A stretch of DNA of 64,000 nt from assembly GCF_009914755.1 (NCBI RefSeq), contig NC_060937.1; one strand, 5' to 3'. Positions within the stretch are counted from its first letter, which is position 1, and each line of letters starts with the position of its first letter. This document shows positions 1 to 64,000 of the stretch, piece by piece. Origin of the DNA: the human T2T-CHM13v2.0 reference genome, Homo sapiens. Below the pieces are notes generated by a model. That model searched no databases. It worked only from the letters and a program-made list of their open reading frames with translations, and was not told where the DNA came from. The position numbers and the translations under genes were made by a program.

Positions 1-2
1 AA

Positions 3-577
<575 letters not shown>

Positions 578-1259
578 AGCACTTCAGGAGTTTTATGAGA
601 CCAGTGCCGCTGGCTCCTAGACTGACCTATTCGATTGTGGAGTGTCACCCCTGGACCCCACCCACAAGCCCTAAGAGCTTAAAAGTCTATGGGACAAGGT
701 TGGTTCTGACATAACTCACGGTTAGCAGCTGGGTCCCTTGAAGGGGAGCAGGAAGTAAGGAAGTTTCAGTGGCCAAGTGCGGTGACCACCTGCCTGTGCC
801 AGGCCCCAGTGACGGGGTGGAGGGGTCAGTGCACTGCACCCTGGGATGCCAGGTGGACACGGGTTCCTAGTCATGCTTTCACTCTCCCCTGGGCCTGTCG
901 CAGGTGTGTTCTTTCCGAGCCTCCCCTCCTTCCTTTTGCCGTAACTCTGGCGATGGCCAACAGTGCGGGGAGGGCAGGATAACTGCAGCCAGGGTACCCA
1001 GCCAGGAGGAGCTGGGGACGCTAGGGTAGAACAGGTCTGGTGTGGGAACAGAAAGGACAAAGGCAGGGAGCAGCAGTAGTCAGCCAAACCACGAAGTGGC
1101 AGCAAGTCCTGGCCAGGTGGATGGGGCGGGGGCTGGCAGGAATGCCACGGTGGGTCAGGTAATGTGTACAAATGCCCAGGCAGGGACACCCATGGGGACT
1201 TCCTCTGGGAGCAGGTGAGGGGCTGGCCAGTAGTGGGGAAAGTGGGCTAGGTGGCTAAG

Positions 1260-1400
1260 GCACAGCCTAGGCAGCAGTCTGCTGGGTGACCTTGGGCAAA
1301 GGACTTAATCTCCTTGGGCCTCAGTTTCCTTGTCTGTCAAAAAGGATGGCCCTGTCCTTCCCCACATGCTTGGGCTTATGATGTGGATGAGGTGATGAGA
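1260..1400 (+). mobile_element. MIR
   Basis: Core tgaccttgggcaaaggacttaatctccttgggcctcagtttcc. Confidence 0.7.
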
Positions 1401-1959
1401 ATCTCAAGGGCCTGGGCTCCAGGCAGGTTGCCAACTCAATATAATATGATGAAGACCCAGTTCTCAGACTAAGATGCTGGGCGTGGCTTGCATCTGGAAA
1501 GTTCTAAGGTCAGAACTAGGCCTCAAGGTGGGGCTGAAAAGGCAGCAGAAGCTGTCGCAGAGGACCTGAGAGTCAGGCTGGCGCAGGGGTCCCCCAGGGG
1601 TGGGTGGAGATGGTTCCGCAAGGTGCTTAAGTGAGAAGCAAAATGAATGTTGAGAAATGCCTCATGACATAGCCCCTTCTTGGAGAGTTAGAAAGCATCG
1701 ACCGTATTAGTAGTTTTGAGAACTCCTGCTGTTAAGACACCTCTTTAATCCCAGTGATTCTCATACCGACCTTTCCCCCTTTTCCAAATACCTGGGAACT
1801 ATATACGCTAGAAACGTTTGGGTTTCAAATCTCTCAGAAGTCCTTCTTTCTCTCTTTGGGATTGGTCTTAGGGTGGGGGCTGTGGCAGAGGATTCTCCCC
1901 AGCCACAGGGATTGATGAAGGAACATAGCATAGGAACCTGGCCGGGCCTCATGCTATTT

Positions 1960-2245
1960 TATTTTTCTTTTTTAAGAGAATAAACTTTTGATTTTGGAAT
2001 AGTCATTAATTTATGGGGAAGTTGTGGAGATAGCCCAGAGAGTTCTCTGTACCTTCATCCAGCTCCCCCTAATGTTAACGTCTCACACAACCAGAGCGCA
2101 TTTGTCAAAGCTAAGAAATTAACACTGGCCCAGTATGGTTAACTCTCCACAGACTTTATTCAGAGTGTGCTTTATTCAGTTTTTCCACTCTGTCCTTTTT
2201 CTGTTCCAGGAACAAATCCAGGATATCACATTGCAGTTAGCTTGC
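1960..2245 (-). mobile_element. Old L1 (L1MC/ME) 3' fragment
   Basis: cccctaatgttaac...tttgtcaaagctaagaaattaacactgg...ctgttccagga motifs. Confidence 0.6.
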
Positions 2246-3624
2246 TTTTCTTTTTCCTTCCGTATTCCTTTTACCCTCAGTCTGTTTGGTTGTTGTTGTT
2301 TTAGCTTCCTCCTCTCGTACTTCGTGTCTGAGGCCTGGAGAGCAAGGTGAGGGGGACGGTGAGGTGAGCACAGGAATCCTCTGCACCAGGACAGACACCG
2401 TGATGCCTTCTATGAGGTGAGTGGTGGCTGCAGGGAGAAGCCCGCATTGTGGCCAGATGGAGAGGGAGTTCGGGACACCATCACCAGTCATGAGCAGGCT
2501 GAGGAGGCTACAGGCCAACTGGCTGAGAGAGCAGACTCTGCATCTGGTGGGTAACTAAATGGGCTGGTGGAGAAATCCATGAAGCTTGAGGGGCCTGCCA
2601 TGTCTACAGCTGCTTTCTGAGGAAAGTAGCCCCAATTGTTCGCCATCTCAATCACAGGTGCAGGTGGGGTTTGTTAGTGTCAGTACCTTAGCATGTTAGC
2701 AGAACCCAGCCCTGCTACCTGAGACCCAGATGGTTCCATCAGGCGTCACAATGTGGGTCAAGGCAATGGGCCAGGTGAGGGGGCACTCAGGCACCAGGGT
2801 GGCTTGGCAAGACTGCTGCTCAGAGGTGCCCCATGGTGATGGAAACAAGCCAGTCAATCCTAGCTCTCCCTACATGAAGGGCAGGCTGTGTAAGCTCCGG
2901 GACTATCTGCAGTACCAGGAAGAGACACTCCTGGGTCTCTCTGAAGCCCACTCCATGCACCAGTGGAGCAGACAATTTCGCACCTACCCACCATGGATTT
3001 ATCCCCTTCTTTGCCAGCACAGCCCTGATTTAGTTCTGGTCTCTACCCTTTGCCCAACAGCCAAATGCTTCAGGAAGGCTGGCTTTGAGGGGCAAGTGCC
3101 AGTTGGTGTGCAAACTCATCAAAGAGCTCTGATACTGCCTGCCAGTAGTTGCTTTAAGCATGGACATGTGTATAATTCTGGCCAACAAGCCAGATGTGAG
3201 GGGAAGTCCCCTAGTGTGTAGGGGGCAGGAGAGAGGGATAGGTGTTCTGAGAAAGGTTTCCTCACTCTCAACAAGCGACACAAAGATGAAATGGCTCCTT
3301 TTCCTGAGTCTTGGCAATGGTATGCCCAGATGTGACACCTGGAACGTTGGTAGCCATCTTGTGACTGAGAGAGCAGTGAGATGAGCAGAAGGGAATGATG
3401 GGAAGAACCAAGGTCCTCTCCATGTCACTGAGTCACCCAAAAAAACCAAGCTTGGAGCCTGCTGCCTTTGGACTTCTTGTTGTGTGTAAGCCAGTTGATG
3501 TAGGCTTTTCTTGTAACTTGAGATCATGGAATCACCCACTACCAGATCTGTGACCTGAGGGACTGCACCCCATGAGGCTGTCCCAGTTCTCCCTCTTGGT
3601 CCTGTGAATTCATGCCTGAGATCT

Positions 3625-3997
3625 CTGGATTAGTTCCCTGTTAATCTGCCAATAATTTAGTGGTTTAAACCAATGCAAATTTATTCTTTTACCATTCTGG
3701 AGGTCAGAAGTTTAAAATCAAGGTGTTGGCAAGGCCACGTTCCTTCTGAAGTCTTCTGGAGAATCCTGTTTCTTGTCTATTCCAGCTTCTAGAGCCCCCC
3801 ACCATTCTTTTCCCCTCTTGTAAGGACCCTTGTGATTCCACTGGGCTCACCTAGATCATCTAGGATCATCTTCTTATCTCAAGATCCGTAACACAATCCC
3901 ATCTGCAAAGTCCCCTTTACCGTGTAAGGCAGCATATTCACAGGTTCTAGGGATTAGGGTATGGATATCTGAGGGAGGGAATTATTCAGCCTAACAG
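3625..3997 (-). mobile_element. MLT1 (MaLR) LTR
   Basis: tttattct...ctggaggtcagaag...catctgcaaagtccc...attcacaggttctagggattagg motifs. Confidence 0.75.
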
Positions 3998-4186
3998 CCT
4001 CCCTCACCCAAAGTGATCCATGTGTCCCTCTCCTGGTTCTTTGGAGGCTGGTGGTTCCTGTGGCTTCCTCTCCATGGCACCACTTGCATGGACCCCAGCC
4101 TGACAGCCCACCTAGTGTTTCCCACCAATCAACTATGGAGGCTCTGCTTGGGCCTAGTGTCTATTCCTCGTGGGAGAGGAGAGCCT

Positions 4187-4221
4187 GGGGAGAGGGGGGG
4201 AGAGAGAGAGAGAGAGAGAGA
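4187..4221. repeat. (GA)n microsatellite
   Basis: Directly visible. Confidence 0.9.
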
Positions 4222-7094
4222 CTGTGGATACAGAATGAACTGTAGCTACTTCAAAGTGGAGAGAAATAGTGGCCTTGTGTTTTCTCAATAGCAGCGAAGC
4301 TGAAAAAGATGTCAGAGGTCTACCAGATGGTTTCAGTGAAGTTCAGTGTGTCCTTATGTACTCACTGCTTTGGGGATCCTCCTCAACATCAGAGTCCCTG
4401 CAACTCTGACTAGATCTGGGTGCATCTATCAGGGCATATGAGGATCAGAGTTGGACTTGAAAACCAATAGGCCACTGATCTGTCTCTCCTCCATTCTGGA
4501 CATTGGCTAGATTTGTGTGGGTAGAATTCAGAGTTGCAGGGTCAGCTTTTGGGAGCTTTCCAGCCACTTTTCTCCTTTATGCCACATGCTGGGCTTCAGG
4601 CTGGGCCAAAGAGGCCCATATATGGAACCTGGATGCATTCTGCACACCACAGACCGCATCTCTGTGTGACCTTCCGCGTTCTGCCTTTGCATTGGATGTG
4701 AAGTAGGGTCACCTTGACTGTAGAAGGAGGGGTTGGGGCCAGGCTCTAAAGCCCTGCAGCTCTCCAACATTACAGCTTGTGTATGGGACATTGAAGAGAA
4801 ATTTTTGGTGTCAAAAACAATGAGGACAGAGCATTCTTGGGGCTTTCATCATCATCCCCAACTCCAGAAAGGGTTGTGGTGGAGATAGTGGACTGAGTTG
4901 GCTTTGGGTGACCATCTCCCACAGCCTGGCCTAGGATGTGTTGTTCTGGCCTCTGAGGCATCAGAGCACCTCATGATGGCTCCAACTTGCTCCCACCCCA
5001 TCACCCCTGCCATCTGTTCCCATGGGTGGGAAGACGTCCTAGCTTTGGAGCAGGCCAGCCCCATCAGGAGAAGCCAATCCGTGATGCAAGAGATGATAAA
5101 CAGAGCAACACAAATCTTGTTTGGAGAGTAAGCCACTCCTTAGAAAGCAGAGCTAAGACATCCTTTTGTTGTCTAGATTCTAGGGATGATAACTTCTCAC
5201 TCTTCCCCTTGATGAGTCCTTAGAGAACTGTAAACTTCCAAAGAATGCTTTGTTTAATGGGTTGAAAGAGGAAGAACTGAAAGGAGGAAATGGGGGCCTT
5301 TGTCCTCTAAAGAGTAAGCAGTGTGGATGATGACATCAACGGCCAATGTGGACGTGTCACCAGCACTGGCACCAGCAGCCCTGAGTTGGCACAATCTGGC
5401 TTCATGTGAATTCTTCTGCCACATTGGGAGTCCCTCTTGCCCTCGCTTGGCCTCACTTTTCCTAGGGAGATTACAAAACCTATGTACTTACCTGAAGGAA
5501 GTTGTGTTACATCCATGGGATAAGACGCCGGACTAGAGGGCTCCTTGGAAAAGATGGCGGATCTGAGAACCCAGTGCTCACAGGAGTAGGTGAAGCAGTC
5601 TATTGCTGTGTAGCTCTTGCTGCCTCTGACCTCCAAAGTCAGCATGAGTCTCCTCAGCAGACCACATGTGTAATTAGCATAGGGAGGCTTCTGGGAAGGC
5701 ACCAGGCTTCTCAGACATAGCCATACGTGAAGGAAAAGACCCACAATCTGGAGGCCCAGGGGATGGAGGAGGAGGCTCTTGGCATTGGGTTTGGGCATTT
5801 GTCAGGGTCGTGGTTAGAAATCCCTCCTGGGCTTGTCTGCTCAGCGGTTTTGGGTGTCTGTGCCAAGGGTGGCTGGGGGGCCCATCGAGGAGTCCCCAGA
5901 TCTGCGGGGTCTGATTCATCCTGTGTCAGCCCAGGGCGATGACAGATTGGTCCGATTTGGGGCAGAGAATTGCAAACCAGTGTTAACGAGAGACAAGCCT
6001 CTCCTAGATGGCTTTGGGGAACTTCTCAGCATGTGCTCCTCCTAAGCTCTTTGTCTCCTTTCCCATACTCAGCAGCAAGGCAGCCCACAGGCTCCAAGCA
6101 GTCCCTGGGGAAGCGGGGTGGTGGTGAGGCAGAGATGGTTTTCTACGGAGCCAGGATACAGTGGGGAGCAGGCACGCACATCCTCATGGGGATGTTCCAG
6201 TAACTAGCTAGAAAGGTGGCCAATTTCTTGAGATCTGAAAGGTATCAGGGTTCAGAGTGTGACTACTGGGAGGCCATTCTGCCCACACTGGCCATTGGCC
6301 AGGGCCACTGGGTACTTGATATAGCCAAGAGAAGCAGACATTGGGGGTAAGATGGCATAAAGGAATCCCCTCGTTAGCCAAGAAAATGCAAGATCCTTTT
6401 ATCAGTCAGGGTTTATAGCTGCAAGCAAAAGCAACTGCCCCTGGCTGGTGAAGCAGAGACATTTTATTAACAACAGTGGGCAGCTCATAGTGTCCCTTGA
6501 GCCCTGGGGCACGTGGATTGGAAGTCGCACAGCCAGGTAGAGCACCCTAACTTCTGCCACTGAACCCATCTGGGAAAGACATATTTGCTTTGCTACAGGG
6601 CCCACTGTCAACGCCCCAACCCTGGGTGCTGGCTGGAACAGAGCCCCTGTACCTAGAAACTGGATGTTCTGCCACCAAGATCATCACTGCCCATCACCAG
6701 AACACAAGTTGTGCAGGGAGACCTGCTGCTTCTTGTAAGGGACAGAGCCACGCCACTTACCTTGTCTACCTGCCACAGGGGCTGGAGAAGCCAGTGTCTG
6801 GCACTTTTGATTTCTATAGTGATGGGTGGGTCTCACTGCGGGGGCACAAACATAGAAGGCAATACAGGTTTTTGGTGACTAAACAGATGACAGTTGTCCC
6901 CTACAAGGCATTAGGTTATAGGAACTGACTACAGGGCATCTGACTCTGCTCCTCCTTGGAAATGGCCTTCTTTTGATGCTAGTGTACCAGCCTCACCTCT
7001 GCTGAGGGTGGTGGACACTTAAGCTCAGTCATCTGTTCCTGAATATCAGATGTTCTGTGTAAAAATGCCAACCAGTAAACAATTCCTGCATTTA

Positions 7095-7265
7095 AGTTTT
7101 ATTTTTTCAGCTTTATCGAAGTATAATTGTTTAGATTATAGATTCAATATAAAAAATTGAATCTATACAATAAAATTCAGGGTGTACAATGTGATGATTT
7201 GATGTACATATACATTGTGAAATGATAGCCACAATCAAATCAGTTAACTCATTCATCACCTTAGT

Positions 7266-7320
<55 letters not shown>

Positions 7321-7450
7321 GAAAACATTTAAGGTCTACTCAGCAAATTTCAAGTAAAGAATTACAGTATTATTAACTATAGAGTTAATAATACTGGTGT
7401 TTTGTATTATTAACTCTATAGTTAATAATACTTGCTGTGCATTGGGATCT
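7095..7450 (-). mobile_element. L1MA 3' end containing (TG)n (7270-7318) and an inverted repeat
   Basis: gtgtacaatgtgatgatttgatgtacatatacattgtgaaatgat...tttcaagta motifs. Confidence 0.7.
7366..7432. repeat. Perfect 29-bp inverted repeat with 9-nt spacer
   Basis: agtattattaactatagagttaataatac (7366-7394) is the reverse complement of gtattattaactctatagttaataatact (7404-7432). Confidence 0.95.
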
Positions 7451-7594
7451 GATGTTCCTGTTAGTATAGTTTCCTGTTATTATAAATGGAAAAGGTTATA
7501 AGGCACACATCCACCAATCAACTTCCCAAATGTGATTAGATGTGTTGAAACATCTATATAGGTAATAAACTACCACATTAGGATGTAAAATACT

Positions 7595-7895
<301 letters not shown>

Positions 7896-8820
7896 CGGGA
7901 TGTAAAATACTTAAAACATAGCTTAAAACACTATAGTTGTTAAGGCCTACTTTGTAAGAAGTGACACCGTGATGCCTGTCAGTGCCAACAACTTGGGAAA
8001 ACCTCATCCCCTTTGCTGAGGTTCACCATGCTTTATACAACCTTCTACATGCAGTTCTGGCGTTCTGTTAAGTGTAATTGTAATGTTTCTCAAGACTTTA
8101 TAGATATATTTGTTTAAAATGTAGGGTGTTATGTTTTAGGGATATAAATTTACATTTACCTTAGATAAATTCTGGCCAAAAAATGGCATTGAGAGAGATA
8201 CGTATGTTCCCTGAAATTTGGATATTAAAAACCAAGTGGCATCCTGCAATGGGGATGTTAATCAGGAAGATGTTTTGTGGGGAAGGTCTTGATTTGAAGA
8301 GTATCTCCCAAATGCCAAGGGCTTTCCACATATTAGCACTAATGCCCAGAGTAACCTTAACTCCACTTTATAGGTGGAAATACCAGGGTCTTTCTCAGGG
8401 CCCCACTGGAGCTGGGACTCAAACCCAGGTTTGTTTGACTCCATAATCTTTCCAAGATAAATCCAGTTTCTTGTTTTCTGAGTATAGCTGAACAAAGCTG
8501 AAGTATTCAAGAGAAACTTTACCAAAGTAAGAGAAATCGAAAAAATAGGAGATAATAAAATTACTCAAGAGTATGAGGCATAGTTTTTTTTTAACCTTAC
8601 ATTTCTATTGCTTACCCATCCCATTTAGCACATTGTGTTCCATAATCTGTCTAGGATGGTGGGATGAAAGGGTGTGAGCATTGAAAGCAAACAAATGTGA
8701 GTGTGAAACCTAAAGCTATCAGTGATTAGCTGTGTGTTGGCCACTGGACCCTTCCCGACCTCAGGCTTCTCAGCTTTCAGACACGGATGATAACGTTTTC
8801 ACCAGAAGATTGTGGTGAGG

Positions 8821-9546
8821 GCTTTTTTTTTTTTTTTCTTTCAGGGCGATTGTGTTGGTGGCATATTGGATATTTCTAACATGTATAAAGTTAAGTATTT
8901 TGATTGACTTTCTTTCTATGTATATGTACTTCTCTTCAAATGCCAAGAGCTTTTTCTTGCTATCATTGCCTTTTGAAACAATTCAATTTTCAAGTCTACT
9001 GTTGATTGTTATGTTAAAGATTGAGTCACTGATATTCAAGATTTAAGTCTGAAACAGTCAAAATGAACCCTCAAAAAAAAAAAAAAACTGCTTATTGGAA
9101 ATCATTACTGTGGAAATGAACTTTATTTGCCATTATGAATAATATCCAATATAAGAATATGCTTCTGGAATTCAGTACTGCTTTTAAGTACCAATGATAC
9201 TTATTTTTCAAAAATGTAATGGCATGTTATTGCTTTGAAATGCTTGCTTTCATGTTATCTTAAAATGCGCTGGTGAATTCTCCATTTTTGACATCCATTT
9301 CACACGTAAAAGACAAAAAAAAAAATCTAGGTTGGCCTTAATATTGGGATGATAAAAGGTAGGTAGCATTAAGAAAATAAAACAATCTTCATGTTAGAGA
9401 TGAACCCATTAAAACAATTTAGGAAATGAGGGGCAAAATGGAAGAAATAATATTCCAAAGAACATGAGCATAAAAATGAATGCATTTCAATGTTTAAGAA
9501 GGCTTGATACAAAAAGAATGTCACTTTTTGATTTAACTGAAAACAA
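8821..9546. other. TSD-flanked non-repeat insert within a MIR (probable retrocopy)
   Basis: aagattgtggtgagg at 8806-8820 and 9547-9561. MIR sequence lies on both sides (…gtgaggattaaatga). Poly(T) at the left end. Confidence 0.7.
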
Positions 9547-9691
9547 AAGATTGTGGTGAGGATTAAATGACAATAGTGGACATAAAGTCATGTAGATTTG
9601 TGGTTCAAGATGTAGACTGAAGACACTTGTTTACTTCTCCTTCCGCCCAGGATGCCACAGAAATTACAGACAAGCTGTTAAAAAATAATAA

Positions 9692-9812
9692 GGCACTCAT
9701 TCTCTCTCCTGCTGCCCTGTGAAGAGATGCCTTCTGCCATGATTGTAGGTTTCCTGAGGTCTGCCCAGCCATGCGGAACTGAGTCAATTAAACCTCTTTT
9801 CTTTATAAATTA
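9692..9812 (+). mobile_element. THE1 (MaLR) LTR fragment
   Basis: ccatgattgtaggtttcctgagg...cagccatgcggaactgagtcaattaaacctcttttctttataaatta. Confidence 0.8.
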
Positions 9813-9839
9813 AATAATAACAACAATAAATCCATAATT

Positions 9840-9978
9840 TACCAGGCATGGTGGCACATTTCTGTGGTCCCAGCCACTCAGGAAGCTAAGGTGTGAGGAG
9901 TACTTCAGCCTAGAAATTTGAGACAAACCTGGTCAACAGAGCAAGACCTTGTTTTATTAAAAAAAAAAAAAAAAAAAA
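9840..9978 (+). mobile_element. Alu monomer (FLAM/FRAM-like)
   Basis: Single-arm Alu with A-tail. Confidence 0.75.
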
Positions 9979-10149
9979 GTCGTAACTGCTGGAAGAACAT
10001 CAGACCCCAGAATTGAGGAAGTTACTGAAGGATGGATTGAGGATGGTACTGGAGTGGTATAGAAAGTGGACTCGAGTTTCTCATTTCCTTTCATCGCCAT
10101 ATTTCTTGTGGGTTATTCAGATTTGTACTTCTTCGCCCTGTGTTGACTC

Positions 10150-10590
10150 TGGGAACCACTACAATCTGGCTTTTTCTACCATGATTCCATTGAAACCGTT
10201 CTTATGAAAGTGTCTCATGACCTCCCCCTTGCTAAGTCCAGCATCCGGAGGTCATATCACTGTCAGTATCTTAGGCAACCTGTTAGCAATATTTGTGATA
10301 GTTTTCCACTTCTCGAAACCTTGTCTTTTCTTCATTTCCATGACACCTCAGCCCTCTGGTTTCCTTCCACCTCAGTGGTGGCTCCTGCTGTCTTCTTGGC
10401 TGGCTTTGCTCTCTCTGGCTGATCTCTGAACATCCCTGTTCCCTGGTCCTGGCCCCTTTTTCATCATCTTCAATATTCTTGATGAGCTCCTCCATTCTCA
10501 CAGCTTTCAACACTATGTCTCGATGGCTCCTGCAGTTCTGTCTCTAGTCTAGTTCTCTCCTTGGAGCTCTAGACTTGTATACTCAACTGC
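10150..10590. mobile_element. L2 fragment
   Basis: gacctccccttgctaagtcc...ccatgacacc...ctctagacttgtatactcaactgc motifs. Confidence 0.6.
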
Positions 10591-10619
10591 ATTAAAAGCA
10601 AAACAACAACAAAACTTTT

Positions 10620-10762
10620 GAGCTGGATGTAGTGGCCCATGTCTGTGGTCCCAGCTACTCAGGAGGCCAAGGCAGGAGGACTGATTAAGCCCAGGAGTTC
10701 AAGACCAGCCTGGGCAACATAGTAAAACACTGTCTCAGAAAACAAAAACAAAAACAACAACA
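10620..10762 (+). mobile_element. FLAM-type Alu monomer
   Basis: gcccaggagttcaagaccagcctgggcaacatag with an A/C-rich tail. Confidence 0.8.
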
Positions 10763-10764
10763 AC

Positions 10765-12340
10765 CTTTTTTAAAATAATTTTTTTTTCAAACTTATACAA
10801 AGCTTACAAAAATAAAAATAGCACAGAAAACACCTGCATACGCTTTACCCAGATTTACCCAAAATTAACATTCACTCCATTTGCCTTATTTTTTTCTTAC
10901 TGTGTGTTCCTCTATGTGTATGTATATCTATAACACACACATATATAATATGTAATGTTATGCATATGTGTGTGTGTGTATGTGTGTATTTTTTTTCCTG
11001 GAACCATTTGAAGGCATAGCCCTTTACTTCTAAACACTTCAGTTTTCTTAGGGATAAAAGGTTTTCTCTTACCTAACCACAGTGCAGTTATCAACTTCCG
11101 AAAATTTAACATTGCTACCATGCTTTATCTTTTTTTGGTTGAACTTTTAATTTTTTTAATTTTAAATTTTTATAATTTTAATTTTTTATTTCCGTAGGTG
11201 TTCGGGGAACAGGTGGTGTTTGGTTACATGGATGCATTCTTCAGCGGTGGTTTCTGAGCCATGCTTTATCTTGTCTACCATTCACATTGCAATTTTTGTC
11301 AGTTAACCCAAAAATATCCTTTATGGCTTATTTAGAAAACTATAGTACAGGATCTAGACTAGAGTCAGATATTGCATTTAATTGTGATGTCTCTTTGGCC
11401 TCTAATCTGGAGCACTTCCACAGCCTTTCTTTGTCATTTATGACATTGACATCTTTTAAAAAACTGAGCACAATTTTATTGAATCCTTATAGTCCCTGCC
11501 CCCACCCCATGAGGTCAGAACTATTATTATTCTCATTGTACATGCAGGGAAACTGAAACATACAGAGAGTAAGAAACTTGCCTGACATCACAATTAGTAA
11601 AGTTCAGAGCTAGGATTCAAACCTGTGCTGTTGGAATCTATACCCATCAACTTGACTATCTTAGAGCTGCTTACTTTCAGTACCTTCATAACACAAAAAT
11701 ACCCTTACTAATGTTTTTACTGTATATTACACTGCACATTAACATTTTTGAAAAATACAGTTCCCTCTCATTTAAAAAAAATTTTAAATAGGACTTCATT
11801 TTGGTTTTGCCTGATGTTTTCTCAAGATTAGGTTCAGGTTGTTTGTGCCCTGCTGGAATAGGACTTGGTTAGGTGTGTGCTTCTCAGGCCATCACAGCTG
11901 GAGGCACACAGCATCCGCCCATGCCTCATTGGCGATGGTAATTTTGATCACCTTGTCAAAGTGCTGTTTGATTTCTCCCCTGTATAATCACTGGTTCTTC
12001 CCTCTCTCTTCCTTGTAAATAACATATGGTCTGTGGGGAGACACTTTAAGACCAGACAAATATCCTGTTCCTCATCAAAATTTACCTCTAAATTTAGCAT
12101 CTACTGATGATTTGTCCCTGACCCAACCTTTACTAGGATGGTTGGAACATGGTGCTTTTCCGACTCCAACCATCACTCCCCCAACACTGACCTGTCAACC
12201 CTCTGGATTGTGCTGGAAGTAAGACCTTCCTTTTCCCTACCCATGTACTTTCTCATCTATTGATTATCAGTATGGGCTCATGACTTTCTCCTTTAATGGT
12301 TAGTAACTTTGTACTGTACTTATTAGGTGCTGAGATTGCA
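10765..12340 (-). mobile_element. Old L1MC/ME region with a nested MIR (~11490-11640) and a tiny L1PB 3' end (11132-11258)
   Basis: Degenerate L1 3' UTR motifs. The L1PB piece is flanked by TSD ccatgctttatctt (11118-11131, 11259-11272). Confidence 0.55.
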
Positions 12341-12636
12341 TTTTCGTCTTCTCTTGGCTGTCTCACGGACAATTCAAACCTAACCTGTCCAGAGCAGAAC
12401 TCTTGATTTCCCACCCCAAACTAATCTCCCTCCTGACCTTAGTCTTTCCCATCCTGGGAAGTCATCATCATCCACCCAGTGGCTCAAGCCAGAGACCTGG
12501 GTGTCATCCCTGAGTCATCCCTTTCCCTCAGACCCTCAACTAATTTGTAAGCAAGTTCTCTTCTGGAATTCAATTTTGTTAAAAACGTTAATGAGCTAAA
12601 TGGACAGAGCTGAAGATTGAATTAGTGGGCTGGAGG

Positions 12637-12775
12637 AGTGCTTTTCAAATTTTGTTGCATATTGGAATCACCTGGGGAGATTTTAAAGCTCCCAGTGTCT
12701 AGGTTGCATACTATATAAATTAATCAGACTTTCTGGGGGTGGGTCCAGACAACATCAGTTTTTAAAGCTCTCTCA
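12637..12775. mobile_element. MER5-type hAT-Charlie element
   Basis: gcatattggaatcacctggggag...aatcagactttctgggggtggg...tttttaaagctc. Confidence 0.7.
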
Positions 12776-13239
12776 AGTTTGAGTAAAAGAGGTTTCCCAG
12801 AAGGAGAGGCAAAAGGAAAAATAAAATATATAGTTGAGGGATCTGTTTGACAGATTTAGAACTTTCTATACCCATAGGAGATCCAATATATATCCTGACA
12901 CCAACAGAATTTTTTCATGCTATTTGTAAAACAGACCCTTGACTTCCTAAGGAAAAGAGAGTGTATAAGAATATTTGAAGTCAAAGGGAGGCTAGTTTCC
13001 AGTTCTCAGATGTCAGAGTAGAGGTTCTGTTGAAACTTTCTTCTCAGTATGAGCCCCCAGACAACAAGGAGAATAAGAAACAGAAATGTAAACTCAATCT
13101 TTGATTAAACTAGGAAACATCTGAGGCCCAGCACCACATTTGAGGAAGGGCTGCCCAGTGAAGAGAAGGTCAACAATGTGGAGTGAGGATGCTGAAGATG
13201 CTGTGGCTGCAGCAATCTGCTCCATTCAGCAGAGAGTGC

Positions 13240-13690
13240 TTCTGCAAAGTGAGAGGTTCACTGGGTCCCAAACCAGCAAGAACTTACCTGAAACTGAGGT
13301 AGGAGGGAGGCAGGACCCCGACCCAGGTTGAAGACTGGACAAAGCTGGGAAAAGGTGCCAAAAGCATGGGTCTTTAAGACACACCCACCAGTGCCATGCC
13401 AGTTTACCATCGCCATGGCGACACCCAGAAATTACCACCCCTTGCCACTGTCAACACTTGGAACTTACCACCCATTTTCTAGCTAATTCTGAATAGCCTG
13501 CCCCTTAATTAGCATATTATGAAAGTGGGTCTAACTGCTGCCCTGGCTGCTACTCTCAGCACACTGCCTCCCTGCTCTGAAGGAGCACTCACGGAGCTGT
13601 AACCCTGCTTGCCTCGATAAAACTGCCCTCTACCACCGGGTAGCTCTTGAATTCCTCCCTGGGTGAAGCCAAGAACCTACCCTGCATTGA
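13240..13690 (+). mobile_element. ERV1 LTR (MER41/MER50-like)
   Basis: caccagtgccatgccagtttaccatcgccatggcgacacccagaaattaccacc...ttgaattcctccctgggtgaagccaagaacc. Confidence 0.6.
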
Positions 13691-13959
13691 AACTATGAGA
13701 ACAGGGTACCAGGACCAAGGGCAATAACTTCCCTAGACCTATTTCCTCTAGGAGAGGCTGTGCTGAAAGACAGAATCTTAGGTAAACTATCTCTGCAGGA
13801 GACATTCTGAGGATGAGGCAGATGGAAGACAGGGACTGAATGATAAGAACCCCTGTAGTTGCCAACCTCTTTTGAGTGGGGAGAAAACAACATATTTCTT
13901 GTTTCTGTCCTTTCTACTCCCAACCTCTCACCTTCCCACCATACCCCCTCCACCCCAAC

Positions 13960-16700
13960 AAGACACCTGACCAAAGATGGCTTCACAGCAGAATTCTATC
14001 AAAACTTTGAAGGAAGATATATGCAGTGTCCATAGAAAAAGAAGAAAACACATCCAATTCAACAAAAACACTGATGCTAAAATATCATAAAAGGAGCAAA
14101 AAAAGAGATAAAATTGTAATTTTACTTATTAATATTGGTGCAAAGTTTCAATTAAATTATTAGCTAATGGGGTCCAACAATATGTTGGAAAAATAAATCA
14201 CTATGGTCAGGAGGACTTTATGCCAACAATGGAAGGATATTTCAATATTAGAAAATGATGAGCATAGATTTTCACGATTACCTTCATAGTTGCTGATAAG
14301 GCATTTGGCAAAATCTAATATACATATTTGACCAAAAATGTTTTATAAACTAGGAATAGGTAAATAATTTTAAACATGGTAAATAAAAGAAATATACGTA
14401 TTTCAAAGTTGCCATTATGCTTAAAGTAGGAGAAAATGAGAAATATTCTTACAGTCAGAAATAGGAGGAAGTTTCTATTGTTTTATGTTATTCTGGAAGT
14501 ATCAAATCATGCATGTAGACAAAAGAATAAACTGTAAAGAGAGAGAGACATTTATAATTATTGTTATATGATTTTATATCTGGAAAACCCAAGAAAATAA
14601 GCTGAAGAGTAATTTCTAATGACAAAGGAAATTCATAAAGTTGGTGAATACAAAATCAATATGCAAAATAACTTGCCTTTCTATATACGAATAGTAACCA
14701 GTTATAATGGAAGAAAATATCCTGTTTATGACACAGTGACAAAATACTCAAGAGTAAATGACAAGACACACAAGATCTAAATGAAGAGGACTTTAAAATG
14801 CTGAGGTAAACCAAAAAAAAGGCTTGGAAAACATGTAAATACATAGTCTATTTCTGTCTAGGGATGATTAAATATCATGAAGATGGCAATTCTCCATAAG
14901 TGAATCCATAAATCTAATAAAACCCTAATAAAATATATCAATAAGAAATGTTTGTGACTAAAAGTCTACAGAAAAGTAGACATGCAAACACAGCCAGGAG
15001 TTTTCTGAAAAAGATGGAGCCACCTGATGGGGCTGGGGAGTGGGGTGGGGCCTTAGGGAATAGCTCTACCAGAACTGAAACCCATCTTTAAAGCCACAGC
15101 AATTGAAGCAATATTGTACTGGGTATGAAGAAACCTACAAATCAATGGATCAGAATGGAGACTCCAGAAATAGACACAAACACATATACAAATATATGAT
15201 AAGATAGCATTGCATATTAATGAAGGAAGGTAGGCTGTTAAAAATAATGTTTATACTCCAGAGAGCCATCTGGGAAAGTGCTATGGACTGAATGTTTGCG
15301 TCTGTCCTCCCCAAATTCACATGTTGAAATCTTAATCCCCCAATGTGCAATTAGAGGTGAGACCCTTGGGAGGTGATTAGGTCATGAGGGTAGGGCCCTC
15401 ACAGATGGAGTTAGTGTCCTTATAAGAAGAGACAGGAGAGAGTCTGCTTCCTCCCCCTCTCTCCCTTTGCTCTTTTCTCCCTGTGAGAATACAGTAAGAA
15501 GATGGTAATCTGCAAGCCAGAAAGAGGACCTTTTCCAGACATAGAATCTGCGGGCACCTTGGTCTTGGGCTGCCCAGACTCCAGCCCCGTGAGAAATAAA
15601 TGGTTATTGTTTAAGCCACTCACTCTATGGTATTCTGTTACAGCAGCCCAAGCTGATCAAGACAGAAAACTGGACCCCTGCTTCACTTCTTATATGAACA
15701 AATGGCAATTGGATCCAAGATTTAACTTTATAAAATGAAATTAGGAAAGCATAAAATTTAAGACAATTTAAAAATAACTAAGAGAGGTCTTTTTAAGTGT
15801 TGCACAAAACTCAGAAGCCATAGAAAATATTAACAAATTTAATAATACAAATAAAATAATTCTGCATGACAATCAGACAAAAATCCCACTATAAACAGAG
15901 TCAAAAGAGAAATGATGTTTTGATGGGGAAACGATGGGGACAATATTTGCCACAGAAATTAAGTTATTGAATATAACAATGTGCTCTCTCAAGTCAATAA
16001 GAAAAAGAACCACCATCAAAGAAAAAGAGCAAAGAACAAGAAAAGGAAGTACGAATGGTTCTTAAACATATGAGAAGATGACTGACCCACTCATAATAAA
16101 GTAAATGCAAATATGGACAATGAGATGCCATTTTTCATCTATCTGGTATCAAACCCAAAAGTTTGATAGCATGTTGTGTTGGCGGGGATGTGCAGGGAAG
16201 TATGTCAACATATCTAAGATAAGAATATAAACAGATGGAACCTCTAGCATTGTTATCAGAATTAAAAACACGTGTCAGTGCTCTTTGACTATAGTCACAC
16301 ATCTAAGGATTTATTGGACAGATATGTTCACATGTGTAGAATGTATATGCATGCATACTTCCTGAAACATTATTTTGAAAAGTAAAATCTCAGAAGCAAG
16401 CTTACTGTCTGCAATGGGAGGCTGGATAAATAACATGGTTTTCATACAGTGGAATGTAGAAGAATGAGACAGTTTTATATATACTGATAGGAAGGATTTA
16501 CAAAATACATACTGAATACTTCCATAATTGTATGCTGATATATGCCTAGGATATTCCTGGAAAAAAATGGAAGAGATTTCCTCTGGGGAGGAAAACTGGA
16601 TAGCTGGGGAACAGCAGTGAAAGAAAGAGGGTGACTTTATACCATGCTTTGTGAATTTTGTACTCTAGGCATGTATTACCCATCTTTTAAAAAAGAAATA
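13960..16700 (+). mobile_element. Degenerate old L1 (L1ME/L1M) segments
   Basis: A-rich ORF2-like and 3' UTR motifs (cagaattctatcaaaact, ctggaaaacccaag, ccagaaatagacac). Confidence 0.6.
15279..15663 (+). mobile_element. MLT1A-type LTR
   Basis: tgctatggactgaatgtttg...gagaaataaatggttattgtttaagccac...aagaca. Confidence 0.85.
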
Positions 16701-16834
16701 GCCAAAAGAGTCAGAAGAGGGGCTTTTTTCTCAACCTAATAGGATATATTTTAAAGTTATAGAAATGGAAATTGTGACATTGCTATAGAATAGGCAAGTA
16801 GATTAGTAGGACAGAATAAACTCAAGAACTAGAC

Positions 16835-17216
16835 TGTGTTAGTCTGTTTGGGCTGCTATAACAAAATACCATAGCCTGGGTGGCATATAAATAACAGTTT
16901 AGAAGAACTGTTTATAAGAATTGTTTCTCACAGTTCTAGAGGCCAGGAAGTCCAAGACTGAGGCGTCAGCAGGTTCAGTGCTGGCTGAGGGCTCACATTC
17001 CCTGATTCATAGATGGTGCCTTCTCACTGTGTCCTCACATGGCAGAAGAGAAAAGGGAGCTCTCTGGAGTCCCTTTTATAAGGGCACTTATTCCATTCTT
17101 AAGGGCTCCACTCTCACGGCCTAGTCACCTCCCAAGCACCGTGCCTTCTAATACCATGACATTGGGGATTATGTTTCAATGTATGAATTCTGGGGGACAT
17201 CAACACTCAGACCATG
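16835..17216 (-). mobile_element. MaLR LTR (MST/MLT1A-like)
   Basis: tgtgttagtctgtttgggctgctataacaaaatacc...actcagaccat. Confidence 0.8.
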
Positions 17217-17514
17217 GAACAGACCAATATACACATGGGCATTTGGTGTGTGACAAAATGGCACTCCAGTATGTGGGGATAGATGGGTCAGTAAGCACAG
17301 TTGGTCTAATTGGTTATTCATAGAGAAGAAAAAGGTGTTGAATCCCCACCTTGCATTATGCACGAATGTAAATTCCCACTTGTTTAAAGGCCTAAATGTC
17401 CAAAACAAAACCACAAAATATTTTAAAGAAACATAGAAGAAATATGTCGTTTTGACTTTGGGGTAGGGAAGTCCTTAAAAGACAGAAAAAGCCCTCCCTT
17501 CCCACCCCACAAAA

Positions 17515-17660
17515 AGCTGGGTGAGGTGGCACCTGAAGTCCTAGCTATTCTGAGGCTGAGGCAGGAGGATCTCTTGAACCCAGGAGTTTGAGTCCATCCT
17601 GGACAACATGGCAAGAACCCATTCCTAAAAAAAAGAAGAAGGAAAGAAGGACGAAAGAAA
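17515..17660 (+). mobile_element. FLAM-type Alu monomer
   Basis: ggctgaggcaggaggatctcttgaacccaggagtttgag. Confidence 0.75.
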
Positions 17661-17866
17661 AGAAAGGATGAAAACTCTTCAAAGTAATATATATATCTCT
17701 TAAATGTGTTTGTGTGTGTGTGCGTGCGTACACTGTGCATTTATATTTCAAACTCATAATAGTGGTTCCTTTAGGTAAGGTTGGGCATGGAGAGGGATTG
17801 GGAATGGTGGGCTTTAGCTTTACATGTAAAGGGCTTTAAAAATTATTATTTAAGGAATTTATTTTT

Positions 17867-17978
17867 TTATTATACTTTAAGTTCTAGGGTATGTGTGCAC
17901 AATGTGTAGGTTTGTTACATATGTATGCATGTGCCATGTTGGTGTGCTGCACCCATTAACTCGTCATTTACCTAATGT
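17867..17978 (-). mobile_element. Heavily 5'-truncated L1PA 3' tip
   Basis: attatactttaagttctagggta...cacccattaactcgtcattta. TSD aaggaatttattttt on both sides. Confidence 0.8.
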
Positions 17979-18025
17979 AAAGGAATTTATTTTTACTGTT
18001 AATTATTGTCATAATTTGACACTAA

Positions 18026-18169
<144 letters not shown>

Positions 18170-19324
18170 TAAAAAATAATAGAAAAAATATTCCCAAACT
18201 GAAGAAAGCCAATACATCTTTAGAATAAAAGAGTCTGTTGAGTGTTGAGCATGAACAATGAAAAAAAAAAGATTCAAATCTAAATATATCCTCTTACAAT
18301 TTTATAATGACAATGACATGTAGAAAAAATCTTAAAAGCTCTGAGAGAGCAGAGACTTTCAATTCATATTGCAAATGGTTTCTCCCAAAAGATGCAGCCA
18401 CCGGCAATTTTCAGGAGCCTCTGGTCCTACCGTGTCCCTCTTGCCCACCTACGTTTGGCTGGGTTCTGTGGGAATAGAGGCCCTTTAGCCGATGTCCCAC
18501 CTGCAGAAAGAATTGCTGAAGCCGCAGTGAGAGGGAGGTCAGCTCTGGGTTTGGAAGGTGATAATCCTCCCCAGTCTGCTCCTTTGGAATCTTGTACTGA
18601 GGTTTCTGTGTATCCGGGAGCAGGTAAAATGAAACTACTTTGAACAGAAGTGAGCTGTGCTGCCCATCGTGGGGCCCTGAACCCTCACAATAGTGTTTCT
18701 TACTTCCCTACTCCTTCTTGTAGACCAAAACACCTGATGGTTTTGTAGGATTTTCCAAGGTACTTTCTTTACCTACTCTATCATCACTGCTGAGAGATTT
18801 TAAAATGTAAGATGCAATCGACCACCCGAAGAATGTGTGAGCCTGTGGCATAGAGCTGGGTCCTCTGTCTTAAGGCTGCAATTTCAGGAATTTCTTAATG
18901 TGTCTTTTATGTGTTGTGATGATGAAAGACTCTAGTGGAACTCCCTGTTTACACAAAATGTGACACTTACAAGTTTCCAAGAAAACGCCCTGCCTGTCTG
19001 GCAAAACGGAGCTACCAGAAGACTTGGAATCAGGCGAGGATGCTTCTGATATGCACGTTATCCACACCCCACGGGACAGAGCTCTCTTGCCAATGGTTGG
19101 CGGAACACAGGAAAGGCTTGTTCTGGAAGATCCTTCTATCTCAAACCCATACAAACACTCTCAGCCCTGCTCAGGCTGGAGCTCAGGATGCTCTTGTTGC
19201 AGCTTCAGGGAGGGGGCTCAATTTCCTTTGGAGAAGATGTCTAAATCCTCAGAATGCAGTGGCCCAATGCTATAAACAACATCAAACGTGAAAGAGCAAA
19301 CTAGATATAACTGATGGAGGATGA

Positions 19325-19713
<389 letters not shown>

Positions 19714-20101
19714 TGATATCCTACTTTTAAGTGCCATTGGTTGAGTGCCTGAGAAGAAAACATTTTTTCCTTATGATTGTTCCTTTTTGTTTTGTGTTTG
19801 TTTCACAGTCTGGCTATGAGGAAATGATTGTTCCTTTATAAATCATGAATTTTCTGTCATCTGTGAATTTTCTTTTCTTTTTTTAAATTTTATTATTATT
19901 ATAGTTTAAGTTTTAGGGTACATGTGCACAACGTGCAGGTTTGTTACATATGTATACATGTGCCATGTTGGTGTGCTGCACCCATTAACTCGTCATTTAC
20001 ATTAGGTATATCTCCTAATGCTATCCCTCCCCCCCCCCCCCACCTCACAACAGGCCCCGGTGTGTGATGTTACCCTTCCTGTGTCCATGTGTTCTCATTG
20101 T

Positions 20102-23940
<3,839 letters not shown>

Positions 23941-23988
23941 CTATTTTGCTCGTTAGTTGATGCAGTTTCTTCCTAGCCTTAAAGGTCT

Positions 23989-25005
23989 TTACAATTTGGC
24001 ATGTTTTTGCAGTGGCTGGTACCCATTGTTCCTTTCCATGTTTAGTGCTTCCTTCAGGAGCTCTTTTAGGGCAGGCCTGGTGGCGACAAAATCTCTCAGC
24101 ATTTGCTTGTCTGTAAAGTATTTTATTTCTCCTTCACTTACTAAGCTTAGCCTGGCTGGATATGAAATTCTGGGTTGAAAATTCTTTTCTTTAAGAATGT
24201 TGAATATTGGCCCCCACTCTCCTCTGGCTTGTAGAGTTTCTGCTGAAAGATCCACTGTTAGTCTGATGGGCTTCCCTTTGTGGGTAACCCGACCTTTCTC
24301 TCTGGCTGCCCTTAACATTTTTTCCTTCATTTCAACTTTGGTGAATCTGACAATTATGTGTCTTGGAGTTGCTCTTCTCGAGGAGTACCTTTGTGGCATT
24401 CTCTGTATTTCCTGAATTTGAATGTTGGCCTGCCTTGCTAGATTGGGGAAGTTCTCCTGGATGATACCCTGCAGAGTATTTTCTAATTTGGTTCCATTCT
24501 CCCCGTCACTTTCAGGTACACCAATCAGACGTAGATTTGGTCTTTTCACATAGTCCCATATTTCTTGGAGGCTTTGTTCGTTTCTTTTTATTCTTTTTTC
24601 TCTAAACTTCTCTTCTTGCTTCATTTCATGCATTTCATCTTCCATCACTGATACCCTTTCTTCCAGTTGATCGCATCGGCTACTGAGGCTTCTGCATTCA
24701 TCACATAGTTCTCGTGCCTTGGTTTTCAGCTCCATCAGGTCCTTTAAGGACTTCTCTGCATTGGTTATTCTAGTTATCCATTTGTCTAATTTTTTTTCAA
24801 AGTTTTTAACTTCTTTGCCATTGGTTCGAATCTCCTCCTGTAGCTCGGAGTAGTTTGATCATCTGAAGCCTTCTTCTCTCAACTCGTCAAAGCTATTCTC
24901 TGTCCAGCTCTGATCCGTTGCTGGTGAGGAGCTGCATTCCTTTGGAGGAGGAGAGGTGCTCTGATTTTTAGAGTTTCCAGTTTTTCTGCTCTGTTTTTTC
25001 CCCAT
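23989..25005 (-). pseudogene. L1 ORF1p with a single premature stop (codon 49 CGA>TGA)
   Basis: ATG GGG AAA AAA CAG at 25005, 1017 nt in frame to TAA at 23989. TGA at 24861-24859. The downstream part is ORF 23989..24735. Confidence 0.9.
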
Positions 25006-26431
25006 CTTTGTGGTTTTATCTACCTTTGGTCTTTGATGATGGTGACGTACAGATGGGTTTTTGGCGTGGATGTCCTTCCTGTTTGTTAGTTTTCCTTCTA
25101 ACAGACAGGACCCTCAGCTGCAGGTCTGTTGGAGTTTGCTAGAGGTCCACTCCAGACCCTGTTTGCCTGGGTATCCGGAGCAGTGGCTGCAGAACAACGG
25201 ATATTGGTGAACTGCAAATGCTGCTGCCTGATTGTTCCTCTGGAAGTTTTGTCTCAGAGGAGTACCCGGCCATGTGAGGTGTCAGTCTGCTCCTACTAGG
25301 GGGTGCCTCCCAGTTAGGCTACTCGGGGGTCAGGGACCCACTTGAGGAGGCAGTCTGCCCGTTCTCAGATCTGAAGCTGCATGCTGGGAGAACCACTGCT
25401 CTCTTCAAAGCTGTCAGACAGGGACATTTAAGTCTGCAGAGGTTACTGCTGTCTTTTTGTTTGTCTGTGCCCTGCCCCCAGAGGTGGAGCCTACAGAGGC
25501 AGGCAGGCCTCCTTGAGCTGTGGTGCACTCCACCCTGTTCGAGCTTCCCGGCTGCTTTGTTTACCTAATCAAGTCTGGGCAACGGCGGGCGCCCCTCCCC
25601 CAGCCTTGCTGCCACCTTGCAGTTTGATCTCAGACTGCCGTGCTAGCAATGAGCGAGGCTCCGTGGGCGTAGGACCCTCTGAGCCAGGTGCGGGATATAA
25701 TCTCCTCGTGTGCCGTTTTTTAAGCCCATTGGGAAAGCGCAGTATTAGGGTGGGAGTGACCCGATTTTCTAGGTGCCATCTGTCACCCCTTTCTTTGACT
25801 AGGAGAGGGAATTCCCTGACCCCTTTCACTTCCCGGGTGAGGCGATGCCTCACCCTGCTTTGGCTCACGCACGGTGTGCTGCACCCACTGTCTGGCACAC
25901 CCCAGTAAGATGGCCTGGTACCTCAGTTGGAAATGCAGAAATCACCCGTCTTCTGCATCGCTCACGCTGGGAGCTGTAGACTGGAGCTGTTCCTATTCGG
26001 CCATCTTGCACACATGTTCTCATCTGTGAATTTTCTGTCCATGTCCTTTGTCATACACCTATTGGGACATCAATGGATTTTGCTGTTGTTGGTCACTTGG
26101 CATGAGTGCATTCAATACAAATACACTTGGCCTGTCATATATATGGAAAATAATTTTCCTAACTTGCCTGAGTTAAAATTTGGTTGTTGCTGTATTTTGT
26201 CTTGCAGAAACCTCCAGTTCTTAAGTGATCATGAAACCTGTTGCTATTTCCTTTTAAACATATTTCCCCTATTCCTTTTGTAGGGCCATTCCAGAGGAAA
26301 GAGCTTCTTGCAGTAGACTCTTTCTGAAAATGACTGACTTCTCTGCAAGTCAGGCAACAATAATGATATAGTTCCTAACAGTAAGTGTCAATGCACTTCA
26401 TCTGATTTGATGAAATTTGGGGGCAAGGACA

Positions 26432-27330
26432 CAGTGGCATACCAAGGGTAGGTGGTGGGAACAGCCTACCCTGCATGCAGGCAATAAAGGAGTGCCTTGT
26501 GTGTAGCATCGTTAAAAACAGTAATAAAACTGACTACACGTTGGTCAGCTTTTTATTATCACTATATGCTGGTTATTCTAAGCAATGTCCGTGATGAAGT
26601 ACTTACTCCTTCCCCCCAAACCATTTATTAGTCTAAGTCCTAAACAGTTGCTGCTATTAGTGTTGTCTTTTAGTGATATATGTCCAGGCTTAAAGAGTGC
26701 ACATTTTATTACTTATGTTTTAATAAGTATGTTTAATTGCCTTCTACATGGAAGTTAATTTGGAACACCTCCAATTACACAGGATATAAGCAGAGTCAGT
26801 TGCAGGCTGGTTCCAAGAGTCAGTTTGCAAGGGTGACAATTCAGAATTGTTGGCGCTCACTTCTGGGGCAGTTGGTTCCTTGTACTCCGGATCTACGCCG
26901 TATTCCTGTGTTGAATGAGTAGGGTGGAAATGAATGAGGCTAGCTCGGTGAACTGGATTAACTTCAGTTCTGTCTGTCTGGGTGCGAGCCAGTCTCTAAA
27001 GCTTTGGAGTTCACTCTTTTGGAAGTGTTTCTTCATGCATGCCCCCACTTAAAAAAAAACACATTAGGGTAATGATTAATCCATGACTTTTTAATTTTTG
27101 TATTGTAATATTTATTTTGCTTTTATTAAAAAGTTTTTACAGGCAAAATTATATATACAAAGTTCAATCCTGCTACTAATTTCTCTGGCCATTAGTATTC
27201 ATTTCATTTCATTATGACCGAAGATGATTTCATTGTATGTGGGGATGTTGAAGGTAATCTGCTTGAAACTAATACAACAGTTGTGCCACAGCAGGTGTGT
27301 TTCCCAGTCTTCACCACAGGGCCTTGTCAC
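26432..27330 (+). mobile_element. MER97-like hAT-Tip100 DNA transposon
   Basis: Starts cagtggcataccaaggg...gcaggcaataaaggagtgc...aataaaactgact. The right end is approximate. Confidence 0.65.
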
Positions 27331-27966
27331 ATGCAAGCTGGAAGAGCAGGTGGCAGGTATGGTTGTGAAGAAGGGATGGCCAGCAGGACTGGCTGGTTTC
27401 TCATCATTCGACTTCCATTCAATGCAGGTCAACTCTCCTGGGGTTGTCCTGAGCAATGCCTCCAGATCCGTGTTGACGGTGCCTACTTGGCCTTGGGGGA
27501 CAACCCACTGAATACACAAGAGTGTCTTCTGCAAGCAGCCCTGCTGCCCCTCCTTGTCGGATGTGTTCTTTCCTGCTGCTGGTAGGCAGGTGGGGCTGGC
27601 TCCCCTCCCCTGGTCCACCAGCGAGATGCGTCACTGTGGTCTCTCTCCATGGTGGCCGGTGACAGGCTGGGAAAAGGCTTCCTCCAGCTGCTCTCGGCCT
27701 GGCAGATGCAGGAGATGCGGTGCCCCTTGAGCCTCGTGGTGTTGTTGTCTTTGTTACAGTCTCTGAGGACTCGCTGGGCCACAGGCAAAGAGAGAGCAAC
27801 CATCTTTTTCTGTCCCACAAAACTGCTGACATGGTTTTGACACTGTCTGGAGTCATAACGTCAGGCTCACTTGGCGTAAGCACCTCAACTTGAAGAGCAA
27901 GTGGGAAGGAGGGCATCAGGTGCCTGTGTTTAGTGTTGGTTCAGTTCTGAGTTCTGCCAGTGATTT

Positions 27967-28611
27967 TGAGAGGTGAAGCCAGCTGGACTTCTTGGGTCCA
28001 GTGGGGACTTGGAGAACTTTTCCGTCTAGTTAGAGGATTGTAAATGCACCAATCAGCACTCTGTAAAAACACACCAATCAGCGCTCTGTGTCTAGCTAAA
28101 GGATTGTAAATGCACCAATCAGCACTCTGTAAAAACGCACCAATCAGTGCTCTGTGTCTAGCTAGAGGATTGTAAATGCACCAATCAGCATTCTGTAAAA
28201 ATGGACCAATCAGCACTCTGTAGAATGGACCAATCAGCACTCTGTAAAATGGACCAATCAGCAGGACATGGGAGGGGCCAAATAAGGGAATAAAAGCTGG
28301 CCACCTGAGCCAGCAGCAGCAACCCACTGGGGTCCTCTTTCATGGTGTGAAAGCTTTGTTCTTTCACACGTCATAATAAATCTTGCAGCTGCTCACTCTT
28401 TGGGTCTGCACTACCTTTATGAGCTGTAACACTCATCATGAGGGTCTGCAGCTTCATTCCTGAAGTCAGCAAGAATCATGAACCCACCAGAAAGTACAAA
28501 CTCTGGACAAGCCACCTTTAAGAGCTGTAACACTCACTGCAAGGGTCCGCGGCTTCATTCCTGAAGTCAGCGAGACCACGAACCCACCAGAAGGAACCAA
28601 CTCTGGACACA
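27967..28611 (+). mobile_element. Solo LTR12 (ERV9 family, LTR12F-like)
   Basis: TG...CA termini (TGAGAGGTGAAGCC...GGACACA), 4-bp TSD ATTT at 27963-27966 and 28612-28615, tandem CCAATCAG units. Confidence 0.92.
28049..28296 (+). promoter_or_regulatory. LTR12 U3 CCAAT-box (NF-Y) array and AATAAAA TATA-like box
   Basis: Eight ccaatcag copies between ~28049 and ~28261, then gggaataaaagctgg. Confidence 0.65.
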
Positions 28612-28749
28612 ATTTCAGGAGGGTCGGCCTGAGGTTGTTAACCCTGCCACAGTTCCATGCCACCTGGAGGAGCCTCAGGAGCTGTCCAGTTCCAGAAAGA
28701 GACTGCTTTTTTGGAGCTGATCGCAAAGATGCTTGGAGTCAAGGGAACT

Positions 28750-28912
28750 GATTTATTTAGAGATGGGATCTTGCTTTATTGGTCAGACTGGAGTGCAGTG
28801 GTTATTTGCAGGCACAAACATAGTGCACTACAACCTGGAACTCCTAGGCTCAAACAATCCTCTTGCCTTATCCTTCTGAATACCTGGGATTCCAGGCACG
28901 CACCATCGCACA
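28750..28912 (-). mobile_element. Old Alu monomer
   Basis: agagatgggatcttgct...ggaactcctaggctcaaacaatcctc. Confidence 0.7.
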
Positions 28913-28914
28913 CA

Positions 28915-29405
28915 GTTTATTATATTTTGACATCTTAAAAAACCCTTTCTGGCTGGGGAGACACTGGCTCTTTGGAGCTAGTCAATCCTTAGAGACAGCA
29001 AGAGGGCATGCCTTTGATATGCAAACTACCCAACCCAGGGCATACCTCATCCATCTGGCCCGCATACCCCAGGAGGCTATGTTCCTCTGCCTAATCACCC
29101 CAGGGCCAGGTGCCAGGCAGCTGGAGACCGCCCTGACAGCCCGAAACCCTTCAAAATTATCTACTCTAGCCCATCTTAAGCTGCTCACCCCACCCTGGCT
29201 ATCCCAAGGAGACTCCAACAAAGGCCGTGGTCCAAGCTCATCCTGCACCCCTGCGTTCTGCCTCCTGACCAACACTGGTGCTTCCCCTGTGGTCCTGCTT
29301 GGTATGTGGTGACCCCCTTTCTGGAGCCTGTGAGTGTAATGGACTTCATTGTCCTGCGCCTCTCTTGCATCTCCTCTTGTGGCTGTACCTGACCTGACCA
29401 TTGCT
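28915..29405 (+). mobile_element. Old ERVL-type LTR (MER73/MER74-like)
   Basis: tatattttgacatcttaaaaaaccct...gatatgcaaact...aatcaccccagggccagg motifs. The family is tentative. Confidence 0.45.
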
Positions 29406-29865
29406 TGAAAGGACAGAGCAGGGAGGCTGAAAACATCTTCGCTGTTTGCCTCGGGCTCATACCTGTTCCCCTTGGGTGTCCTTTTCTCTTTCTCCAGCCC
29501 CAGGTTGATGAGTGACCCATTCATGATTTGTGTCCTGTGCTGGGCAACTTGATCCCCCCGCTTCCTGGGAAGGTGATGGTGGTTATGTCACCATAGTGGA
29601 GATGTGGCAGCAAACAGATTCTCACAAATGTGAATCATTCTTGGCATAACTTTGATGTCACATAATAATAATAATGATAAAAAGTCCCCTTTCCCACCAG
29701 AGGTGAGATATAAAAAGCAAAACTTGAGTGAGGATGGAATAACCTATCCTGCCATGGTATAGTTTTTGCTTAAGCAAAGTTCTGTTGAATGAAGACTTGT
29801 TTGCTTCTTGGTTCTTAACTGGGTCTCAGACTATGCATGTATGCATGAGAGACGGAGAGAACTAG

Positions 29866-29905
29866 ACACACACACACACGCACACACACACACACACACA
29901 CACAC
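29866..29905. repeat. (CA)n microsatellite
   Basis: Directly visible. Confidence 0.9.
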
Positions 29906-32900
29906 CTGTCCACACAGATGGCATCACCATTAAAGTCAGGCAATAGGACCCTTGCCTGGGTTCCCTTTTTGAGAAAGGTGCTCCGTCTCTCCTTTGACTG
30001 TGCCCTAAACCACATTATGAGGAAGCTGAAGGGCCAAGGAGATGCACTCATAGGAAACCATGCTTGCCCTGCTAGGCCACATTCTGGGCATTGGGGTCCT
30101 GAAACACTGTGCTCGGGGGGGCCCTGAGCCTGCTTCCAGAGCTTGCATGGGCTTCTCTCCTGGGCTTGTCCTGAAGGGAACTCCTCATTGTTGGTGTGTG
30201 CACCCTAGATCCAGTGGGGCCAAGGGCAGCTGCTGCGGCAGAAGGGGATGGGAGAGGAACATGCGAGAGAAGCAGCAGGCTGGCAAGGTGAGGAGGGCTG
30301 AAGGCTCATACCTACATCTGCAACCTCCCCTGGGCCACATGTACTGGTATGCCAGGGATACAGGGCAGTGTGCCCCTGCCTGCCTCGCCACATGACTTTC
30401 TTAGAGCAGTTGTTCAACAGGAGCCCTGATTCTGAGGATATTTTCCCACTAGACTCTCTCATTATTGAGTACTTTCCTGCCCAGGGGCCCATCCTCCCAG
30501 CACTTGGATTCCAATGTGGTTTGTGGGAATGATTCATGTGGCGCCTAATAATGGAGAAAGCCGTGGTTTATGGTTTAGTTTTGTCTGTCAGGTAAAGGTG
30601 GAGATAGTGACACACAGGAAAAAGTTCTCACCAAAGTCTCCAAAGGACACTGGGCCAAGGCCCCTCTCTGCATCTCATCTTCACATGGAGGAGGGGGTGG
30701 CCCTGCAAGCCATGGGGACCAAGCAGTGCCTCGTGCTCTTCCCAGGTGAGTGTCAGGAGGGCTGGGGATCAGTGGCTGCAGCAGCAACCCCCATGCTCCC
30801 TTTCTGGTCCCTTCACACGTCCATCTTTTTTCAGCTGTTGACCATGATTGATGTGTTGGACTATGTTTTTTTGGTTGTGCCCCTGGATGGTTGGTTTTTT
30901 GAGATGTGGGGTCAGTCTCTTAATCTCACTTGTCTAACAAGAAGATCCAAACAAAGACCTTCTCCTTCTGGGTTCAAATGGGACGTCTATTCAATGCACA
31001 CTCTGCCCCTCTGACATGCAGTTTCCCTCCCACGTGGGGAGCTCCAGCCCGAATCACTGACCCCACTTCCTCTGACCACACGCTCCCTGACTGCCAGTGT
31101 TCCCTGCCTCTGTTCGCCAGGCTCCACACTCCAGGCTGGAGGCCTTGGTTTCCCCCTCGGCTCCCTGCACCATTGAGCCAGTGGCAGCAAGTAGCTTCAT
31201 CAGCTTTATTGGTGGAGGATCCAGGGGAAGGCTGTTTAACTCCCAGGCCAAGCTCTTTCCTCCTTTCCTCTTAGGCAAAGATCTGGGGCACTAGCTGGCC
31301 ACACATGGGTGATGCTGCCTAAGTCACTTCTTGAAGCACTGGGTTAGACTGGTCCTTCCTGTCTACCTGGACCTTAGGACTCTTCCCCAGCAGGATGGGG
31401 TTAGAGGGCCCAGCGTGACCGAAGCATTGGGAGGGCAGGAACAAGTTAGTGGTGTTTGCCTCTCCCTAAGGCCTGGCTTACACTTGGAGAGGACCAGCCT
31501 TTGACCCTGCACAGCAGGCTGGGGTTCTGCAAACAGCCCCGACCCCAAGATGGATGTTCAGTGTGTATCTGCCCCCAAACTCCCACAGGCCTCAGAAAAC
31601 CGAGGGCTGCCTCTGGGGGAGCAGGCTTTGGGCATTCCTGGGGCTGTCCCTCCGCTCTGCCACTTAACAACCGTGTGGCTGTGGTTGAGTGACTCAGCTC
31701 TCTCTGTAAAGCAGGGATGGAATGAGTCCTTTGAATCAGCATGGGGAAGATCCAGTGAGCTTCTATATGCCCAGCGCATCACAAGGTCTTGGGAATTAGT
31801 GGTTAGTACTGTTGTTGCTGCCATTCATCCATCCCTCTTGTAATTGTTAGTTTACTTTCTGTCTTCCCCAGAAGCTCCTCTCTCCATATCTGTGCCGTCC
31901 GCTTCTCTGACCCCAGAACCCAGTGTCAATACATATGGCTGGATAGATGGTTGAATAAATGAATGAATGAATGAATGAATTTATTGTTATGGAGATTAAA
32001 TGAGACGCCACAAAAGCTCCAGGAACAGAATGACTTTTTATCTGGAGAAGGCAAGGGGACAGGCCACAGGCAGCCCGCATTGAGGCAGGCCCAGGGAGAC
32101 ACATGAGGCCTGGGTTGCAGCATCACAGCACAGCGCGGGAGAGCCCAGTGCTGCTGTGGTGAAGGTGTCCAGGTGGGTCACCCTTGCTGGTGGCTCTTTA
32201 CTTCCGACTTCTGTGTGTACTCACCTTCCCAGACCCTTGGCCTCCCTGGGAGAGCTGCCCTCCTGGACCTGAGCAGTGGGTGACAGCCGCACCTGTCCAC
32301 AGGGAAAATGTTGTCGATTTTCTGTCAGTGTGAACTCTCACATTTACATTTTTGCCAAGCTGAAAATAACAGTAACATAAACACGCCTCCATGGCCCTGT
32401 CCTCTCTGAAGGGAGAGGAGAAAAAAGTGCAGCCCACTCCAGAAAACAATGTTCCCTCTGTTAGCAGACACGGGCTTCTGTTTAAGTCCCCAGGGCCCCC
32501 ACGGCTGCAGTGGAATGAGCTGGGCCCGGCCTGCTGGGTGTACCGGCTGCCTGGGCAGCCCCTCCCGAGGCCAGCCTTGTTTACGACCGTGGGAGAGGGG
32601 GCCGCTCCCAGCCCAGCTAGGCACCCGTGAGGCACTGACCAGCCAGCCCTGTGGGAACCCAGGGCCCTGAATGCCTCCCCTGTGCAGAAGGGTCAGTGCT
32701 TTCCAACCCTCTGCCCTGTGCACTGTGGTCAAGGGCACATCATGTCCCCAAGCACAGAGTGTGCTCAGGGTCCTATTCTTCACAACAGCCTTCCTTTCAC
32801 TGCCTGCTCAGCAAGCAGAAAAGGTTAACATTTCCATCTTCCGTCCTAAGGAGATGCCTGCTGGGACTTGGTCTCAGGCATGAGTCTTTTCTTCCTCCTT

Positions 32901-34158
32901 CCTGGGAGGGGTTGGAACTAAGCCTCAAAGCAGAGTAGCTGACAACGTGGCGTGGGAGAGGCTTGGATGTGTCACTGGAGAGAAACATTCTTGCCACCCC
33001 CACCCTAAAGAGGCTGCGGGGACAGGCAGCCCAGCCCTCCTGGCCTATTTTCGGGCTGGAGAGAGGTTCAGTCTCAGGCACAGTTTTGGGAGGCAGATCA
33101 GCCTCCCTGTTCCGGCCTCCCACTCCCATGGAGCTCTCTGCTGCCTCTTCCAAGGGGCCACAGATACCCGTTCCTTGCTCTATTTCTTCACCAGCCCTAC
33201 CTGTTCTCAGTCCATTACCTCATGGCCCTGCTCTCTGCTTACTAAAGTGACAATTCGTCTATAAGGAAGCCCTTGCACTGTAGCTGAGGATTCGCGAGGC
33301 TGCACCCTCAGCAGGCACTGTGGCCACACAGCACTGGCCTGAGATCTGAGTTCCTGGAGCCTCGGCCCTGAGGCCCATGGTGAGTATCTCTGTAGCTACT
33401 CAGCCAGCCTGCCTTGGCCTGGTGATCAATAACCTGGGACCTTTCCCCCAGCACCAGCATCTGTGAGCTCAAGGAAGACATCTGAACTTCTTGATAGCAG
33501 GGCAGGGCCAAACCATCTACTGAAATCATCAGCAAAAGTGAGGGGAATGCAGGACTGGTCGCTCCAGAAACTTCTAACTTTTTAGCTAGATGTAAATCAT
33601 CGCACAGCTTTTGCTGCAATATGGACATTGTGAAGGGTGTTTTGCCTCTTTTAGGGGTGCAATAAAAAAGGAAAAATAATGGAATGAGAAAAAAATCCAA
33701 AAAATGGATAAAAATCTTTGGTCAAGTCCTGTAAAACTATGATCTTAGTTCTCAGAGTCTATGGGAAACACATCACAGTGGGTCGACTTATTTCTGTCTC
33801 CAACCCTAGAGACCATCTCGTGTAAAAAAAAAAAATTTTGTAAAACAAGAAGAGTTAGTCTTATTATTCAGTATACCACAATTACTTGCTTAGTTTTCAT
33901 TTTGTTGAGCTGCTTCTGGTTTAAATATAATATATATATTTGAAGTCTTAATAGCCATTGTGATCACAAAACTGCTGGCAAGTTTTATCAAAACCCTTAA
34001 GACAGGCAAACGTGAGGCTCTTAAAGAGAAAATCCTCAGTCGCCCCCTCATTTCTAATTTATCTAGCACAGTCAGTAAACATGTCTTTCAGAGGGAACTG
34101 AAGACAATTAGAAATAAATCAAGATACAAATGAATTCAATACTTACTGTTGTATAGAT

Positions 34159-34367
34159 CAGCAGCTGTCAACCAAAGGGTAGCTTTGCCTCCCAGGGGAC
34201 ATTTGGCAATGTCTGCAGACATTTTTGATTGTCGCAGCTTGGAGAAGAAAGGCTGCCGCTAGCATTCGGCGGTACAGACTAGGAAGTCTACAATGCTCAG
34301 AATGGCCTCCCACAACAAAGAATTGTCTGGCTTGAAATTCCATAGTGTCAAGGTTAGAAATGCTGGT
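34159..34367 (+). mobile_element. MER20 DNA transposon
   Basis: ccaggggacatttggcaatgtctgcagacatttttgattgtc...cccacaacaaagaattgtctgg. Confidence 0.85.
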
Positions 34368-36019
34368 ATAGAAACTATGAGAGACACAAAACGGCATAAA
34401 GGCATAATTACTGCGTTTTAGGAATTTGCAAGCTAACTTGTTTTCAAAATGCTACATAATGAAAACAGACTTTAATTTCTCGTATTTATTTCCCTTGCTC
34501 TGGTCCCTGTTTGAGATGTATGGGAAAGCCAGGAGTCCCGCGATGCTTCTGAGTGAGGCATTCTGGGTAGCGCCAAGAAGGGCAGTACAGGGACATTGGT
34601 GCATGGGCCACGGGCAGATGGCCCTTGCTGGGCTCAGCTGTTCACTGGAATGTGCACTATTCTTGGGATGACAGTGAATGACTAAGCCATTTTACCTTCA
34701 GGGGGTCTGCAGCTCTGAGGCCACCCAAGGACACCAAAACCAGGCCAGGAAGCTCTAGTGGGGAAGGTGATGAGAGGGGGGGCGTCGGTGCACAGAGCGG
34801 CACCGTGGCTGCGTCCAAGTCCAGTCGGGTTTTGGAATCTTGTCCTGCGTGTCTGTTTGTGATTCTCTCACTCTCCTCTGGCTTCTGGACCTACCATGTT
34901 CTATGGAGCATCCAAAACTGGGGAGCTGACACCTCAGGGCCAGCCCTGCACTCTCATTTCTGGCGTATACCACAGTGGGCCTTACTTGGGAGGCATTCGG
35001 GGCAGGGCCCAGCACAGACGAGATTCTCAGAATGTGTGGACGATGGCACTGTAGTTGAAGAGGGGAGTCCTCGCTTCTAGAGCTCCACGCCTGAATATTT
35101 ACAATGAAATGATGTGATAGCCGGGATTTACTTCAGAGTAACCTGGAGTGCAGAGACAGAGGCTAGGCGATGGGAAACGAGAATGGCCATGAGCCTTGGG
35201 GATGGCCCATGGGGGTCTGATCTACATCTGTCTCTGCTTTCGCATGCATTTGAAATTGTTCATAAAAATATCTGTTAAACCATACTTGTCCCTCCAAGGC
35301 CAAGGCATGGTATAGGGGCCAAGGTGAGTGAAGAGGCCCCGGTTCTCTTTTGGAGAGAATTACTTGGTTTGGAATGAGAGTTTTTAATATCTCCCTGTTG
35401 ATCTGGAAGAGTGGGGCTCCTGTCACGGGTGGGTAGGGGACCCAGTGCCAGTGGTTAGGGGAGGCTGGAGGCTGGCTGGGTCCATCAGGATGTGCTGGTG
35501 AGGACGCGGCTCGGGCCATCCCCTCAGAGCTGCCCTGAAGCAGGAGGCCTTGCAGGGGTTTGAGGAGGCCGAGTCTGCACTCAAGAGGTTGCAAGAACCA
35601 AGCTGCCCTGATGCCGGGGATGGGCCCCAGGCTGACAGCCTGAGCACAAGCCAGGCCTGAAGGGCACTGAGCGGCCAGAGCTGACGGCACTTCTGAGGGG
35701 CTGAATCAGAGTCAGTCCCAGGAGAGGGATGAAAGGAATCAGGAGGGCTTGTTTGTGCTTTAAGCCTGTCCACAAGAACCAGGAGATGGGCTCCTGGGAT
35801 TTCACAATTCGAGGTCCGTCTGGTGCCTCCTGCATCCTCTGCACTTGCACATTGTGTGACATATGAAAGTCGGAAGTGACCTGAAGACACGTGCACCACA
35901 AGGGATGCTGTGGAGACGCCCTACAGGGACTCTGATGTGGGGGGCATTTCCGATTTCTGGGGCCTGGCTTTTAGATGAAGGCAGCAGAAAGTTACCTAAA
36001 GACAGCAATGGAGAGGTCT

Positions 36020-36510
36020 TTAGTGATCCACTGCTGTGTAATAAACCACCCCGAACTTAATGGCTTGTAACAGCAAGCGTATATTCCCTGCCATGTTTCC
36101 GCAGGTTGACTAGGCTCAGCTGGGCAGTTCTTGGCTGGTCTCACTTGGGGTCTCTTGGGAGGTTGCAGGCAGAATGCGCCTGGGCTGGAGTCCTCTGGTC
36201 ACTCTCCCAGGGTCCCAGAACAGCTGCCTGTCTACGTGGTCTCAAGGCCTTCGCTCCCTATATGGCCTTTCTATGCAGTGTCTCCATGCAGACTTTCTGG
36301 TGAAGGGAGCTGGGGGCTTCTCACATGGAGGCTCGGGGCTCCTCAAAGTGCAGAACCAGAAGCCTTCTTAACACTTAGCCAGAAGCTGGCCCAGTGTCAC
36401 TTCTTCCTCCTTCCTTTGGTTGAGCTGTTGTGGCCAGCTCAGGTCCAGGGTAGGGAAGTAAATTCTTGATGGGAGAATGACAAGGAATTGTGGCCATCAT
36501 TAATCCACCA
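36020..36510 (-). mobile_element. Old MLT1 LTR
   Basis: ctgctgtgtaataaaccacccgaacttaatggctt...ggctcagctgggcagttct...cttgatgggagaatgacaagg. Confidence 0.7.
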
Positions 36511-38419
36511 TAGGGACCCAGTCTGGAGCCTGCACAGAAGTGGGGAAGCTGCGGCCGTGTTAGGTGATGCCGTCTTGTAGACGCGGGAGATGCCAGAACC
36601 GCTATCCCTGGCTCCTTCTCTGTGTCCTCGCTGACTTGAACAAGCAATGGGTCATTGTAACATCTTCAGATGCCTCTTGGCTTCATGTCATCAGCTATAA
36701 AGTGGCATCACAGTGATATCTCTCTGGGGCCAGCCCTGGGTCCACCTGCCAACCACCTCCCTGTGCACAGTTCTTGGAAGTCATTCATTCACCTGACCAG
36801 ACGCTGAAGCCAGACCCGTCCCCACCCACTGAGGCCACCTCCGTAAGGTCAGGTTGTGGCCATGTGCTGGGTCATTTCACTCCCTTCTGGGCTCACAGGA
36901 AGGAAGGAGGTCTTTGCAGGGGCAAATGGAGCACCACCTCATGTCTGCTGCACCTGCTCACATCCTCTAGCTCCTCCTCCCAGCAAACCTGCCTCAAGGG
37001 CACACAGAGTCCTGGTGGAGTCAAGACTCGAGTCCAGGTCCTCATACAGCAATGCCTTGTCTTCCCTGCAGGCTCCCAGGGGCAGGCAGGTGGGAGATGG
37101 GTGCACAGGGAGTGCCATCGTCCCCACACCCAGACTCCTCAGGGATTCTCTTTCCTCAGTTACAAAGAGTGCTGGCTCTGCTAGCCAGGACAGATGTTAG
37201 CAATTTTCAAGGAGCAAACATTTCTCATTTCATCTTACCTTAATCAAGTTACTTGGGCCCTATCCACAAAAGTGTCTGAGGAACAGATGACTGAAGAAGG
37301 GTGACAGCTGCTGCTGGCCTGGTGGGGGCCTCTGTGCAGTGAATGGCTGGCTGGCTGCTGGATGTGGCGTGGCTTGCTGATGGGCATGAATGTGGGGAGC
37401 GGGAGCCTGCCTCTCAGCTTCCTGCATCTGGAATTGAAATTGGACCTGTTTGCAGGTCAGTGTGCCCTGGGGGAACTGCCATTCTCTCACTCTCCTCTGG
37501 GTCCTGGCTACCACTCCAGCCTGTCCCAGTGCCCATGGCTGGGAAAGGAACACCCAGGACATCGCTGGCTCAGCCCACACTCTGTCACCTCTCTGCCACA
37601 TTCTACACACCGTGGGCCCTTTTGGGAGACTTTCTGGGCAAGGCTTTACCAGATTGCATTTAAAAATAATCTTTCAAATATGCTTCACCTTCAAAGCCAG
37701 GCTAGAGATGGAGAGGCATAAAGCGTGACCAGGAGGATTCAATGTTTTCTTGGAGAGTCTGATTTGATTTCAGTGCTGAGTAGGAGGAGAATGTCCTGCA
37801 GCCCCTCTCTGTTTCACCTTAATTTGTAAGGACAGGGGTGTTTCTTCCCCCCCACAGTGCCTAGACCTTTGCTAAGCACAGTTGGAATCAGCAAACATCA
37901 AGAAGCACTGAAGATGCACTTGCTGATCGAAGGTAATTGCTCTCGACCTTGGCCGAATACTAGGAAACTTTAAAAATCATGGATGCCTGGCTCCCACCCC
38001 CACATTCTGGCAATTGGCCTGGAGTAGGACCCGACAGAAACTCCCCTGTGATTCTACTGTGCAGGCGAGGTGAGGCCTCCTGCCCCGATGCCTGCTCCTC
38101 CGCTCCTACCAGCCCTGCTGGATTGAGCCTGACTTTGCCTCAGCTCGGGTGTGCTCACAGGGGTGTCCAGCCAGCTGCCTCTTGTCACCACCATGACCTG
38201 GACAAGCCCTGCTGCTTCCCAGTACATTCGGACAACGGGACCGGAGGAAAGAGGATCTCAGTTGGAGAGTCCAAGGTGCCTCAAATCAAAAGATAAAACT
38301 TGCAGATGGCTGCCAATGGCTCGGGAAGACACCGCTAAAGTCATGTCATGCCATAACTGGGACTGCATCTGTGAGGGAGGAGCATGACCTTGGAGGCAGA
38401 AGGTCAAGGTCAAGGCTCA

Positions 38420-39585
38420 CCCATTCTACTCCATGTGCTTGGCTTCCCCATCTCCATAAATGGCAGCTTCATGTTTTCAGTATTGCAAGCCAGTGGACTT
38501 ATGGTCATCTTTGATTCCTCTTTCTCTCACATTTCACATCTAATCCATCAGCAAATCTTGTTGGCTCCACATTCCAAATATATCCGGACTCTGACGGCTG
38601 CTCACCACCTCTGCTAGCATCTTGTCAGGTCTGAATTACCGCAACCACCTCCTAACTGGTCCCTCTGAGTCCATCCCTGGCCCGTCACAGTCTATTCTCA
38701 TCGTGGCACCCAGAGCAGTCCTTTCAAAATGCAATTCGGAGTATGTCACCCTTCTGTTCAGAACCTTCACTGGATTCTAAACTTACATCGTGGGACATCC
38801 CAAATTTTTACTGTAATCTCTAAGACTGGCCAGGTCTGGTGCCTGCTGTCTCCTGGGCTCATTTTCTGCTGCTCTCCTCCTCATTTATGCCAATCTGGCC
38901 ACCCCAGCCTCCTTGCTGTTCTCTAAGATTCCCACGGTCCCACTGCAAGGCCTTTGCACTTGCTGTTCCCTCTGAGTAGAACACCCTTCTTGATATTTGC
39001 ACAGCTCACTGCCTTCCTTCCTTCAGGTTTGTCTTCAGTTATTATCTTATCAGAGAGGCCTCCCTGTGTACCTTACTTAAAATAGTGTCCCCTAACCGAA
39101 TTCTAACGCTTTTTTTTTTTTTTAATTTTTTTTGGAGGCAAGGTCTCACTCTGTTGCCCAGGCTGGAGTGCAGTAGCCTGATCACAGCTCACTGCAGCCC
39201 TGACCTCCTGGGCTCAAGCAATCCTTCCACCTCAGCCTCCCTAGTAGCTGGGACTACAGGCATGCACCACCACACTTGCCTAATTTTTGTATTTTTTTGT
39301 AGAGTCGGGGTCTCACTGTCTTACCTGGGCTGGTCTCAATCTCCTGGGCTCAAGTGATCCTCTCAACTCAGCCTCCCAAAGTGCTGAGATTACAGGTATG
39401 AGCCACCTTTTTCCTTTCATTCTCAGAATCTGTCACCACCCACATATTATACATTTACTTGTTTACTTGCAGGCTCTTTCCCCTAGAATGTGTGTTCCCT
39501 AAGAGCAAGTTCACTGTGGTGCCTCCAGCACCCAGGATAGTGTCTGAAACACAGCAAGTGCTCAGCAAATATTTGCTGAATGCAT
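38420..39585. mobile_element. L2 3' region with a nested Alu
   Basis: ctttgattcctctttctctcac...ggcctttgcacttgctgttccctctg...gtgctcagcaaatatttgctgaatg. Confidence 0.75.
39110..39407 (-). mobile_element. AluJ element
   Basis: Antisense dimer with the J diagnostic ctcctgggctcaagcaatcc. Confidence 0.88.
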
Positions 39586-40529
39586 GAGTACATGTATGAG
39601 GAAAAGCAGTTGCAAAGAAGATTCCAGGGTGGGTCTTTTGGGAGGTCATGTGAACCAGACCTTAAAAGACTGAGGGTGAGCATGTAGGGGTGGAGCGAGA
39701 GGCTTTTCCAGAAAAGGGGATAAACAGCTGTCAAGTTGGTCAGGAGCTCAGGCCAGCGGTGGGAGTGTGGGTGTGAGTGGAGCATCTGGATGGAGCTGTG
39801 CGCGCCCAGCTCATGAACCCCCCTCAGAGCTACTGAGGCTGAGCTGATGTGCTTGGGAGCCCTGTGCAGCCAGGAGAAGGCACTGCATGGGCGTCCAGGT
39901 TAACTGCATGACTCAATTGCTCTCTCAGTTTGATACCACAGACCACATAGCCTCCAGGTTTAGTTTCTCAGAACCACTCATGAAGGTCCTACTAACCAGG
40001 GCTGACCTCTGGAGGTGAGTGGAGCTGGTGTGGTTTAAAGGGATGGATTTTTCTGCCTCCCCCAACCTGGCTGAGGCCTGAGATGGCTTTTGTTGCCTTT
40101 GGGCTTTGTGGACCTCACTTGGCCTTGTGAGCATAATTGCATTCAGCCCCTCCAGGAGTGGTAACACGTTCGGGGTAGGGAGCGGACACTGAGGTGGTGC
40201 ACTGTGGGAGACAGGGAGGGAAAGGTAGGTTTTGAGTCTGAGGAACTGACTATAACCCAGGCTGGGGCCCAGCCAGGAGGCTGTTTGGGTACAAACTCAG
40301 TCTTGCGAGGATTGCACGGCTGTGTGCTCACAAACACGGCCAGGCAGCTACTGAACATCCGTCACCAGCTCCTTCCTGTGTCTGGTGACAACAAGTTGCC
40401 TGTGTACCTATTAGTGCCAGGTAATGTCAGGTACTTTACCACATTACCTGGTTAATCATCTCCAAAAAATTATGGAAAGATAAGAAATTCATTGTGCAGT
40501 TGGGGAAATGGAGGCATAGAAAACTTCCT

Positions 40530-42895
<2,366 letters not shown>

Positions 42896-43436
42896 TTTTA
42901 TTTTTTAGGACAGAAAACTAGTTAGTATGGGGTCATGATTTGAATCCAATGTCCATGCACTTAAGGTCATCTGCGCCAATACCTCTGGGGCTTGCTAGGC
43001 AGCATGTGGTCACTTGGAACTGTCTCAGGTACCCAGAGAAAAATGGTTTCTGTTGGGTGTCACTATGTGCCACTATCTGGGCACAGCTTCCTGGGTATCT
43101 GCTTGTCACCAGGGACTGATCTAGACACAAATTCATGTTCAGTGTCACACAGCCATCCTTGTCCCTGCCACTACTAAGATTTTGTTACAGGGTCAAGCTT
43201 GTGTGTCTGATTTGCTCTTCCGTTGAGTTGGAATTGTTTCCAGTTGTTTTCTCATCTCTCATGTGGATGGATTAGGGGTGGCCAAGCTACCACTCTAGCA
43301 GATATGGCAAAATTCCTGCTTGGGCTAAAGCTGAGATGCCTCCTCTGCTGCCCTATTATCATGGGTACTAACAGGAGCCCTGGGAATTTCTTTTCCCTAA
43401 GATATTTTAAATAGGGTAGACTTTCTCATCTTTGAC

Positions 43437-43545
43437 CTATCCATACACCCACCACCCACCCACTCATTTATCTGTCCATCCATCCATCCATCCATCCAAC
43501 CATGCATTCATCCATCCGTCCGTCCCTCTGTCTGTCCATTGTGCA
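43437..43545. repeat. (CATC)n-type low-complexity repeat
   Basis: Directly visible. Confidence 0.8.
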
Positions 43546-44910
43546 TTCATTCCATTTGACTAATCCATGTTGTTCAGGGCTCTTTGCAAAGTGACTGACT
43601 GAAGCACAGTTTTGCCTGGGTTGGGGAACATGGGCCAAGTGATTTTCTCTAAAGTCTTCTAGGGATTTATTAATCTAGGTGTCTTATTGGGTTGTGTGCA
43701 GGTAGGAATGTTTGGCAGCCATGATGATCTGCCGGAGAATCCCAGGCAGCCTCACAAAGGCTGAGATGATTCTGATGCTCCCTGTTGATTTCCCTTTTTT
43801 CTTGTTTTTGTTTAGGCCATAGAACAAGCCATTTTCAACAAAAGGACTTGCAAATTCCTGCCTTAGGGCTCCTTCTGCACAGGACAGACCTTTCATCACC
43901 AACCCAACTTGTAATCTTGGGTAAAGAAGGTTCTCAGCTCATTTTCAAGAAGAAAAAAAAAATGTAAGTAAAACAAAACAGCCACATCACGAAGTTGCTC
44001 CACATAATGAGGCCTGCTCTGTTGACCTATCATTACCCTGGGCTCCAGGCAGGCCTGGGCTGCCCGGCCAACCTCCCACCTTATCCCTGGCCAGTCAAGG
44101 TTGGGGTCAACAGCTGGGCAGCCCAGAGGCCACCACAGTGGCTGTGAGGATAAGGCTGCTTTTCAGGGTCTGGCCTTGCCTAGAGCTGCTTGGCTGGATG
44201 GTGGTAGCTGAGGAGGAGGAGAAGAGTCCTCTGAGGCCTGCCAGCTCAGCTACCCTGGGACATTCCAAATCCAGGCTTTTGCTTGAACTACACTTACCCT
44301 CCCTTTCTTTTGGGGCTCCTTGACTCTTCTTGGCTCATGTGGGTCTTGCCTGCTTTTCAGAGCCAGAACTTGTTCTGCCTCCCAGGCCCATGGTGCCTCC
44401 CCATCCCACAGCTATTTGTTCAGCAAAAATTTATTAACCACTTTTCAGGGCCAGGCCAAAGATAAACAAGACTTGATCCCTGCTCTTGTTCCTCCCACAA
44501 TAGGGAAGGCCGATATGGAAAGAATGATGAGAGAGTGTGGTGAGCACCTAGGGCCATTCTTACTGCCTCAGGACCACAGAAGCTGGTGTCAAATGCTGTT
44601 GAGTTATTTCTCCACACTCTTTTGGTGATGCATCCTGTTTTCCCAGTTGATTGAAAACACCTAGAGGGAAGGGTCTTAAATGTCTTCTCTCATTTTCTGA
44701 GTGCCTTGCATGGTGGTGACCCAAGTAATGAAATAGCTGTCCAGCAGCAAGGAACTGTTTCCTTCAATCCAAATTTTACTGGATTTCTTGGTCTTTATTT
44801 CAATCTGGGAGCATTAGGTTATGAGAAAAACAACAAACCTAACTAACCTCCTATATTTGTTAGGCTGCTGTGCAAATTGGTGGGGGTCTCTGATCCATAC
44901 CATCACCCAG

Positions 44911-45275
44911 TGTCTTAGTCAGCTTGGGCTGCTATAACATATTACTGTGGGTGACTGGGTGGATTAAACCACAAGCATTTATTTCTCACAGTTCTGGAGA
45001 CTGGGAAGTCCAAGATCAAGGTGCCAGCAGGTCCAGTGTCTGGTAGGAGCTGGCTTCCTGCTTTACAGACAGCAATCTTCCCATTATATCCTCACATGGT
45101 GGAGAGTGGGACAGAGCTCTTGTGTCTCTTCTTTTAAATGCACCAATCCCATTAATGAGGCCTTCACCTCATGATTTAATCACCTACCAAAGTCCCCACC
45201 TCCTGATACCATCACAGCAGCATTTAGGATTTAACACAGGAATTTTGGGGGAACATAAATATTCAGTCCATAACA
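44911..45275 (-). mobile_element. MLT1A/MST-type LTR
   Basis: tgtcttagtcagcttgggctgctataaca...attcagtccataaca. Confidence 0.8.
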
Positions 45276-46084
45276 CCCAGGATCCCAGGTTCATTGAAGC
45301 TTTGCTATCTTAGGTAGAGCTACACCATCTAAAACACATAGTTTTCTCCGTCACCCCGATTCTGTGAAAGAGAGCTGGAGGGTTGCCTACTAGCTCTTAA
45401 AGGCTTTAGCCCACTATTGACACATCACTTCTGCTCACAGCCCAGTGGCCAGAACCAGTCTCACCGTCCTGACCTAACTGCAAGGGCCCAGAGAAATATG
45501 GGAGATGTGTGAGCAGTAAATGACTCTGCCATAGTTCCCAAGCTAGCTTAAGTGAAAAGGGGGTGGCTGGGAGGACACCAAGGCATCTTATGGGTCTCTA
45601 TCTAGGAAGGGGGTCCATCCAAGCCCCCAAAGGAACCGCAACCAGACGTTGGAAAGTTAGGACCCATAGTCACATTCTTAGAGTTCCAGGGTGCCGTATT
45701 TACTTCTCTCTCCTTCAGTCAGCAAGTTGACTTTTTCTTTTTTCTTTTTGGGTAGACTGGTTTTCTTTGCTTTTCAAATACAATGGGAATAAGAACAGTC
45801 CCTGTCTGAAGGAGCTGTGAGGATATAATGAGTTTATCCATGTAAAGTGTTCAGGAAGTGCCTGGCGCATGGGAAGTGCTAGGTAAGAGTTAGCTATTGC
45901 TATTATTTTATGTAATAATAGTAATATTTTTAATTATTCTCCTTGCATATGCCAAAACATGGCTGCCTAGGCTTAGCCTCTAAGACTCCCCCGAGAAGGA
46001 ACTGACTAAAGGGACCAGTTCTTTTGGGAGCTGAGTGCCTAACTGAGTCAGGGTTCTCCCTGGGTTTGGGGAGAGGGAACAGGC

Positions 46085-46231
46085 CAGCATGCCCAGCTAA
46101 TTTTTAAAAATTTTTCGTTGAGATGGGATCTCCCAGTGTTGCTCAGGCTGGCCTTGAACTCCTGGGCTCAAGTGTTCCTCACGCCTCGGCCTCCCAAATT
46201 GTTGGGATTACAGGCATGAGCCACTGTACCC
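46085..46231 (-). mobile_element. Alu left monomer/FLAM_C
   Basis: gcccagctaattttt...cttgaactcctgggctcaag...gagccactgtacccg. Confidence 0.8.
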
Positions 46232-48913
46232 GAAGAGAACCATCTTAAAGAGAAAAAAGAGCTGTTTTTATTTTTTGTTTTTAGAAGGCCACGTTCATTT
46301 TTTCAGAGGCACTTGGTCTTTTTAGTGCTAAGGAAATAATACTCAAGGATTTTTAAAAACTGTTACACAACAGCTTCTTCTTAAAGGCTGAATCACAGGC
46401 ACTTTAGAAAACTTCTTAGTGGAGGAGGCTCCACTGATATGTACTCAATACTTACACTCAACAGGAGGGATATATTTCGATTTTGAGTTTGACAGGCACA
46501 CACTGATCTCATTTAAGTCCTTACCCAGCTGGAGCTCAGGAATTCCAGTGCGCTTTCCACAAGAACTTCCTCATGTCTTGTCGTGCCGAACAGTGGGGCA
46601 TGACCCAGGCCCTGTTTCTGCAAGGAAAGAGAAGTGGCTCCCAAGAACTGTAGTGGCCTCTTGGTATAAATTGTTTTCCTAAAGGCCCACAGTACAGGGC
46701 AAGAGTTTTCTTGGCAACCCAAATTAGAAATAAAAAAAAAAAAAAGCTGATTTGTTCACATCATCAAATAATGGCCCAGAGGCTGTGGAGTAGATGTCCA
46801 ATTTCAAAGGCCTTGCCCTTCCTCTGGGCCAGAGGCCTTTCATCACAGCTAGGAAATTACCTCCCTAACATGCATGCTGCGCCTGCCTCCATAACCCAGA
46901 GGTCAGAAAGGCAGAGCACTTCTATAAGATGGAGGCAAAAATACAAATGGAAAACTGGGTGTCTCTGCAAAAACAAGACTAAGGAGAACCAAGGCACTGC
47001 CATCCAAACCCAACACCGCCTTCAGTGAGTGCTCTCAGGAGGCCTGACAGCAGAATATATGCCCAAGGCAAGAATGTCACCCAAGGTTCCCATATCTCCT
47101 GCCCTCACGTTGTGTCCCAGGTCTGGGTTCTCTGCTTGAGTAATGCTCCAAGCTGCAAATGCCCCCAGCCAATTCTATCTCCTCAACCCATCACAGGCCC
47201 TCTGTCTAAGGACCTTCCTACCAGTGGGGGTTAGGAGGAAAGCATGGGAATGAAAGAATTTGGACCAAGGGGTGCATGATGGTAGCCCGTCAGGGCAACT
47301 TGTAGTTGAAAAGAGAAGCCCCTTTTGCAGGGAAACACCACTGTACAGATAGACTTCAGATGCTGCGGGGCACGGCGCCAGGCCAGCTGTGTGGAGCTGC
47401 ATTCCAGCCAAGTGACTGAATATCTGCTTTCATGCGGTTTTGTGGAGCTGCTACAATCTTCCACCTCTGCAGAGTATACCCGTTTCTTCCAGTCACCACG
47501 AAAGGTCATGCAAAAAGAGATTCTTCAGTTCTGGCACTACATATTTAATATCAAATCTTTGTACTTGAGCCTGCAATGGATGGACATGCATATTCTATCA
47601 GCCTTGAAAATAGCTGTTCCAACACTGGAGCCCTGAAGGAAACTTTTCAGTTAAATATTCTCTCTTTGCCAACTGCCAAATAGACAATTTTATTATTCAA
47701 CCCATGGATCCATTAACTCAACCCTGGCCTTCCCCAGTAGCCCCTGTCATCTGCTCTTCTTTTGTGTGTAACACCCTTGATCTGAGCATCCGCTTGTTGC
47801 AGAGGCCCTTGGATTCCCCAGCAGCCTCAGGCTCTGTAGGAGCCACCCCTAGGAGGCAAGTCAATCAGGCTGCTTCCCCAGCTTTGCTATTTGATTTCTG
47901 TTGGGGCTGCAAGTGTTCCTTTCTAGGCCATTTTTAGGCCTGAATTTCATATGGGCCATAAAATCTTTTGTAAAAGGAAATGGATCAGCTAGCTTTGTCG
48001 AGACTCACTCTATTTCTGGAGTCCTGATGATGAAAGACTTAATTAGTGCTGGAGTAAACAAACGGTCAGTCTCGTTAAATTAGCAGCAGTATTTATTAAT
48101 ATAAACACATTGCACTTGAAAAATCCAACTTTAATGTCCCCTCTGAGTAAATATACTTATTTTTCTTCAAGTTTCAATCAGTAAGGCTTCATGTACAGCC
48201 ATGATGTCATGAGACCAATTACACAGAGTACTCTTGACAGGCTCATGATTTTCTTGCCGTATTCTGGCCTGCGTAAGGAGCAAACTTGCTTTAGGATGTT
48301 CAGAGAGACACTGTTCTCTTCCATTTCCAGGTCAAACCCCAGCTACCATGACTTAATGCTTCAGAGCTGCATTTCATATTAATACATTCTTATATTCTGA
48401 AACTCCTCTGTGGTCACACTCACCATCTTTGGAGTCTGAATTTATTCACACACTCTGGTTGTTCCTTCAGGGAAGGAGCTAGCAGCCCCAAAGTACTTCC
48501 ACTGAAGCCTTTGGAAAAGAGGGAAGACTCCAAGTCTCTGGCACCTGCAGAAGAGGGGAATCTTGAGAAGTAGCTGACGCTCCGAGTTTACATGTCCCCT
48601 TGGTGAGATTTCTTACAGCAGAACATGACGTTCTTCCCACCCCCAGGATGCAAACCACTTTAAAAGAATGTTATACTTTGCTCTGCGTGGCCAAATACCA
48701 CAAACACCACTTGATTTTAAAATTATGTAGTCTTGGTATTCCAAAGCCAACGTGCACCACCATGCAAGAACAGATGCGGTCTCTGAAGGCAAAAGCCCCA
48801 GGCAGTGCTTAAGTCTCAAAAAAGAGTTGTCATGTCATCCTCAACTTGAGATGTTTGCTTGGCAAGCATTTTTTACTCTCTGGAGGAAATTTTGTTTACA
48901 GGATTTAACAGTT

Positions 48914-48920
48914 ACACACA

Positions 48921-48953
<33 letters not shown>
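48914..48953. repeat. (CA)n microsatellite
   Basis: Directly visible. Confidence 0.9.
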
Positions 48954-48956
<3 letters not shown>

Positions 48957-49616
48957 TACTCATTGTTCAGCTGCAGAACAAAGGTCAGCTCTTGGCACGC
49001 AGTAGTTTTCCAATTCCTGATCCTTTTTGATTTTCAATGTGCCCATCAGCAGACATGTAATTTTATCTTAAGACAGCCAAGTGCAAAGCATGAGACAATA
49101 GGCAGAAATCTTGTAAATAACTATCAAACAGAAATAATCCTTTCAGCTGACGAGGGAAAGCCTCCTTTGTTCCATTTTAATGATGTTTATATAAATTTTA
49201 GTATGCATATTCAGTCAGTAACATTATTTTAAGGCAGTTGATATAGGTGCCAAAATCCTCTGTGTACTGAGGAGATAGGTTATCTTTTGCATGTGTGGGG
49301 TTTTGGAGACAAAAGTTGCACTGAAGTGTGTGGCTCTTGTAAATTATCTCAATTTCCTGTTTGAGATAATGGAGCAGTGGATTTTCACATCCAATCCCTT
49401 TAAATCGTAGGTTTAATTCAGTTGAGACCCAGAAGTGATTAGCCCAAGTTTACACAGGCACTTAATAGCTGAGCAGGGTCACAGACAAATTCTACCTAAA
49501 GTTTGCAATTACTCCCCATGATAAGCTGGAGAATTGGAATTCCTTTCCATTACCTGTAGTACTTTTGCCATAGTAAGTCTTAGAACAAGAGTAAAGAAAA
49601 GGCAATAGGTTTTCAT

Positions 49617-49939
49617 GGCTGGGTGCAGGGGCTCATACTTGTAATCCCAGCACTTTGGGAGGTCAAGGTAGGAGGATTGCTTGAGGCTAGGAGTTTGAGA
49701 CCAGCCTCAGCAACATGGTGAAACCCCGTCCCTACCAAAAAAAAAAAAAAAAAAATTAGCTGGGCATGGTGGCATGAACCAGTAGTTCCACCTACTCAGG
49801 AGGTTAAGGCAGGAAGATCTCTTGACCCCACGAGGTTGAGGCTTCAGTGAGCTATGATTGTGCCACTGCATTCCAGCCTGAGTGACAGAGCAAGGCCCTA
49901 TCTCAAAAAAAAAAAAAAAAAAAGAAAAAGGAAAAAGAA
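49617..49939 (+). mobile_element. AluJ element with an expanded middle A-tract
   Basis: Dimeric Alu with ggaggattgcttgag, long A linker and tail. Confidence 0.9.
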
Positions 49940-51494
49940 CCTTATGATATAATCCTGACCAGAAATTGGACTTAAGTATTTTTCAAAGCCATTTATGTTA
50001 CTGGTTGGAAAAAAATGATAAAAGTGGACATTTTGTTTCTTAATAAGATTAAAAAGCTATGTACGATGTATTAAATATAAGTCGACATTTGATTATTCCT
50101 TAGATGCAATTCCAGAAACAAGTTGTCCAGGCAGGAGAGGCTGGCTTAGAATTTGTGGAGTATCTTACAATTGTGGTCATTGGAAACAAATCGAAATGCA
50201 GCAAATAAGCCACTATTCCTGTTGTTCCCCTTGTCTGTTTCTCCCAGCTTTATTCACTTAGAAACTTAATTTTGCCTGATCTGACAGGCACAAGAAGGAG
50301 CCAGGTGGAGGGAGGCTGGAAGCCTCCAAGGTTGGTCTTTCAGGAACAATGACAATGCTGTCTACTGAAAACCACTTCCAAACGGCTTTCAAAGCCCAGG
50401 AGTTTGTTTAGAGAAAATCTTGCTGGCATTGATGGATTTCTTCTCCTCTGACAGTTCACAGGAAAGAGTGTAGTATAAAGAATTAAGTGATTCATTCCAA
50501 ACATCTGATGGGTTCCCTTCAAGTACTCCCCCTCTGATCCACTTCTTATGGCTGTGCTGAGCCTCCCCATCTGTGATGAGGTCATTTTGTCGGGCACACA
50601 GAGGATTCTAGGGGGAATATGCATCATATACTGCAGCTATTCACGGCATTCATTCCTCCTGGCTGCTCATGGGTAACAATGAACCTTCTCAGCATTACAT
50701 GTGCTTACTAAGGAGACAGGGGTTAGATGCCTTTCAGTGGAACCCCCCGAGGCACACAATGCATTTATTATAATGTCTTGGCCCTAAGAAGGGCCTGGGA
50801 ACAGCTTGGAGTGGTCTATAATTAAGTACATTTAATAATAAATGCACATACTTCTTAGGTATTGCAAGAAGTGAAAATAAGCTCTTCGTCTTCTCAGTCT
50901 CAATTCCCTTTCCCCATCATCCTTCCCCTTCACAAATCAGAAAAGCCAGGAGTACTGTGCTTTTTTAAAAATAGCAATTGCAGAGGATGTCTGGCTGGTC
51001 GAGAAAGGTAAATTAAATTACTTGAGAACATTCTTTCCATGTCAAAAAAAATGGCTTCTGCCTCCTCAGGTAGTTACGCATGGGGAGGATTTGCTAAAGG
51101 TTGGCTGTTCCTTTAATCTCCCTTGGATTCCACTTCCAAAGGCTTTCAGGGGCAGTGACCCGCTAGCTAAGGGGCATCCCTTGGGGTTAAGCTGCCACTT
51201 GGAAGGGCACTTCCTCAGATTGCTGCTGTGCCTAGCAAGGAAGCAGCAGTTAGAAGTGTTCCCCCGACAGTGTCCCATGTCCTCGGTCCCCACACCTCTG
51301 AGTGCTCGAATATGGGCAGATAGATAGACTTTCTGAGGAAAGGGAGAGGAAGAGAGCCCTGTGAATGTGGACAGGGTACAAGAAGAGAAGTCACACTGGA
51401 AGGAAGAGAAAAAGGCAGCAGGAGTGTGACATGTACATTTGTGAGATGCAGCAAGGGGCGTGGGACTGCGAGGGACGCAAAGGCATTAAGGGGC

Positions 51495-51810
51495 CTGGAG
51501 GCTGGAGGCCCAGCTTTGCCCCTGCCTGGCTGTGAGTGTGGCCTATTTTCTTGAACTTCTCTAAGCCTCAGTTTCTTTACTTGTAAAATGAGGATGTTAA
51601 TGGTACCATGAATAGTTAGTGAAAGGTCTAGTAACAGGAATCTTGGGAAAGTGACTTAAATTCTCTGAGCCTCACTTTCTTTATCATCTGCAAAATAAGG
51701 TAAAAAATACCCCTGTTACATGCATTGTTGTAAGGATGAATGAAATAATGTATGCAATCACTTAGCATATACCTGGTTCACAGTAAATCATCAGTAAATG
51801 CTAGCTGCTG
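51495..51810 (+). mobile_element. Tandem MIR fragments just past the VWA8 poly(A) site
   Basis: ctctaagcctcagtttctttacttgtaaaatgagg; ctctgagcctcactttc...gtaaggatgaatgaaataatgtatg. Confidence 0.75.
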
Positions 51811-51955
51811 TTGTGGCGACCGTTGGAATGCAATTACATTTTTAAAGATACATGTTGGATTGAAATTGTTTGCATCATTGAATGGTTCAATACATGGAGC
51901 AGGTGTCTCACTAGAGGAACAAGAAAGCCATGCAAACTCACCAGGTAGTACCACG

Positions 51956-53317
51956 TTGGAAATCAGATTGCTTTTATTTATTTATTTGATAGTTAATGAT
52001 AGGGAGAGGGGTGATAGAACAAATGGGTATTATCTTTTCTTCTTTCCTATAATTAATTAAAATGAAATTATGGACCTGTACAATTTCAATAGATATGGAT
52101 GGATAGGATAATATTATTAATAATAGTTTTTCCAACTTAAGACCAGTTTTTTCAACTCACTGGTGCCCTAACGTTTCTGATTTTGCTATCAATCGTGAAG
52201 AGGAGTTTTTAAATTATATGGTTAAAGAGAGAATGACTTTTGCTGAAGCATCTTATTTTAAACAAAGTAATATTGAGCTTATTGATAAAATAAAGGTCAG
52301 CCCAAGAGTGTGTGGGAATAAGGTACATTTTGAAAGAAAAGAGAATGAGGCTTTAAAAAAAGTTGTTTTCTTTCTTTTTGTTACAGCTAAAAATTTCCAA
52401 TCACCATTCACTTCAAATATACCACCTTGATTTTACTTTTTTTACTTTGCTTTAGGTAATTTTTATATGAATATTCTCAATAAATAATTTTCGTGTAAGC
52501 ATTTATTATTTTGAGCATTACAGTTTGGACCCCAAAATGGAGTACTGTGAATTTTTTGAGAGATGCTAGAAGAACAGAAGAAACAGTAAACTTTTAAGGC
52601 AAGACATCTTTCTCCTCCCACTCTAGCAGCAAGGAGAAGAGGACATTTGCTCTTTAAGAGCCTTTTAAAAGTCACGTGGAAAGGCAAGCACTCCAAGGAT
52701 TTTTTGATTCCTTTTGGCTTTGGCCAAGAAAATGAAATTATTGAGAACAGCCAGCCTTTCATAAGATATTGCTGTTGGAGGGACTTTTTGGTGGGTTAAA
52801 TATTATAAAATCATTGTTTTCTGGTCAATACAGAGCAGGGAGAAAATAAAAATAATTGTTGGATAGGAGCATTTTGGTGGGTTTTGCACAGACTTGCATC
52901 TTGTGTCAGAATGTGACATCAAAGGCTCAGTTTGATGGGGTCACTTTTCTAACGTGACCAGATGATGTGTTAAGGCAAAAGCAAAGTATTTTCTCCCCCT
53001 CAGGTTTTTGGAAATAGACCAAACACATAGTTCTCAAAACCACCTTCCTTTAACCCCAACCTTTGATAAAGTGCAGGTCAACTAGCTTGCCCTAATCACT
53101 TCTAAACTCATCAGTGGAGTATCTTTCCATGTTTAAGTCTCCTTCTGGCTGCTTCTCTGAATTCTCATTACGGAGCAAGTGTAGGAAGACCCAGGAATGC
53201 CGGAATCATCCAGTCACTGCATGGGTTCACTTCATCCATATCTTCTTTTTTTCAGAATACTCTTTATTCCTGTCTTATTTCAAATCCTGGTGTCATCAGG
53301 GTGATGAAGGGCACTTC
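51956..53317 (-). other. VWA8: VWA8 3' UTR (end position approximate)
   Basis: AT-rich sequence with no repeat I recognise, running from the stop codon to a cluster of overlapping AATAAA hexamers. Confidence 0.75.
51973..51986 (-). terminator. Polyadenylation signal cluster (three overlapping AATAAA)
   Basis: The plus strand reads tttatttatttatt at 51973-51986, giving AATAAA x3 on the minus strand. Further AATAAA occur at 52502-52507 and 53263-53268. Confidence 0.7.
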
Positions 53318-53426
53318 TTAGACACTCGACAACATGGTGGAGGTGAAGATCTGTTGTAAAATCTGAGGGATATCCTTGGTATCCATGGCAACGAAAGACC
53401 GACCAGCTGGTAAAGTTCTCTGAAGC
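53318..53426 (-). CDS. VWA8: VWA8 terminal coding exon (LQRTLPAGRSFVAMDTKDIPQILQQIFTSTMLSSV*)
   Basis: Acceptor tttccctttccatcctggcAG|G CTT CAG AGA. The first G completes the AG-G Arg codon split by the previous phase-2 donor. TAA stop at 53320-53318. Confidence 0.95.
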
Positions 53427-53496
53427 CTGCCAGGATGGAAAGGGAAAGGAAGTTACCACTGTAAATGGGGCTCCCTTCCACCTCCTGCCCTGGCAA
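53427..53496 (-). ncRNA. MIR5006: MIR5006 hairpin (5'-tailed mirtron-like)
   Basis: The minus-strand 5p arm TTGCCAGGGCAGGAGGTGGAA (53496-53476) pairs with the 3p arm TTTCCCTTTCCATCCTGGCAG (53447-53427), which ends at the acceptor AG. Both match miR-5006-5p/3p as recalled. Confidence 0.85.
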
Positions 53497-55589
53497 ACCA
53501 CAGCCCCCTAATGGTTTCTTAGGAAAGGAAGTTTTTACTTTCTAATACCTTGCTCTCTGCCTACCATTGAATTAGTCGTCATTAAACAATGAAAGGCTTG
53601 GAAGAGCAACAAGGAAAGACACAGCAAAAGCAGGGAACTGAAAGAAAGGTCTTTTCAGTGAGAAAGTCAGTGAATTTGAAAAGAAAAAATTTTCTTCCTT
53701 TCTTTACTGCCATTTCTTGGTATTTCATATTCTTTTGGTATAACAGAGCCATAGGGATTCATATGGAATCAGCTCACCTCCCGGGTCTAGCAAATATGTT
53801 GACCTTACACTGTATTTCGAAGTGCTTTTCCTTCCTTAGAAAACAGGCCTCTAAAAACGCTGCGCAGCCAAACCCTGAGTGGTTCTTTCTCTCTTTCTTT
53901 GCCTCTCTCTCTTTTTTTTGGTCCACATCACACAATGTGAAATGCGATCTGGATTGTCCAATTACTGCTTCAATGACACTGAGGTTATACAGGCTTATGA
54001 AATTTTTTCCAACTCATTTTTAAGTGAATTTTAAAAAACTTATAATGGGTTTTGATTTGAATTATCCTTAAAAATAACATGTCATTGAAGTTACGATACT
54101 TTTTTAAATACTAATTTATAATTTGGAACAAAAGGCCATTTTGAAGGCAACAAAACTGTAAGACACAGTTCTCTTCAAAAGAACGCCTCCTTTCACTGTG
54201 CCAGTGAAGTCTGGCTTTGGAATGACATTTAATAAAATTCAACCATCCTGTGTAGTATCGTATATTTGGCATGCCTGGTAAGCCAGCTAATTCTGCAACA
54301 TATCTTTTGCCAGTGGATGTTGGACCATTTCCCTAGGAAACCACAAGGGTATTATTGTGCTTTCTTAAGTATTCAAACAGGATCTGTTCACTAGAAAGAC
54401 AAAATAGCCATTTCATCTCAACTAGTATTTGTTGAGCTTGTTGTCTGCCTAATACTGGGCTGATGCTGAGGAAAACCTGGGTGGAAAAGGCATAGTTTGT
54501 GTTTGAGGATGTGGAGGTTCTAAAAGATGCAAAGTGCTAACTTGTAAAAACTAAGAAGAATGAAAAGTCATGTCATAAAATGACTGTAACTACATGATAT
54601 TAAGTCTGTTCTCAACCTCGCTCTGCAACCTTACAGCAAGGCAAAGGGAATAGAAAGAGAAAAAGCTGCTAGCATTTTGGATATTAAAACATTTCCAGTC
54701 ACAGAGTATGAAAAGTAAAAGGGGTGGAATAACAAAAACGTAGGCCCTTTGTGCTTTAGGCAGGGATTTTTTTTTTTTTTTTTTAAGATTACTTTCACTG
54801 GTGTTTTATGTTTCTTACAGGTATTTTAAACACAGAAAAACCATGAGCTCTTTCTGTTTGTAATTCAAAAAGATAAATGTTATTGTGTTCAAGTTATGAA
54901 AGTGTTTCCAGATCTCTCCTTTCAGATCATACCCACTGGTATTTATTGTCTGATCATAAGATTCTCTATTGAATATTTAGTATATTCAGTGTAGTATCTA
55001 ACTATATGTATATTATCTTATGTTGTCGCCAAGTGTTTCACCTGCCTTGTCTCTCCAGCAATAAGAAGGGATACATGTGAGTGTGTCTATATATATATAC
55101 AGGCATGCATATATGTAGGTGATGTCTCTATGGGGATATAATACATATGTGTGTATATATATGTCTAATATGTACAGACATTCATACACACACACTATCT
55201 CCTATGCTAGGAAAATAGTAGATGTTCACGATTTTTAATATGATTTGAACACAAAATGATTAGCCTGAGCTTAGGAGCTTGACATAAAGTGCCAAATGTA
55301 TAAAATACTACCCGGTTTATTAGTGACAAATCAATTTGTCAATGATTTATTAGTGGCTTAAATATAAACTAAAAAATAATTAATTTAAAATTATTATTGT
55401 TCATCTAAACAAAAGCTAGAACATATCCCCTCAACTAGATTATAAACCCCTTGAGGCTAGTAACTTTAGTTTCTGTTTTTCCTCCATCTGCCTCACTGTC
55501 CCTCATGGTGCTAAGCCTATAAAACAGCATGTGTTAGCTACTCAGTATCTCTGTACCTGCCCTTTTCTGTATGCTCAGATGACACTTAC

Positions 55590-55828
55590 CTGGTTGCTTG
55601 ATCACCTAAAGAGCCAATAAAAATGGCAAAAGCATTTACTTGAGGGTCTCTTGTGAGGATTTGAGCAAACTTAGCAGGATGTATTCCATATCGTGACAGA
55701 TTTGCATCACTCAAGACTATGACAAAGTACTCATCAGCTTCTTCTTTGACAATTTCCTTGATGGCATGTTCTGTCCCTTCTAACGTGTGGTCCCCACTCA
55801 TGCAGAACTGAGAGTGGGCATGCATTGT
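55590..55828 (-). CDS. VWA8: VWA8 penultimate coding exon (TMHAHSQFCMSGDHTLEG...VIVLSDANLSRYGI...IGSLGDQAT-R)
   Basis: Acceptor ttttacctccAG|ACAATG, donor ACCAG|GTAAGT, 239 nt (79 codons + 2 nt). It forms the 3' part of ORF 55586..55939. It contains VWA MIDAS-type T (SGDHT) and D (VIVLSD) segments. Confidence 0.95.
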
Positions 55829-56393
55829 CTGGAGGTAAAAGAAGTTGCACAAAAGCCATGGCTGAGAAACTTCTTTTTTAACAAATACGATTATTTTTCT
55901 ATTGACCATGAGCATGCATACATACCAATTATTACCCATGAGTAGTACATTCTAAGTTAGTTCTATTTAATTTGCATATTTGAGTGACAACAGTATACAG
56001 TGATATTTGTTATCTGGCATAGAATTTCATTAGATATAGGATATCATTCCAAAATTATCACAGTGGGCACTTAGTTTTAAGTGGAAGCTTGCACTTCCAC
56101 TTAAAGTGAGAAAATATAAGAAAATATAAAACTTGGTATCACATTGGAGGATGCAGATGACACAGGAGGAAAATAAGGAATGAGTTGAGTTTCCAATAAA
56201 CAAAGGTATAATACTAAAAACATTGTACTCACGTCAATAACGATGGAGGAAAGTGACTTAAAATTGTGATGTGCATTTTTCTGTTGCAGGCTTAAGTGTG
56301 TGAAATGAATTACACATAAAATTGGGGACAGGGAGCACTCTAAAAGCGGTCATTCTGCTTACCAATGATATGATTGTATATCTAGAAAACCCT

Positions 56394-57943
56394 GTCCCTC
56401 TCCCGTCTCCCTCTCCCGTCTCCCTCTCCCTCCTCCCTCTCCCTCTCCCGTCTCCCTCTCCCTCTCCCGTCTCCCTCTCCCTCTCCCCGGTCTCCCTCTG
56501 ATGCCACCAAAGTTGTCAAAGCCGAGGCTGGACTGTACTGCCGCCATCTCGGCTCACTGCAACCTCCCTGCCTGATTCTCCTGCCTCAGCCTGCAGAGTG
56601 CCTGGGATTGCAGGTGCCCGCCGCCACACCTGACTGGTTTTTGCATTTTTTGGTGGAGACGGGGTTTCGCCGTGTTGGCCGGGCTGGTCTCCAGCTCCTG
56701 ACTGCGAGTGATCTACCTGCCTCCGCCTCCCGAGGTGCCGGGATTGCAGACGGAGTCTCGCTCACTCAGTGCTCAACATTGCCCAGGCTGGAGTGCAGTG
56801 GCGTGATCTCGGCTCGCTGCAACCTCCACCTCCCAGCCGCCTGCCTTGGCCTCCCAAAGTGCCGAGATTGCAGCCTCTACCCGGCCGCCACCCCGTCTGG
56901 GAAGTGAGGAGCGTCTCTGCCTGGCCGCCCATCGTCTGGGATGTGAGGAGCCCCTCCGACTGGCCGCCCAGTCTGGGAAGTGAGGGGCGCCTCTTCCCGG
57001 CCGCCATCCTGTCTAGGAAGTGAGGAGTGTCTCTGCCCGGCCGCCCATCGTCTGAGATGTGAGGAGCCCCTCTGACCGGCCGCCCAGTCTGGGATGTGAG
57101 GAATGCCTCTGCCCGGTGGCGACCCCGTCTGGGAATTGAGGAGTGTCTCTGCCCGACCACCACCCCATCTGGGAGGTGAGGAGTGTCTCTGATCGGCTGC
57201 CCCGTCTGAGCAGTGAGGAGCCCCTCCGCCCGGCAGCTGCCCGTCTGCGAAGTGAGGAGCCCCTCCGCCTGGCAGCCGCCCCGTCCGGGAGGGAGGTGGG
57301 GGGTCAGCCCCCGCCCCGCCAGCCGCCCCGTCTGGGAGGGAGGTGGGGGGCGCCTCTGCCCGGCTGCCCCGTCTGGGAAGTGAGGAGCCCCTCTGCCAGG
57401 CTGCCACCCCGTCTGGGAGGTGTACCCAACAGCTCATTGAGAATGGGCCATGATGACGATGGCGGCTTTGTCGAATAGAAAAGGGGGAAATGTGGGGAAA
57501 AGAGATCAGATTGTTACTGTGTTGGTGTAGAAAGAAGTAGACATGGGAGACTCCATTTTGTTCTGTATTAAGAAAAATTCTTCTGCCTTGGGATGCTGTT
57601 AATCTATAACCTTACCCCCAACCCCATGATCTCTGAAACATGTGCTGTGTCCACCCAGGGTTAAATGGATTAAGGGCGGTGCAAGATGTGCTTTGTTAAA
57701 CAGATGCTTGAAGGCAGCATGCTCCTTAAGAGTCATCACCACTCCCTAATCTCAAGTACCCAGGGACACAAACACTGAGGAAGGCCGCAGGGTCCTCTGT
57801 CTAGGAAAACCAGAGACCCTTGTTCACATGTTTATCTGCTGACCTTCCCTCCACTATTGTCCTATGACCCTGCCAAATCCCCCTCTCCGAGAAACACCCA
57901 AGAATGATCAATAAATACTAAAAAAAAAAAAAAAAAAAAAAAA
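56394..57943 (+). mobile_element. Full-length SVA (older subfamily, likely SVA_B), antisense to VWA8
   Basis: CCCTCT-type hexamers 56394-56490, Alu-like domain to ~56870, GC-rich VNTR (gtgaggagcccctctgcccggccgcc) to ~57420, SINE-R, AATAAA at 57910 and poly(A) 57920-57943. Confidence 0.95.
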
Positions 57944-57949
57944 GAAACA

Positions 57950-58249
57950 GGCCGGGCGCGGTGGCTCACGTCTGTGGTCCCAGCACTTTGGGAGGCCGAG
58001 GCTGGCAGATCACAAGGTCGGGAGTTCGAGACCGGCCTGGCCGGCATGGTGGAACCCTGTCTCTACTAAAAATACAAAAAATTAGCTGGGTATGGTGACA
58101 TGCGCCTGTGATCTCAGCTGCTCGGAGGGCTGGGACAGGAGAGTCGCTTGGGTGTGGGAGGCGCAGGTTGTAGTGAGCTGAGAATGTACCACTGCACTCC
58201 AGCCTGGGCGACAGAGCAAGACACCGTTTCAAAAAAAAAAAAAAAAAAA
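57950..58249 (+). mobile_element. AluS-type element with excess A>G changes
   Basis: GGCCGGGCGCGGTGG start, dimeric body, A-tail, flanked by aaaagaaaca. Confidence 0.9.
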
Positions 58250-58255
58250 GAAACA

Positions 58256-58551
58256 AGCCAGGCACGGTGGCTGACGCCTGTAGACCCAGCACTTTGAGGT
58301 GGGCAGATCACCTGAGATTGGGAGCTCAAGACCAGCCTGGCCAACATAATGAAGCCCCATCTCTACTAAAGATACAAAACAAAACAAAAATTGGCCGGGC
58401 ATGGTGGTGCGTGCCTGTGGTACCAGCTACTTGGGAGGCTGAGGCAGGAGACTGGCTTGAACCCGGGAGGAGGAGGTCGTAGCGGGCCGAGATTGTGCCA
58501 CTGCACTCTAGCCTGAGCAACGGAGCAAGACTCCATCTCAAAACAAACAAA
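58256..58551 (+). mobile_element. AluS-type element
   Basis: Dimeric Alu with A-rich linker and tail. Confidence 0.9.
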
Positions 58552-58608
58552 GAATAAGACCTAGTGTTAGCTAGCACAACAGGGTGGCTATAGTTTAAAA
58601 AAAAAAAA

Positions 58609-58754
58609 ATATATATATATATATATATACCTCTCTCTATATATACGTGTATATATATATACGTATATATAAAATATATACACGTATATATATGTATATA
58701 TATAAAATATATATACACCTCTATATATACGCATATATATGGTGTGTGTGTGTG
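58609..58754. repeat. (TA)n/(TG)n compound microsatellite
   Basis: Directly visible. Confidence 0.9.
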
Positions 58755-59043
58755 TGAGACAGAGTGTTGCTCTGTCGCCCAGGCTGGAGACCTCAGTGGC
58801 GTGATCTTGGTTCGCTGCAGCCTCTGCCTCCCGGGTTCGGGCGGTTCTCCTGCCTCAGCCTCCCGGGTGGCTGGGATTGCGGGTGCCCGCCACCATGCCC
58901 AGCTAATTTTTTTTTGTATTTTTGGTAGAGATGGGATTTCGCCAGGTTGGCCGGGCTGGTATCGAGCTCCTGGCCTCAGGTGGTCTGCCCGCCTCGGCCT
59001 CCCGGGGTGCTGGGATTGCAGGCGTGCGCCACCGTGCCTGGCC
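58755..59043 (-). mobile_element. Antisense AluS-type element with heavy plus-strand A>G changes
   Basis: Runs tgagacagag...gcctggcc. Example change: CCCAAAGTGCTGGGATTACAGG reads CCCGGGGTGCTGGGATTGCAGG. Confidence 0.9.
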
Positions 59044-60861
59044 GTAAAAAATAATTTAATTGTACATTTAAAATAACTAAAAGAGTTCAACTGGATTGTT
59101 TGTAACACAAAAGATAAATGCTTGAGGTGATGGATTTCCCTTTAACCCTGCTGTGAATATTATGCATTGCATGCCCGTATCAAACATCTTATGTGCCCCA
59201 CAAGCATATAAACTTACTATGCACCTGCAAAAATTAAAAATAAACTTGAAAACATAAAAACAAAACAAAAATCAACATTAAAGAAAAGTTTTCTGTAAAA
59301 AAAAAAAAAAAGAAAACCCTAAAGTCTGATAAATGAATTCAGTAAAGTCTCAGGTTACAAAATCAATATACTCAAATCAGTAACACTGCTATATGCCAAC
59401 AATGACCAAGCTGAGAATCAAATCAAGAACTCAATCTCTTTTACAATAGCTGCACACACACAAAACCCTAGGAATATACTTAACCAAGGAGGTGAAAGAG
59501 CTCTACAAGGAAAACTACAAAACACTGATGAAAGAAATCATAGATGACACAAACAAATGGAAACACATCCAATGCTCATAGATGAGGAGAATCAATATTG
59601 TGAAAATGACCATACTGCCCAAAGCAATCAACAGGTTCAGTGTAATTCCCATCAAAATACCATCATTATTTTTCAAAGAACTAGAAAAAACAATCCTAAA
59701 ATTCACGTGGAACCAAAAAAGAGCCCAGATAGCCAAAGCAATACTAAGCAAAAGCAGCAAATCTGAAGGCATCACATTACAGGGCTTTAAATTATACTAA
59801 GGCTATAGTTACCAAAACAGCATGGTACTGGTATAAAAATAGGCACGTAGACCAATGAGACAGAATAGAGAACCCAGAAATAAAGCCAAATATGTGGATG
59901 TGGTGAAAAGGGAACATTTACACTGCTGGTGGGAATGTAAATTAGTACAACCACTATGGAAAACAGTATGGAAAGTCCTTAAAGAACTAAAGTAGGTCTA
60001 CCATTCAGTCCAGTAATCCCATTAATAGGTATCTACCCAAAGGAAAAGAAGTCATTATATTAATATGAAAAAGACAACATGCACACACGTTTATAGAAGC
60101 ACAATTAGCAATTGCAATGATATGGAACCAACCTAAGTGTCCATCATCAACCAATGAGTGATAAAGAAAATGTATATATACACCATGGAATACTACTCAG
60201 CCATAAAACTGAATAAAATAATGGCATTTGCTGCAACTTGGATGGAGCTGGAGGCCATTATTCTAAGGGAAGAAACTCAGGAATCGAAAACCAAATACTG
60301 TATGTTCTCACTTATAGGTGGGAGCTAAGCTATGAGGACACAAAGACATAAGAGTGATATAATGGACTTTGGGGACTAAGGTGGGGAAGGTTCTCAGGGG
60401 GGTGAGGGATAAAAGACTACATACTGGGTACAGCGTATACTGCTCGGGTGATGGGTACACTATCTCAAAATTCACCACTAAAGAACTCATCCATATAACC
60501 AAAAACCACTCGTACCCCAAAAACTATTGAAATAAAAAAATTTTAAAAGGGGTCATTCTTTTCCTTCTATTGCACATGTAGGGGCTGAGAAGAGCCATAT
60601 AGGACATACAAGGGGGCCCAGGTTGTAGAATCCCAATCTAAATCCAAGTGTCCTAAAAATATGTAGGGGACAAATTTTAAATTTTATATGGTGGAGAAAA
60701 GGATTTTAGGCATGATGGGTGTTTTCTCAGTTCAATACTTGAATGTGTGTGAAACAGTCTTTTTCTTTCCTGTGTATCTGCTGCTGCTTCAATGAATCCT
60801 TTTAGTCTTTACCTAACCTGATAGAAGCTTTCATAATACAGAGGTAATAAAATATATTTAC

Positions 60862-60960
60862 CTTCAGAATTTCTAGTCTTTGCTTATTGTCCTTGGGGAT
60901 TTTGTTCATTGGAACCAGACCAATGTTGTAGCCATCTCCAGAGTGTCCAACGATGTCATA
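60862..60960 (-). CDS. VWA8: VWA8 third-from-last coding exon (YDIVGHSGDGYNIGLVPMNKIPKDNKQRLEILK), C-terminal VWA domain
   Basis: The minus strand reads ttctcttgcatgtAG|TATGACATC...ATTCTGAAG|GTaaat. The exon is 99 nt, phase 0/0, and continues in frame into the next exon. The peptide is recognised as the VWA8 C-terminal region. Confidence 0.93.
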
Positions 60961-61789
60961 CTACATGCAAGAGAACCAGAAAGTTATAAACTTTTCTCCA
61001 CAAAAGAACAGTCATTAGATCTTTAATGTTCAACTCTTTGGACCATTATTGTCCAAAGTTGCTCAACATATGGCCATAAAGAAATGCAGTGAGACAGAAG
61101 TGTGTTTAATTCTCTAATCTCACTATGTACATGAGAAACTCTTGTCTACTGAGAAAGGCTAGAGCTGGGAGTCAAGTGCAACCTTTTCACAGAGTCTGGA
61201 AAAAAAGTCTGGGGTCTGAGGTAAACTATAATTGGGGTGAGGTAGTTCCCTCCAACTTTGAGTTACACATACTCTTGTGTTGTAGAGCAATGCAGTTATT
61301 TCTTTTCATGTATGTTCCTTTTAAAATGGTGAGTTATTTGAAGGTGAGGCCACAGCTTATTTCTCTTTGAATTTCTAGAATCTAAGAGAGTGCCTAGCAT
61401 GTTTATTGCACAAATGCTGTAAGAGAGTTTGCAATCAAGTTGGGGCAATAAGAAGCTTTTCCCTTGCATGTGGGCTACATTCTCCTACAAATAAGCTGTT
61501 TGAAGCTGGAATGCATTTTTCCCCCTCAACAATCATGGGATAAATGGTGGTTAGTCCATGCTAGCTGACAAACAACAATCCATAACATAACTGAAACTGC
61601 TGTGTTTTAAATGGAAAGAAACAGAAAAAATTTGGTTGAAATTGTTATGCAAAAATAGGAAGTGAGAAGAAGGGTTTCCTAGGGAAGATGAGTCCCATTA
61701 TAGATATGCTGAACTTGTGTCCTGGGGGAGAGATGTGGCTAGGGGTGAAGACCTAACAGTTATCCCCAGGAGGGAATAAATGGAGGCCC

Positions 61790-62405
61790 ATATATTATGT
61801 CTAAATATGTAAAAGATATACATCAGGCTACCAACTGTTAAATAAAACATGTTCTGTCCTCCCACTTTGATAAAATATACGTTATAATAACCTGGAAAGC
61901 CAGGGCCAAATTTCAAATACTTGGGTTCCTGGAAGTTCTGTGCTAGAACATGGTCACATGGACAGTAATGGCCCCTGGCCCATAGCCCATACCCTTCTCT
62001 TTTCATAGTTGGCTCTGGCCCACCCCATGAAGTACCTCAAATGCATGTGTGTGGACACCCAGTGCTGACATCCACACTCCATCGCTCCATCATAAACAAC
62101 AGTTACCCTCTGCCCACCCTCTGAGCACCTTGGGGTGCTCACACAATTGGCCAGTCTGTCCTAGGAAGATGGACTTAGGAAAGAGGCCCACGCAGGATTT
62201 GGAAGCAGGCTTGGGGTCATTTGATGAGAATAGTTGGGGATCCCAGGTACCAGGAGCATGATCTAAAAACAGGCTTTAAAGGCCCTTTGGCCCCATAGAC
62301 ACCTCACCTCATGGGAGGGTCATGGTCAGAGGAGGGCCAGAGTGGGGCCATGGGTGGGGGTGAGATGGTGGGAGATTATTCTGTGCCTGGTTTAAATATA
62401 AAAGA
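61790..62405. mobile_element. MER115-like hAT-Tip100 remnant
   Basis: gaggcccacgcaggatttggaagcaggcttggggtcattt...cccaggtaccaggagcatgatcta. Tentative. Confidence 0.45.
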
Positions 62406-64000
62406 ATAGCGAAGGAAATTTATCAATGCATTAAAAAGGTTGACAGTAAATGATTTCCAATGATGTAACACATTCCATATAAGAAAAAAAAATTATTCTT
62501 AGTATAGTTTGCTATCAATAGAGTGAAAAGGTACCAAATAAAAACTGAAACTAAAAGCAGCTGAGCTCAGCTGTTAGAAATTGCTCAGGATAGGAAATTT
62601 CTGGCTTCAGCATAGGCTTGACTAAAGTCATCCATGGGTTCAGTGGTAGGATTGGCACAGATGTGGAGAGAGCTTGCATAATCCTTCCATGGAAGCACAC
62701 TCCAGGGAGGCCCCGACTGATTTGACAACGGTCATGGCAGGAACTGTTTGTAGTCAAGAGGGGAAAGTTCTCCTGAGAAAGTGCCAGGCAGGTTGCTTTC
62801 ATTATGGGCTGGTGAAGTAATCTGCTAAACAGGATCTTACACATGAGGGAATAAGATCAGTTCCCTGACACGGAACTAGGTTTCTTATATTGGGCTGAGG
62901 TAAGAGGGCTATGAATGTGTTTGACTTTTCCCTCCCTTTTAACTGATGGCTAGAGTTCTTTCTAATTAGATGATAGTGAATGAAACTATAGAAATCTTTG
63001 ATCATATGGTCTGTCACAGGGTCAATGTAACTGGTCAAAGAGCAGTCAACAAATACAGTTTTTAGCTGGTCTTTAGTAAAACAAGATACTGGCTGATTAA
63101 AACCTTCAGAAATACTTTAGCAACCATCCATCTATCATTTGATTGTGTGACTGATATATCTATCTACCATTTAAATATATGCCTAGGAGAAAAAAAACAT
63201 ACTATACTTTTCTAGGCAAATGAGACAAAGAAAGGTGGACTGTATGCTTCTTTTTCTTCCTTCTTCCCTCTTCCCTTTCTTTCTTCTTTTTTTCCCTTCC
63301 TTTTTCTTTCTCATCTCTTATTTGGGTAAGGAAAGACCAGCCTTTGTCTGTGCCTGGTGAGTACTGCAAAGGCTTGCAAAGACACCTAAGTGACAGGATG
63401 GAGCTTATAAAATAGTTTGCAGGCCCTGGTTTCTCATCTTCCAGATGGGTTTGAGGATTATTCTGTGACCAAAGCCAATAAAACGCTTGGGAGGAATCTA
63501 AAGTACATCCAAATGTGGACCATTCCCTGGCGTTACTGCAGATTATATTAAGCTTCCATTACCAGCAATACTCCTCCATCAAAATTATCTAGTATCTGCT
63601 ATCCAAGGATTCCAACATGGTTTACCAACAGTGATTTGCTAATCCTGAAAATTGTGTGGGTTAATGGAAAAGATGCATACTCTCATTCATTTCCATTTGC
63701 TAACTCCTAAATCTGCCATTCACCTGATCTGGTTTCTACGATGATCGTGAAATCCAACTTGACAGGGCCTCGAGCATGCTTCCATGGAGGAGCTACAGGA
63801 GTCAATAAACAAGATCCTCACTGTCATTATCAAACCGCCTAACATTTAGATCAGAATTTTTTCTGAGCTCAAAATTTTTATGATCATGATTTCTGCACTT
63901 TTCAGAGCATTCCTGAAAACCCTGTGCAGTCTCACATTTAGCATTTAACATAAATATTAAGCCACAGTAGTAAAGAAAAGCCTCAACTGCAGAGGACCAA

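What the first reader, a model, noticed from the sequence alone, without database searches (positions are those of the whole stretch)
57950..59043. Fossil A-to-I hyper-editing: Alus in the SVA cargo carry strand-specific A>G clusters
Seen: compared by eye with the AluS consensus, the three cargo Alus have roughly 13, 8 and 19 A>G changes, all on the plus strand (the SVA transcript strand) whichever way the Alu points. Sense Alu1: TGTAAT>TGTGGT, GTCAGG>GTCGGG, ACCAGCCTGGCCAACATGGTGAAA>ACCGGCCTGGCCGGCATGGTGGAA, GCTACT>GCTGCT, TTGAAC>TTGGGT. Antisense Alu3: TTCAAGCGATT>TTCGGGCGGTT, CGAGTAGC>CGGGTGGC, ATTACAGG>ATTGCGGG, CCCAAAG>CCCGGGG. The Alus I compared elsewhere in the window (7595, 19427) show mainly CpG decay instead. 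Established: inverted Alu pairs form dsRNA that ADAR edits, and reverse transcriptase copies inosine as G. Inference: the SVA read-through RNA folded Alu1/Alu2 onto Alu3, was hyper-edited and was then integrated by L1 ORF2p. That writes RNA edits into germline DNA and creates new CpGs. The single antisense Alu can pair with both others and is the most edited, as this model predicts.
Basis: partly seen in the sequence, partly recalled or inferred. Interest (0 to 1): 0.88.

Follow-up and report, generated by a model that had tools for sequence, protein, structure and literature searches.

The report
RNA edits fossilised in human DNA
A jumping-gene (SVA) insertion in the human genome carries a copied stretch whose three Alu repeats hold dozens of one-strand A-to-G changes that the original stretch lacks; these are likely RNA edits made by the enzyme ADAR that were likely written into inherited DNA when the RNA was reverse-transcribed.

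Summary
Confirmed. The 1.35-kb cargo behind an SVA has one donor, G000:C5:16.990-16.992 Mb. Against it the three cargo Alus differ by 61 A>G versus 8 T>C on the SVA strand. Polarised with other Alus, 41 of 160 conserved A became G versus 3 of 137 T>C (p=1.6e-9). The old-repeat spacer and tail (2 of 129 A) and the SVA's SINE-R (0 of 139) are spared. The Alus are predicted to form long inverted duplexes. SVA and cargo share one target-site duplication. Best reading: ADAR hyper-edited the RNA and L1 machinery integrated it (about 0.88). Against: no SVA lies at the donor, no 3'-G preference is seen, and this SVA's own Alu-like part gained 1 A>G in 52. New lead: the Alu-like domain common to the SVA relatives scored has 13 of 35 A>G versus 2 of 51 T>C against ordinary Alus, and none of 11 A's behind a G changed, so the SVA founder may itself be an edited RNA. 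Ten literature searches found no report of either; two likely papers were not held.

The parts
56384..56393 (+). left copy of the 10-bp target-site duplication
   Evidence: the flanks on both sides match neighbouring positions of another repeat copy at window 21404-21825; 'old L1 ORF2' is a recalled label
56390..56499 (+). SVA CCCTCT hexamer array
56495..56870 (+). SVA Alu-like domain (antisense Alu fragments); family-wide A>G skew against ordinary Alus, only 1 private A>G in this copy
56873..57422 (+). SVA VNTR, period 40
57423..57919 (+). SVA SINE-R with AATAAA at 57910; 0 private A>G in 139 scored A
57920..57943 (+). internal poly(A), 24 nt, between SVA and cargo
57950..58231 (+). cargo Alu1, sense; 14 of 60 conserved A changed to G
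58257..58541 (+). cargo Alu2, sense; 8 of 60 conserved A changed to G
58545..58596 (+). 5' piece of an old repeat (L1MA 3' end, label recalled) split by Alu3; 1 A>G in 23 A
   Evidence: adjacent to the tail piece in 7 of 8 other copies
58609..58754 (+). (TA)n/(TG)n microsatellite, shorter than in the donor; not scored
58755..59043 (-). cargo Alu3, antisense; 19 of 40 conserved + strand A changed to G
59044..59295 (+). 3' piece of the old repeat with AATAAA at 59239 and ATTAAA at 59277; 97% identical to the donor; 1 A>G in 106 A
59297..59311 (+). terminal poly(A), absent from the donor
59311..59320 (+). right copy of the target-site duplication

Best explanation
The three Alus in the cargo carry 41 strand-specific A>G changes that their donor lacks, and these are likely A-to-I edits made by ADAR on an inverted-Alu duplex in an SVA read-through RNA that was then likely reverse-transcribed into the germline by L1 ORF2p. 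Shown: one donor; A in the donor and in other Alus; strand bias; confinement to the Alus; one insertion bounded by poly(A) and a target-site duplication. Predicted: the Alu duplexes. Inferred: an SVA once sat at the A-rich site just upstream of donor Alu1 and was later lost or never fixed; its transcript ran 1.6 kb on to a downstream poly(A) signal; ADAR edited about a quarter of the conserved Alu adenosines in this one molecule; reverse transcription read inosine as G (established biochemistry, recalled). The edits are probably a one-off mutational imprint with no present function.
For: Single donor at 97% in the tail, next hit 85% (40 of 2116 candidates scored); same donor for the spacer, 94%. 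A>G 61 vs T>C 8 (binomial p=3e-11). Polarised 41 of 160 vs 3 of 137, p=1.6e-9. Alus 61 of 216 A vs spacer plus tail 2 of 129, p=8e-12. Predicted duplexes Alu1:Alu3 -455 and Alu2:Alu3 -430 kcal/mol vs -141 for the same-sense pair; 19 of 19 and 13 of 14 raw A>G in Alu1 and Alu2, and 28 of 28 in Alu3, lie in or beside the predicted helix (nearly all unedited A's do too, so this is necessary, not discriminating). 5' U or A favoured: 24 of 65 vs 17 of 95, p=0.01. The edited strand is the SVA strand, opposite to the host VWA8 transcript (hub annotation). SVA and cargo look the same age: 1.9% private change in the SVA, 1.6-1.75% per lineage in the cargo without A>G. The cargo has two poly(A) tracts, as described for 3' transductions in PMC4859970 (passages).
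Against: No SVA VNTR or SINE-R match in the 20 kb around the donor, and no sibling copy among the scored hits. No 3'-G enrichment, although PMC3197674 gives a 5'-G deficit plus 3'-G excess as the motif (passages). The SVA Alu-like domain is predicted to pair with Alu1 but has 1 private A>G in 52 A vs 14 of 60 in Alu1 (p=7e-4); zero hits in the 22 remaining A columns of its first fragment has p of about 0.003 at Alu1's rate. Site concordance with other skewed Alus is weak once pattern-forced columns are removed (p 0.013 to 0.55 over six pairs). Polarity rests on Alu panels of 44, 18 and 38 copies, not on ape orthologues.
Confidence: 0.88

Rival explanations
1. Same ADAR origin, but the join is a template switch: ORF2p began on an edited non-SVA transcript from the donor and jumped to the poly(A) of a separate SVA RNA. 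This competes only with the 'read-through' step of the best explanation.
For: No SVA at the donor; the SVA Alu-like domain is almost unedited despite predicted pairing with Alu1; the A-rich junction offers microhomology.
Against: The cargo starts exactly at a short A-rich site that resembles an L1 endonuclease target (recalled consensus), not at the much longer A-tail of Alu1. Missing source SVAs are reported elsewhere (PMC9132208, passage).
Confidence: 0.28
2. The edits were written in after insertion, by gene conversion with cDNA from an edited transcript of the inserted locus itself, or by deamination of DNA in an RNA:DNA hybrid.
For: A second skewed Alu (L075, C8:43.54 Mb; 10 of 38 vs 0 of 57) is absent from its parent intron, which simple retrocopying of the parent does not explain.
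Against: It needs an extra, undocumented step. The locus is transcribed by VWA8 on the other strand, which would give T>C on +. All three Alus keep their donor-specific changes.
Confidence: 0.07
3. Ordinary DNA processes: CpG decay in the donor, GC-biased gene conversion, transcription-linked asymmetry, APOBEC3 on cDNA, error-prone reverse transcription, or Alu subfamily diagnostics.
For: 20 of the 61 raw A>G are at variable columns or are donor-derived.
Against: 41 remain after their removal. Other weak-to-strong changes total 10 (8 T>C, 1 A>C, 1 T>G). Non-Alu parts of the same cDNA are spared. APOBEC3 would give G>A on the sense strand (established, recalled). 58 background Alus never exceed an imbalance of 5.
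Confidence: 0.03
4. Assembly or sequencing error.
For: Only one assembly could be searched.
Against: Errors would not be limited to A>G on one strand inside Alus. At 58153-58154 the pattern fits an edit that made a CpG which then decayed, implying age.
Confidence: 0.01

Closest known systems
SVA 3' transduction (described in PMC4859970, passages read; Xing et al. 2006 cited there, not held)
   Same: Full SVA, internal poly(A), downstream cargo from one locus, second poly(A), target-site duplication.
   Different: No source SVA at the donor in this assembly; the cargo carries a dense one-strand A>G imprint.
ADAR ultra-editing of inverted Alus in human RNA (PMC3197674, passages read)
   Same: [quoted passage not shown]
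   Different: Here the changes are in genomic DNA against a paralogous donor; the 3'-G excess is not seen.
APOBEC3 DNA editing of retroelements, SVA included (Carmi et al., as summarised in PMC4982230, passage read)
   Same: A host deaminase leaves clustered, strand-specific changes in an integrated copy.
   Different: Different enzyme, substrate and sign: C>U on cDNA (G>A on the sense strand) versus A>G on the RNA strand limited to duplex Alus.
Retroprocessing of edited RNA in plant organelles and kinetoplastids; A>G hypermutation of retroviruses (all recalled, no call)
   Same: RNA edits become DNA through reverse transcription.
   Different: Other editing systems or viral genomes, not ADAR-edited host Alus moved by L1 in the primate germline.

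Membership tests
SVA retrotransposon | [quoted passage not shown] | tested here: met
   Alu-like domain 93-97% identical to 39 other genomic copies
L1-mediated insertion | target-site duplication and terminal poly(A) around the whole unit | tested here: met
   10-bp duplication at 56384 and 59311; poly(A) absent from the donor
SVA 3' transduction | cargo maps to one other locus and has two poly(A) tracts | tested here: met
SVA 3' transduction | source SVA directly upstream of the cargo at the donor | tested here: not met
   no VNTR or SINE-R match in 20 kb; so filed as 'works like' a 3' transduction, not as a proven one
SVA 3' transduction | cargo begins with the source element's 3' target-site duplication | tested here: inconclusive
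   starts at a short A-rich site that also flanks Alu1; one AAAC unit shorter than in the donor
ADAR hyper-editing | A>G dominates, on the transcript strand only | tested here: met
   41 vs 3
ADAR hyper-editing | confined to long duplex-forming sequence | tested here: met
   61 of 216 vs 2 of 129; duplexes are predictions; exception: the SVA Alu-like domain is predicted paired but barely changed
ADAR hyper-editing | 5'-G depleted | tested here: met
   7 of 48 vs 34 of 112, p=0.047, weak; 5' U or A favoured, p=0.01
ADAR hyper-editing | 3'-G enriched (a preference, not a requirement) | tested here: not met
   16 of 62 vs 25 of 98, p=1.0
ADAR hyper-editing | the same sites are edited in present-day RNA from the donor | not testable with these tools
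   no RNA-seq or REDIportal access
Known Alu subfamily diagnostics | the G's are shared with the donor Alu and with other Alu copies | tested here: not met
   the donor has A, and at least 70% of panel Alus have A at all 41 sites; Dfam consensuses not available

The most novel reading that the evidence does not exclude
Write-back of ADAR edits into the primate germline is a recurring mutational process, and the SVA family itself descends from a hyper-edited RNA. The Alu-like domain common to the SVA relatives scored differs from ordinary antisense Alus by 13 of 35 A>G versus 2 of 51 T>C, with 0 of 11 A's behind a G changed versus 13 of 24 others (p=0.002). If so, part of the G- and CpG-richness of every SVA's Alu-like domain was written by ADAR, and genomes hold a datable record of ancient germline editing. 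Further candidates lie at C15:26.50 and 26.56 Mb and C8:43.54 Mb.
Probability: 0.55. Interest if true: 0.9.

Novelty: new variant of a known kind. Interest (0 to 1): 0.78.

Why it matters
It is a clean donor-versus-copy case of RNA edits apparently becoming inherited human DNA. A 2016 review says that roles for ADAR editing in Alu subfamily evolution had 'not yet been determined' (PMC4982230, passage). The case gives a simple genome-wide test: compare every transduction and intron-retaining retrocopy with its donor for one-strand A>G inside inverted Alus. It implies that heavily inosine-containing RNA can complete L1-mediated integration in the germline, that editing can add CpGs (10 of the 41 changes follow a C), and that such copies look older than they are: A>G makes up 61 of the 91 Alu differences. 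The same signature in the shared SVA Alu-like domain would bear on how SVAs arose. Nothing suggests a present function at this locus.

Tried and rejected
GC-biased conversion, CpG decay, APOBEC3, RT error and subfamily diagnostics: rejected. Extra editing in this SVA's body, which would have shown that SVA and cargo were one RNA: not found (1 of 52, 1 of 41, 0 of 139; 29 relatives, one of which gave no alignment at 85% or more). A source SVA or sibling copy: none (only the best 40 candidates are scored). The C16:54.28 Mb hit is 89% over 281 of 321 bases; I read it as an SVA next to an unrelated Alu and did not fetch it. Shared hot spots among skewed Alus: significant at first, mostly lost after removing five pattern-forced columns. 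Genome-wide pattern for edited antisense Alus: 63 matches. Of 30 loci cut out, 1 was strongly skewed (L075); of 5 more fetched, 2 were skewed arrays (L079, L080), 1 was an SVA and 2 were unremarkable; 27 others were not examined. L075 as a replicate: rejected as a clean case because its Alu is absent from the parent intron. A pattern for edited sense Alus gave 31 matches, none examined. One frame of the L075 exon part was translated and was uninformative. Literature: searches (listings only) showed no paper reporting this; two likely papers were not held.

Full report
Anatomy. Window 56384-59320 is one insertion. It has a CCCTCT array (56390-56499), an Alu-like domain, a 40-bp VNTR (56873-57422) and a SINE-R ending in AATAAA and 24 A. 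The Alu-like domain is 93-97% identical to 39 other genomic copies. Behind it lie a sense Alu1 (57950-58231), a sense Alu2 (58257-58541), a short piece of an old repeat, a (TA)n tract, an antisense Alu3 (58755-59043), the rest of the old repeat and a second poly(A). The two old-repeat pieces are adjacent in 7 of 8 other copies; 'L1MA' is my recalled label. A 10-bp duplication at 56384 and 59311 bounds the whole unit, and the flanks match neighbouring positions of another repeat copy in the window. By the hub annotation this is a VWA8 intron, and VWA8 is on the minus strand.

Donor. The cargo tail has one close match, G000:C5:16990418-16990670 minus, 97%; the next is 85% (40 of 2116 candidates scored). 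The spacer points to the same place. I take C5 to be chromosome 5 because C13 is chromosome 13. The donor holds all three Alus in the same order and continues without a poly(A), so it is the parent. No SVA VNTR or SINE-R sequence lies in the 20 kb held around it, and no sibling copy of SVA plus cargo appeared among scored hits.

The observation. Donor-to-copy differences in the Alus are 61 A>G and 8 T>C out of 91. Donor CA versus copy CG can be CpG decay in the donor, so I polarised each column with panels of 44, 18 and 38 other Alus. I dropped 13 A>G at variable columns and 7 that look donor-derived; 2 other differences could not be polarised. That leaves 41 copy-derived A>G at 160 conserved A and 3 T>C at 137 conserved T (p=1.6e-9): 14 of 60, 8 of 60 and 19 of 40. 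Spacer and tail show 2 A>G in 129 A against 61 in 216 (p=8e-12). The window's other five long Alu hits are balanced, and 58 background Alus never exceed an imbalance of 5.

Signature. Edited A's avoid a 5' G weakly (7 of 48 vs 34 of 112, p=0.047) and favour 5' U or A (24 of 65 vs 17 of 95, p=0.01). A 3'-G excess is absent (16 of 62 vs 25 of 98), although PMC3197674 lists it as part of the motif (passages). The unedited donor Alus are predicted to form duplexes of -455 (Alu1:Alu3) and -430 kcal/mol (Alu2:Alu3), against -141 for the same-sense pair. CpG counts rise from 10, 6 and 5 in the donor to 15, 9 and 18 in the copy, partly through donor decay; 10 of the 41 strict changes follow a C.

Mechanism. 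Most likely an SVA once sat at the A-rich site upstream of donor Alu1 and read through to a poly(A) signal in the old repeat (AATAAA 59239 or ATTAAA 59277). ADAR edited the Alu duplexes, and L1 ORF2p copied inosine as G during integration. The one-strand bias excludes GC-biased conversion (other weak-to-strong changes total 10). The spared non-Alu parts exclude RT error. The sign excludes APOBEC3 on cDNA and editing of the VWA8 transcript. SVA and cargo have similar private divergence, 1.9% and 1.6-1.75%; at recalled primate rates that is very roughly 10-20 million years, so apes should share the insertion.

What does not fit. The source SVA is missing; a missing source is reported for another transduction group (PMC9132208, passage), but a template switch onto a separate SVA RNA remains possible (0.28). 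In a fold of SVA plus unedited cargo, Alu1 pairs with the SVA Alu-like domain (221 bp) and Alu2 with Alu3 (248 bp), yet the SVA domain has 1 private A>G in 52 A (p=7e-4 against Alu1). Half of its 22 remaining A columns follow a G, which lowers but does not remove the expectation. Both A-rich flanks of Alu1 are one AAAC unit shorter in the copy than in the donor; I cannot explain this.

A wider lead. Against 53 ordinary Alus, the Alu-like domain conserved across the SVA relatives has 13 A>G at 45 conserved A and 2 T>C at 64 T (p=1.6e-4). A second scoring gives 13 of 35 vs 2 of 51 here and 11-14 A>G in the relatives listed. None of 11 A's behind a G changed, against 13 of 24 others (p=0.002). 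At those 13 columns G occurs in 0 to 7 of 53 panel Alus; the column with 7 may be a subfamily difference. The two shorter Alu fragments of the domain have 1 A>G each. The panel is a mix of subfamilies, not the true parent, so this is a lead. A genome-wide pattern (63 matches; 35 examined) also turned up tandem Alu arrays at C15:26.50 and 26.56 Mb with 11-15 A>G of about 40 vs 1-3 T>C in most units, and one Alu at C8:43.54 Mb with 10 of 38 vs 0 of 57; the pattern itself forces at least two of these G's in the matched Alu. The C8 Alu is absent from its parent intron, so it is not a clean replicate. Site concordance among these cases is weak after removing pattern-forced columns.

Known and new. 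SVA 3' transduction (PMC4859970, passages), Alu ultra-editing in RNA (PMC3197674, passages) and APOBEC3 editing of SVA DNA (PMC4982230, passage) are each known. That review states that roles for ADAR editing in Alu subfamily evolution had not been determined. Ten searches (listings only) showed no report of ADAR-edited Alus fixed in human DNA by retrotransposition, or of an edited origin for the SVA Alu-like domain. The library lacks most subscription papers, two likely ones were not held, and I read no supplements, so prior description cannot be excluded. Reverse transcription of edited RNA in organelles and A>G hypermutated retroviruses are recalled analogues.

Verdict. Observation confirmed; ADAR edits written into germline DNA, about 0.88; new variant of a known kind; interest 0.78.

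Noticed in passing
window 56521-56752; L018-L046: The Alu-like domain shared by the SVA relatives scored shows 13 of 35 A>G vs 2 of 51 T>C against ordinary Alus, with complete 5'-G avoidance (0 of 11): possibly an edited founder RNA.
   Followed up: partly
L079:2186-3954 (C15:26.50 Mb) and L080:1693-4157 (C15:26.56 Mb): Tandem arrays of Alu left-arm pieces and antisense Alus; most units have 11-15 A>G of about 40 vs 1-3 T>C on one strand. The arrays are about 82% alike; L077 and L078 share their flank.
   Followed up: partly
L075 (C8:43.54 Mb) vs L083 (C18:12.505 Mb): A partly spliced retrocopy (AFG3L2-like, label recalled) about 90% identical to a C18 intron. It holds a CpG-rich Alu with 10 of 38 A>G vs 0 of 57 on the gene strand that is absent from the parent intron.
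   Followed up: partly
window 57944-57949 and 58250-58256: Both A-rich flanks of Alu1 are one AAAC unit shorter in the copy than in the donor.
   Followed up: no
window 58609-58754: The (TA)n tract is about 280 bases shorter than in the donor and is self-complementary.
   Followed up: no
31 genomic matches listed: Sense Alus with the same double A>G as cargo Alu1 near their 5' end; not examined.
   Followed up: no
window 28024-28263: 66-bp and 24-bp tandem repeats with CCAAT-like units (LTR12-type, label recalled).
   Followed up: no
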